A stretch of DNA of 64,000 nt from Cladosporium halotolerans (lineage: Eukaryota), in contig NW_027191488.1 of the NCBI RefSeq assembly GCF_011745625.1, forward strand, positions 62,001 through 126,000, read 5' to 3'. The translations under genes were made by a program, and so were the position numbers. Numbering within the stretch: position 1 is the stretch's first letter; every line of letters begins with the position of its first letter. This document shows, piece by piece, positions 1 through 64,000 of this stretch. The notes under the pieces were generated by a model. That model was not told where the DNA came from. It saw only the letters and a list, made by a program, of their open reading frames with translations, and did not search any database.

Positions 1-59
1 GTGCTGATGGCGGGCACTGCGGTCTGCCCAACTCGTCTATGTTTAGTTCATGGTTTGGG

Positions 60-971
60 TCACATGAAAACATTGCCGAACGCGTCACCCAATCCTCTCT
101 CGACAAGATAAGCCTCCAGGGCCTTCATGTCGCTGCGATTCGCCCTTTCCCCTCGTCGTTCACCAACCGTCTCAGTTATCTCCGACATATCGGTGAACGC
201 TCTAGTGAGAGTCGGTTCTGCCTCTCTGTATCGTTCGCTGACCTTCTTGTGCTGAGAAGGAATGTCACCCCAGCTGTCCGTCTTGATGAACTTCATAAAA
301 TCATCAATGGCGACCGAGCCTCCTTCAAGACAGAGAATGCCAGGTTTGCCGGCCATCAAGAAGCCCGTCAAGCCGTATGTTGGCGCGAAGTTGACCAGGT
401 CATCTCGCTTCGCACGCGTGCTGATGGAGGGAAAGTAGAACCAGGCTCGTACTATCGGAGCGTCCTTATCAAAGAGCTCATTCGTCTCTAGAGGGGCTCC
501 GTTCGACTTCACGGCGAGCTGAGACGCCGCTTCTTTGACGTGCTCTATGACCGTCAGGATGTCTTCCTCCGGTAGATCCGAGTTTAGCTGCGCAACTTGA
601 CTCTTGCTAAGCCATGATGGCTGCTGCAGTCTCGATTTTATCGATGGCGGATCCAACTCCAGTGCTCCCTCGTGCACCAGTGGTACCGAAAGGCTGAGCT
701 GCAGAAGCTTTGCATCGCTTCCAAGATTGCTGTCTATGTCGGATAGGTCCAGGTTGAGCAAGATGCTTATGCAGGGATCCGAAGTCTCGGGAAACGCTTC
801 TGCGTCACCATCGCACCAGCTCCGCAGCGCGTCAACTTGGGCCATGGCGCTGGAGTCCATGGATATCGCGTCATCGGGCGCGTACATGGCCATCAGTAAA
901 TCGATCTGGCCCAGCTGCATTGCCATTAGGTCTTTGGGTAAGACATTTTTACGCTTCAAGTCTGAGAGCAT
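60..971 (-). CDS. RWD-domain / DUF1115 (RWDD2-like) protein
   Basis: Single ORF. First ATG is at 971 (the track starts at GTG 980). N-terminal Q..QIDLLMAMY resembles an RWD start; C-terminal AKRDDLV...YGLTGFLMAGKPGILCLEG...DDFMKFIK..SW resembles DUF1115. Confidence 0.75.
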   Translation of the reverse strand: MLSDLKRKNVLPKDLMAMQLGQIDLLMAMYAPDDAISMDSSAMAQVDALRSWCDGDAEAFPETSDPCISILLNLDLSDIDSNLGSDAKLLQLSLSVPLVHEGALELDPPSIKSRLQQPSWLSKSQVAQLNSDLPEEDILTVIEHVKEAASQLAVKSNGAPLETNELFDKDAPIVRAWFYFPSISTRAKRDDLVNFAPTYGLTGFLMAGKPGILCLEGGSVAIDDFMKFIKTDSWGDIPSQHKKVSERYREAEPTLTRAFTDMSEITETVGERRGERANRSDMKALEAYLVERGLGDAFGNVFM

Positions 972-1499
972 CCTTGACACGTCAAAATTGACACAATGCT
1001 TCGATCAAGCCAATTTTTGCCTTTCCCCGACCGGCACAGCAATAGAGCTACGATTGGACCACAAAGATAGAGCAATGGTGAGATGTAGAAATGCGAGTCC
1101 GCTTGAGGAAGACTTGAAGGCTGCTCGGCCGAGATTGGCCCGACTCACGCGCATGCCCTCGCTCTTTCACCTGCATGGCTGCTAAAAATCTGATACCAGG
1201 TATATATAAGACACTTTTCATCACGAAAAATTCTTTCAGCGCAATGTAGTCTCATGAATTTCACGGGCAGTTCTTAAGATCGCTATGACAAGGCTCTCCA
1301 GAACGTTGTCGGATGTCTGCTTTCGTTGCAGCTACGTGCTGCCGGAGAGAATCTCCGACTTCACACTGTCAACATTACTCTGACTATCGACTCTGCTAAT
1401 TGATTAAAACGTTTCAGAGCAAGCAAGAATAGGAGGAAGTGTCTCAATGATGCTAATCTATATTCTAAGCATTGAACTTTTCTATACAACAATCGGCCT

Positions 1500-2760
1500 T
1501 CACTCGACCTTCACACGCTTGCCCCAAGTCAGCGCGCCCAGCTGGTCTTTGCTAGCTTCAACAAATCTGCACGACCGCATCGTCCGCCACAGCGCGGTGT
1601 AGAACGGCGTGTCGTCGACGATGTACCTGTCGCCAAGGACCGGCTTGATCGCCTCCGTGGCTTCCTCGGCGTGGTAGAATGGGATGCGACTGGAGCGGGA
1701 ATGTTAGCTGGCGTTTCACTTTCAAGAGTTGGGTTGCGAGTGCTTACGTGAAGAGGTGGTGCACGACGTGGCAGTCGATGATGCCGTGGAAGAGGTACTT
1801 CCCGACGAAGCCGTAGGGGCGGTCGATGGTGTTGAGCGCGCCCTCGGTGAAGGTCCAAGAGTCAGCTTCGAAGTGAAGCGTGGATTCGTGCGTGTGGTGC
1901 AGGTAGGTGATCGCCACTGGTAGGTTTTCTGTCAGCTCATGTTCTCGCGGATCTTCAATGGGGATCGATAACATACCAAGCCAGTTGTTCACCCAGAGAT
2001 ACGGCACGACGTAAAGCAAAAGCACATTCTGCACGCCAACGTATCTGCTCAGGACATACAGCGCAGACAGCGTAAGGCAGAGGCCAATGTCGGACAACAG
2101 GACGAAAAGCTGCTCTCTGGCGGTAAAGACCTTGCTCGTGGGGTCGTAGTGGCTGCGCGCGAACATTGACTTCGGAAGACCGCGCGGCGCGCTCTTCTCG
2201 CCACCGCTGGCGTAAAAGAACATGTAAGCGGGCCAGCCGAGGAGCTGGTGGGCCAGGAGCTCAACGACCGTGTACAGCGGGGCATCCTCCATGTGCTCGA
2301 GAAGGCCCAGGGCCCTGGAGATCATGCTGGCCTCGTTCGTGCGGCTCGGGACAAAGGCGGTGTCCTTCTCCATGTGGTTCGTGTACCTGTGGTGGCGGGC
2401 GTGGCTGAACTTCCAGGAGAAATACGGGACCAGCAGCATGCTGTGCATCATCCAGCCGAGGACATCGCACACGACGCGGTTGGCAAAGAGGGCGCCGTGC
2501 CCGCACTCATGGGCCAGGATCCAGATGCCGGTGCCAACGAGGCCTTGCACGTAGCCGTAAGTCGCCCAGAGAGCATAGCGAAGCAGTGTTGACTGCACAC
2601 CGGGGATGTGGGTGTACGCAACGTAGCCCAACGTCCCAGCCAGTGCCAAGTCAAAGACGATGTGAGACCCTGAGCGGAGGGTCGAAGGCTGGAAGCAGTG
2701 ATCCGGGATCGCTTTGCGAATCTGCCCAAGGGTAGGGGCTGGGGTAGCAGGCTTTGACAT
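1500..2760 (-). CDS. Membrane fatty-acid desaturase, delta-12/omega-6 (FAD2-like) family
   Basis: Three His boxes HECGH, HARHH, HVVHH and the motif IRKAIPDHCF. Introns 1917-1976 (GTATGT..CTGAC..CAG) and 1690-1747 (GTAAGC..GCTAAC..CAG). Last exon RIPFYHAEEATEAIKPVLG ends at TGA 1500-1502. Confidence 0.92.
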
Positions 2761-3970
2761 TGTTGCGGGAATACGTCAAGCCACAATCAACAGGTGTGAG
2801 ATGAGAAGGGACTGGCAAACCGGAATGTATCGCAGCAGACTAGAAGACCCGAAGAAAACAGCAAGAACGAAGGGAAGTCAAGGCTACCTTACAAAACAAG
2901 GGGCCCAACGCACGTCCCCGTGGGCGAAAGAACCCGTGGACTACATGGCGGTCACATATAACGTTGAATGGAAGGTGCGGCGCCAAGGGCGTCCTCTGGC
3001 GCCGCACGGTTGAGGGAAAAGGAACAACATGGGTCTTCGAGAGCATCCAGGCTCGCGAGGCCAGGCCGTGCCCTAGGCAGACGGCAGTGACATGCTGATA
3101 GCCGCAAGTGCGATTGAGATATTCCGACGCCCAGCACCAAGAGCAAAGCAAGGGACGGGAGGGAGGCATCGCCAATGGCCAGTCTCGCACAGGACACGCG
3201 GTGATAGCAGGCGAGGCAGGGCAAAATAACCACCAAGCCTCAAAAGCTCAACAGCAGCCCGCGCCGATATGATTGCAGTACCTGGGGCTCCGTCTAAGAG
3301 TCCCGCGCAGGGTCTGCACTGTGGATCGGTGGACCTGCAGATCAAAGCGGTTTGACAGATAATGCCTGCCGCTAAGGCCCTGGCGCCTCATGGCGGGCTA
3401 CACGTGTCGGTAACGTGCACTTTACCCAGTGCGCTTACGCGACTGCCGGCTGACACGCTGGTGCTGAGATCCATGCGGTCGGTGAACAAAGCTTTCTGCA
3501 CGCAGCACTTGCAGCATAGAATCCTCGCTTTGCTCGCGAGATATGCAGGTCGTCTCATTTCTCCTTGAATGCGGCTCGCCGAAAGTCGGCATTTCATCGT
3601 GTTATTTCTGCTAGCGTGAAACCCAAACGCCGCAGCGGGCGATTGCATTGCGCACAGAGGGCGCCCGACAACATGAAATTCGGTGCAGCGTCTGAAATAT
3701 CGGTGTAAAATGTCGATTTACCTAGGATACGCTTTGAAGATATCTCGGAGGAAGATGTACCCTGGCCATAACTGCTAGATGATCCCCTTCGTCAAAACAA
3801 GGGTTGACCCTCTTGCAAGTTGGTAGTTGGAGCGAGTTTAGAGGACAATAAGTCATCTTCGTAGGTAGAAATTCCAGAACGTCTGGTGTCATCGGACTCT
3901 TGCAAATACTGTACATATCCTAGATATTACATAGCCTACATGGCCAGCCATTCCCTCACATAGATGATCA

Positions 3971-6900
3971 TCATCTTCCATCAGCGCCGACAAACCCAGC
4001 GAACCCAGGCTTCTCCATCAACCTAGCCTTCTGCGACCTATGAAAAATCCGCGTCTGACTCGATCGCAGCAAATGCCCTCTATTAAACCTGCGCGGCCTG
4101 AACCTCAGCCTCCCAGCGTAAACATACCGCCTGACCTCGTCGTCCGTCGCCCACCCACCCCAAACCGGCACGCTCTCAATTAGCGCCGCCACTTCCTCGA
4201 CAACCGCCTTCGGCGCCAGTGCCATGAAGCGCAGCAGGTGCCGCTTGTGCGCAGGGAGATTGGGCGCAGCTTCATCGGCAGCGATCAGCTGGGCGGAGGC
4301 TGCTTCGCCGCGCGCGCGCGCCCGCCAGCTGCGCTCGAGGAAGACGCGGACGGCGACGAGGGCGCGGCGCATGACGTGCGCGCCGTTGCGCGTGCCGTCC
4401 GCGCTCTGCTGCAGTTCGTCCTGGTGCTCGACCATCCAGCGCACGGTGTCGCGTATTTTCGTGTGCGCGCCGAGCCAGCCCAGAGCGCGGACGTAGGCGT
4501 GCAGAACCGCGGGCTCGGGAGCGACGAGTAGGCGAGGCAGGCCTGGGAGGTCGGCGAAGTCGGCCGGGGACGAGGAGCTCAGGGGGTGCTCGCTGCGGCA
4601 GTCGACGGGCGAGTGTTCGCCGACGAGGAGCTTGAAGCGCTGCTCGAGGGCGTGCTGCGGCCTTTGGTTGAGAATTGTTTTGGCTTCGACGACGGCTAGA
4701 GGCTGCTTTGTGGGCGGGGGGAGCGAGGAGGCTTGATCGCGTATGAGGACGCTCCAGCAGCCTCTGGCTACGTTCTCCGTGATGCGGCAGATTGCCAAGA
4801 GACCAGAAGCGTCCAGGTCGACGTACTTGCGCCCTGCAAGCTTGAGGACTTGCGAAGCCAACCGGTAGGCGAGAATCTTGTTCAAAGCCAGCTTTGGCTT
4901 TCTCTTGGTGCTGGGACTGAGCGTGCGACCAGGCTCGACGAGATGCATTTTCTGATAGGATCTGGGCCGAGCTAGGGCGTGAAGCACGCTGTTGTATGCA
5001 GGCAAGTATGGTGTGTTCCGTTGTTTCAACTGCCACACGGCTTGAACCAAGCTGTGCTGGATATTGAACCGCTCGTCAGCTAATTTACGACTTGGTGCAA
5101 GCAAATCCAAATGTCGGTGCTCTCGGCCACCATAAGCAGGCGATATGACGTTGGGAGAAGTAGAGAGGAGGTTGATGTAGGCCTCAAAGAGGACTTTGGG
5201 GACGGCATCGTGATCCACGGCAGGGCTGAGCGCAACCAGCTTCTGGAATTCCGGATATTGTTCCTGAGCATATCTCAGGTATCTGACACCTTCGGTAAGC
5301 GAAGACGCTGTCGAAATCAAGAAAGCAACGCATCGGTGGTCTATCTCAACGTCTTTGCTTCTCAGGTAGAGAAAAAACTTCAGCGTGGTTGGTGGATCCG
5401 TTCTCGTGTAGGTGTAAAGATGCGTTGATGGTGGGAGCGGCGCAACTTCTTTACCATCGCCGGGAAACACCCTTCCGTTGACAGTGTTGTGCTTCTCCAG
5501 ACGCCTAGGCCATGACGACACCTCCTGTCGTGTCCGCCGTTCCTCTTCGTGAAGTTTTTCAAACACCGCCAGCAGAATTTCTTGATCAGGCGGCAGATCT
5601 GTGTCTTCGAACGCCAGGTAACAAGCCCAAGCCTCTTGCACGGTACGCGTAGTCTTGATTCTGGCAACCCACAGAGCGGCCTCGAATTTCGATTCGTGCA
5701 CTTTGTTGGGCATTAATGAGCGGGTCTGAACAGTTGGGGTGCCGTCGATGTCCCAGCCTGTGTACAAGAGCGCAATTTGCTCCCATTCTTTAGGCTCATA
5801 GCCTGCCTCCCGCATTCTTTGTAGCGTTTCTCCAGCTCTGGAAATGCCTTGCTCAGGGCCTATTTCGGTGTCCATACTCGTCCGATCTTCCTTCCAAGGC
5901 GGCCAAGATAGAGCTTTTAGTTCTGCCCATAATTGTTCGGAGTCCGTTTTTCTTTGTGCCAGCTGTAATCGAATAACAGCCCGATAGCCTTCGCGATTGA
6001 TTTGCAGGGGTGGTTCGTGTTCCGCCATGGCGGCTAAGATGGGAATGAGGGCTTGCTGTTGGTGGTGTGCGTTCTTGAAGGGCGCAACTGTGGTCGGTTC
6101 GGAGATGAGGAGCATGGCTTTGTTCATGAGGAAAGTGACGGCTGTCATCGATGCCTGTCCTCCGTTCTCATGGTTGGGCGAGACGCCTGGCAAGAAGCGA
6201 ACAAAGTGGTTTGCAATGGATGGTAAAGTGCTAGGAGAGACTTGACGTGCGTGACGTGTCAGACGATTGAACAGAATGAAGACTTGGTCAGGTGCAACCA
6301 CTTGTCCAGAAGCCTCAGATATCTCGAGCTTCTCCCAGGCAATCGCAACGAGCATGCGCAATGCATTTGCCGCGATGTTTGGCCGTCGAAGGAGGTAGGA
6401 GTAGACGGGCAGCGGCACCGATTGTGCGCCATGGCTGGCCAGACGTTCAGAAAGAGTGGTAGCCGCCGTGACTGAATCAGGTTCGGTCACAATGGAGGCC
6501 CAGATTTCGACGTCGGACAGATTGTAACCTCTCGCTGAGAGAAATTGCTCCTCGGACGGAGTGAGGCGGAATCTGTGTAACTGGTCTGATTGCAGGGGCT
6601 CAGCAATGGTCCTGCGATGCCGGAGGAAGCGCGCGACAATCGTCAAAACCGTCGGTGTCGTCTTCTCAGGCTCAGCCAATGTGGGAATGTAGTCCTCGCT
6701 ATGCCTGCTCTTGTTCTCCGCATATCTTCGCTTGCCATGTTGATCCCTGACATTGAAATGGTTAGGACGCCTCCTCCCGGTAGACGCCCTGGGAGCGATG
6801 TCCAACCGGCCCTGCTGTCTCAATTCATCGCCCAGGTAATCAGTCTTGGTTCGTTTATTGAGCTGACGGCGGCTGATTGTTCGTTCGACATTCTCATCGT

Positions 6901-7135
6901 CTGGTGCGGACTCGGCACCGCGACCGAATAGGAGAGCGTCCAGCCAGTAGCTCCTGATGCCTCGTGTTGCATCGATATGACCTCGAGCGGTCGGTGCATA
7001 TATCCTACTTGCAGCTCCAAGTGGCAGACTGCTCGATGTGCAGCGAGTATGGCTAAGGTCAGCGGCGGGAGAGCGCAAAGAAACCAACACAGAGCGCAGC
7101 TGATGGCCCAGCGGGGTCAACGGTCCATGTGGCAT
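3971..7135 (-). CDS. Large helical hypothetical protein, possibly mitochondrial PPR-like RNA-binding
   Basis: Uninterrupted ORF of over 1000 codons; first in-frame ATG at 7135. Arg/Ser-rich N-terminus and blocks such as WPPWKEDR, GWDIDGTPTVQTR, WVARIKTTRTVQEAW, LHAYVRALG. Function is inference only. Confidence 0.7.
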   Translation of the reverse strand: MPHGPLTPLGHQLRSVLVSLRSPAADLSHTRCTSSSLPLGAASRIYAPTARGHIDATRGIRSYWLDALLFGRGAESAPDDENVERTISRRQLNKRTKTDYLGDELRQQGRLDIAPRASTGRRRPNHFNVRDQHGKRRYAENKSRHSEDYIPTLAEPEKTTPTVLTIVARFLRHRRTIAEPLQSDQLHRFRLTPSEEQFLSARGYNLSDVEIWASIVTEPDSVTAATTLSERLASHGAQSVPLPVYSYLLRRPNIAANALRMLVAIAWEKLEISEASGQVVAPDQVFILFNRLTRHARQVSPSTLPSIANHFVRFLPGVSPNHENGGQASMTAVTFLMNKAMLLISEPTTVAPFKNAHHQQQALIPILAAMAEHEPPLQINREGYRAVIRLQLAQRKTDSEQLWAELKALSWPPWKEDRTSMDTEIGPEQGISRAGETLQRMREAGYEPKEWEQIALLYTGWDIDGTPTVQTRSLMPNKVHESKFEAALWVARIKTTRTVQEAWACYLAFEDTDLPPDQEILLAVFEKLHEEERRTRQEVSSWPRRLEKHNTVNGRVFPGDGKEVAPLPPSTHLYTYTRTDPPTTLKFFLYLRSKDVEIDHRCVAFLISTASSLTEGVRYLRYAQEQYPEFQKLVALSPAVDHDAVPKVLFEAYINLLSTSPNVISPAYGGREHRHLDLLAPSRKLADERFNIQHSLVQAVWQLKQRNTPYLPAYNSVLHALARPRSYQKMHLVEPGRTLSPSTKRKPKLALNKILAYRLASQVLKLAGRKYVDLDASGLLAICRITENVARGCWSVLIRDQASSLPPPTKQPLAVVEAKTILNQRPQHALEQRFKLLVGEHSPVDCRSEHPLSSSSPADFADLPGLPRLLVAPEPAVLHAYVRALGWLGAHTKIRDTVRWMVEHQDELQQSADGTRNGAHVMRRALVAVRVFLERSWRARARGEAASAQLIAADEAAPNLPAHKRHLLRFMALAPKAVVEEVAALIESVPVWGGWATDDEVRRYVYAGRLRFRPRRFNRGHLLRSSQTRIFHRSQKARLMEKPGFAGFVGADGR

Positions 7136-7574
7136 GCATCCAATGTTTTGCGGGCGCTTGCAATGGGCGGAGGGGAATGTTTGGCTGCGCTGCTCCAGAC
7201 ACTTTTGGGATTTGAGAGCCGCGGCCGGGAGACAGTCGCCGGTGCCAGCTCGCCGGCTCGCTCGTGATTGGCCGGCTGGCCTGCATGCCTTAGGATTTGC
7301 GCGCAAGGCAGAGCGAGGGCAGGTTAGGGCAACCACCTTCACTCTGCGACATTGCTATTGCTCCCTCGCTACGCCTTTGGTCCGAGCATATCCCTCCGCC
7401 AAAATCACCAAAGCAATTATCGCACGCTGCATTCAGATCGCGTGGCTGCCGTCCACGCGCGTCCCTCGCGCTCGTCGCTGCACCACTTGACACGAGCGCG
7501 CCAGCGCGTCTCCATCCCCGAACCCAATCTCCATCCCACCTTCTGCGCGACAGCAGACGAAAACAATCCAGATC

Positions 7575-10218
7575 ATGGCTCCCGCCACGAATGGCGCGCA
7601 GACGCCGCCAGTCGCCGTGCAAGAGCTCCCTGCCGAAGCATCGGCCAACAAACGCAAGCGCGAGAATGGCGAACCCAGCGCTCACGAGACCTCTAGCCCT
7701 GCGGACTTGTCGCGAGCACAGAACGACATCCTTGAGGTTATCCAAAAGTATATTGCCTGAGAGCGACTGCGTCAACAATCGCTAACCATGCAGCAGATAC
7801 GATACGGAGCCGTCAATACTAAGCCACCCTTTCGTCGACGCGCATTCTACCGGGCCAGCACACAAAAAGCGAAGGCAATCCCACTCTGGCGACGATAAAA
7901 AGACGACCATTGCCGAGAAGCTGCGCGGCTCTGCCTACCCGACCTTGTCGCAAATCAAAACCGACGTCGCCCATGTCAGCAAAGAGCTTACCAGCGCCAT
8001 CCGCTCGTCTGAGAAGGAGGACTCGCAGAATACCGGGCGACTGTCAGTGGATGACCTGAAGCGCATTCAGCGCATTGCCGCGCTTGAGCACTTGGTGAAG
8101 GAGATGGTCGACCGCGAAGATGTCCATCCCAAGGTCCATGCGACTGGAAATGGCGAAGTCAAGCAAGAGCCAGAACTCCTTGCAAATGGTATTGCAGACC
8201 ACGCTGAAGCCAGGAACGGCACTGTTCTCACTTTGTTCGGAAATGCGCCTCATCCAAGGCAACTGTTTTCGAGCATGCAACAGTCTCAGGATGGCAAAGA
8301 TACAGGCATCAAAGTGGAATTGCCCATAGAAGAGATGGGCCTGCCAAACGGACTTACCGCGACTCAGATTATGCCCTCAGGTGCCAGCGATTCAAAGAAT
8401 GGCCCAACTTTCGAAGAGGCGTTCCCCGCGCCTTACTCTTTGCCATCCATGCATCCACCGAAAGGGCACAAACGTTCCGCACCAAGGGACACAACCCTCA
8501 CCTGGGAATTCAAAGATCCTGTATCTCGAGGGAGTAAGCGAGGTGGCTACACTACTCAGAGCCTCCCTACAGCTGACTGGCTCGGATACGGCGGCGTCGA
8601 CCCAGCATACGGATTCTATTCTCCTCAAGAAAAGCGGAAACAGCGTGATCGCGCCCTCAGCGGTGGCGAGAGTATGCAGACTGCTCCCACCAAGGCACAG
8701 GCCGAAGCCGAATTGCAAAAGCAGGAAGAGGCGCTGTTCAGGCGTGCCTTTTCCAGCTTTGCGCCTTCCACTGACAACACCAAGTCCTTGGTTCCAGCAC
8801 AGACCAAGGCCATGATATGGTTTAGCAAACTTGGCGATCGCAGATTCAATGAAGTGTTTGCGGACGACGCTGCCTTGGCCAGCGAGACTACAACGAGTGA
8901 CTTTGCTCTTGACCCTGCTCTGACGGAAACCGAGACCAAGGAGGAGGATTTCAGCAATGTCATCGAGCAACTGGATAGTCTTCCGGACGAAGGCTTCTCG
9001 GAACCCGAATTGGACAAGACAGATCCGGAAGTTGTGCTGCGACAGATTTCCGAACTTCTCGAAACCCTCGCATCGCAGCAACGCATTCGCAACGCTGTCA
9101 TTCCACCGACGACGTCCACCTCCAGAACACCTATCAGCCCTGCTCCAACATTAGCATCGAAGATTGGCAAGCCGGATTCTCCCGCTGAAGATGAGCTGGA
9201 CACATACAACAAACTTCGCCATGAGATTGCATACCTCGCCCTTCAGCTGCCGCCTTATGCCGTTGCAAAATTGGACGGCAACCAGCTCGAAGATCTTGGT
9301 GTGTCGAAGCTGCTTCCTTTCGAGGCCAGTGATTACCAAGGTGTACTGGAGGAAGACCAAGTTGCGCGGACCATCAAGCAGACAGCCGCCGCAACGGCCG
9401 CAGCCACTGCGTCTCTCACTCGACCTACGTCGTCGGCTACTGGTCAGCACTACAGCAGCTCTGCTCGGACACCCGCAATTGGACAGGCTGCGAATACACG
9501 ATATGGTCAATCGGCCGCAGTCCCCGGACGCACTCCCGCCACTGCGCCTACATACCAGCGCTCCACCAGCAGCCAATCGAATGTGTACAATACCCCTTCC
9601 GCCGCTCCGAGACAATCATATGCCCAACCAAACCAGTACTCCCGACCCGCAGGTCCTCAACAACCCGCGTACGGCCAGGCCAACGTGCAGCAACAGCACC
9701 AGCAATACTACAACCAGGCTCGCCCCCAGGCCGCTCCAGCAGGGTACGGCAGCTACGGCCAGAGCTACGGCCAAGGCACTCCCCAAAACCAACAACGCGC
9801 CAGCTTCTCCAGCACCCCCTCCCTGCAGCAATTCCAGCAGCGTTCTCAGGCGCAGACCGCCAACCAGAACGCCGCCGCCTACCAGACCAACGCCGCCGCC
9901 CAGGCGCAAATGCAGAGCCCCTACAAGCGCACCGCCTCCCCCGCCATGCAGCCCATGTACGCCGGTGGCACGCCCCAGCCGGGCCAGCAGCGTCCCACGT
10001 ACCCTGGCGCGCCCGTTCAGCAGCAGCAGCAGCAGCCTCCTGCGCAGTATGCTCAGCAGCCCGGGTCGGGGAGGGCTACGCCCAATTTCCCGTCGCAGCC
10101 CCCCACGCCTGTTAATGGCATGTCGAGGGCGCAGCCGCCTGCGAGAGCTGCGAGTGGGACGCCGCAGCCGCCGCAGCAGCAGCAGCAGCAGGTGCAGCAA
10201 CCGAACGGGCATGCGTGA
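7575..10218 (+). CDS. Nuclear-type hypothetical protein with Q/P/Y-rich low-complexity tail; candidate Rsc58/BRD7-like
   Basis: ATG 7575. Intron 7748-7796 (GTATAT..GCTAAC..CAGCAG) joins in frame to the 757-aa ORF. NLS-like KRKR; motifs LTLFGNAPHPRQLFSS, WLGYG, FSSFAPSTDN; polyQ (CAG) runs near 10018-10035 and 10173-10190. Confidence 0.8.
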
Positions 10219-11208
10219 GGTTATGTGTAGCTGCAGGTAGCGGACAGCATCAGGTGCGCAAGGCGCAAGAACAGAGACAGGGACCCTGTCGGGGCTCGAC
10301 CATTGCGACCAGCACAGTCAGCCAGTTCTAGTGACTAGGCACGACTCTTGCTGTGATAGTCGGCTTTCCCATCGGGGGCCACTATCAGCCCCTCGGTAAC
10401 CCTTTAAATTGGCGACATGAGGCGAGTGGCCAAATGCATGGGCATGTAGTGTCCGGGGTCGAAAACTCTGCACCGGGCCACGAGTCGCCGCAACAGAGAG
10501 AGCAAGGAGTAAAGACATAGCACTTCCAAAACAAAGCTGGCGAGATGTTTGAGGTGAAGACTACAGAAAGTAGTCCGTCGACCGCGCCTCACCCGTCCGA
10601 TGCGTGTAAAGCGACGTCGAGGATCATCATTCAGTGCAGTAGCAGAACAGCGGCTCGACCGCTTAATATCAATCAATTCGCTCGAAGAAAGCATGCAATT
10701 CCCGTTTCCACCTACTGCCCCATTGTTTTCTCTCTTTCCTGCCGCCAAAGGAAGTGAAGTTGTGGGTCTGCGACCGCTTAGCCTCACCGCTTTGAGCACG
10801 TATGCACCCAGCACGACAACACCATCGACGTTGCTAAACGAAGGAGGGCAAGCAATTGTTGGCACAAGCGGTGAAATGAAGAAATATCCACGATCGCTGC
10901 AAGGAAAAAGGAAGTGCTAGTGAAATGTGCTGGACGAGAACGGCTGCTGAGGGGAGAAAACACGGATGAAAAAGTTACTCTGAAGTCGGGACGAGCGCGA
11001 GTGCGGACCGGAAACACTGAATAAGGGCGGTAGTGTTGTGATTGGAGCAACAGCATGATGTTTAGACTGGAATGACGGAAAATAAACGTCTTCTCGACCG
11101 TTCTGATTCATATCAAATCAATCATCAGCAGACAGGTATACAGTAGTCTCAAGATGCGTGCAAAACAAAAACCAGCGCTTTAGCTCGCGGGATAAGGTAA
11201 TTAAGCCC

Positions 11209-12528
11209 TCACTGCCCAACCAACCTCCCAACCGCCTCCCCAACCTCCCTCGGATCCTCAAAAACGTGCCAAAGCCCCCTCTCCAACCCCTCAAAAGCCC
11301 TCTCAAACCTCGCCTCCCCATTTTTCTTCTCCTCGTCCATCCCCGCGATCCCCTTCACCTTCCGCACGAAAATCGCCCCCACCCAGCCGGGGAACTTGCG
11401 CGCGCACGCCCCGTACGCCTCCGGGTCCGACTGCGTCGAGTCGCCGATGAGGATCACCTTCTTGCGCGGCAGCCACGAGTGAACCTTCTCGATGCGGTCG
11501 GATTTGTATTCCTCCGTCCCCTGGCTGAGGGAGGAGATGAGACCGCCCAGGTTCTGCCAGGAGGCGTCGCGGAGGATGAGCGGGCCGGAGGGGAAGTGCT
11601 GGGAGCGGAAGGCGCGGAGGAACGGGTAGAGGTTGTAGGGGCTGGCGGAGAGGTAGACGAAGGCCGGGTCGTTGAGTTTGCGGGTTAGGTCGGCGTAGAG
11701 TTCGGGCATGCCGGGGACGGGGAGGGGCTGCTCGACGCAGAAGGTGTTGTGCAGGATGCCGAGGGGGGAGGTTGTCTGGGTGATTTTGATCGTGTCGTCG
11801 ATGTCGCTTATGATGGCCCAGCCGGTGGGTTCGGTGAGGTGGGTTACGCTTTCGAGGCCGAAGGGAGGGGGGAGGTTGGTGGCTGTTGTTTGGATTTGGG
11901 GCAAGGAGGGTCTGCTAGACGTCAGCATGTCGATGGGGAAGTGGTTTTGGAGGCGGTCGTTGCTCACTCGAAACCAAGTTCGCGAACATCGTCGCTGTAG
12001 CCACTCTGATTGCTCGGCCCAAGCTTGAGCGTCTCCTTGCCATCGACCGTCACTTCCAGCGTGCGGTTCGGCAGAACCTGGTCCACGAACGGCTGCAAGC
12101 GTCTAGCGATGCGTTTCTGCAATTCCTCGTCGTCCGGATTCAGATCAAGGGAGTCCGCGATTATGGCGACAGCTCGGCTGACGTCCTTACCCGTGCCCTT
12201 GATGAAGTAGCACGCGACGAACTCGGCTTTCCATTTCTCACCCTCGCGGAAAGCAGTGTTGTCGAGGATCCAGACGTTGTGCAAGGCCGGATCGACGGGC
12301 TTGGGCTTTTCCCAGCTGTAGGCTCACGCGTTAATATCAGTTAGCGACTTCCGTAATGGCGACTTACGGAAATGTGATGGGAAAGCGATCGAACAGGTCC
12401 GGAAGCCACGAGGTGAGCTCCTCGGGGACATCAGGGGACCACGGAGAGGAACGGTGGATGTTCCCGGCGTGGAGGATGTCGACCGTCGCCCTGCGAGCTT
12501 GAGAGGTGATCTCGCGGAAGAAGGCCAT
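11209..12528 (-). CDS. Phosphatidate phosphatase APP1-type catalytic domain protein (DUF2183)
   Basis: ATG 12528; introns 12316-12367 and about 11912/11915-11967. Motifs IISDIDDTIK (DxDxT), YLSASPYNLY, IGDSTQSDPEAY. Confidence 0.88.
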
Positions 12529-13260
12529 TCTTGCAAACTTCACTAGCGAGGCCAGGATGCGGTGCTATGCGTGAGAGAAAGAAGGGAGCGGTCAAAGACT
12601 TTAGGGTTGGGCGAGTCGGCCGAAACGCGACCTGGACGTGCGGTTTGATATAGAGCAGACGGCGAGACGACGAGCACGTGGCCAGGGTCGTCGGCGACGT
12701 TGTCTGAGACGAAGACGCAGCAGGCCTCGTCTTCAAACAAGAGTGACGGCCTGCCGAGAGGAGACAGAGCAGGCTAACACCAACCCCCCCGGCAGCGCTG
12801 CCCAGGAACTAGGAACTCGCAGGCGCATGTGGCCTTGTCTGTTGCATGCGGTGGTGGGCGCCTGCAGCAGCGGCGGGTGATCACCAAGCCACAACCGGCA
12901 GTCATCTTGCCAATCTGGTGCGGCCAGTCTGTCGATCCTCAGGCCATCCGTGCTGCTGGTGTCGAGAGAGAAATCCGACGTCGCGTAGAGGTATACCACA
13001 TGCTATCAAGCGCAGATGTGAGTCGTGCATGAGATGCGACAATGGTGGACGTCTGAGTGATCGAGAACGACGGAGATCGAGAGCGCGATGATGCCGCTTC
13101 CTGACATCCACCACGCTAGCGGAGCCACGGCTACGTCAGAGCAACATACTCCAGAATGATGTATCGATTCATGCAAGAAATGTTCGGCGTCGATTGTAGA
13201 TTGTAGAATCCATAGACCCCAAAAAATCAATCAAAACAAATCAGCGACTAAACCATCGCC

Positions 13261-14356
13261 ATGCCCACCCCCACCGCCTCCCGCATCGCCATCATCGGCG
13301 CCGGCTCAGTCGGTTCGACCATCGCCTACACGCTGCTGACGAACCCCATCGCCAGCGAGATCCTGCTCGTCGACCCGAAAGAGGAGATCCGCGACGCCCA
13401 GGTCCAGGACCTCAGCGACGCGACCTACCACGGCAACACGAGCACGCAGGTGCGCGCGGGCACGCACGCCGAGGCAGGGCAGTGCGATGTCATTGTTGTC
13501 ACAGCGGGGGCGAAGCAGAAGAAAGGTAAGTATTTACTTGGTGCACTATGATTTTCGATAAAGGCCTTTCGACCGGGATCTACAATCAACAGAAGAAACC
13601 CCTATCCCTAACCACCTGCCAGGCGAATCCCGCACCGACCTCATCGGCCGCAACCAATCGATCCTGCGCAGCGTGATCACCGACATGCAGCCCTTCAAGC
13701 CCGAGGCCATCCTGCTCCTCGTCGCCAACCCCGTCGACGTCCTGGCCTACTTCGCGCTGCAGTACTCCGGCCTGCCGGCCAACCAGGTCATCGGCAGCGG
13801 GACCTTCCTAGACTCGGCGCGGCTGCGCGGCGCGCTGGCGACGAAGGCGGGCGTCGCGGCCAGCTCGATCGATGCGTTTGTGCTGGGGGAGCATGGGGAG
13901 TCGCAGATTGTGAGTACGAACGCTTTATTTTGTGGGTTTTGGGGTTGGCAGAAAGGCTGATTGTTGTGGCAGGTCGCGTGGTCTAGCGCTTGTATCGCTG
14001 GTATTCCTCTGCACGTTTTCCCGGCGACCCGTTCGCTTGACCGGGAGGCGATGGCGACGGAGACGAAGCAGAAGGCGTCGGCGCTGATCGAGTCGAAGGG
14101 TTCGACGGAGTTCGGTATCGGTAGCGTGACGGCGAGTATTTGCAGGTCGATCTTGTTTGATCAGAAGGTTGTGCGGCCGGTGAGCATATACGTTGACGAG
14201 CTGAAAGTCTGCCTGAGCAAGACTGTTGTGCTTGGGAGGAAGGGTGTCGAAGAGATTGTGGAGTTGCCGCTCAGCGACGAGGAGTCTGGTGCTCTGGAGA
14301 GCTCTGCGAAGCAGCTTAGGGAGGTGATCGAGGAGGCTGAGAAGCAGAGTTCTTGA
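13261..14356 (+). CDS. L-lactate dehydrogenase (LDH/MDH family)
   Basis: IAIIGAGSVG, TAGAKQKKGESRTDLIGRN (Gln in the LDH specificity loop), VANPVD, GTFLDSARLR, GEHG. Introns 13526-13622 and 13910-13972. Confidence 0.9.
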
Positions 14357-14393
14357 TTGGCTAGAGGATAGCCTCTGAAAACAAAGAACCATT

Positions 14394-16230
14394 TCAATCA
14401 TCGGGATACTCGTCTCGCATATTGCTCACGAAAGTCTTCTGCTCATCGTCCCAGCGCTTGAAATAACGGCCCGCCAAATCAGTCAAATTCTCCGACGGTT
14501 GGTCGGAGAGAATGGTGATGTTTTCTTCCGCAACATAGCGAACGCTTTTGTCATCGGCACTGTCCTCAAGATTAGCAAATGTCCAAGGGACACTATAAGA
14601 ATTGCGAGTACTTACACGACATTGTAAAAGGGCTGCTCCCTACCCTTAGGCAGATCGTCCACTCTCATCTGATGAATCCAGCGGTCCTCCGCACCACAGC
14701 GAACATCCCATCCGATGATGAAGCCCTCATATCCATAGCGCCTATGTTGAAATTGCTGGCCGATCTTGTAGCTTACGTGCGCGGTACTCGGTCCNNNNNN
14801 NNNNCCCGGGGGCTCGGAGCTTTCTTCTGACTGTCCGCCGCCCTGGCAGCCGTGATAAGATGCATGAGAACGGGATGCTCGCGATCGCCGATGAACATTG
14901 GCAGTATCGTGTTCTCCACCAGGCCGAGGTCTTCGGGAAAGTGAGTCTGGAAGTGCTCGATCAAATAAGGAAGACACTGCTTGCGCCTGTGCTCTGCTGT
15001 GGCATTCGAGCTGCCGTCGCCTAGCACCATCATTGACCACAGCATGCTGTACCACGCCGCCTCGATGTCGGGCGTCAAGGAGCGCTGAGTGATGCCGCGT
15101 TGGCGGTCGCGAGCCTCTTGCACGCTGTTCATGATGTTGCGACCTGTGCGCAGGGCGACTTCGAGGGTTGAGGTGGCGCCGAGGAAATACGGGTGCTGCG
15201 CGGCGGGTGCACCCATTTGGGAGAGGCGGAGTGAGAGCGGCTCGCGCGGGACTTCGTCGCTCGAGCGCCAGGGATCCATGTGCATGATCTCGGGGTCCTC
15301 GTCGGGTTGGTGTGTCTTTGGTTTGCCATCGAGTGTTGCGTCTTGCGATGCCTCGATGACGGCGTGGACGTGGGCTGGATAGTTTGAAGGTTTTGCATTG
15401 ACACCTAATCGGCGTGCCACGGCGCAATATATCGCTACTGATTGGAGTGGCAAGCTGGTGTGGATTTCGTCAAAAAGTGCAATGCTGATAAAGTTGTTCC
15501 GAAGCGCGTGGTATTCTTCGGTGTTCGGATTGCCTAGCAGCTGTCGTGATCTTAGCCATCTTGCAATTACATGCGCTTTCAAGCGAACGGTCATGTCGTC
15601 GAATTCAGGCTCCTCAGCTCGGATGCATCCAGCAAGCCTGTCAAGCTCGCGTGAGATATCAGACAGGTCGCCGCGCCTTCCAGTCAAAACGAACAGGTCG
15701 TACGCTCCGAGTACCTCCTCCAGCGCCACCATCTGTCTCTTTTGCAACCTCGTCCACTTCTCAATCGCAGTCCCTCGATGTAATTGTCCAAGGATCGCAT
15801 TCGCGTGGTAGCGCCTCGCCAATACATCTTCAGCCTCGTCCGGCGTCTCGTGCAATAGCCGCAACATCAGGTCCTTAATGTCGTATCCCATGCTCGATAT
15901 CTTCTCCATCCGCTGTACGCGATACTGCTGCGTGAGCAGCATCTCGTCAAATAACCGCAGAGCCTCAATATCCTCCCGTCTCCGCTCGTTGTACAGTTGC
16001 CTCCATCTCACTTGCGCCGGTGGCTTTGCCATTTTTTCTTGCACGTAGTGATTGGTATTCCAGTAACGCCATGTTTCCATACAATACCGCCGCCAGACCA
16101 GCGGCTCGTAGGTGATCTTGTTACACTGCTTGCATGTCGCGCCGAAGGAGAGCGTGGCGGCTGGCGGCAGGTGGAAGACGATCGCTTCGAGGAGCTCGTC
16201 AGGGAGCTGGCGCATTGTTGATTTGTCCAT
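14394..16230 (-). CDS. F-box protein with transglutaminase-like (SirB1) and YccV/hemimethylated-DNA-binding-like domains (FBXO21-like)
   Basis: F-box LPDELLEAIVFHLP; central SLPLQSVAIYCAVARRLG..NYPAHV; C-terminal YKIGQQFQHRRYGYEGFIIGWD..QPFYNV..RYVAEENI. Intron 14560-14615; stop TGA 14394-14396. The frame is broken only by the N gap at 14795-14804. Confidence 0.88.
14795..14804. other. Assembly gap (10 N) inside the F-box gene
   Basis: Ten N characters. Joining the flanks with a 1-nt overlap restores the frame (..SPRGPSTAHV..). Confidence 0.95.
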
Positions 16231-16758
16231 GTTGGCGAGCCTGAGAGTGCGGTGATACTGAACTGCCCGTGGGCGCTTTATCGCTAGCTATACCGGGCAG
16301 AGGTGTTCCAGACACTAGTCGCAAATGTGTCGAGAGCGCCCAGGTGGGACATTGATGTCAGACGTCAGTATGCGACAGCCGCGATATGACGCCACGGACG
16401 ATCAATCGCGAGCGTGGGAATGTAGGGCCTGCGGCGGTGGATGGTGAAGGGGATCTCCAAGATTCTAGAACGTATCAGATGAGGCACGCGATCATCAGTA
16501 TCAATGTAGCTGTTCCGCACGATGCCTGGTCTCCCCAAAACGGGCGCGATGGGGCGAGCAGGCACCAGGTGGAAGCGAGTGCGCCCTCCACAGTGCAGCG
16601 GCACATCGGCTCTTCGGAAGCTGCTGGCTCCGCTATAATGTAATCACCAAAGCCTATCTGCAGCCCTACAAGATATCTAGTGATTCTGCCCTCATTCCTT
16701 CTCGGACGGCACATCTGCTGCATTTGTTATAGACGTGGGGTCTCCTATTCGCCGAAAA

Positions 16759-18636
16759 ATGTCGGGTCAGCAGGACGGCGGAGAGCTCAAGCGCTTCGAG
16801 TCTTACCAAGTAGGTACGCCCGCAATACCCCTCCACAGTGCTCACGACACCCTTGCCTGACCGCCCGCAGTACCCGTCCGGACACGTCGGTCACCTCACC
16901 CAGACCCAGCGCGATACCCTCGAGCGCTTCAAGGAGTTATGCCAGTCTAAGAAATACTATACTCCCGCGACCGAGTCGGCGCCCGCGAGCCACGATGACG
17001 AGACCTTGCTTCGATACCTCAGAGCCCGAAAGTTTTCTCCCGAAGAGGCTTTTGGGCAGCTGAAGGACACGGAAGATTGGCGCGCGGAAAATCAGCTTGA
17101 CGAGCTGTACAACACCATCGACATCGAAGAGTACGAGCAGACGAGGAGACTGTACCCGCAATGGCTCGGTCGACGAGACAAGCGCGGCATCCCCGTCTAC
17201 CTGTTCGAGGTTGCGCACCTGGACAACAAGGCGGTGTCGGCGTATGCGAACAGCACGGAGAAGAAGGGGCAGTCGACTTCCTCGTCGAAGGTGCCGACTA
17301 AGATGTTGCGTCTTTTCGCCCTCTACGAGAACTTGTGCAGATTCGTTCTGCCCCTGTGCTCAACTATGCCTGACCGACCCTACCCTGAGACGCCGATCAG
17401 CCAGAGCAGCAACATCGTCGATATTTCCAATGTTGGATTGAGGCAATTCTGTGAGTTTCGACTGCTTACATTCAGACCGTGTCAACCTAGGCTAACGTGC
17501 AATGAAAAGGGAACCTCAAGAACCACATGCAGGACGCCTCTGTCCTGGCCACTGCGCATTATCCCGAGACCTTGGACAGGATCTTCTTGATCGGCGCTCC
17601 TTCATTCTTCCCCACGGTCTGGAGCTGGGTCAAGCGATGGTTCGACCCGATCACCGTCTCGAAGATCTTCATTCTTTCAGCCGCCGAAGTGAAGCCCACT
17701 CTCTTGCAGTACATCGACGAGGAGAACATCCCGAAGAAATACGGCGGAAAGCTCGATTTCAAATTCGGCGACATGCCGCTGTTGGAGCCCGCGATGGCCG
17801 ACACAATGGACTGGAAAGACAGCACTCGCAAAGGCGGTTTCCGCTCGTTCCCCACAGGCCCCATCAAATGGGACAGGGGCGCGGACGGCACCATGCACGC
17901 CGTCGCAGTCGGCACAGAGAACGGCGTCAAGCGCAGCCTCCCCATCGCAGGCGTGCACCCCGCCGACAGCGCCGCGCAATCCGCTCTCAAACCCGGCCGC
18001 TCGTCAAAGGCGGACCTGATCCGTACCACCACGGGCGAAGCCACCCACCCCCCGACTCCCCCCGCCGGCGCAGCAGACGTCAAGCCCGCCGATATGGCCG
18101 ACGCGGATTCCAACGAGGGCAAGACCGAGGGCGCCGAGGTCCCCGACACCAGCCGAGCGGGCACCTACACCGTGCCCTTCCGCGACGCCGCGGGCGACCG
18201 CACAGAGCCCCCCGAGGTGCGCCAGGGCACGAGCGACACGCGCTTCGAGCAACAGTCGTCTACTCACGCCGCGGACAAGCTGGCGGAGGGCACGCCCGAG
18301 GTCCGCCACATGGGCCACGGCGACAAAGTCAATGTCATGGAGCCCGGCACTATCGGCCAGGCGCCCAAGGAGCACCCCGTTCCGAAGGTCGAGGAGCAGC
18401 CGTCTGTCATCGATCAGGCGAAGGACATGGCTGGGCAGGCGTACACGCAGGCTGCGAATCTGCCGCACACGGTCGCGGCCGCTGTCGGTATGGGAGGCCA
18501 GCAGCCTAAGGAGGAGCCGAAGGAGCCGGTCAAGAAGGAGGATCCGGCTGTCGATGGAATGGATGCGAGGAAGGTCGAGGAGTTCCTGAGGGCGCAGAAT
18601 ATGAGCAAGCCGCAGCCGCCGGGGAACCAGGGTTGA
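16759..18636 (+). CDS. Sec14 / CRAL-TRIO lipid-binding protein with acidic C-terminal extension
   Basis: ATG 16759; introns 16810-16870 and 17451-17509 (AAG acceptor). Motifs DDETLLRYLRARKF, RDKRGIPVY, HYPETLDRIFLIGAP, NIPKKYGG. Confidence 0.9.
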
Positions 18637-19451
18637 GAGTGCTGAGTGGAGTCGATTGGATAAGTTAAGGGGCAGGACCTTTGGTGCTTTCATTTTTCAG
18701 AAGTCTGGAGCATCTATCATCACGCATATTCATTTTCTCTAAGGGGGCTAGTAGGTGTAGATAATGGCATTGCAATATACACATTTGAGCGATATCTTGG
18801 AGCACCGCCCGTGATTGGCCCTGGGGGAGCAGAGGTGTGAAGGCCGGTCATCTACTTCTGTTCTTGGACTCAGGCAGTGGCGACAGTCATTGCTCTCCCA
18901 AAATTTGCTGTGGTTGTTCATGGTGTCCACCTGATCATGTCTGGTCACTCAACGCCCGTAGTCAACGAAGTCAATTAAGCAAGTGAAGCGACTTTCGTTC
19001 CGCAAAACGCAAGGAAGGCTGCTCGTCCAGTCCATCATCGTGAGGCCATTCTTGTTCGTGGTAAGAAAAAACTTTACGCCGACCGCAAGGAGTGAAGGTG
19101 TACGCGGCAGTCTTCGTTGTCTGTAATTTGATTGAATTGCAGCAGATGAAAAGCTGCTGTAACTTCGGGCGAGTGCTGTTGCTTGTGCCGATACCTTCAC
19201 TTCCAGCTCTATGAGCCGGCCATTGCCACTGAGATTTCAATGGCTTTATTCAATATGCGACAGACTTAAGCTTTGTGAAAGGTCATTCAGGCAGCCACGA
19301 TTGCCGCTTTGGGATGCAGTGGAGTGAAGTGAAGTGAATCGCGCTGCAGGGTTTATAAACAACTCTTCTCTACCTCCATGCGCTGCTCTTCCTTGCGGTT
19401 TCCAATAACACGACATCCATTTGCAAATCGCTTTTGATTCTCGTTAACAAA

Positions 19452-20537
19452 ATGGACGCCCACGAACCATACTTCATTCACAGCGGACGTCTAGACGACG
19501 ACGGACGCATTAGAGTCGAGCAGAGCTCGCTCTCCAACATGAATGTTGCCAACGAGGATGATGTAGGTGAACTCCCAACTTTCCCCTCAACCCAAGCTTC
19601 GGCCCCCAAGCTAACACCTCAGCAGGTGGATTACACTATTCGCTACGAAGGCGACGACCCCGTTCGCTACGTCTATCCAGACCCGGGGAACAACAACGAA
19701 GGTACGTTGTCTGGCTACGGTGCGACGAGTCCCAAGGCAATCGGGTTGTTGGACAACTTGTTCGACGAGGTGATGTGGCCGTCGTGGGCCGGTACGAGCA
19801 AGGAGGGGCCCGACACAACGATCAACGTTCCGCCGTTTCCGCCAGTTGGAACGCAATCGCAACCGATCCCTCAGCATCAGAGCCATCCAGCAGCTCAGAG
19901 CAGCGACCTTTACACCACGCCATTGCTCAACCACTACCACGCCTCGCCCCAGCTGGCCGAGTATCCCGTCGCACTTCAGCCGGCTCTCCCGTTCGCGATG
20001 CCAAACACCGTCGCACCAGCACCCTACGACCCCCTTCTAGTTGCGATCCCACGCAACATTGCACCGGCACCTTTCCAGCCTGTTCCGAACGCGATCCCGA
20101 ACACCATCGCACCAGCACCCTACAAGCCCCTCCCCGTCAACCCCCCAACACCGGCCCTCACCCAATCCTCCCTCCGCTCCCCCTCCCCGCCCCTCCCCCT
20201 CGGCCCCCGCGTCTTCGAACCCCTCCCCGCCAATCTGCAGGCCGTCGTCGACGCTATCAACGAGCTCACCCGGCAGAACCAGCACACGCAACCGCGGCGC
20301 GCTGCGCTGAAGAACCCGTTCAAGGTGCTACCGAATGAGGCAGCGGTGGAGATTAGGAAGCATTTCAATGGCGGCACGGGGGTGCTGAGGGAGAACTCGG
20401 AGTTGAGGGGCTGGATCGGGGATGAGAGGTTCTTTACGGCGTCGGTTTGGAAGTTTTTGGCGGTGGCGAGGGCGAGGGAGTGGCTGAGGAAGGATCACAT
20501 GGGGGGAGATGCGAAGGTGGAGGTCGAGGAGAAATGA
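19452..20537 (+). CDS. Proline-rich hypothetical protein with internal 16-aa repeats
   Basis: ATG 19452 in aaaATGG context, TTTATAAA about 100 bp upstream, 361-codon ORF with host-like codon usage. No family recognised. Confidence 0.65.
   Translation: MDAHEPYFIHSGRLDDDGRIRVEQSSLSNMNVANEDDVGELPTFPSTQASAPKLTPQQVDYTIRYEGDDPVRYVYPDPGNNNEGTLSGYGATSPKAIGLLDNLFDEVMWPSWAGTSKEGPDTTINVPPFPPVGTQSQPIPQHQSHPAAQSSDLYTTPLLNHYHASPQLAEYPVALQPALPFAMPNTVAPAPYDPLLVAIPRNIAPAPFQPVPNAIPNTIAPAPYKPLPVNPPTPALTQSSLRSPSPPLPLGPRVFEPLPANLQAVVDAINELTRQNQHTQPRRAALKNPFKVLPNEAAVEIRKHFNGGTGVLRENSELRGWIGDERFFTASVWKFLAVARAREWLRKDHMGGDAKVEVEEK
19995..20138 (+). repeat. 48-bp coding tandem repeat x3 (A[MI]PxxxAPAP[YF]xP)
   Basis: Units start at 19995, 20043 and 20091, each beginning gcgat and containing gcacc(a/g)gcacc. 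Confidence 0.85.
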
Positions 20538-21268
20538 GGCGCTACAGTGGGGTCTGAGCGATTCCTGGTTGGAGTTGGAGCTGGAATACTCTACGGCCAC
20601 TGGCTCTGTGAGGGTTTGGACGAGGATTTCTTTGTTCGGGTCGAAGGACAAAGGCATGGTGCGGAGCGACGCACCGCGTGTTGCATTTCTGGTTGGGGAG
20701 GTTGAATGAAAGATCCTAGATTGTTGAGTAAGTCGTATCAAATCCAAGTCAATCGCAAAAAGAGTCCCAGTATCATCGTTCAGTCATCGCGTGTGATCAG
20801 TCCTCATGTCAACATCGACGGTCGTCTCCAAGCTCGGGGATCGTCCAGCCCACTTGCCCTTTCAGGACCGAAACACAGCACGACCACGTGCAGGCATCAC
20901 GAACTCAAACCTTCGTCTTGCCGCGGTAAACTCCGACGTCATGGCACTTTGACGACTCATACCGCATTTCGAAGGCTACAACTTGCTACAATCGAGTCTC
21001 AACTGCCAGCTGTCGTGTGCTCTACTCTCTCAAAGTGCTGCCTGAACAGCCCTCCGTGAAGCGGGGCATCAACCTTCAAACACCCGCTGGGCTGCTCGAG
21101 CCAGCAACTCCAACAACCGCGCTATCTACCCGCCTCACCGACTTGCAGCAGCCTTAGCCTCTCTACTCTATATACAACAACACTCACAACGAATTCCCAC
21201 CGGCAGAAACATCCGAATCAGTCACAAAGACAGTCCCAACTCCAGCGCGGAAAGTCCCCCCCGCAACC

Positions 21269-21778
21269 ATGGCCGACTTCCTCACCAACCTGTGGGAATC
21301 CGTCTTCACCTCCGGCCCGACACCAACCCTCCTCCTCGCGACAAACGCCACCTTCGCGACCCTGCAAGTCCTGCTCCTCCTCCTGCTCGCCGCGACCTAC
21401 AGCGTGCACTTCGCCATCCTGTCGACCATCTGCGGCGGCCTGTGGTGGTCGATCAACTGGTTCGCGCGCGAGGTCGCGGCCGTGAGAGCGGAGGAGGAGG
21501 CGAAAGCGAAAAGGGAGAAAGAGAAGGAGAGGGTTGCGAGGGGCGGCGCGGAGAGCGCGGACGACGAGGGCGAGAGCACGGAGGTCGAGGGCGAGGGGCT
21601 GGAGGCGAGCAGGGGGAGTTTGTCGCTTAGTGGGTTTGAGGAGGGGGCTGTGAGGTCTGGAAGGGAGGGGGAGGAGGGAGAGGTGAGGCAGAGGGTGCAG
21701 GCGGGGAGGAGGAGTGGGGATCTGAGCGGGGAAGTTAGTACGGATAGTGAGTGGGAGAAGGTTGATGATGGGCGGTGA
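21269..21778 (+). CDS. PKR1: ER membrane V-ATPase assembly factor Pkr1
   Basis: Characteristic N-terminus FLTNLWESVFTSGPTPTLLLATNATF, two TM segments, SVHFAILSTICGGLWWSINWF, charged tail. Confidence 0.88.
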   Translation: MADFLTNLWESVFTSGPTPTLLLATNATFATLQVLLLLLLAATYSVHFAILSTICGGLWWSINWFAREVAAVRAEEEAKAKREKEKERVARGGAESADDEGESTEVEGEGLEASRGSLSLSGFEEGAVRSGREGEEGEVRQRVQAGRRSGDLSGEVSTDSEWEKVDDGR

Positions 21779-22136
21779 GATGTGCTTGGAATGGGGATAC
21801 ATGTTGGTCGGGGTCGATACTCTGGTCTCTGATACGCATGCTATAGAAGACGGATCCTACTGTGCTTCTCTTTCTCAAATTCATGTCTCCTGATGCTCAT
21901 CTGTCAATTGACATTGGGGTATATTGCTCCTTTCCTACTGTGCAAAATGCAAATGCAATGATGTCTTCGCTCAAACGCTGCAAATCCTGCCACACTGCAA
22001 AGTTTTTTAGCGCCTAACTCCGTGCTACAATGCTTCAATTCAGATTTCAAAATTAATGCTTTCGCAAGCTCTGCTGAGCTGATATTCGCGATTCAGTCCA
22101 TGGTTCCAGCGTGTATCAATGGCCCAGGGTGATCAA

Positions 22137-24059
22137 TCACTTCTGGGCAACAGCCGTATACTCGCTCCGGCGAATGCTGGCCTTCTCTTCGTCGCTCTGG
22201 ACAAGTTCCATCTCATCGGCACAGGCACGACGAAGCCCGACTTGCTGCACAAGGGTTTTCTTCCGCAAGTTCAGTAGTTGGTCCAGATCCTCCGCATCTG
22301 CCAGCGATCTGGAGTCTCTTTCGCCGATCTCTGCCTTTTCAATGTCGACGTTAGACAGGCCGAGATCGGAACAAGCGGCCCTGATGGCATCCTCATCATC
22401 AGATTCCTCAACTAGCTCCCGCCAATCTTCGACGAGATCGGCCAACTTCTCTTCAACAGCGACCAGCAGCTTCGCATTCGCCGCCAGAGCCTCCACATAC
22501 GCGATCATCGGATCGTGCACGACGGCCATGAGGTTGAACTCGATCGCGCCCGCGGCATACTGCATCATGCGCCTCATGAGCGCCGGCTGCGCGACGCTCA
22601 GCCAGTCTTTGCCGTCTTCGACGGGGCCCATGTCCTGCGGGAAGGGGTCCATGCCGTCGAGCTTCCAGACGCTGTCACCGATCGGCAGGTAGGCGCAGAA
22701 GTGGAAGCCTGCGCTTTCATCGTCTGAGGAAACGTCTGAGGGCTGTTGTTGGAGAGCGGGCTTGGGGTCTTTGCGCGGCTGGGGCTTACGGCCTGAGCGG
22801 CGCGGCTGCGGCTGGGTTTCTTCTTCTTGTTGGGCGGCGCTTGCTGGTGCGGTGTAGTCTGCGTCTTCGGAAAGTGGCTTGTTCTTGGTAGCCTTGAGCT
22901 TCAGCTTCTTTGGGGTGGTGGCCTCTGTGGGCTCAATGGTCTCGCTGGGCTCGCTCTCGGGGAGCTTCTTCTTCGTGCCGTTCGGCTCAATGGATGTGCT
23001 GTCAATGCTGTCGCTTGCCTTTCCATTCTCGCCCTCATCTGAGGCTGGCTTGTCGGTCGAAGTCTTGTGCTTCTGTTTCTTGGACGGAGTGGCCTCTGGG
23101 CCTTCGTCGGGCTCGTTGGCCTCGCTGGGTTCGCTCTCGGAGAGCTTTCTCTTCGTGCCGTTCGGCTTGCTGGTTGTGCTGTCAGGGCTGTTGGTTGCCT
23201 CTGCGTGCTTTGCATCGTCTGAGGCCGGCTGGTCGTCGGAAGTCTTAAGCTTCTGTTTCTTGCATGCAGTGGCCTTCGTGGCTTCGGCGGGCTCGTTCGC
23301 CTCGCTGAGATCGCTCTCTGATAGCTTTCTCTTTGTGCCGTTGAGCTTGCTTGGGGTATTGCCAGGGCTGTCTGCTGCCTTCGCTGGCGTGGATGCTGAG
23401 CTCTCTGACTTCTTCTCGGAAGCTATGCGCTTCGAGGAGCGGGTATTTTGTGGCGGCTGAGGTGGCGACTTGGTCTTCGCCTTCTGGGCAGCCTTCGCTG
23501 CCTTTGTCTCGCGAGCCTTTGCCACCGCTTGGCGCTTGCGGGCCTTCTGGAGCTTTTCCTGCAAGTGCGCGTTCGCCTGCTCGAGATCCTCCTTGTTGGC
23601 GAAGGAGTTGTGGATGCGCTTCATGAAGGTGAAGCTGTCGACGGCATTGCCTCGATCGTGAGGCGTCATCCCGGCGGTCGACTCCTTGAATTCATGGAGC
23701 TCCTTGCCCACCTGCAGGCCTGGGATGTTGTTCACGATGTTGAGAAGCGCGAACGTCCCGCAGGCGAACTCCGGTACCTGCTCAGCGAACCAGATCTTCT
23801 CGGGGCAATGGTCACCCAGATCGTTCTGGTCCGTCTGGCGGTACCGGAACAGGAAGATCAGGGCGTGCACGGGCTTGGGGAGCATCGCCAGGAACTCGTC
23901 ATCAAGACTGTACAGTTCCTGCATCCTCACCCCGTGCACGCCCAGATCCCTGAGCATGACGTTGAAGAACGCCGGCTCAGACTCCATCTCCACCCAGCCG
24001 GGAAAGGTGTCGCGATCGATTTGAGCGATCGCGTTGCTCTTGCGCTTCTTCGGCGCCAT
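22137..24059 (-). CDS. Ubiquitin C-terminal hydrolase (peptidase C12, UCH37/BAP1-like) with long charged insertion
   Basis: WVEMESEPAFF, ALIFLFRY, Q..ACGTFALLNI (catalytic Cys), FHFCAY (His), LDG (Asp), FNLMAVVHD; coiled-coil tail ending RRSEY. Confidence 0.9.
   Translation of the reverse strand: MAPKKRKSNAIAQIDRDTFPGWVEMESEPAFFNVMLRDLGVHGVRMQELYSLDDEFLAMLPKPVHALIFLFRYRQTDQNDLGDHCPEKIWFAEQVPEFACGTFALLNIVNNIPGLQVGKELHEFKESTAGMTPHDRGNAVDSFTFMKRIHNSFANKEDLEQANAHLQEKLQKARKRQAVAKARETKAAKAAQKAKTKSPPQPPQNTRSSKRIASEKKSESSASTPAKAADSPGNTPSKLNGTKRKLSESDLSEANEPAEATKATACKKQKLKTSDDQPASDDAKHAEATNSPDSTTSKPNGTKRKLSESEPSEANEPDEGPEATPSKKQKHKTSTDKPASDEGENGKASDSIDSTSIEPNGTKKKLPESEPSETIEPTEATTPKKLKLKATKNKPLSEDADYTAPASAAQQEEETQPQPRRSGRKPQPRKDPKPALQQQPSDVSSDDESAGFHFCAYLPIGDSVWKLDGMDPFPQDMGPVEDGKDWLSVAQPALMRRMMQYAAGAIEFNLMAVVHDPMIAYVEALAANAKLLVAVEEKLADLVEDWRELVEESDDEDAIRAACSDLGLSNVDIEKAEIGERDSRSLADAEDLDQLLNLRKKTLVQQVGLRRACADEMELVQSDEEKASIRRSEYTAVAQK
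22865..23380 (-). repeat. 180-bp (60-aa) coding tandem repeat x3 inside the UCH insertion
   Basis: NGTK[RK]KL codons recur at about 23326-23343, 23146-23163 and 22966-22983, an exact 180-bp period. Confidence 0.9.
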
Positions 24060-24538
24060 GTTGTCGATCTGGTTGTGGGATCGAAGGGAGCGGCGTCGTG
24101 AGTGCTGAAGAGAAGAGAGACGGAAGGCGAGTTTCAGCGGGGAGTGAATGAAATGAGTGGAGGGAGCGGATGGTGTGTGCGATTGATCGTCATTTTCGAA
24201 GCAAGCAGCATTGAATAGCCATGCGCCACCGCCACAATGGGAGCCCCGGGTCTATTGTTCTTGTTTCATCTTGCCTATTCTGAAACAGGCATGTGTCCGT
24301 CTGTCGACCCCGTGTGGCCCGTGCGTGAAGCTGCAGCAGTCGCGCTTCGCGTCCGCGGTGAAGTGAGTTCAGTTCTGAAGCCCGGCAAAACATTCATTCC
24401 AGGTAACGACACTGCTTTCTATTCGCTCCCACGACATCACGAACCACCAAAATCCGCAGAAAGTACCCACAACATCTGGGAAATTTCTTGTACCCTTGGA
24501 TCCGGTGCCCGAGAAATGACCAAAGCACTGTGAACACA

Positions 24539-27500
24539 ATGAACGGCACTCCGCGCATGTCGAGCGCGTTCCCTTCGACACCTCAAACTCAAAGACGGCC
24601 GCCTCCCCAATATGGCGGCTCACAACACATGCCCCGGCGGAGCTTGAATGCATCTTCCGGCCTCAGCCCAGTCAAATCGCGCTCAGCACCGCCTGAAGCG
24701 GAGAGCGGACCTCTCATACCCTTAGACTGGATCGATGCACCTTCACAGCGCTTCTACGCATTCGCCCTCTACCTAGCGCTCATGTCATGGCGGATTTACG
24801 ATTGGAACACACTGCAAGATTCGGAAGAGCAGAGCTTATGGTTGTTCATGAAGTGGCTGTTCATAGATGGGACGTTCTTGTTTGGGCTGCCGTCTTTGAG
24901 GATACCCTGGCTGGAATGGGAGTCTGCCACTATGTTGCTGTTGTTTCTGGGACATGCGATGATCGATGGTATCCTGATGTTCCAGATTGATCTGCGCATT
25001 CCGGCTGGGTTCGCCGCAGTCGGTAGGAGTGTTTGGGGCGCATACGAGATGGCTGTGAACGAGCACAATGTCAACCCGCAGTCTGTCATGCACAATGAAT
25101 CTCTGATCTTGGGTCGCCAAATCATCCACATTCTGCCGGAGGGCTCCGCGACGCTCAACGAGGACAGGGAAGCCTTTTGCGTGGACGGAGTACGAACGGA
25201 GGCCAGGCTGCCCATCACCATCAATGCGACTAGCCCAGTTTCAATTGATCTTGTGCGGATTGATCTCGAGACTCAGGCTAACGAGACAATCCACATTTCC
25301 AAGTCGCAAATCAAGGCCATGCATAAGGAGGCCTCTCGGATGATCTCATACAGTGACAAGCCCAACGAGCCCAAGACACTCTATCACTCGGTCAAGAAGC
25401 CTGGTATCTACTTCCTCCAAAAAGTTGTCGACGAGACGAACCTCGAGGTTTCGCGCAAGAGACTTGCGCACACCGCGGTCGTTCTTTGTCCAAAGGCCAT
25501 CGTCAAGCCCCCAACTGCCAACAGATGCAGAGGCGAGCTCTCGGACGTCGAGCTCGAAGTTACGGGAACTCCGCCTCTTCGTGTAAAATACAAGAAGATG
25601 GTCAACAAGCAGCCTTCCGAGTCCAGCTTTGAAAGCATCCAGCCCGAGGATTTCTACTCGCCCCTGTCTAGGCAAGACCACAATGCTATCGTTGTGCCGA
25701 AGCGCGTGGATACAGAGTGGGCCAGGACTAGGCAGGTACCTGTCCCCTTGAGTGAGCATCTTGGACAAGCCGGTAATTGGGTTTATACCATCGACGAGGT
25801 CCAGGACGGCTTTGGCAATAAGGTTGTGTACTCTGAGCGCGACCAGGAGGAGCAGGAGCGTCGCCCTCGTCAAGCCGCCAAGCTCCACCAATCTATTACT
25901 GTGCACGAGCGCCCTTCCGTCAGTCTCAAGGGCTGCACTCCTCAAAAGCCGATGAAGATCGCCAAGGGCGAGACTGCAGACTTGCCAGTGCAGTACGGGT
26001 CGACTGGCAAGGGCAGCATCATGGACGCCGCCTACCGCCTCAACTACGTCTTCACTCCAGACACCTCGCTGTCTGCGACTGGTGAACACAGCACCAACCC
26101 ACAGAATCACACCTTCGAGACTGCCAAGAACCGGTTGACGCAGCCTCAGATTCGTGGTCCGGGTCTCTACACGTTGACTAGCGTCTCCACAGAGTTCTGT
26201 CCTGGCGAGGTCCTCGAGCCTGCTTCTTGTCTGCTACAGAACCCGCCGGAGCCTGGCCTTACCATCAACCAGGAGGAAATTTTCGACAAGTGCGCTGGCA
26301 GCCCGATCGGTCTCCGCGTCGACCTTGACCTGGTCGGTACACCACCTTTTGAGATCACCTACAAGGTGAAGGCGAAGGATGATCGCCACCATTCTGAGGG
26401 TGTCGAGAGAGTGGCTGGCCACCGCGGGCAGATGGAGCTCACGCCCAGGACTGCCGGTCACTACACTTATGAGTTCCTGGAAATCAGTGATTCTATTTAC
26501 AAGAAGCACCCGCTGAAGGGCAAAGACCTCCGGCTAGAGCAAGACGTCAAGCCATCCGCATCGGCACAGTTTGTTCGCCTCAAAGACAAATACTTCTCGT
26601 GCATCGACGAGCAGGTCGATTTTGAAGTCGCTCTTAGCGGAGAACGTCCTTTCAGCGTGGAGTACGAGATCATGCATGCAGGACGCCGCGTCAAGAAGCA
26701 GATCGAAAACATCACTGGCGACAGAACCACATTCTCGACACCTCCTCTCGTTGAAGGCGGCGAATACACTGTAGCGCTCACAAGTGTTACGGACCGCATG
26801 GGCTGCAAGGAGTTCCTCAAAGATGAGGCTCGCATCAGTGTTCGTCACCAGAAGCCCAAGGTTGGATTCGGTTCCATTGACGGACGCCGGAGTATCGACA
26901 TGCTCGAGGGCAAGAGGACAGAGGTCCCTCTTAGGCTTATGGCTGGCGAGGCTCCTTGGACCGTTCAATACGTCGACGCCGCCGGCAGAACCCAGCAGCT
27001 CACTGCGCAAAAGCCAAATGATAGGCTCACCATCTCCGAGGCGGGCACCTACGAGCTGGTTGACCTTCACGACAGGATTTGCCCCGGCCAAGTGGATGAG
27101 TCAGCGAACAAGTTCGAAGTGAGCTTGATCCCTCGCCCAGAGATGCGCATTGCGCGCAGCGATGTCACCGAAGTGAAGGGCAACGTCTTCCAGAAGGAGG
27201 ACATCTGTGAGGGCGATGAGGATGCGGTCGAGCTGCTCTTCAAGGGCTCGCCGCCCTACCACGTCCAGTATGTGCAATCGGTCAAGCCGGTATCCGGAAC
27301 TATGGCTCCCAAGAACAAGGATCTTCGCGCTGCGCTCAACGTTGCATCGCTCCGTATGGATACCGCGCAAGCAGGCGCCTACGAGTACCAATTCGGCAAG
27401 CTGGGCGATTCAAACTACGACCACAGCGCAAGGCACTTCTCGCCTCTCGTCGTCAAGCAGAAGGTCCACGCCCGTCCATCTGCCGCCTTCAAGAACCCAG

Positions 27501-28366
27501 GCAAGACCTACAGCTACTGCTCCGTGGAATCCGAAGGCGAGGAAGTCATCCCCATCACCCTCCACGGCGCCCCACCCTTCAGCCTCGAAGTCGAAATCAA
27601 GCACCTCGGCTCCGTGCGCCCCGAAACAGTCATGCTCAACGACATCAAATCCACCTCCACGGAAATCAAAATCCCCCACCGCAGCCTGCACCTAGGCAAA
27701 TCCTCCGTCGCGCTCCGCCGCGTCACCGACTCCCGCGGCTGCAGCCGCACCCTCGACACCACGACCCCCCGCGTCCAGATCTCCGTCCACGACGCCCCCA
27801 CCATCACGCCCCTCGAGACGACCGACGACAACTGCGTCGGCGACCGCCTCAACTTCGGCCTCAGCGGCACCGCCCCCTTCACCGTCTTCTACACCTTCGA
27901 AGGCCACGAGCGCAAGGCCCTCGCCCAGACCACCACCTTCCGCCGCCTCGCCGAGAAGCCCGGCACCTTCACCATCACGGGCGTGCAGGACAGCGCCTCC
28001 GGCTGCCGCGCCGGCACGCGCCTGGTCAAGCGCATCCACGGCATGCCCTCGGCGCGCGTCAGCAAGGGCCGCGACTCCTACGTCGACATCCACGAGGGCG
28101 GCGAGGCCGAGATCCTGTTCGAGTTCGGCGGCGAGCCGCCCTTCGAGTTCACGTACACGCGCTCGTCGAACGCGGAGCGCAAGGGCGGCCGCGGCGTCGT
28201 GCTGGATATGCGCAGCGAGGTCAGCGACGAGCACAGCTTGCGCGTCGCGGCGCACGAGGAGGGCACGTATGAGGTTGTCGCTATTAAGGATCGGTTCTGC
28301 GCGTATTCGAGGCCGGGGGTGAAAGTGGGGGAGAAGAGCGGGCAGAAGAAGTTGGGGTACTATTGA
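24539..28366 (+). CDS. POM152: Nuclear pore membrane protein Pom152
   Basis: MNGTPR..AFPSTP start at ATG 24539; LIPLDWIDAPSQR; TM region; ILGRQIIHILPEGSA; repeated Cys-containing Ig-like modules (G.PPF...Y ... G.Y....V.D..C). Confidence 0.93.
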   Translation: MNGTPRMSSAFPSTPQTQRRPPPQYGGSQHMPRRSLNASSGLSPVKSRSAPPEAESGPLIPLDWIDAPSQRFYAFALYLALMSWRIYDWNTLQDSEEQSLWLFMKWLFIDGTFLFGLPSLRIPWLEWESATMLLLFLGHAMIDGILMFQIDLRIPAGFAAVGRSVWGAYEMAVNEHNVNPQSVMHNESLILGRQIIHILPEGSATLNEDREAFCVDGVRTEARLPITINATSPVSIDLVRIDLETQANETIHISKSQIKAMHKEASRMISYSDKPNEPKTLYHSVKKPGIYFLQKVVDETNLEVSRKRLAHTAVVLCPKAIVKPPTANRCRGELSDVELEVTGTPPLRVKYKKMVNKQPSESSFESIQPEDFYSPLSRQDHNAIVVPKRVDTEWARTRQVPVPLSEHLGQAGNWVYTIDEVQDGFGNKVVYSERDQEEQERRPRQAAKLHQSITVHERPSVSLKGCTPQKPMKIAKGETADLPVQYGSTGKGSIMDAAYRLNYVFTPDTSLSATGEHSTNPQNHTFETAKNRLTQPQIRGPGLYTLTSVSTEFCPGEVLEPASCLLQNPPEPGLTINQEEIFDKCAGSPIGLRVDLDLVGTPPFEITYKVKAKDDRHHSEGVERVAGHRGQMELTPRTAGHYTYEFLEISDSIYKKHPLKGKDLRLEQDVKPSASAQFVRLKDKYFSCIDEQVDFEVALSGERPFSVEYEIMHAGRRVKKQIENITGDRTTFSTPPLVEGGEYTVALTSVTDRMGCKEFLKDEARISVRHQKPKVGFGSIDGRRSIDMLEGKRTEVPLRLMAGEAPWTVQYVDAAGRTQQLTAQKPNDRLTISEAGTYELVDLHDRICPGQVDESANKFEVSLIPRPEMRIARSDVTEVKGNVFQKEDICEGDEDAVELLFKGSPPYHVQYVQSVKPVSGTMAPKNKDLRAALNVASLRMDTAQAGAYEYQFGKLGDSNYDHSARHFSPLVVKQKVHARPSAAFKNPGKTYSYCSVESEGEEVIPITLHGAPPFSLEVEIKHLGSVRPETVMLNDIKSTSTEIKIPHRSLHLGKSSVALRRVTDSRGCSRTLDTTTPRVQISVHDAPTITPLETTDDNCVGDRLNFGLSGTAPFTVFYTFEGHERKALAQTTTFRRLAEKPGTFTITGVQDSASGCRAGTRLVKRIHGMPSARVSKGRDSYVDIHEGGEAEILFEFGGEPPFEFTYTRSSNAERKGGRGVVLDMRSEVSDEHSLRVAAHEEGTYEVVAIKDRFCAYSRPGVKVGEKSGQKKLGYY

Positions 28367-29114
28367 GTGCCTTGGCTTGCTTTGTGGAGGATGAAGGGCG
28401 GAGGTGTGGGCCCAAGTGGGATGGAGGGTGGCAGGGGAAGTAGGTTTTTGCATTTTCGGGTCGCAGCGTGGCGTTTTGGGGGTTCGGGTTTTTTGTCTTG
28501 GGGGGCTGGGTAGGCGGGTGGATGGAAGAGGTCACGGGACGCGCTTTGCTACGCGTTGTTCGATGGTGGCCATCATGTAATCTCACGTAGTATTGTACGC
28601 ATACCAGATGAGAAGAGTTCACCGTGTGATTTCTCAACTTGATTGGAGATGCGGTATGAATTGAACCAACGGCGCCGGCTGCACAAGGTTGGCAGAGTAA
28701 CCCAGTGATAAAGCAGCAACATCACGAGCTAAGCCATGGTGATGACTTCACGGGCAGGAATCTGTACAAGCATGAAGACAAAAGCACACATGACCACTGA
28801 GAGAACGCGACAAAAGTGAAGAGATCGGAATCTGCTTTTGATCAAGCTATGTACCGAAAAATATCCATCAAAAATCCACAGACTCCATCGTCCACCCTAA
28901 CGAGTCGGGGCACGATAGACAGACAAAGAAGAGACCGCGTAGAGATTCAAACCAACCAAGGGAGAGACAGTCCAAGTGCGTCGGTCACAAATGGGGAGAA
29001 GAGTAGAGAGAGTCAACACCAGTCAGGTCAGTTGGCAAGGCCGGCGACCGTCAGCGTCGATGGTATCCGTTGAATTGGATCCGCAAGCAAGAGATTGCAT
29101 GCGATGTTGACCAT

Positions 29115-30378
29115 TTACAACAGCAGCATGAAGCCGGCCAGGAGCACGCCCGCGGTCGAGCCCAGGGCTCCCATGGCGGGAGAGGGTGCAAAGGTGACTG
29201 CGCCGCTGTTGTAGACGGGCTCGGTCGGACGGGCGGTGGGCATGGTCATGTTGGTGGTCGGCTTGCGGGTGCTAGATGTAGAGGTAGACATGGCCGAAGA
29301 CTCGGAGCTGGTGGTGCTCTCGTACTTGGAGCTCTTGGACATGCCGGAAGATGTTGACGGAGCGGCATCGGCGGTCGAAGATGCCATGCTTGAGCTGGAC
29401 GACATTGGCTGCACAGGTGAGGTCATGGCTGAAGAGCTGGCCATCGAGCTGGACTGCATGGACTGCACGGGAGAGGTCTTGGCCGAAGAGCTGGCACTTG
29501 ACATCGGAGGCTTCACAGGCATGGTCGGGGCCGAAGAGCTGGGCATGGTGGGCATCACAGGCGTGCTCGGCGGAGGGACATACTGCGTCTGGCTTGCTGG
29601 CCGGCTGGTTGAAGAAGACGGCTTGATGGTCTGAGTGGTCGCGGTCCAGGAGGTATAAGTCCAGCGAGAAGTCGGGCAAGGCGCAGTGGTGTTCTTGGGC
29701 GGGGTGTAAGTCGAAGTCTTGCTGGTGGTGCACGGAGTTGTGGTTGGCTTGTACCAAGTTGTCGACCTGGTGCAAGGGGTGCTGGTGGACTTGGACGAAG
29801 TCGTGCCTAGAGTGGCGCTACTGGACTTGTGCGAAGTGGTGCACGGAGTGGTGCTGGGCTTCCACGAGGTTCTCGACTTGGTGCACGGGTTGCTCGAAGT
29901 GCTCGGGGATTTGCAGGAGCTGGACGTCGAAGTCGTGCTGCATGGAGTGGTTGTCGGCTTGTGCCAGGTTGACGTAGTGCATGGGGTGGTGGACGACTTG
30001 GACGAGGTTGTGCAAGGCTTCGTCCAGGACTTTGGCGAGGAGCAAGACGAGCAAGGTGTGGTTGTCATGGTCGTGGTAGGTGTCCAGGTCCAAGTTGTGC
30101 AACTCGTGGTCACCTTTGGCTTGCCCCAGGCTGTAGTCTGATGGACCTGGCAGTGCTTTGAGGTCGTGGTCGGCGGAGGACAGTGTTTGCCGTGCTCGCA
30201 GTCCACGCTCGGCCAGACTGGGCTAGCCGGGTAAGAGTCCTTGGCCTGTTCCGCGGGAATGGCGACGCCTGGAGATGTGTCAGAGCGTGGTATTTGCAGA
30301 TCTGTGCCGAGATGAAGACTCACATGAGACCAGGCTGGCCGTGGCGAGCGTCAGGCAGCTGAGAATCCCGGTCCTCAT
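29115..30378 (-). CDS. Secreted Ser/Thr-rich GPI-anchored cell-wall protein with TTPC repeats
   Basis: Exon 1 (30378-30324) encodes signal peptide MRTGILSCLTLATASLVS. Intron 30269-30323 (GTGAGT..CTGAC..CAG). S/T-rich body; C-terminal YNSGA followed by a hydrophobic tail (GPI signal). Confidence 0.85.
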
Positions 30379-31176
30379 CTTGGCGGTTTGTCGGTGCTGA
30401 CGTGAGTTGATCGGTGTTGAGATGTGTCGAAATGGTATCGCGGTAGAAATGTTGCGTTGTGCTGTTTGTTAGTGTAACTGTGCGGTGGGGAGGAGAAGAG
30501 AGAAGAGGAGGAAGAGGCACAGCGCGCTGTTTTGTTCATGGTGGACAGCTAAACGTGGCAGTCGCAGTGTCAAATTGGTTGCTGGGAAGGAGTATGATAT
30601 CGTGGCAGGAGACATGGCAGCGAGAGAAGGAGGTGCAGCGTGCACCGTCGTTCCTGATGTTGGGGTCCGGTCCGCTCTCACGTGATACGCGCGTCGCTGG
30701 CGAAGTGAGGTTAAGGGAGTGAGCACATGACTTCCGCGACACGAGTTGTGCTCACGTCTTTTCGATGCCCTCCATGTGAGCCCTCCTACTACTCTTGTCT
30801 CTCTTCACTTTTCACAACGCACCTTGACGTGGGCGGGAAAGGTCCGCGGTGCGCCTTCCGTTTGTTGTCCCTCCGTTTGCAGTGTCGTCATGCAACCGCC
30901 CGTGACTTCCCTCGCAACAGCCTCAACAAAGCACAGCGGCGTCGCCCACCGAACTCCCACCTCCCGCCTCTCAACATCACGCCACCTCTTCTCTCCCGCT
31001 CCTTCACCAACACCACCCACACTCGTTCATCCCCGTTCATCCCCGTACCAGATCGCCTTCCGCGCTGTACACCTTCCCTGCAGCCGATCCAGCCGCAGTC
31101 TTCCACGGCACCCTCTCCACTGTATCCTCAAGACTGCCACACCACCCACTCGCTGCACGGCAAGACTCGAGTCAGG

Positions 31177-32758
31177 ATGTGCTCCAACCTGTTCACCACC
31201 CTCGCCTCCATGGCAGGCCTGGCCGCTCTCTCGCTCGCGCAGAGCAGTATGTCCACCTGCTCCTCACTCGATCGCTCGTCACGTGCTAACACGCGCACCA
31301 GCTGTCGCCACCAGCACCTCGACTGAGCTCGGCTTCTTTCCCGTCGGCTCGACCTCGACCATCTACACCACCACCGAGGTCACCGTCTACAGCTGCGGCC
31401 CAAGCATCAGCGACTGCCCGGTCACCACTATGATTGTGCCGGTCTCGACCACTGTTTGCCCTGTCACCGTCACTTCTGCCTCCAGCACTGTCGTTCCAGG
31501 CACTTCTATTCCAGGCACTTCTGCTCCAGGCACTTTTGCTCCAGGCACTTCTGCTCCAGGCACCGAGTCGTCTTTGTCTTCGGTCTCCAGCGGGCTCCTG
31601 CCTCCCACTCCGACTAGGACCACCACCGTTCCTGGTGCGGGCGCATCCAGCTCTGCTGCCTCCTCGAGTTCCATTGCTCAGCCTGTCGGGTCCTCGTCGC
31701 AGTCGAGCTCGTCTCCAGCTAGCGTTCCTACCAGCGCAGGTTCGACTACAACTTCTGCTTCTTCCGGTTCTTCTACCAGCGGAGTTGGCGGATCTGCCTC
31801 CAGCGCGACTTCTTTGTCGCCGCCTGCTACAGGTAGCACTGGTGGACAGGGGTCAACCTCATCATACTCTACCACTGCGGCTGGTCACTCAACAACCGCT
31901 TCGGTCCCAGCTTCGGGCGGCGCCTCTTCTCCCAGTGGCACTGCCGCCATTCCTGCCAGTGGATCCGCATCTTCGCTTGCGTCGTCAGCGACCACGGCTC
32001 CTGTCTCTGGCATGACTAGTGGTGCGACTCCGTCTATCAGCTTTGCTCCCACTTCTTCTCCGTCGACTGGGTCCACGTCGCCTTCTGGCTCGGGCAATGC
32101 TCCCATCTCTTCGACTGAAGGCAGCCCCGCAGGCGGGAGCTCTGGTAGCGGCGGACCTGCCATTTCCACCACGGCCACTGGGCCCTCTCTTTATTCCGGG
32201 GTTGGCGCACCTTCTGGTGCGAGCGGCAGCAATGTCTCCCCCGCGACGACCACAAGTAGGTCTACAATTACTTCAATGGTGACGAGCCAGGTCACTGTTT
32301 CAGGCTCACCCTCGACCTCAACCATCACCCTCTCCTCTGCCTCGGGAGTCTCGTCGCAGACCAGTGTGGCTGATGTAAGTAATCTGCTTGTTTCATCACC
32401 AGCAAAGATTCTCGCTAACCCTAATTCGCAGGGCGCTACCGGTCTTTCATCTTCTTCCACAAGCGCTGCTGGAGCGCCGAAGCCGACCTCATCGACCAAC
32501 GTCAGCATCCTGCCAACGTCTGTCGCCTCGGCGCCCTCGACGCCGTCCACTCTCAGCACCACGAGCAATGCTCAGGCCGGTGCCGCTGGCGCTACTAGCA
32601 CAGGCGTCAACGGCGCCGGACCTGCTGGCAACGGCACCTACGGTGCGCCGACTGCCCAGGTCTCCCCCTTCCTCGGTGGTGGTGCCAATGTTGGGTATGA
32701 TGCAGGCATGCTGCTCTGCTTTACTATCGCCGTCATTGGCGCCGTGGGACTCATCTAG
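31177..32758 (+). CDS. Secreted Ser/Thr/Gly-rich GPI-anchored cell-wall protein
   Basis: ATG 31177, signal peptide MCSNLFTTLASMAGLAALSLAQ. Introns 31247-31301 and 32375-32431. Wall-protein motif TIYTTTEVTVYSC..DCP..STTVCPVT; hydrophobic C-terminus after PFLGGG. Confidence 0.85.
31496..31564 (+). repeat. 15-bp coding minisatellite (ccaggcacttctgct) x4.6 encoding PGTSA
   Basis: Units at 31496, 31511, 31526, 31541 and a partial unit at 31556. Confidence 0.9.
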
Positions 32759-33639
32759 ATTGACAGGAGCTCAGTGGCGGTCAAGGGCAGTCTCGTACCA
32801 CTCATCAGACCGATCGTCAGCAGCTCTGCCAATTCATTGGCTGATCACCCTTTTCCTTCCATGAAGCATGCACTAAGAAGGCAGCTTTACTGATGTATGA
32901 ATAAGCGAAGGTGCGCTGGATGAACTTCTACTCTGCAGTTGCACGTAATCAGAAATCCAATGATGTTCCATAACCAGCCATAACAGTTACACTGCGGAGG
33001 TAGCACACATGCATATGTCTGTATGTTGTGCTTCACTTACCATTGCACGACATGCCGTCCGCGTAATGGCTGCCTCCACCCCGCTGTCTGATTGAGTGCC
33101 GACATGCTGCAAGGCAAATCAATGCGAGACACGTGGTTGATCATTCCTTTCTCAAGATTGTCGACAGAGATAACGATGGTGAAGTCGCCAGAATGGCATG
33201 CCAGCTCGCGACCCCGCACGGATCACCTCCCGGCCTTTCTGGGGATGATTCGGGGCAAAGCGAGCACGTCAACTTGGAGTCTGCTCACCTCACTCGCCCT
33301 GCAAGCACGCAATATGTGCTATCGCGCTCGCCAGCGCGCATCACGCAGTGCGTATATGATCAAACAGACGCGCATTCACGGCAATGCCTCTCGTAAGGGT
33401 CATCCCGGGTCAAAGTATTACTCCTCTTTAGCGTCATCCCGTTGCCGGTCGCCCACAGATACCTACCTATTAAAGGCGTGTCCCTGCGCCCGTCTTTACA
33501 ATGGATCCTCTCTTGTTATATTCCATCTCTTTGACTGTTTTTCAGACCTTACGATCGGCTGAGCAAAATCACTTTTGGACCTTTTGGTCTCAACTTTCTA
33601 CGAAGCAGTCCAAACATCAATTGCAAGTCTTGATCGACG

Positions 33640-34900
33640 ATGGCGCCCGCTCGTGCAGACTCGCCAGTTGAGGTTCCTCTCTTTTCGTACGACAAGCCGT
33701 CGTCAGACGTCTTCCCAGACGGTATCAAAACCAGCGGGCAGGTGGAACCCAACTTTGATCAACTCAAGCCTTACGATGAATTCCCCAAAGAGATCACTGG
33801 CAAGACGGTGTGGAACGCCGAAGACTACAAGAACAACCCTGAGAAGTGGACACACCGCTTCACCGAGGAGGAAGTGCAAGAACTGAGCGATACTGCCGAC
33901 GCTTTCATCGCTTCGGACACACCCCTGACCGGCATCACCAGGGTAAGCCATCCCTCCACCATCGATTCATCCCATCGTCGTCGCCACTGACATCCCTCCT
34001 CAGGCCAAATTCCCTCTCCCCAAACTCAACGACTTCCTCGACGCCCTCCGCGACGACATCCTCAACGGCAAAGGCTTCCTCCTCTTCAAAGGCCTCCCCG
34101 TCCAACAATGGGGCAACCACAAGTCCGCCGTCGCCTACATGGGCCTCGGCACCTACCTGGGCTACTTCATCAGCCAAAACGGCCTCGGCCACGTCCTCGG
34201 TCACGTCAAGGACACCGGCGCCGACCCGACGCAGATCGACAAGGTCCGCATCTACCGCACCCGCGCCCGCCAGTTCTTCCACGCCGACGACTCCGACATC
34301 GTCGGCCTGCTGTGCATCGCCCGCGCCCTCGAGGGCGGCGAGTCCGACATCGTCTCCTCCCACGCCGTCTTCAACGCCCTCCAGCGCGACCACCCGGACG
34401 TCGTCGACACCCTCTCCCAGCCCATCTGGTACTTCGACCGCAAGGGCGAGGTCTCCGGCGGCCAGGCGCCCTACACCCGCCAGCCCGTCTTCTACAAGGA
34501 GACCGGGCCTGAAGCCGAGTCGAGAGTCTACACCAAGTGGGACCCCTACTACGTGCAGTCGCTGTCGCGCTACAGCGACGCGGGCGCCATCCCGCCGCTC
34601 AGCGCCGCGCAGCAGAAGGCCGCGCGCCTGCTCGAGGAGACCTGCCAGCGCCTCGCGCTGCACATGGTGCTCGAGGTCGGCGACATCCAGTTCCTGACCA
34701 ACTCGCACGTCTTGCACAGCCGCACGGCGTACACGGATTACGAGCCGCCGGCGCCCAGGAGGCACTTGATGCGGTTGTGGCTGGCGACGCCGGAGGGCGA
34801 GGGAGGCTGGAAGCTGCCGTTTGCTGATTCGGGGCACAAGAAGAGGAGCGGGGTGCAGCTTAACGATACGGCGCCGAAGGCGCCGTTGGACGCTGAGTAG
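33640..34900 (+). CDS. TauD/TfdA (clavaminate synthase-like) Fe(II)/2-oxoglutarate dioxygenase
   Basis: Intron 33943-34003. HxD motif FFHADDSDIVGLLC, distal His VLHSRT, and RHLMRLWL. Confidence 0.9.
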
Positions 34901-35439
34901 GGTGTTGCTGGTTGACTGAAGCGATCCTGGATAGGAATTTTGGCGGCCTTTTGTTTTGATTTGTTGGTTGATTTAGCGAAAATACGAATGATTTGAATCG
35001 CCTCGATGATCTGTACTTTGTTCGAATTTGTGTCCGCATTAGACATGACTCCGGCAGCGGCTCTGTCTGATGTCCTCGCAATTCGCAGCTACAACATCGT
35101 CAAGGATCGACGAGCACGGAAGCACGCAAAGGCCGACTTCGGTGACGTGCCGTCGCCGCCCGTGTGCTTGCAGCCGGCGGGCGCTAAGAACGAATATTGA
35201 AGAGTGTGATTGACGTGCGCAAGTTGCGTTGCAAAACCAACAAAAATGTAAAACGTCTCCGTTGCGAAGGGTATCGTGAATCAGCGTTATCAGAAAAAGG
35301 CAAAAAGAACAGCAGAAGCAAACGCGACGAGAAAAGGCTCAAGAACCTCTCCGTCCACCTATCCGTCAAAATCTCCACCCCTCCTCTTCTTCTTCCCCTC
35401 TTTTTTCTCCCCAACCACCTCCCTTCTCCTTTCCCTCAT

Positions 35440-36669
35440 CTAAAACTTCGCCTCCCCATGCCCCAAATGACTGACCGCAAAATCGCCCCTCGCCATCTTC
35501 AGCCTGTACGCCGCCAGCTCGCTCTCGTGCGCCGCCCACTCCTTGTCGTGCGCCTCGCGCTCCAGCCGGCCCTTCTTGCGCTGCGTGATGCACACGAACG
35601 TGTAGATGACGCAGACGAGCAGCAGGACGCCGCAGACGCTGGCGGCGATGGCGATCTTGGCGGTTTGGGACAGGCCGGTCCACTTCTCTTCGGCTTTCTG
35701 CTTGGTGGATTTCTTGTTGAGGGCTTTGTAGACTTCCGATTCGCCTCTGTGGGGTGGGGATTAGTGGGAGATGGGGGGTTTGGGTGGGGAGAAGGGAGCG
35801 CTTACTCGTTTACTTGGATGCTGGCGTGGCTGCCGGAGGTGTCGGAGTAGTGGTAGGAGCTGCTGTTGGTGTGGCCGTCGACGACTTTGAGGGATTTGAT
35901 TTTCATGGTGTAGGGGCTTGGAGGCGGTTAGTGAAGGTTCAACGTTGCAATGTTCAAATGGTACTCACCCAGCATCGTAGTCAGTCTCGCCACCAGCCCA
36001 CGCAATGACACCCGGCTCGTTGTCGGGATCACCACCAGCCCAGAGAGACAGGTTGATGTAGCAGGGCGTCTGGGGGTAGTTACCTGGCTCTCCGGCAGGG
36101 ACAGTGCGCACCTGCTGCCCGTCAAGCCAGAACTCCAGCTCCTGCTCGGTCCAGATGATGGTGTAGTTGTGGAAGCCCGTCTGCGAGTCCGCCAGCACGG
36201 GCTCCTCGCCGTGGTTCTGCGTGCGGTTGCCCTTGCCGTACCAGTTGTTGAAGACGTTCGTCGTGTTCTGGCCCATCACCTCCCAGTCGATCTCGTCCAG
36301 GTCGTCGGACAGCAGGTTGACGGAGGAGATAACGCCCGTGCCGGGCGCGGCCTGCATTATCGCCTCGACGCGGCCGTAGAAGATGTAGAAGTCGGACTGC
36401 ACGCGCACGGAGTCGCCGTGCTTGACCATGGTGAACTCGGCGCCATCTTGCGAGAACTTGATCAGCGAGGCGCCGGCGGTCACGTTGAAGAAGCGGGGGT
36501 CCATTTCGGCCATGGTGTCGTTGAAGGGGTAGTCGAAGGTGGTGCCCAGGGCGGCGTTGTCTGGGCAGGTCACGTTGCCCCATGTCGGGTTGCATTCGGA
36601 GGTGGTTTGCGCGAAGGCCTGGGCTGCCAGAAGGGCCGCGGCTGCGGCTGCGAAAGAGAAGCGGAACAT
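35440..36669 (-). CDS. GH16 Crh-family chitin transglycosylase with C-terminal transmembrane helix
   Basis: Signal peptide, CNPT..CP, catalytic DEIDWE, FHNYTIIW, YPQTP, WAGG. Introns 35917-35968 (AAG acceptor) and 35747-35805. TM segment IAIAASVCGVLLLVCVIYTFVCI; stop TAG 35440-35442. Confidence 0.92.
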
Positions 36670-37965
36670 GGTGTTTGTGTTGTTTCAAGAATCGGACGTA
36701 TGGTATGGTGTGTGTGTGGTTTCTCGGTTTGAAGGTCGCGCAATCAGGGCCAGCCCGAATGCGTGGGTTGAAGGAGTGACTGGGTGTTGTTTCGTTTTCG
36801 GCTGCAAAGAGCGACTGGGGTCAGAGACACGAAGGTGCGTGGTAAGGAGGGACGAGAGCACGAAAGTGCGGTGGGAGGGCGCAATATGGCGCAGGAGGGA
36901 GGGACGAGTTTCGGCGTGGCTCGTAGTCGATACGCGCCGAGGTGACAGGAGGCCACGGCGCGGATCTTTGCCCCTGGCGAGCGCCGCTAATGCGCCCTGC
37001 GTTCGGCTCGCAACGGCGCGTATCTGGAGATGGAGGGCAGCGTCGAATCAGCTCGTCTGCTATCGCGGCCCGTCCTAATCTCAAACGCGCCGAGTCAAGT
37101 CATCATCAGCCGTGCAGACGCCTATTTCCCCAAGCTCGCTTCACCATGAACCTGTGGGAGCGAGTACCGTGCCGAATCATCCGTGTCTGTTTTGCATGCC
37201 GATTTGTTGACTCGATTCAAACGCTTGAACAGACACTGAGGAATAAATTCGCTTTCGAGGGTTGTTCTTCATGGCTGATTTCTCTCGTACTCCACACCTC
37301 CTATCATGAGTCCACGTCGTCTCGGAAGTCGGAGGCGTCGCACGCTGGGACCACCGTCTCAGAAGAATGCGGAGAAGATGGCGATGCCTATACCGAGACA
37401 TTTGCCATTGTCGATCTTCGGCATATGTTGCTTCGTCTTCAATCATGTTCAACGTCAGATCCGTCAGTTGGTAGGGTCCACAAGCTGAAGGAAGTGGCTG
37501 GACTGCTCAAAGCGAGCTCACATCACGCGAAGACCTTCTCGAGTGCGCGGTATAATATGTTTTCATGATTTTAAAGACAAATAGCTGTCAATATGCAAAG
37601 ATGAGGCCACCAGATGTCCAAGATGCTCCCGCCATTAACGAACACCATCAACGGGTGGCATTCCAAATATTGCAAACAACCCAGTAGGACAGCATGCCCA
37701 TCTTCCATGGTATGCCACAAGATCACGCGGGGTCACAGACCAGATCATTCGCTCAAACTGAGTGCGCGAAGTGAATGAGGGATCAATCAGCGGGGCTCAA
37801 AAGCGTCGCGCGTGGCCACACCAACAACATCCGCCTACACTCACGTTTCCACAAACGAACTCAAGCACATAAAATCAAAGCACCCGATACCAATCAGTCC
37901 ACTCACCAACCGATTCCACGACCATGCCTATGCCCCTCGCCTACCGCCTCGCCTCATCAACCGAC

Positions 37966-38451
37966 ATGTCTTCCGCAAACGACACCCACTACACCGACCT
38001 CTCCACCGGCCTAAAGGTCACCATCCTCAAATCCAGCCATAACTTCTCCACCTGGTTCAATGATCTGAAACACGTCGCGCGCTGCAAAAGCCTCTGGTTC
38101 CTTTTCACCAGCGACCCAAACCAGCCCCTCCTCGCCAAACCCGTCGTGCCCTGCGTCCCGGATTTCAGAGACCCCCTCGGTTATCGTATCTACAGTTATG
38201 GGTTGCCCGGACAGGACGACTCTGTCGTTCGCAGGGAAATGATGGTCCTCATGCACCAGTCGAAGATGAAGGAGTGGGAGTTGGCTTGCCAACAGTGGGA
38301 AAAGCAGCAGGGAAAGATCGAGGAGGCGAGGCTTCTACTCTTTGCGAGTGTCGAGCCGAAGTTGCTTGAGGAGGTTGCTGCTGATAAGGAGGTGCCGGGG
38401 GTGGTTCTGTCGATGATTCTGCTGAAGTTTTGTAGTGATTTGCGTGCCTGA
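37966..38451 (+). CDS. Small protein resembling the N-terminal capsid region of Ty1/copia Gag (solo gag-like gene)
   Basis: 161-aa ORF with ILKSSHNFSTWFNDLKHVARCKSLWFLF..P...W..QQGKIEEARLLLFASVEP...LLKF, matching by eye the copia gag pattern L...NY..W...M......LW..I...W....KA...I...V. No pol or LTR nearby. Confidence 0.6.
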   Translation: MSSANDTHYTDLSTGLKVTILKSSHNFSTWFNDLKHVARCKSLWFLFTSDPNQPLLAKPVVPCVPDFRDPLGYRIYSYGLPGQDDSVVRREMMVLMHQSKMKEWELACQQWEKQQGKIEEARLLLFASVEPKLLEEVAADKEVPGVVLSMILLKFCSDLRA

Positions 38452-39402
38452 GGTGGCCAGCAAGTCTTATTCGAGCAATTTGCCTGCTGCTTCAGAGGCA
38501 CAATGAACAACACCAGGATACAATGAGCAGACAGCTGCATTTTTGATACATGTGGCAATGATCAAAAGTCAGATCGAGCGGCGCCGCGACATGGTAGTCA
38601 GAATACGGACGGCTGCTGGCGGTGCTGCGGTGTGCTTGCAGCCTGACAGGAATTATCATGGAGACACTGAATGCAAAGTGGGCCAGATAGATCCAATGAT
38701 ATCAATAACAGTAAGGTTTCAGCAACAGCTGGGATCACTTCTCACATCTCTCATGGGAATACTAAATGCCAACACATCACTCCAATCAAATCCCTATGGC
38801 GAATTCTCGTTTGAAGGGAAGACAACAAGATACCTGGAACATGGTAGCAAACAATGCTGTACCGGCTGCGCTGTGCGGTTGGCTGACATAGCGTGCAGTA
38901 GATTGAAACAAGATTGAGTCGTGAGCTGTCACTGCCACTAATGCCGACTCATCACTTTTCAAATTCAAGCAACCGTGAGTTATTATCTGCAGCATTTTGT
39001 AGCCACCTGAGTAGATTCTCGCAGATTTCGATGGAATAATGAAACTACACAAGTGGCGAAAAAGGTCTGTTGACGCTTGTCACCCGAATAGTGGCAGTCA
39101 TTTACCTTACACTGACGGGCGACCGCAATCAAATCACGCATAGGAGTGTTGGGCTAACGGACGAACGCGAGAATGGCGTTCGCCGTTTGCCATGGCACAC
39201 ATCCGCATGCGCTCTCAATGTAGCAAACGCGACCCAGCTCGGATAGCCGCAACACGTGTCTCACTGGTAAAGTCACGAGCCTGCTAGTTGTTCAGACACC
39301 AAGGGAAGTCTATGTCCGCATACAACCAAGCTCGCCTGCTTGTAGATACATGGTTGACTTCGTCCACCCGTACCACACAAGCCTCCAAAATCGATCGTCA
39401 AC

Positions 39403-39854
39403 ATGGCGACTACGGTCAGAATGCACTACACGGATACGCTGTAAGCGTCACGGTCAAAATCTATAACGAGAAAGTTGACTTTTGGGACTGGTTACATGAC
39501 TGAAGGCGTGCCGCTTTGCCTAACGACTTGCGGGGCCTTCTGACGACCGATATCAACCGGCGTGAAGTTATTCTAGCTGAACCGACGGCTCCGAAGATGC
39601 CAGAAGCGCTTTGCAAGGAGTCTTGCTGGTGTCATGATGGAGAGTTGAAGCTGTTGGTAGCTGAAACCATGTTCCTGGAATACAAGTCGCTCATGAAGGT
39701 GTACATGTACGACCGCGGCGAATGGGAAGGACAGCAGAAGAGGCTCAAGGCCGCCCGCTTGCTACTCCTGAACACACTCGGACCCAAGTTCATCGGTTAC
39801 GTTGCCGGTCAGTCCAGCCTTTTTGAAGCGATGGAGTCTCTCATGGACATTTGA
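39403..39854 (+). pseudogene. Disrupted paralog of the 37966 gag-like gene
   Basis: MHYTDTL, then a frameshift near 39440, then VTVKIYNEKVDFWDWLHD, in-frame TGA 39501-39503, then ..LLTTD..ILAEPTAP..EWEGQQKRLKAARLLLLNTLGPKFIGYVA. Colinear with the upstream gene. Confidence 0.7.
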
Positions 39855-40598
39855 GTACCGCTCAATCGATCACTCGCAAACAGCAAAATGCGTCCCAGGC
39901 ATCTCTGCTCTCAATTGCTCTCCAACTGGACGCACGGTCACACAGAGATTATCGCGCTTTGAAGACGTCGCCCACAGATTTCAACTCTTCAACGATTGAC
40001 CATAACTTCAGCCACATTTCAGGCAATTGGACTTCCTCCTTCCTGTGACCTCCAATCCGTCCATTGACCAAGACGATGTTATACTCAGCGGGCTTGAATC
40101 AGTCTTCCATTTCACCGTCACTCCATCGACAGTCATTCCGCAAAAATCATCTCACGCCCTGCCAAGCTATACAACATCCGAACGGGACGGTAAAGAATAA
40201 GAGAAAGCTCGGCAACCGCATTGGCAAACGGCTTTTGCATCTCGACTTTGGTCACGATACTGTCGGCTGAATTGAGTAAATGAGGTTGAGGATAATAATC
40301 GAGACAAGCTGGCATTGACAAAAGGAAGCTAGATCTAATTATAAGTGCCGCGAATGCAATTAAGTTGAAGATTTTGATTCCCACCTTATGTCCCGCAAGG
40401 TTAATCAAACGCAAAGCAAGCGTGAGTCCGTCACGAACAGTAAATGACCTGCTAACCAATCCGTCGCTTAAACATTACATTCTGATAAGATGAATGAACT
40501 CCCTGAGCGGCAGGCAACAAGCGACCCATCCAGCTCTTCCTTAACGCCAAACAGAACCGAATGAGAAAGAAAAGGGAAACACAGTAGCGCCAGTCTCC

Positions 40599-42010
40599 TC
40601 AAATCAACCTCAACAACCTCCCCACGCACGCCGTCCCGCCCAACGTCGCGCAAATCCCCGTAAAAACCACCAGAACCCCATACCCACTGCCATACCCACC
40701 TCCCACCGTGCCCTCCCACGAATCAATCGCCAGCAACCTCTCGCTCAACGGCCCCGAAATCACCGCCCCAATGCCCTTCCCCGCCCCCATCAGCGCAACC
40801 ACAACACTGACATCCACCGTCTCGTGCTTCTCGCGCCGCTGCATCTCCCTCGCGCAGCCCGACCACGTGCACGAGAACGCGCCCCCGAAGCAGCCGAACG
40901 TCAGCGCGAAAACGTACAGCATCGCCTGCGACGACGCCAGGCCCCAGAAGATGAATATCGACAGCATCTGGCCCAAAGTGCAGGTCAGGATGGCGACGGA
41001 GACGTGGAAGCGGTCGACGAGGAAGCCGATGAGGACGGCGCCGAGCGTGAAGGCGACGTTGAAGAGGGCGAGGGCCAGTGGGCCGACGAAGCTGGGGAGG
41101 CCGAGCGAGGTGGCGAAGGAGGGGATGTAGAGGGTTGGGAGGAAGTAGCCGAAGGATTGGAGGATGTTGCCTGTTTGGAAGAGCCAGAAGGGGAGGTGTT
41201 TGAGGAAGGAGACTTCGATGGGGCGGAAGTTGTTCGCGTGGGTTATGGGGAGGCGCGGGCGGATGAAGTAGAGGGAGGGGGTGGTGAAGAGAGCGATGAC
41301 GATGGCCCAGACGCGGAGGGTGGTGCGGTAGCCGTAAGAGTTTAGGAGCCACTGGAGGAGGAAGGGGAGGACGGTACCGGCGAGTCCAGTGCCGGCCCAC
41401 ATGATGCCGAATGCGAGGCCGCGGCGTTGCACGAACCATTCGGTGATGAGGGACATGACGGGGAAGTAGAGAATGAGCCCGCCGATGGCGTACATGACGC
41501 CCTGTGTGCCGATGAGGCCGGCGATGCTGTTGCAGAAGGAGGCTGCAACGAGGCTGAGGACCATGATTACGAGGCCACAGCAGCTGGCGTGGCGACGGTA
41601 TTGGGGCCAGCGCTGGAGGGTAATTGCAACGAACGGCGACGCGAAGTACATGATGCCGGATTCTGTCGTGCCGATACTTGCGCTGCCACCTTGGTTGGCA
41701 AAGGCTTCTTCATTGTCGTAATATTCTTGGAAGACACCGAACTGTTGATCCGTCGTTCAGTATGATGCATCGTTTCGTTCGACGGAATGGTTGAGCTTAC
41801 GGCAAACGGCAATCCCCATACCATCGCCTCGAGCATAATGCAAGCGGCGAGGAAAATGTACGCATCTTTACCGGAGTCTGCGGGGGGAAGTGTCTGGTAT
41901 TCTTCTTGATATTCGGGAGAGGCTCGTTGCTGTTCGTCGCTGTTGGCCTCTCGCCAACCATATTCCGAGAATGTGTTTAGCTCTTGGGTCGATGTGGCCG
42001 CGGAAGCCAT
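40599..42010 (-). CDS. MFS monocarboxylate transporter-like protein (Mch family)
   Basis: ATG 42010; LPPADSGKDAYIFL, WGLPFA|FGVFQEYY across intron 41742-41800, EWFVQRRGLAFGIMWAGTG; about 12 TM segments. Confidence 0.9.
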
Positions 42011-42106
42011 TATTGCAAATGCGTAGAATTGATAGCGATTTCCGCGACGATTTTTCTGCAAGTTAGCAACCTCAAGAGATCAAGCCGATCACTTTCCATC
42101 GAGGTG

Positions 42107-42114
42107 TATATATA
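42107..42114 (-). promoter_or_regulatory. Putative TATA box of the MFS gene
   Basis: TATATATA about 100 bp upstream of ATG 42010 in otherwise GC-balanced DNA. Confidence 0.4.
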
Positions 42115-42519
42115 AGTGGCAAGTGTAGGGCCGCTAATAAGGCTCTGCTGTAGAGTTTTGTGTGGAGCCAGGGCTCAAAGTCCGCTGTTGAACCCTCCAC
42201 CACCAGCCAGATTTCCTTACCTGGACACACAACCCGAGGAGGAGTGTGCTGCGAGGGTGCATTGCGTAATAATGTGAAAGTGATGGTCCAAAGTCCGAAA
42301 GTTCAATTAAAGAGTTTACAAACCCAGTATCCAGATCCTAAAAAGGTGCATTCAAGCACGATATTAGATAAAATACAGGGTATATCCAATTCCCAGCCAA
42401 TCCTTTAAATCTCCGAAAGATTCCCTAATCCCAGGCTTGAACGCGCAAAATATAAATACAAGATTGTCGATATCGTCGTGGCAGGTCGCATGGTTCCGTT
42501 CCGTCTTTCTGGGGTGAAA

Positions 42520-43342
42520 TTACCAGCATTTGAGAGAGGAGAACCAAGGCTTCTTGGGAGGCGGAGGGAGTTCCTTTTGCGACGTGTCGGTAGTAGCCGT
42601 TGAGTTATCCTGTTCCGGTTTGCCGCTGGAGCCGGGAGGATTGCTGCGTGATGCCGTAGATGGAAGCTCTGGCATGATGCCCGCTGCTGCGTTTTTGCGG
42701 GCTTCGACCACCCGACGAACAATCACTGCGCGAATGTCAGTAAGCGAATCAGCCAACGTGTGATCTCTGCAACGTACGCGCAAACGTCTCTTCAATGTTG
42801 ACCATCTCCCTGGCGCTCGTCTCCATGAATCCGAAGTTGCGCTGCCTGCTCCATTCAAGGCCGTCTCTCGCGCCGATTTGTCTCAAGCCTTGCAAGTCGC
42901 ATTTGTTGCCGGCGACAATGCACACCGGCAAGATCTGACCCTGCTCGATCCTGTCCTCGCGCTCCATCTCAATCATCTGCGTGAAATAGTCCAGCGCCTC
43001 CAGCGAGCTCGCCTGGGTGATATCGTAGACTAGGAGGAAAGCGTCGCATTTCAAGTTCGCTTGCGACCACAAGCCGCGGTACTCCTCTTGCCCAGCGGTG
43101 TCGGTCAGGCGCAGCGAGTATGTCGTGCCGTCAATCGTGCGTGTCACGGAATAGGAGTCTTCGATCGTGGGATCATATCTACAAGCGCTCGCAGTCAGCA
43201 GCCATCATTGGGCGAAGCAGCAAGTCGCGCCCGGAACGTACTCATGCGTCCATTGGCTGCGCACCAAGCGCAGCGTGATGGATGACTTTCCACACCCTCC
43301 GTCTCCACAGACGGTGATCGTAACCCTGTGCGCGTCGTCCAT
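42520..43342 (-). CDS. Ras-like small GTPase (atypical, C-terminal CW)
   Basis: G1 GDGGCGKS, G2 EYDPTIEDSY, G3 DTAGQEEY, G4 NKCD, G5 ETSA. Introns 43179-43241 and 42726-42777. Ends KKPWFSSLKCW*. Confidence 0.92.
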
Positions 43343-44249
43343 GTTGTGCGCTGGCAGTGCAGTAGCCGCAAGTCCGTTCGGCGGCGGTCTCGTTTGCGTC
43401 GCGGTTGGCGCGGTCCCTTTCCAGCAAGCTGACTAGCACCGGTCGCAAGTAGTCCAGGTGCTGCGAGGAGTGAATGCGCGCAGGCGGCGCAGAAAACAGC
43501 GCCCCCAACGGCTCCCCGTCACCGCGCAGATGCGAGCGAACGGAAACGGACGTGTAGCGTCACGCAATAATAATAATGAGGGAAACAATCTATTCCTCCC
43601 GTGCCGGAAGAGGGCTGCTGCACAGACGGCGAGCGAGTCGTAACCCCTGCAGGCGATCAAACAAGGGTCTGGGCGGAGAGAGGGCCGGCGCAAAGTGGCG
43701 AGCTGAGAGATGTTCACGTACGGAATGTTGTCGACACACGGGTATAGAGAAAGAGAGGAAGTCAGCTCATGGGAGGGAAGATCAGAAACCGGCGCGCAGG
43801 GAGCACGCCGGACCAAGGCAGAGGGCATGTCATTGGGATTGGGTGGAATTTGGGTTTCTAACGGTCCTGTTCTGGAAGTGCCGGGCGACCAAGGCCCGCA
43901 AGGCTGGGAGGAGGCGTTGCGCCCGCCTTCACATGTCCGAGCCTTCGCCGCATGAACGTCTGGGTATCCATGCACATCACACTATAAGTTCGTTCGGCCA
44001 TGTGGTGGTGGCCCGAGTCACCCATATGTCCGAGCCGCTATAGTGACTGTGACAGTGACAGTGACGCGGTCGCAAACAAACAATGGATGCATCGCGTTCA
44101 CAGGACGATCGTTTAATGATTTGTGACAGATACGGCAGACATGGACCGAGGTACCGTTAATCACAAAACAAAACTTGTCATAATGCCAACCTGCAAGGCA
44201 CGTTTACCTATAATGCCGCCTGATGCACAACAGAGGTATCCACCTCAAC

Positions 44250-45872
44250 TCATAGGTCAGTGCTCCCCATACCGAGCTTGTCCGCCTGCAGCCACCTATC
44301 AACAACCAGCCTTGCCACGTTTTTCCCCATCAGTGCGCTGGTCTCCATGGTGGAAATGAACCGCTCGATGCCACTAGTATACCACAGGTTGTTGCTAAGC
44401 TTGACATCCTCGAACGAATCCCGCGGATACTCATACGGATAGCTGTGCCACGCCTTGCGGTAGATCCATGTGATGTCTTCGTCACTAACCTCACCCTCCT
44501 CGCATTCGACACCCAGCAAAGCCGCCAAGAACGTGCTATTGGGCGGCGCCGGTGAGAAGATCTTGTACGCATATTCAGTTGCACCAGTCTTCGGGTTGAT
44601 CATATCCTGGAGCAGACTGATGCTGTAAAATCCCGGACTGCCGGCCGTGGCGTCTGCAGGAGGATGTTCGCCTGGCGGGAGAGTTGTCACGATGACTTGA
44701 GGGGCTGCTTTGTTGGCTGAGAGGCCGAAAAAAGCAGGCGAGAGGAGATGGGGCGATGTGAATAAGGTCACGTGGAGTTTCACGTAAGGGAAGGCATCGG
44801 GCGTGCGGAAGTCGATTGAGCTGATGTCGATGTTGGAATATTGAAATGGTGCCGCCAGAATCACATCGTCGAACCTCGATGTCAATATTTGCGAGTGAAG
44901 CTCGGGCGACAGGCCTTTCGAGATCAGGTCGAAGCCGCCATCCTTAGCCTGCTCTATTTTCGTCACTTCCGTCTCGAGCAGGATGCTCGATTTCGAAGAA
45001 GCTACCATGTTGGCAAAGATCTGCCAGTTGCCGCCCTCAACGGACATTGCACCACGGCTCGCCATGCAGACCATGGTCTCAAGGCCATGGAAATTATCAA
45101 TGTTCTGTGCGTAGTTGACGCGCGTGCTGGCCTGGATGATCTCTCTTGCGAACGGTGTGCCAATGTTGTTCTCACGGAGAAAGTCTTCACCAGTCGCAGA
45201 AGTCACGGCAAGCAATCCAACATTCTGGGCGGCTTGCGTGAGAGATGCGAACGGGAAGACCGGCTCCTCGTACATCTTCAAGAACTTCCCTACTGTGGCT
45301 TTCATGAGGTTCAGCGTGCGAAGCGGAGAGAGCCCGTACTTGTAGAACAGCTTAGCACTGTCCCACCAGCCGCCTTCGTTGTCCTGGGTGAAGACGAATT
45401 GGTTGCCATTCCAGACGCCGATGTCAGGGCCAGGGATGTCTTCTCCTGTCGTGCTGAAGGAGGACGTTGACAGATTGAACGTCTTGACGGCGTCGACTAA
45501 GATGCGGTTCACCTCTACAAAGACGCTGGCGCCTAGCTCAATGGGAAAACTGGCATCATCGTAGGCGTGAACTGTCGTGGATCGTCCTCCAATTTGAGTA
45601 TTTTTCTCGAAGATGGTTACGTTCACAGGGATGCCGGCAGTTTCAGCAAATTGAGAGAGATGATAGGCAGATGATGATCCGGCGGCTCCAGCACCTTATG
45701 ATAATCAGTGAAGGTTCTCAATAGTGTGGACCCGCACACCCATACCAATGATGGCAACCTGCTTAACCCTTGGGTGATCCTGATTGTTGAAGACAATCTG
45801 TTCACGAGAGGCGATTGCGGGCGCCGTCCATACGGCCAGCGCGGCTACTAAATGATACCATAACACCATCAT
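44250..45872 (-). CDS. Prenylcysteine oxidase/lyase (FAD-dependent, secretory pathway)
   Basis: Signal peptide MMVLWYHLVAALAVWTAPAIA. VAIIG|AGAAGSS across intron 45695-45745 (AAG acceptor). IELGASVFV, ASTRVNYAQN, VEGGNWQIF, FISTMETSALMGKNVA. Confidence 0.9.
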
Positions 45873-46088
45873 GATGGCATGTTATTGAAGTTATGATATT
45901 CAATCAAAGCGTCCGAATTGAAGCCATCACCATTGGCATCGCTTGACGCGGTGTCGCCGTTTGAAACACGGATGCGGGAGACCCCGCAAAGCAACGCGCC
46001 GAAAGAGTCACCACATTTTGTGCGCCGGCTGTTCTGCGCAGATCCAATGATACCCACTTGAGCCCCTCCACCCAAACTATTTTCCTGT

Positions 46089-48529
46089 ATGCTTGCCAGA
46101 GCGTTGTTGACTCCTAGATTCCTCTGCGCAAAACGAATAAAGCCTCCGCGCTTCACTACAACACTCCTTTTCACTCGGCTGTACACACCCACCATGGCGC
46201 CCAAGGCCAAGAAGGACGAGGGCAGCGGCCGCCCGCTAGAGATGACCCCGCCGCCGGAATACTTTGCTACCCGTAACGCTATCTTCGACAAGAGAAAGGC
46301 TGAGAGGGATGAGTGGGTTGCGAAGCAGCCTAGAGAGGAAATCGAGATCACCCTTGCGTCTGGCGCGGTCAAGCAGGGCAAGAGCTGGGAGACCACACCC
46401 GGTAACATCGCACGTGAGATCTCCAAGAGCTTGTTCGAGCGCACTGTGATCGCCCAGGTCGACGGTAACCTCTGGGATCTGGAGAGGCCATTCGAGAAGA
46501 GCTGCAAGCTGGAGCTCCTGGATTTCGAGCACCCCGAGGGCAAGAAGGTTTTCTGGCACAGCAGCGCTCACATTCTGGGCGAGGCCTGCGAGAGACACTA
46601 TGGCTGCTCGCTGTGCATTGGTCCGCCCGTGGAGGACGGCTTCTACTACGAGATGGCGCTCCCTGATCAGGGCGCAGTGTCGGCTGCCGACTACAAGCCC
46701 TTGAAGCAGGTTGCGGAGAAGGCGATCAAGGAGAAGCAGCCGTTTGAGCGTCTCGAGCTCACCAAGGAGGATCTTCTCGAGATGTTCGCCTACAACAAGT
46801 ACAAGCAGCACATCATTCAGGACAAGATCCCTGACGGCACAAGCACCACTGTCTACCGCTGTGGTCCCCTCATTGACCTGTGCAGAGGTCCTCACGTCCC
46901 TCACACCGGCAGGATTAAGGCTTTCGACATTATGAAGAACTCCGCAAGTTACTTCCTTGGTGACGCCAAGAACGACAGCCTGCAGCGTATCTACGGTGTC
47001 TCGTTCCCTGACAAGGCGGTAAGGAAATCACGTTGGCACAATGCTATACCCGTGCTAATTCAATCTAGGCTCTCGCCGACCACAAGCACATGCTCGAAGA
47101 GGCCGCCAAGCGTGACCACCGCAAGATTGGCCAGGAGCAGGAGCTCTTTTTCTTCCACCAAATGTCTCCCGGCTCTGCCTTCTTCCTTCCCCACGGCATG
47201 ATCATCTACAACGCGCTCCAATCATACATTCGCAACGAGTACTGGAACCGCGGCTACCAGGAGGTCAACTCTCCCAACATGTACAACTCTGCTCTCTGGA
47301 AACAGTCCGGCCACTGGCAGCACTACCACGAGGACATGTTCACATTCGAGGTCGAGAAGGATCAGTGGGCACTGAAGCCCATGAACTGCCCCGGCCACTG
47401 CCTGCTGTTCGGCCACAGGGATCGCAGCTACCGCGAGCTGCCTATGCGCATTGCTGATTTCGGTATTCTCCACCGTAACGAGGCGTCTGGTGCCCTGACC
47501 GGTCTCACTCGTGTCCGCCGTTTCATGCAGGACGACACTCACATTTTCTGTACCGAGGCCCAGGTCGAGCAGGAAATTCAGGGTTTGTTCGACTTTCTCC
47601 AGGCTGTCTACGGCCTGTTCGGCTTCACCTTCAAGATGAAGCTGTCCACCATGCCCGAGAACCACCTGGGTGACGTTGCCACGTGGGAGCGCGCCGAGGC
47701 CCAGCTCACCAAGGCCCTCGACGAGTTCCAGGAATCCACCGGTACCAAGTGGGAGCTCAACCCTGGTGACGGTGCTTTCTACGGTCCCAAGATCGACATC
47801 ACCATCTCCGATGCCCTCAGGCGTGAGTTCCAGTGCGCCACCATCCAGCTTGACTTCCAGCTTCCCCAGCAATTCAACCTCGAATACCGCACTGAGGACG
47901 CCGCCGCGAAGGCCGAGACCCAGGCCAAGGAGGAGAAGTCCGCTGAGAAGCCTGCGGAGAAGCCCGCAGAGAAGGCCGCCGACGGCGAGTTGAAGCCCGA
48001 AGAGAAGCTCGTCGTCCGCTCCGCGCCCCCCGCGGAGGCCGACTCCAGCGCCGTCAAGAAGGACGAGGGCCACTACCGCCGCGAGCTCACCCCCGGCTGT
48101 GCCCGCCCCGTCATGATCCACCGCGCCATCTACGGCTCCTTCGAGCGCTTCATCGCCATCCTCACTGAGCACTTCGGCGGCAAGTGGCCCTTCTGGCTGT
48201 CGCCGCGCCAGATCCTCATCGTCCCTGTCATGGCCGCCGCCAACGAGTACTGCGAGGAGCTGCAGAAGGAGTTCCGCAGCCACCACTTCCACGCCGACAT
48301 CGACATCTCCGGCAACACCATGCAGAAGAAGATCCGCACCGGCCAGCTCGCCCAGTACAACCTCATCATGGTCGTCGGTGCCCAGGAGCGCGACTCCCGC
48401 TCTGTCAACATCCGCAACCGCGATATTCCCGAGACGCAGAAGATGGGCGAGCTCGTGCCTGTTGACAAGGCGATCGAGATGATGAAGAACTTGAGGGATG
48501 AGAGGAGGCTGAGCAGCGCGCTGAAGTAG
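46089..48529 (+). CDS. THS1: Threonyl-tRNA synthetase (cytosolic type, with possible mitochondrial N-extension)
   Basis: TGS domain, [65 protein letters not shown]. Intron 47019-47068. ATGs at 46089 and 46194. Confidence 0.97.
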
Positions 48530-48905
48530 GTTTGTGGTTGTCTAAGGTGCTTACGGGTTTCATGAAAAACGGCTGTGTTAGTGGGAGACGATTGAGCGTG
48601 GATTAAAATGCAAAGCATAGATTATGCGGATCACCATACAACTCTGCTTCCTTCTTTTCCGACATCGTCAAAATCCCACGTGGGTAGGCATACTACATAC
48701 GGCCGGAAGCTGAGCCGAGACATTACCATTGGCGATGAAGAGTAAGCAGTGTGCTTCCTTTGCCAATTATTCCATCTCAAGAGAAGATTGAAACTGCCGA
48801 ATAAGTGTAGTTGTATCTTGTATTCCATGATATATCGCGCCCCTCTCGGCGTCCAAGATATCTACAACCAGTTCGCGTTAAATCGTCAAGACATAAGCCT
48901 CCTCC

Positions 48906-49994
48906 TCAAATCACATTCTTCAGCTCCTGCCCAGCGATGAACTTCCTCAAATTCTCCGCAATCAGCCCCTCGGCGCCCTGCGGCCTTCCACCCGCCGCAT
49001 GAGGGCTGAGGATTACGTCCTTCTGCTTGTACAGCGGCGAGCTGCCGGGCAGTGGCTCCGTCTCGAAGACGTCGAGCGCCGCGCCGCCAATCTCACCATT
49101 CGTAAGCGCGGCGTCCAGCGCCGCCTCGTCGACCGTTGTCCCGCGCCCGACGTTCACGACCCACGCGTGCTTCGGCAGCAACTTCAGGCGCTCGGCGTTC
49201 AGCGCGTGCTTCGTTGTGTCTGAGCCGGGCAGGATCATGACGAGCGCGTCGACTTTGGGGAGCAGAGAGGGCAGGTCGGCCTCGGCGTGGATTTCGATGC
49301 CGTTGCGCACGCCCGCGTGGCGCGCGAGGCCCGTCACATTGGCGCCCAGGGCGGTGAGGTAGGGCGTGAGCGTCTTGGCGATGTTGCCGAAGCCCCAGAT
49401 GAGGACGTTGGCGTCGCGGAGCGTCGTGAAGGCGTTCTTGGGCCGGTCGGGCTGCGGGCCGCCCAGGTGGCCGGGCCATTTCTGCTGCGTCTGGTAGTCA
49501 CGCATTTCGTGGAATTTGCGGGCGGAGGCGAGCAGGAGGCCCAGGGCGTGCTCGGCGACGGTGGCGTCGTGCAGGCCGGAGCCGGTTGTGATTGTGACGG
49601 TCTTGGGGTCGAAGCCGGCGCCGAGCACGTCGTTGGGGCCGGCGGCGAGGGATTGGATCCATTTCAGCTGCTTCATGTTGGCGGCGGCGTGCTTGAGGTT
49701 GTCGGCGGTGTTCGTCCATGTTACGAGGACCTCGGCGTCGAGGTGCTCGGCGGGGATCTCTTTCTTGACATCGTAGGGTTGGAGGTCGACGGAGAAACCC
49801 TCGAGGCTCTGCACATCGAGGACGAGGGAGGTAGGGTAGAGGAGCTTCATCTTGATCGGAACGTCTCTGGCGTCTGAGGTGGAGGGAGGTGGTGGCGGAG
49901 ATGAAGGGAAGGGAGGGTTGATGAAATGGGAAGAAAGCAATTGAGCACGCGCTGTCCCTGTACTGAAAGGCTGAGACTTGTATTTTGCGGACAT
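48906..49994 (-). CDS. D-isomer-specific 2-hydroxyacid dehydrogenase
   Basis: VAEHALGL, IWGFGNIA, VNVGRGTTVDE, AALDVFETEPLP, LSPHAAG. Intronless; second in-frame ATG at 49850. Confidence 0.92.
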   Translation of the reverse strand: MSAKYKSQPFSTGTARAQLLSSHFINPPFPSSPPPPPSTSDARDVPIKMKLLYPTSLVLDVQSLEGFSVDLQPYDVKKEIPAEHLDAEVLVTWTNTADNLKHAAANMKQLKWIQSLAAGPNDVLGAGFDPKTVTITTGSGLHDATVAEHALGLLLASARKFHEMRDYQTQQKWPGHLGGPQPDRPKNAFTTLRDANVLIWGFGNIAKTLTPYLTALGANVTGLARHAGVRNGIEIHAEADLPSLLPKVDALVMILPGSDTTKHALNAERLKLLPKHAWVVNVGRGTTVDEAALDAALTNGEIGGAALDVFETEPLPGSSPLYKQKDVILSPHAAGGRPQGAEGLIAENLRKFIAGQELKNVI

Positions 49995-50569
49995 GCCACT
50001 TTTGTGGTCGGGGTGGGGGTTTTATGGGAGAAGATAGCCTCGTCTTCGGAAGATTTGCTCGCGTTGGAGTGAAGTGACGCCGAGCCGTTGCCGACAAAGG
50101 TCGGCTGTTTAGATCGAGGAGGTGAATTGTTGAGAAATGCAAGCGGCAGCAGAGCTAACGAAGGACGGCCTCATGTTTAAGCAGCGCACCTTTTTCGGCG
50201 TCATTCTTGCAAGCGACTCGGTCGGCAATTGAGAGAGGGGTGGAGGGGCTCCTCCAAGGCCACGGGTCGCCGAGCCTTGCGCGTCCGCCAGCCGTGCCGT
50301 TTCGAGAAGCAGACCTTGACGCCGCCGAGAGTAAAAGCATGGCTGTATGCGACGGGATAGCGTGTCACGACGAAGGTTACACATACTCATTTCAATCGGG
50401 ATATCACACTTATCTTGAAATCAAAGGACAGACCGAAGGTGACAGGTGAAGGGGATTTCATTTGTGTCCTCTATCTTACAGAAACATCATAGCAGTCGTA
50501 ACCTCGTGCAAACAGAAACTGTTGTATTCTGTCCATGTATAGCAATGATCCTCGGTCAAGGCCACATGC

Positions 50570-51508
50570 CTAGAACAGGGCACCTCCGAGCAACGCACCG
50601 CCAAGCAAGCCGCCACCAAGCGCCAAAGGCATGCCATATCCACCGCCATAACCTCTGCCGTACGGCCGACCGTACGGCATGACAGGCCTGCTGTACATGC
50701 CCGGAGGAGCATACATGCCGCCGCCGTACATACCACCAGGCCATCCGCCCATTCCGCCACTGCCGTACGGGCTGACTCCGTATCCGCCTGGGTATCTCGA
50801 GGAGCCCCGATACTGCGGCGGCTGCAACCAGACGTCTTGCCCATCGCGATCCTTACCAATGAGCTGTGGCTCGCCAGTCTGCATCGCCTTGTTCATTGCG
50901 TTTCGGATGGCAAGATGGCGCTGGTAAAGCTCGCGCTCCTTCTGCTCCCTGCGAGCGCGCTCTTGTTCACGCTCTTCGTGCGTCGTGCCGGTGATCTTGT
51001 CTTTCATTCGGCGGCCCAGTGATCTCTTGCCCTTGTTTTGGGTGCCAGATCCCTGTGGCCGCGGCGGCAACTCGCCGGGGACATCCTCCTCGTCTGTGTG
51101 GTCGTGCATGATGTCCGCCTTGCTGGGTTGGCTGTCGTGCGGGTGGCGCATGCTTTCTTCTTCGATGCGTTCTCTTTCCTCGCTCGGAAGCGAGTTCAAG
51201 TACTCGTCATCATCGTATGGGTGCGTCCAGATGCTGCGAGGGGGGTCTTTCGTGGTGTCGACGAAGAACTGATGGTCGCTTTCTGGGTCGTATGTACGCA
51301 CCCAGCCTTTGGGAAGAGCGCGGCCCTCGTCTTCCATGGAGCGGCGAGCGGTCGACGGAATGCCATCTTTGTTCTGGCCCGGGACTTGGAGATGTGAGGA
51401 GCTGGCGTGGTCTTGTGCCTGGGAAGAGCTGCTAGCTTGGTTGCTGCTGCCGGTATTGTTCTTCACAGCGGTCTCGTATGAGGGCGGCGGCTCTGAAGGA
51501 TTCGCCAT
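50570..51508 (-). CDS. WW-domain protein with Gly/Tyr-rich hydrophobic tail (Wwm1-like)
   Basis: WW domain LPKGWVRTYDPESDHQFFVDTTKDPPRSIWTHP; N-terminal PPPSY; tail GYGMPLALGGGLLGGALLGGALF. Confidence 0.85.
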   Translation of the reverse strand: MANPSEPPPSYETAVKNNTGSSNQASSSSQAQDHASSSHLQVPGQNKDGIPSTARRSMEDEGRALPKGWVRTYDPESDHQFFVDTTKDPPRSIWTHPYDDDEYLNSLPSEERERIEEESMRHPHDSQPSKADIMHDHTDEEDVPGELPPRPQGSGTQNKGKRSLGRRMKDKITGTTHEEREQERARREQKERELYQRHLAIRNAMNKAMQTGEPQLIGKDRDGQDVWLQPPQYRGSSRYPGGYGVSPYGSGGMGGWPGGMYGGGMYAPPGMYSRPVMPYGRPYGRGYGGGYGMPLALGGGLLGGALLGGALF

Positions 51509-52215
51509 AATGTGTGCTTGACCTTTCGATAATCTTCTGGTCTCTTGAGGAGGTTATATGACAGTGGTTAGGGTGGCAACTGCTCACAGGCTGTGTAGTA
51601 CAAGGCGAGAAGGTTCCAGGTTCCAATCTCATCGCGACCTCACTTGTGACCGTGAGCGCCACACCGATGACGTGGATGACAGCACAGCCACGGTTCTGTA
51701 TCGATGTCTCGGAACATCTGTGATGGTAAGAGCCAAGACAAACACATCGGCAAAGAGCTCTCTGAGTGGTGACAAAGGCGTAACGCCGAATTTGTATTTG
51801 TTATTCGTGAGCGTTTTCAATTTCTGTCAGTGTGAAATGGCGGTGATCGTCCGTTCATTCGAGCTCCGCGAGAGCCGCAAAGCACATGTATACTCTTGCC
51901 TGACGGACACCGAAGAAGCCTTCACAACTTGCCTCGGTGCCTGACCTCACAACACCAGATGCTTTACTACTAGGCGCTCATTCAATGCATTTATTCATAA
52001 GACACGGTATCTCTTGCAAAGGCAATTATACCTTGATATACACCTCATTCATCGCAGGACGAACGCCACATGTACGGCCGCTCCCGAGCCACGCGCGACG
52101 CGAAGACGTCATGCAAGTCGCCCAAAACGCGTCTTCCAAACCCGACCCTGAACTTCGCGTGGGACGTTCAATCCGTCGCCAATTGAAACACCACCATTGA
52201 AGCACACACGCCAGA

Positions 52216-53222
52216 ATGTCTCTCAAACGCAAAGCCGGCGATGTCGCTGCTGACGCCGCCAAAAAGCCGAAAGCCAACGGCTCCATCACCTCCTTCTTTG
52301 GCGCTCCGAAACCGAACCCGTCAACATCCAGCACAAATCCAGCGAAGCCGGCCTCGGATCCCACAGCGCCCGAGACGCAGCCTGTCAAGTTTGACAAAGA
52401 GGCATGGATTGCAAAACTGTCAGACGAACACAAGGAGCTTCTCAAGCTTGAGATCGAGACATTACACGAGAGCTGGCTCGGCGCGTTGAAAGATGAAGTG
52501 ACCAGCGAAAGCTTCCTCAATCTCAAGCGCTTCTTGAAGAAAGAGGGCGAGTCTGGGGCTAAGATCTTCCCGCCGTTGGAAGATGTCTACTCATGGTACG
52601 TACAGAGTATGCATTCACGTCTCATTCATGCGGTCGCTAAAAAGACGCCAGGTCCCGACACACGCCCCTCCCGACCGTCAAAGCAGTCATCATCGGCCAA
52701 GACCCCTACCACAACTTGAATCAAGCCCACGGCCTCTGTTTCTCCATTCGCCCACCGACACCCGCTCCTCCCTCTCTCCAGAATATCTACAAGTGCCTCA
52801 AAAAAGATTATCCGTCTTTCACGCCGCCGCCCAAGAATGGCGGCCTCCTCACCCCCTGGGCTGAGCGTGGCGTGCTTCTCCTCAACACCTGCCTGACCGT
52901 ACGCGCACACCAAGCCAACTCGCACGCCGGAAAGGGCTGGGAGAAGTTCACGCAGAAGGTCATTGATACTGTTGCTGCAAAGCGTACGCGCGGTGTAGTC
53001 TTCCTGGCTTGGGGCAAGCCTGCTGAGCAGAGAGTCAAGGGTGTCAACGGCAGCAAGCATTTAGTCTTGAAGAGCCCGCATCCGAGCCCGCTGAGCGCGA
53101 GTAGAGGCTTCTTTGACTGTGCACATTTCAAAAAGACGAATGAGTGGTTGAAGACGAGGTACGGCGAGGATGGCGAGATCAATTGGGACTTGAACGTGGC
53201 TCCGGAGGACGCTGGCGTCTGA
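52216..53222 (+). CDS. UNG1: Uracil-DNA glycosylase (family 1)
   Basis: GQDPYH, AHGLCFS, PPSLQNIY, VLLLNTCLTV, VFLAWG, HPSPLSA; PIP-like SITSFF. Intron 52596-52651. Confidence 0.96.
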
Positions 53223-53428
53223 GCGTTGTATCCTGAGAATGGACGCGTCTCTGGGTACATTGGATGTGCGTGTAAGCGAGATTTCTGTTTGGTAAAACGT
53301 GCACGATCATCGTTCGATCACATTGCAGAACGGATACAGGTGTATTGCAACAGGAGTATCGGACAAGTCAAAGCACGCATTTCATCGACATCACACGAAC
53401 CAGACCACGCAGACAACGATGTCGCATC

Positions 53429-54472
53429 TCACTCCTTGGCAGGAACTCTGATACTGACGTCCTTGATCTTCGCCTGCAGCCTCCCAATGACATCTTCCTT
53501 GCCATCATCGTCCATTTCCATGTCAACGTATCCGTGGGGCTCAATTTCCCTGGGCACGACCGCCAAAGCACGACCTGCGCCAGTTTCGTCAGTTCTGATA
53601 GTCTCCGCAGATGGCATCATGCTCAGCACAACTCACCATTGGCTTTCTCATCGCTTGCCAACCGCACAACAGCAGCCGCAACATCCTCTACCTGCGCGAA
53701 CGGAATCTGATGGCTCTGAAGCTTCTCCAGCGCCGCGCCAGAAATGATCCGCGTACGCACGAACCTACAAACCGTCAGTCTTTCTACCACAGTCTTCATC
53801 ACATCATCATCAGCCAAGTGCAAACACGCACCAAGGCGCAATCAAATTCACCCTCACGCCCAACGCCGGCACCACCTGCCTCAGACTCCTCATCATCCCG
53901 CGCACCCCAAACTTCGCCGCAGAATACTGCACCGCGCCGTTGTGGTCCGCGTAGCCCGCCACGCTCGCCGTCATCACCAGACTCCGGTCCGCGGAGGCGT
54001 CAGGGTGCCGCGCGAAATAGTGCAGCGCCAGCTTCGCCGTGTACATGTACCCGACCAGGTTCGTCGTCAGGATGCTGAGGTCGGGCTCTGCAGGCTCTTC
54101 GGCGGACGGATCTGAGGGGGCGAAGACGGGGTCTAGGCCGGAGATGCCGGCGTTGGCGAAGACGATGTCGATTCTACCGCGGAGTGCGTGCGCGGTTTTG
54201 AAGAGATTCTCTTGGTCGGGCCAGGAGCGCGTGTCGCAGGGCACGAACTTGACGGAGGAGGAGCCGAGTTCGGTTTCTAGAGCGGTGCCGCGGGAGCGCG
54301 AGAGGTCACCGAAGGTCACGAAGGCGCCGGCGGAGACGAAGCCGCGCATGCTGGCTTCGCCTATGCCGCTGGCGGCGCCGGTTATCACGACGCTTTTGCC
54401 TTTGAGGTTGGAGGTGTTGAGGGGCGAGGATGGGTCGATGGCGTGGGCGTGGTTGAATTCGGTGGGAGCCAT
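53429..54472 (-). CDS. Short-chain dehydrogenase/reductase (15-hydroxyprostaglandin dehydrogenase-like)
   Basis: VITGAASGIG, FANAGI, YSAAKFGVRG (YxxxK), VNLIAPW|F. Introns 53765-53831 and 53575-53636; stop 53429-53431. Confidence 0.9.
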
Positions 54473-55231
54473 GGCTGCTTTTCTGGAGTCACGATATCGA
54501 TGGATGGTATCAGAAGGAACAATTGAAACGGTTGTTGGGCTGCAAAAATGATTGGGGTTCTGGCATTATACCTCTTGCAAGGTTAGACGGTGATTACGAG
54601 CTTACCCGAGGTGTGAACTAGGTAGCTACCTACAGCCTGAGCTCGCTGCAACTGTAGGTCCGTTTTGGGAAATGATTGCGTTGCCATACTTGTCTTAGTT
54701 CTCTTGCCTTTACAACTCAGTGCGCCCCGCCGTACCCGAATAGATTGCGTGAGGGATTTAGACGAGACGTAGAGGGAAGTACAATCCAGGTAGCACATCA
54801 TAATCGTTGAGGTAGCTTTCAACTAGGAATGAAGCCATAACAGCTTCGATCAGCCGCTCCTGAGCGATTGTATATGCAGTCATATATGACAATGTCATAT
54901 TTCCTCATGATATGTCGTATGCAAATGAAAGCTGTGTTGTAGGTACGAAATATTATAGACTGCGGTGGTGTTGCTCTGTCTGTGCTCGAACAGCTCGGCG
55001 AAGTCCGGTGAGGTCATCGTTGATCACATGCGAGTCGCAAGTCGCACAAGACAAACGGGAGAAAGCATGTTGCCATCCCATCATGAACTCGGTATCCTTG
55101 AATTCACAAGCTCAACAGTGTAATCATTGATTCAACTCCCAAGTTGCACAAGGGGAGCGCCGAACCCCCCTCCCACAGCCAAAACAGTTCGCTCCACCAC
55201 TCAACCCCCGCCAGGCATAAGCACAAGAACC

Positions 55232-55792
55232 ATGACCACGCAAACCCCACCCTTCCACCGCCTCCTCTCCTTCTACTCCAATCGCTCCCCCACGCCCGAC
55301 ACGCAAACCATCCGCCTCCAAGACTCCCTCCACGGCAACCTCGCCCTCGGCCTCGACTTCCCCGTCGCGCTCGCCATCGCCGTCGGCCGCCACCTCTACC
55401 TCAAGAACACCGGCCTCTTCTCCCTCAACATCCACGTCCCCTCCGTCTCGACAACGCAAACGCTTCTCGACGGCGTGCCCGTGGAAGAGAAGGAATCCTA
55501 CTCTTGCTCCGAGCTCGTGCAGCTCGCGGCGCAGAACGGCTGGGCGGGGCGCGCGGATGCTGTGGGACTGTGGGCGCTGGCGGCGGATGTGGGGACCGGG
55601 AGGATTGAGGGGCGGGATGTTGTTGCTTTTCAGCGCGGGACGCTGTTGAGGGACATCGAGGCGAGGAGGAAGGACAGGAGTCAGGTGCTGCCGCTTTGGA
55701 GGGGTGGGCCGATTTCGGTCGCGGGGCACAGTTGGGTTGTGGGGAGGGTGTTTGGAGTGGAGGTTTATAGGGATGAGGGGAAGAGGGATTGA
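55232..55792 (+). CDS. Hypothetical protein, divergent caleosin/peroxygenase-like
   Basis: accATG at 55232; 186 aa; host-like codon usage. The caleosin resemblance is by-eye inference. Confidence 0.7.
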   Translation: MTTQTPPFHRLLSFYSNRSPTPDTQTIRLQDSLHGNLALGLDFPVALAIAVGRHLYLKNTGLFSLNIHVPSVSTTQTLLDGVPVEEKESYSCSELVQLAAQNGWAGRADAVGLWALAADVGTGRIEGRDVVAFQRGTLLRDIEARRKDRSQVLPLWRGGPISVAGHSWVVGRVFGVEVYRDEGKRD

Positions 55793-56762
55793 GGGTGTGA
55801 CTTGGGCGAAGAACAAGAAGGAGTTGCCTTTGTGATGAAGATATGATCATTGTCTGGAAGACGACTGCTTGGGCGTCACTCGAATGTTGGCCGCTCGCGT
55901 TCTGGAGGCTAGAGGCAATGCGCGCGGACCGATTCAGGAGTTTCTGTGTTCAGTACTGGTATCGGGAGGAAATGCACGGGATCCGTGGCTGTGGAAGATA
56001 TCATACGGAATATTAATGTACAACGATCTATGGACCTGATGCGGACGGCCGCTGCGGCCAACAACCGTGGAGATGAATGAATACCGAGTCCTGAGGAGCT
56101 AATGCATGTATCCATCGGCTGAGATTTCTGGGAAGAGTGTGCTCGTCTACACACATGGTAACATTCGTTTCTTATTGGGAAAGCGCCCATGCGACGATTC
56201 CATGCCAAAGCGCAAATTCGAATGGCCATGCGGTTTGCAAGAATGCGTACCAGCATGTTGATTGCCGGCGCTAGAAGCTGCAGAACAATGGGCTTCGTAA
56301 ACAGATTCTCCACTGGCTGGTCTAGGCCAGCCCACCACAGACTGTTTCTGGCAAGCTTGATGTGCGGACTGGCAACTGGCAGCGAGGTGTCAGCGCACCT
56401 TGCACGGCTTGGTTGGTTGAGTTTTACCGGCCTTCGTTCATGTTCCATGCGGTCATGGCAATCTTCAGGGCAGCCTTGCAAAAAGCGACTGGATGCTTCA
56501 TTAGAATGCAATTTCACAGTATGCTGCTTCGTCTTTATGCCCAACACTGCGTGGCTACACCACGCCAATGCAAGCGCGCGACACGCTTCCGTACAAATGT
56601 AGCCCAGCGACCACTTGCGCAGGATTTCTCTTTCTGTCAATTGTGCCGAAGCCGGCCGGGGAATCAGACCCGATCGATGTTGAGGACTAGTTACTGTTCG
56701 TGGTTAGGGTCACTGGAGTAGTGTCTCCATACTCACTCCATGGGGCTCCGTGCGGATGAGCG

Positions 56763-56825
56763 CGGTGGTACCACGGCGTATCTTCATATCATGCGACCCT
56801 AACGCGCACTACGGGCCATGCACGG
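56763..56825 (+). promoter_or_regulatory. Two CGG-N8-CGG Zn2Cys6-type sites upstream of the GH32 gene
   Basis: CGGTGGTACCACGG (56763-56776) and CGGGCCATGCACGG (56812-56825). Confidence 0.4.
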
Positions 56826-57392
56826 GCTATGGCTTCTACCGTGGAATGGCAAAATCCCTCAGGATCATGGCAGACGTAGCCGTACCATACTCAAGAGCCG
56901 ATTGACATACAGGAAGCTTCCAGCCACCGCATCGTTCTTTTCCACCAAGACACCACATCACATGGGCAGATCTCGGCCCAGCGATCTCCATGTGGGCGCA
57001 AGGTTGGTCGTCCTGAGAGACGCATAGCCATGCCTGTTCCTAGCCCTGCCACGACCTGCGCCGGGCAAGGAGTGGAGTCGCTTCTATTCGGCCCTTCTTC
57101 CCCACTCCCATGGGGAAGCGAGGCTCGTGGCGCGCGCTACCGCAGCCCACATGGGCGGCATGGGCGGGGTCTGTTTGCAATGACCTCACGCTTGTTGACC
57201 AAAGAAAAAAAGATGCCTGCGCCTCCTCACCCGGACGGGCCTTCGTATGGAGGCCCAGCCATGCCAATACAGGGTGGTCTGGGCGGTGATTTCCGGTGTC
57301 CACCGGCAAGCAATACTACATAAACGTCGGTCCCTCGCCATGATGCCAGGCCCTCGGATCTACCATCACCTCGCCTAGTTGGGACTATCAAG

Positions 57393-59398
57393 ATGAAGAC
57401 TTTCTCTCTGTCTGCGGCCTGCCTCGCAGCGTTGCCTGCTGTCCTGGCGTCGGGCCAGCTGGATCGACGCGATCACGAGTCTTGCTCCAGCATCGACGCC
57501 GACCAAATTCGTGCCTCGGGCAACAACACTCTCTTCACTCGCTGGAGGCCGTACAGCCATGTCAATGCTCCGGCTGGCTGGTTGAACGATGCGTGCGCGC
57601 CGATGTACGATCCCATGAGGGATGAATATCACATCTTTTACCAATGGCACCCCAATCACATCAACTGGTAAGTCTCCTGCTCGAGCATTCCCATTATGAG
57701 CAGCTTCTAACCGTGCTTCTTTTGTACAGGGGCAACATTTCATGGGGTCATGCCACAAGCAAGGACATGATCACTTGGACTGACAAGGGCGGCTGGCGCG
57801 ACAGTGAGGCGCTGGCCCTGGGCCCGACTGGCAACGGCTCATACAACGGCTTGGGTATTTTCAGTGGCACCGGCCAGCCAGTGAACCTCCAGGGTGAACA
57901 GGATGGCACACTGCTTCTATTCTACACATCCGTGGCTTACCTGCCTACCAACTGGCGCATCCCATACACGCCTTACACCGAGACTCAGAGCTTTGCTTAC
58001 AGCACTGACGGCGGCGACACCTGGCAGCAGTACGAGAACAACCCCGTTATCAACGCTACGACTGAGACTGCCCCGATGTACTGGAACGTCACTGGCCACC
58101 GTGACCCGTTCTTCGAGCCCTGGCCTGCGATGGACAATCTGCTCGGTGCTTCCGAGCCCCACTACTACATGGTCATGGGATCCGGTATCAAGGGTGTAGG
58201 CCCGCGCATGCCTCTTTGGTCTGCCCCGGCTCGCGATCTCACTGACTGGACTTTCCTCGGCTCTCTTTGGGAGCCCGAGGCGAACTCCTCTTTTGGCCCT
58301 GTGCTTGCCACTGGCAGCAACGCCTTCAACTTCGAAGTCTCCGGCTTCTACTCGCTGCCTGATAGCAAGGGCAACCTCCACTACTACACCACCTACGGCA
58401 CCGAGGGTGGCAATGTCTCTTTCCACCAGTCCCCGCAGTGGGCTCTCTGGGCCGAAGGCACCATCACTCCTCGCGAGAACGGCAGTGCCCAGTTCAACCA
58501 GATTGCCGGCGGCGTCGCTGACTGGGGCAACGGCTACGCCATCACTCAGTTCAACGACACCAAGAACGACCGCCGCATCCAGTGGGTCTGGACTCGCGAG
58601 GACCTTGTCGGCGATGAGGGCCTCTTCAGCGCCACTCAGCAAGGCTTCCAAGGCGCCCTGGCCATCCCCCGCGAGATCTTCGTCCACGAAACCCACGGCG
58701 TCCTCAACCCCAACGGCAGCCTCAACACCGGTGACTCCTTCCTCTCCCAGCGTGCCGACGGCACCTACGACGTCTCCACGCAAGGCCGCCGGCCCGCGTC
58801 GGACGTCATGGAAGGCCTCCGCGAGGGCGCCGGGCACGCCTGCCACGCGACGAACGAAACCTTCACTTCCTCTGAAATGTTCGCCGACACCTCCGCGGCC
58901 TCCTACGAGCTTCTCGCGACTTTCTCCGGCGCCTCCAGCGGCCCCGTCGGCCTCGTCATCGCCGCCTCGCCCGACGGCTCCGAGAAGACGCACGTCTTCT
59001 ACAACCCCGCCAACAGCACCGTGCTCGTCGACCGCAGCGCCAGCAGCATGATCAAGGAGTTCGGCAACGCCACCGTCACGGGCTACTTCCACCCGTACAC
59101 GATGGCGGCCACCGGCGCGGTCGAGGACATCGTCATGCACGTCATCGTCGACGGCAGTCTCGTCGAGGTCTTTGTCAACGAGCGCTTCGCGCTCAGCACC
59201 CGTGTCTACCCGTCGCAGACTTGCAGCACGGGCTACGGCGTGTTTGTTGGCGAGGAGGGCGAGGCGCGCGTCAAGAGCTTCGAGGCTTGGGTTGGGCTGA
59301 AGAACGTTTGGCCGGAGAGGCCGGAGGACAGCAGCAGTGAGCTGGTGTGGGATTCGGTCGAGGAGACGAACAATTACACTTGGTGGTCTGGTAACTAG
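57393..59398 (+). CDS. Secreted GH32 beta-fructofuranosidase (invertase/exo-inulinase)
   Basis: Signal peptide; GWLNDAC (nucleophile Asp), YHIFYQWHP, W|GNISWGHATS across intron 57668-57729, IFSG, HRDP, FNFEVS; C-terminal beta-sandwich VDGSLVEVFVN..STRVYP. Confidence 0.93.
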
Positions 59399-60283
59399 AT
59401 GGGAAGAGGGAAGAGGGTGGAGTAGATGTATATATGAGATCAAGAATGTATAAACGACGATCGCATCGAAGTTGTCCCGTTCATCCACTGGATAATTGTA
59501 TGGAGATGCGGCCCTGCGAGGTGGCACACGGCCGTCAACGTCACAAGAGTGTGGTCGGTGTGAAGCTGTCATGGAGAAGGAATCAAGACGATTCACTGCA
59601 TCCATGTCGGAGATTCAGATTGTGAGCTGAATCAGCAATCGTGTATGTCTCGCACCAACAGGCTGAATGCTCCTGCACGGTACAGCCACAGGTACCTCGC
59701 CAACACCTGTGCCTGTCCACGTGCATAGCTGGTGGCGATAGACTTCCGGGCACGACCGGGAGGCGGGGATGGAGGTCCAGTCGATCGGGTCCAGCCGCGA
59801 TGCCATGTGCGGTGCGTGGGTGGTGCGATGACGATCGCGCGGGGCAGGGCTACATAGGCGCGCGCGAGAGAGCATCAGCAAGGGTCGTGTCAATAAAGCT
59901 GCCCACCAAGATCGGCGCGTTAAGCGAGGCGTTGGTGTTGGGCCAGAATGATCACAATTGCGTCGTTGCTGGAGGCCCATAAGCGACGGCTCTCGCTGTG
60001 TGCATGTGACGAGCTGAATGCACCGGCACGCCACAGCGCTGCACGCAATCCGTCGCCAGAGGCTGAGGCCTGCCAGCAGAGCTTAACCCGCGCCAACACA
60101 GCCCACAGCCCACCCTCGACCTCAGCCTGCAGCCGCTGTCCTTGTCGAGTCTTGTCCCGTCTTTGCCTTGTCCTGCCCTGTCCGTCTGGTATCTTCTTCA
60201 CTCACGACACTCCAAACGTGCACCCCAACCAGCACCCGTACCGTGATGCCAGCTTTGGCCTTTACCTCACCTGAGTCTCCCAC

Positions 60284-62203
60284 ATGTCGGTTGTGGGCGA
60301 AGTAGTGGGCGTCATTGTCAGTAGACTCCCTTCAGCTCTGCCCCACCTACGCCTCGACCGCGAAGCCTCGCTCTCAGAATCCATATACCTCCTCTTGACA
60401 ACAGCTAATCTGTCACCCAGGCCTGCGTCGCCGCCGTCGTTTCCGCTTATCGCGATGGTGGGCATATCATTCAGAAAATTAAAGTCAAGCGCGCGCAGAA
60501 ACGCGCCGCACCACCCTCGCGCCTCCTCGAGGAATCAATCGACCAGGCGCCGGAGGACATCGAGCGCGAGAAGCAGCGAGGCATCTCGCGCTTCGGCAAG
60601 GCTTTCGAAGCTGGGGACACCATCGCCGTTATCGCGCTGCAGCAAATCACTATCCAGCTGCAAGGAAGCTTGCTCGAGGAGCTACGCAATGCTGCCTTCG
60701 ACGATGCCTTCACGGACTTCAGACACCTCGTAGACGTCGCTGACGCCGGGCGAGACAAGTCTATGAACACGCTGATCGAGCTGCGCCAGCGTTTACTTAC
60801 TGCCGAGCCGATTCACGATCTTGAGCTGTCCCCGACCTCCTCGCACGCCACTGCGAGATCGGACTCCTTCACTCAACAGCAGCGAAGAGCTCTGCCCGCT
60901 TCATCATCCTCAACAGCCGATCTGAGGCCGACCCCAGCATGGGCACAAGCTAATCACGCCGCTTCTCGCGACGCGTCAGGAGAAGAAGACGCCGCATCGG
61001 GCGCCGAGAACTTGCCTCGACAGCCAACTAAGCGTGGCAGTTTCCTTCACTTTTTACGCCACGCGAGGACGAACAGCAGCCATGGGGAGCGGTCTGGAGT
61101 GCAGACGCCTGCTGTTGTTGTGGAAGAAGGCGTGAAAGAATCGCCTCAGCCGGAATCGCCTGTCAATGGCCCGACGCGGAATGCCACGGTCACCAGTGAT
61201 GCGAGGTCGTCGGTCAGTGCGGGCTCGAGCCATTCGACTGTACCGAGCACGACTTTCAGATACCAGCCTTGGGAGGGTGAGTCAATTTATCTGAAATCAA
61301 CGATTGAGAACAAGATCCTGACCATTTCACAGTGCGTATGAAGCGAACGTGAGATACGTGACCGCCGTGCTGATCGCTCTTTTGTAGGATGACCCAGCTA
61401 AAATCTGGGGAACAAAAAACACAGCAGAGTCGCCGGAGATGGTAGCAGCAGACCCCATGTCCAACTCGCCCCCACCCGTCCAGCGTACTTCGTCTGGCCC
61501 AGCTATGCTTCGTAACTCTTCCGTGATGGTGCCGACTCCCACGCCAGACAACCACTACCTTGGCTTTTGCAAAAATGCCGTTCGCCTCCAAAATGGCGAC
61601 AGAGGAGCCTTTGAAAAACACAATGAGCATGCTTACTCTCGGTCCGGCTACTCCTCAGTCACCATCCAGTACCTGGCCTGCAGATCCGCCAAGTGCAGCT
61701 TCATGGGGCAGCTCAAAGCGGACAAGATCTGGGAGCGAGTTTGGAAGGACGAGCCTCTTGGCCTGAAATGGCGCTGGGCGTTCCTTGCCAAGTCGCACGT
61801 TCAGCAGAAGCAGGTGAAAGGCCAGCAATTTGCGTACCAATGCATCTTCTGCACCTTCGCAACCGGTAAGGGCGCCGTATATCACAGCACGAGAATGTAC
61901 ATGGAGCATGTTGCCACTCATCGTGGCGAGATGAGCGAGGTGCTCAAGTACAAGACTGGGTGCCTGAACGATCGCATGTGCAATGACGAGGAGGAGTTCG
62001 ACATTAATCTCTTCCCGCTCGACGGTCAAGAGAACCGCGATCGTCAAGCTTCGCAGTGCCTCTCGGATGATCTCCAGGGGTTGGCGATCTTTCCCCCCAA
62101 ACCGAAGCCTGCGGACTCAATGTTCGGCGCCAACGAGCCTTGGAACGAGGGCCTGTCCAACTTCCATTACCGCAGTGACTTGGACCCGACCGAGCTCGAA
62201 TGA
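60284..62203 (+). CDS. Uncharacterised protein (567 aa): N-terminal helical HeLo/4HB-like region, disordered linker, Cys/His-rich C-terminal domain
   Basis: Exons 60284-60316, 60421-61275 and 61388-62203. Intron 60317-60420 (GTCAGT..GCTAAT..CAG) and a complex intron 61276-61387. C-terminal GFCK..C..KC..WAFLAKSHV..CIFC..EHVATH. Confidence 0.8.
61276..61387 (+). other. Spliceosomal twin intron (stwintron), [D1,2] with alternative [A2,3] route
   Basis: G|GTGAGT..CCTGAC..CAG|TGCGT..GCTGAT..TAG. Removing 61277-61332 creates donor GTGCGT. Only removal of 112 nt in total restores the reading frame. Confidence 0.85.
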
Positions 62204-62254
62204 AGCGCCGCTTTCGCGGTCTGCCTTCAGCCCCGCAGCACTTTTCCCGACGCT

Positions 62255-62995
62255 TCAGCCGCGCCAGATGCGCACAATGACAAGCTTTTCCCACCCAGCC
62301 TTCTTTCCACTAGACCCAACAGTCTCCGCGCACCATCCAGCCGGCCACGCACGAATGCGCTCTTTGACCGCTTCCGGCTTATTCTGCGCACAAAGCAGCA
62401 CATACGCCACGCCCCGCGCGCTCAGCACGCCCGGCAACCGCTCCAGCAACCGATCCGTCGTTTCCATCCCATCCTCGCCACCCGCATACGAAAGCTCAAG
62501 CAACTTCGAGTCCCGCTCAAACACCTCCGGCGACGCCATGGCCTCCGCGTCCAGCGGCGCCGGCAGCGTCTCCGTCGGCACGTACGGCGGGTTGAACACC
62601 AGAACATCCACTTCTCCATCTTTGACGCACGACGTCAAATCCCCCTCCACTACATCCAGGAACGCCGCCCGCGGCTCAGCCTGCTCCGCCACCGCGCCCC
62701 GCACTGTCTGCGCCGCTGCTCTCGCGGCAAGCGCATTCACATCCGTGCCGAGGAAGGCGACGTCCGCGCGGCCGAAGATCGTCTGCGCGTTCGCGGCCGC
62801 GAAGGCGAGGACGACGCCGGAGCCGACGCCGACTTCGAGGACGAGGGGGCTGGGCGTTGAGGGGGAGGGGAAGTGGGAGGCGAGGAAGGCGGTTTCGCTG
62901 GCGGAGGAGAGCGTGTCGAGGAGCAGGTAGGAGTCTTCGGCGGGCTCGTAGATGGCGTCGAAGGAGACGTGGGTTGTTGAGGGGGTTGGGAGCAT
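62255..62995 (-). CDS. MTQ2: eRF1 glutamine methyltransferase, HemK2/N6AMT1 family
   Basis: MLPTPST, IYEPAEDSYLLLDTL, LEVGVGSG, VFNPPYVPT, SYAGGEDG, WEKLVIVRI. Confidence 0.93.
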   Translation of the reverse strand: MLPTPSTTHVSFDAIYEPAEDSYLLLDTLSSASETAFLASHFPSPSTPSPLVLEVGVGSGVVLAFAAANAQTIFGRADVAFLGTDVNALAARAAAQTVRGAVAEQAEPRAAFLDVVEGDLTSCVKDGEVDVLVFNPPYVPTETLPAPLDAEAMASPEVFERDSKLLELSYAGGEDGMETTDRLLERLPGVLSARGVAYVLLCAQNKPEAVKERIRAWPAGWCAETVGSSGKKAGWEKLVIVRIWRG

Positions 62996-63531
62996 CTTTA
63001 GTTTTATTTTTCGTGGCTTGACTCCAGAATTTATTTGAAGTTCTCTTTAAATTTGAGATTTTGAGCAAGGCTGGCGGGCAGGCTGTTTGATGGTTTTCGC
63101 GATTCTTTCTTTCTCCGCAGGAGGCTTGGGGTCTCTTTGATGGGTTGGATTTTGGAGCGAGAACTTCGATGTCGCTTATGCTGATTTTGGCGATCTTGTA
63201 AGGTTGGTTGAGCAACCTGGCTTGAAGACAGTACACTCGTCTTCTCTTGAAAAGACGAAGAAGGCAACGAATACAAGGGATGATAATGTAAGCACTAGCA
63301 ACGGTCTTCAAGGGTCTCCAATGCGACTCGTGCAGAGAAGTTCAAGCCCGCAGCCAGTTTCGGCGCTCGATGACGTCGGCACCGCCCGGCTCTGGCTCTG
63401 GCTTCAACTCGACCTCCCATTGACATCCAATACACAAAACTCCGCCATCAACCTCCCCCTACTGTACATTACACCTTGATACCCAGCATCCTCGCCTCTC
63501 ATCAACCCCCACCACCTGTTCGCCAGCAACC

Positions 63532-63960
63532 ATGCGCCCCGCCCTCCGCCTCCTCGCAACCCCCACCTCCCTCTCCAAAGGCCTCAAACCCGAACCCCTC
63601 GCCCTCCTGCCCCCGATCCCCCTCTACCGCCGCCTGCTCCGCGCCCACCGCAAACACCTCCCCGCCGAAATGCGCCTGCTCGGCGATGAGTACGTCAAGG
63701 CCGAGTTCCGCGCGCACCAGAAGATCGACAACCCCGTGCACATCGTGGGCTTCTTGACCGAGTGGCAGGGCTACGCGCAGATGGTCGAGGGCGATAATTG
63801 GCGGGGCGAGAAGATGGATAAGGCCAAGGTCGACAAGATGAGCGACGAGCAGGTCGCGCAGATGTATGAGCTTATGAGGAGTATTCGCGAGAGGGAGGTG
63901 GAGGGGAATGAGGCGGAGGTGGAGGCTAGGAGGGCGGCGGAGAGGGAGGGGAAGAATTGA
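63532..63960 (+). CDS. SDH7: Succinate dehydrogenase assembly factor 3 (Sdh7/Acn9, LYR protein)
   Basis: LLPPIPLYRRLLRAHRKHLPAEMRLLGDEYVKAEFRAH...GFLTEWQ.Y...KMSDEQVAQMYELM; basic N-terminal presequence. Confidence 0.92.
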   Translation: MRPALRLLATPTSLSKGLKPEPLALLPPIPLYRRLLRAHRKHLPAEMRLLGDEYVKAEFRAHQKIDNPVHIVGFLTEWQGYAQMVEGDNWRGEKMDKAKVDKMSDEQVAQMYELMRSIREREVEGNEAEVEARRAAEREGKN

Positions 63961-64000
63961 TGTGGTGCTTCTTTGTTTCGGGAGCGGAGCATAGGAGGCG

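Follow-up and report, generated by a model that had tools for sequence, protein, structure and literature searches.

A conserved [D1,2]/[A2,3] stwintron in a Dothideomycete gene without assigned function

A gene on the forward strand of the window (the whole 64-kb stretch of DNA that was analysed) is interrupted between a Glu codon and an Asp codon by 112 nt, and it is close to certain that all 112 nt are removed to give the junction GAG/GAT, which was observed in contigs from two public sequencing runs. Since canonical splicing offers no one-step solution for this removal, and since signals internal to the 112 nt are conserved among related loci, excision very probably proceeds through two consecutive canonical U2 reactions, i.e., as a stwintron.

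The host gene comprises three exons, all on the forward strand. Exon 1 (60284..60316) opens with an ATG at 60284 and comprises 11 codons that specify a hydrophobic N-terminus. It is followed by an ordinary intron (intron 1, 60317..60420, forward strand) of 104 nt with GT..AG ends (GTCAGT .. GCTAAT .. CAG), and the exon 1/exon 2 junction is borne out by contigs from runs X2 and X4 that do not contain 60317-60420. Exon 2 (60421..61275), delimited by its open reading frame and by alignment with homologues, ends in TGG GAG, the close of a conserved ..YQPWE. Exon 3 (61388..62203) starts with GAT GAC CCA (DDPAKIWG..) and ends with the stop codon TGA at 62201-62203; its limits follow from the open reading frame, from the point at which RNA-derived contigs resume, and from homologues that align from residue 1. 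The upstream open reading frame (60409-61341) and the downstream one (61388-62203) differ in frame by +1.

A Pfam search with both exons of the host gene returned no family and only a sub-threshold zinc-finger match (E 0.21). The protein atlas placed the host gene among Ascomycota ‘hypothetical protein’ clusters only; a zf-C2H2_AcuF lead in this atlas scored 0.76, under the 0.9 mark below which a match counts as a lead only. The named homologues, at 43-46% identity, are hypothetical proteins of Friedmanniomyces, Teratosphaeria, Meristemomyces, Acidomyces, Zymoseptoria, and Hortaea. A search for longer proteins recovered no full-length copy of the host protein, with a best match of 69%. The same search did return the neighbouring gene's own protein, and the nearest named relatives of that neighbouring gene are 68-69% identical (Cladosporium, Friedmanniomyces, and Cryoendolithus).

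The interruption comprises a lone G (61276) followed by two U2 introns of 56 nt each, all on the forward strand, that overlap by a single nucleotide, G61332. The 5' constituent intron (61277..61332) has the donor GTGAGT, the branch element CCTGAC (61317-61322), and the acceptor CAG (61330-61332). The 3' constituent intron (61332..61387) has the donor GTGCGT, made up of the shared G and TGCGT (61333-61337), the branch element GCTGAT (61369-61374), and the acceptor TAG (61385-61387). GC content is 37.5% in the 5' unit, 53% in the 3' unit, and 55-60% in the flanking exons. An initial annotation had proposed this arrangement from the sequence, and all of the features that it named, from TGG GAG at 61270-61275 to GAT GAC CCA at 61388, are present where it placed them.

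Two readings of this arrangement are available. In the [D1,2] reading, 61277-61332 is the internal intron and G61276 plus 61333-61387 the external one: the external donor (5'-G/GU..AG/UNNGY..) is split between G1 and U2 by a complete internal U2 intron, and the hybrid donor is GTGCGT. Were 61277-61332 removed first, G61276 would join TGCGT to form the donor of a second 56-nt intron that ends with TAG at 61387. In the [A2,3] reading, 61332-61387 is the internal intron and 61277-61331 plus G61388 the external one; here G61388, the first base of exon 3, lies directly 3' of the final acceptor and serves as the alternative acceptor G. Removal of 61332-61387 first would bring CA next to G61388 and so rebuild the acceptor of the 5' intron. 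The lone G at 61276 would thus be the first base of the split external donor, and be removed, by the [D1,2] route, and would be the first base of the Asp codon, and be kept, by the [A2,3] route. All four introns of the two readings are 56 nt long, and both routes would yield the identical mRNA, ..TGG GAG/GAT GAC... The equivalence of the two routes, which the initial annotation had derived from the geometry, agrees with main-text descriptions of overlapping [D1,2]/[A2,3] stwintrons, which can be removed by either route if a G follows the 3' acceptor (PMC9024468, PMC5587772). Splicing may follow either of these two routes or both; G61276 and G61388 are both conserved but do not discriminate between the routes because both are needed under either.

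Transcript evidence comes from four public runs (X1-X4) of 24 listed, which were aligned to positions 60250-62350; the run kind, ‘RNA?’, is a guess, and none of the 24 is on record as RNA. Contigs from X2 and X3 (two of the four runs, from two studies) skip exactly 112 nt, with the joint at 61273 to 61386 and a 3-nt slide. The X2 contig (record 3) is 829 nt long, with 691 and 138 nt on either side of the joint, and the X3 contig (record 5) is 1568 nt long, with 742 and 826 nt on either side. This is the mature junction that had been predicted, GAG/GAT with 112 nt removed and with ends that appear non-canonical. The slide is due to AGG on both sides, such that the skipped piece is 61274-61385, 61275-61386, 61276-61387, or 61277-61388, with boundary pairs of AG..GT, GG..TA, GG..AG, and GT..GG, respectively, and never GT..AG. 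An ordinary single U2 intron (GT/GC..AG) that gives the observed junction was therefore not found, and the canonical alternatives that preserve the frame cut 52 or 121 nt. Run X4 has no contig over 61219-61483 and is silent on the junction. The X2 and X3 contigs include neither a splicing intermediate nor a form with the intron retained. Contigs drop rare forms, and as such they prove presence and not absence.

The strongest rival to a stwintron is a single intron with non-canonical ends, either GG..AG at 61276-61387 or GT..GG at 61277-61388, removed in one step. Both boundary pairs are allowed by the 3-nt slide, and the contigs show the end product only, which such an intron would also give. 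However, a perfect GT..AG pair lies only 1 nt away, and the 111-nt product that it would generate is absent from the X2 and X3 contigs. A one-step intron would also have no need for the internal branch element, the CAG, or the T..GY remainder that follows it, yet these are kept in 10 of 10 relatives with this architecture. We consider one-step removal improbable for these reasons.

Those relatives were identified with a family profile search that recovered 43 metagenome loci, 17 of which contain both flanking motifs; the other 26 were partial or too distant. Stwintron architecture was detected in 10 of the 17 (L002-L010 and L012; 49-72% identity), of which L009 and L010 are the same in this region. 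In all ten the Glu and Asp codons (WE/DDP) are 112-121 nt apart, and all ten present the same order of elements: G, a GTRAGY donor, a CTRAY branch element, CAG, T..GY, an ACTRAC branch element, YAG, and G. The first donors are GTGAGT, GTAAGT, GTGAGC, or GTAAGC, and CTRAY lies 6-7 nt before the internal CAG. That CAG is followed by T and then by ATGT, GTGT, TTGT, TCGT, or ACGC, with the T..G kept in 10/10. The second branch element, ACTAAC or ACTGAC, precedes the final TAG or CAG by 8-9 nt. Each of the ten has a G before the 5' donor and GAT or GAC as the first codon of exon 3. Mean column identity in the alignment of the intron DNA is 57%, and the invariant or near-invariant columns fall within the exon flanks and within the donor, branch element, and acceptor of each unit, including the internal CAG-T..G and the final AG. 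Signals that only a two-step removal would require have thus been retained as the remainder of the intron drifted, and this is the main argument against one-step non-canonical excision.

A second rival holds that the contigs without the 112 nt represent DNA of strains that lost the sequence, rather than RNA. The run kind was only guessed, and one related locus (L001), of uncertain nature, likewise has no intervening sequence at the junction. However, intron 1 is likewise missing from X2, with exact GT..AG ends, and the gene is covered there in short pieces of 270-1110 nt. The skipping of intron 1 in X2 and X4 (60316 to 60421, 104 nt, exact GT..AG ends) provides an internal control and identifies these two runs as spliced RNA. 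The X3 contig starts at 60532, and so falls short of intron 1, and ends 8 nt past the stop codon; the RNA nature of X3 rests on the 112-nt skip itself together with this contig end. A further argument comes from X1, which shares its organism label and most variant positions with X2 and keeps both introns in one 3313-nt contig that is colinear with the window, with 35 substitutions and no gaps. Loss at the DNA level is, accordingly, very improbable. The single difference of X1 within the 112 nt is 61374 T>C, which changes GCTGAT to GCTGAC. The X1 contig shows the unspliced form in a close strain and speaks against an assembly indel in the window, the circumstance that the initial annotation had named as one that could reduce the feature to an ordinary intron.

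The remaining rivals are single canonical introns. The initial annotation held that simple models fail on reading frame, and for the models that it listed this is correct: removal of 61277-61387 as one intron (distal-site splicing, 111 nt) leaves an extra G and gives GAG GGA TGA, an immediate stop. A microexon model, in which 61277-61332 and 61336-61387 are removed (108 nt), likewise runs into a stop and is rejected by the 112-nt skip. Two in-frame models were, however, overlooked. We enumerated single GT/GC..AG introns of at least 40 nt with donors at 61100-61344 and acceptors at 61300-61559 that join both open reading frames without a stop, and recovered 123, two of which have good signals: 61336-61387 and 61277-61397. 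The reading frame by itself thus leaves room for models other than a stwintron, and these two models are excluded by the RNA contigs and the homologue alignment rather than by frame.

The first of the two is an ordinary 52-nt intron (61336-61387, GTATGA..TAG) that leaves 61277-61335 as coding sequence and adds 20 codons (GESIYLK..SQC). It is in frame and free of stops, it has a usable donor, branch element, and acceptor, and the upstream open reading frame remains open to 61341; a gene predictor would probably choose it. Set against this, the X2 and X3 contigs remove 112 nt, and the putative coding stretch has a GC content of 37.5% vs 55-60% in the flanking exons. Comparison with homologues points in the same direction. 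At E<=0.001, the exon-3 open reading frame matches 420 relatives in a set of 1.84 billion representatives, and from 150 listed we chose 17 homologues, with matches that start at query residues 1-7, for alignment with the three model translations. The homologue region reads [FW]xYQxWE and then DDP/DNPxxIWG, and none of the 17 has residues in the 20 columns that the 52-nt model opens. WE is followed directly by DDP or DNP in eight of the 17, and only the 112-nt model reproduces ..YQPWE-DDPAKIWG... It is hardly credible, then, that the 52-nt intron accounts for the junction, although the 52-nt form may occur as a minor isoform, which is compatible with the contigs.

The second model, a single 121-nt intron (61277-61397, GTGAGT..CCCAG) that gives ..WE-A-KIWG.., is in frame and has canonical ends, but the skip in the contigs is of 112 nt and they are aligned again from 61389 or earlier, and the model replaces the conserved DDP with A and passes over the first AG after the branch element, such that its probability is close to negligible.

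The weight of the case for a stwintron lies in its position between two conserved exons, in the RNA junction, and in the orthologues, and not in the rarity of its motifs. A relaxed [D1,2] pattern matched once in the 64-kb window, at 61276, vs 0.38 matches per shuffled window (100 shuffles, both strands); the motifs alone are not beyond chance. The published search motifs (the 2017 pattern and the 2022 model A) are heuristics and not definitions. The window sequence departs from the strict 2017 pattern at two degenerate positions, one in the internal branch element (CCTGAC) and one in the second donor (GTGCGT), and this pattern is matched by four of the ten related loci (4/11 with the window included). 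It departs from model A at one position only, where the internal branch element begins with C, and it matches once that position is relaxed; with relaxed branch elements, the 61276 site is the sole match of model A in the window. All ten related loci match the published [D1,2] model A. The secondary structure of the 112 nt is unexceptional (MFE -21.4 kcal/mol, z +0.98), with an equal or better fold in 168 of 200 shuffles, and no inverted repeat links the two ends of the 112 nt.

The remaining seven of the 17 informative loci bear on the history of the stwintron. One, L011 (54% identity), carries one canonical intron of 59 nt (GTGAGA..GCTAAC..CTCTAG), and the presence of intron 1 as well identifies this locus as genomic. 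The intron lies in phase 1, after the first base of the Asp codon (GAA G/../AT GAT), 1 nt downstream of the phase-0 site. The expectation that orthologues would have either a stwintron or a single phase-0 intron at this position was thus borne out for the ten stwintron loci and for the occurrence of a single intron, but not for its phase. The L011 intron sits at the site of the [A2,3] external intron, which corresponds to the 3' position in the one-nucleotide shift scheme of PMC5587772. A canonical intron at the 5' (phase-0) position, which the 2017 shift model would lead one to expect in some relative, was not detected among the 17 informative loci.

In six of the 17 loci (L001, L013, L014, L016, L018, and L027) the Glu codon is followed immediately by the Asp codon. 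L013, L014, L016/L027, and L018 are 35-49% identical over the whole model protein and have no intron at the junction. L016/L027 carry intron 1, exon 1 and exon 2 lie well apart in L014, and L013 derives from a 16-kb contig; L013, L014, and L016/L027 are probably genomic. The sixth locus, L001, shares 82-87% DNA identity with L003 and L007, and its alignment with both is interrupted exactly at the junction; it is either a cDNA or the product of a precise genomic loss. The sister of the window sequence, P0151 (69% identity), likewise reads WEDDPAKIWG with no break.

A phylogenetic reconstruction of the exon-3 protein comprised 30 rows, with L017 and L019-L043 omitted as partial or distant and L027 omitted as a duplicate of L016. 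A clade of 15 rows with a support of 97/92 comprises the window sequence, P0151, L001-L010, and a trio of L011 with L012 and P0001, the latter two being paired. The intron-less L013-L016 and L018 fall outside this clade, and L001 falls inside it, adjoining L007. Both branches of the basal split of the clade include stwintron loci. Change counts are equal for one gain followed by reduction in L011 and for two gains that each started from an intron like that of L011; we regard it as less likely that the identical architecture arose independently a second time.

The closest parallel among known stwintrons is the one in the DHA1 antiporter gene of Trichoderma reesei (Fekete et al., 2017; PMC5587772), which comprises units of 66 and 88 nt; both intermediates were cloned, both routes were demonstrated, and the balance between them varied between data sets. 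The stwintron described here is like it in the one-G overlap of two U2 introns, in the G before and the G after, in the same mRNA by both routes, and in orthologues that have a stwintron or a canonical intron at positions 1 nt apart. Unlike it, the present units are 56 and 56 nt, the host gene has no family and belongs to the class Dothideomycetes as judged by its nearest named homologues, and only the 3'-position canonical variant (L011) was found. An alternatively spliced [D1,2]/[A2,3] stwintron has also been described in the alternative oxidase gene of Helminthosporium solani (ref. 16 in PMC5587772). According to that source it has the same dual-route geometry in a Dothideomycete host, but it resides in another gene and probably in a species of another order.

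Uniquely occurring [D1,2] stwintrons have been described in Hypoxylon sp. CO27-5 and other Hypoxylaceae (Fekete et al., 2022; PMC9024468), with >1500 [D1,2] stwintrons reported in Hypoxylaceae alone and with reports of distal-site mis-splicing that shifts the frame in Hypoxylon. The present stwintron resembles these in that its sequence is unrelated to that of other stwintrons, its position in the gene is conserved among relatives, model A fits (10/10 relatives, and the window once one position is relaxed), and splicing the distal sites together in one step shifts the frame by +1. The Hypoxylaceae belong to the Sordariomycetes and their stwintrons have an underlying sequence symmetry, unlike the terminal inverted repeat-free and unexceptionally folded sequence here. 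The sister stwintrons of Xylariales are multi-copy, similar in sequence, and lineage-specific, with complementary near-terminal 10-mers (Fekete et al., 2021, PMC8469720; Fekete et al., 2025, PMC12403724). The stwintron in the window shares the [D1,2] nesting with them but is probably old, is the sole pattern match in 64 kb and has no near-terminal inverted repeats. A symmetrical multi-copy sister stwintron was considered as a candidate and ruled out by the z-score of the fold and by the lack of an end-joining inverted repeat. In recursive splicing at the ratchet points of long animal introns, the first reaction regenerates a 5' splice site for the second. Stwintrons are similar in that they are removed by consecutive spliceosomal reactions; at ratchet points the site is built from the exon end, no motif is interrupted, and the introns are very long, unlike the minimal fungal introns with a 1-nt offset considered here. 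The host gene family is not mentioned in the consulted parts of PMC5587772, PMC9024468, PMC5639578, and PMC12403724.

Collectively, these observations describe a real stwintron of the known [D1,2]/[A2,3] geometry in a Dothideomycete gene without assigned function, and they leave the concept unchanged: the stwintron class, the exact dual geometry, and the evolutionary reading are all already in print. Stwintrons show that short fungal introns are recognised individually (intron definition). According to Fekete et al. (2017; PMC5587772), automated gene annotation always gets [D1,2] stwintrons wrong, and in the present gene the likely errors of a predictor are 20 spurious residues, the loss of three conserved residues, or a gene split in two. 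The finding is of moderate interest because of the depth of conservation and the L011 variant. It adds a transcript-supported and deeply conserved example beyond the cases from Xylariales and Aspergillus that dominate the literature consulted, and the eleven related loci with an intron at the site (ten with a stwintron and one with a canonical intron) can be used to study the rise and decay of nested introns. We tentatively raise the possibility, which as a whole we regard as rather doubtful, that the stwintron is old, predates the split of lineages that are now only 49% identical in this domain, is spliced by both routes, and has relatives that preserve three stages of the one-nucleotide intron-shift pathway put forward in 2017 (no intron, the canonical phase-1 intron of L011, and the stwintron). 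If so, L011 would represent either the ancestral intron whose acceptor was invaded by a second intron or the product of a DNA-level loss of the [A2,3] internal intron, and the gene family would constitute a second natural system for tracing the origin and decay of stwintrons.

Under the 112-nt model, in which the complete stwintron is removed before translation, the host gene (window 60284-62203, + strand) encodes a protein of 567 aa. The N-terminus of this protein is hydrophobic; a conserved segment that looks helical and a long linker rich in Ser and Pro precede a C-terminal domain that contains invariant Cys and His, some of them in a C..C...H...H spacing. The protein matched no Pfam family. 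Searches recovered 420 relatives at E<=0.001, and those homologs that carry names are from ascomycetes.

One relative with 54% identity (L011) harbors a single canonical phase-1 intron of 59 nt (L011:1282-1341) at the site occupied by the stwintron in the window and in ten other relatives. The location of this intron corresponds to the 3' position predicted by a published one-nucleotide intron-shift scheme. A phase-0 counterpart was not identified among the 17 informative loci, defined as those with both flanking motifs. In a second relative (L001, a metagenome contig of 1680 nt), WE is joined directly to DDP without intervening sequence (L001:220-264). This locus is placed within the stwintron clade, adjoining L007; if it is not cDNA, its genome has precisely lost the entire stwintron.

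Compared with the window, the DNA-like contig from public sequencing run X1 carries a T>C substitution at 61374, so that the second branch element reads GCTGAC instead of GCTGAT. A further T>C substitution, at 61270, converts the conserved Trp codon to Arg. The T at 61270 is retained in runs X2 and X3, the contigs of which skip the 112 nt.

Downstream, the host gene converges on a gene for the eRF1 glutamine methyltransferase MTQ2 (PF05175; window 62258-62995, - strand), with about 50 nt separating the two stop codons. Between these genes (window 62182-62275), several short contigs from runs X3 and X4 overlap, with differing variants and a 1-nt deletion at 62244. A mixture of strains or an overlap of 3' ends could account for this pattern. 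Homologs of the host gene and MTQ2 in Meristemomyces frigidus have consecutive locus tags (LTR08_004580 and LTR08_004581), and the pair therefore appears to be syntenic across Dothideomycetes.
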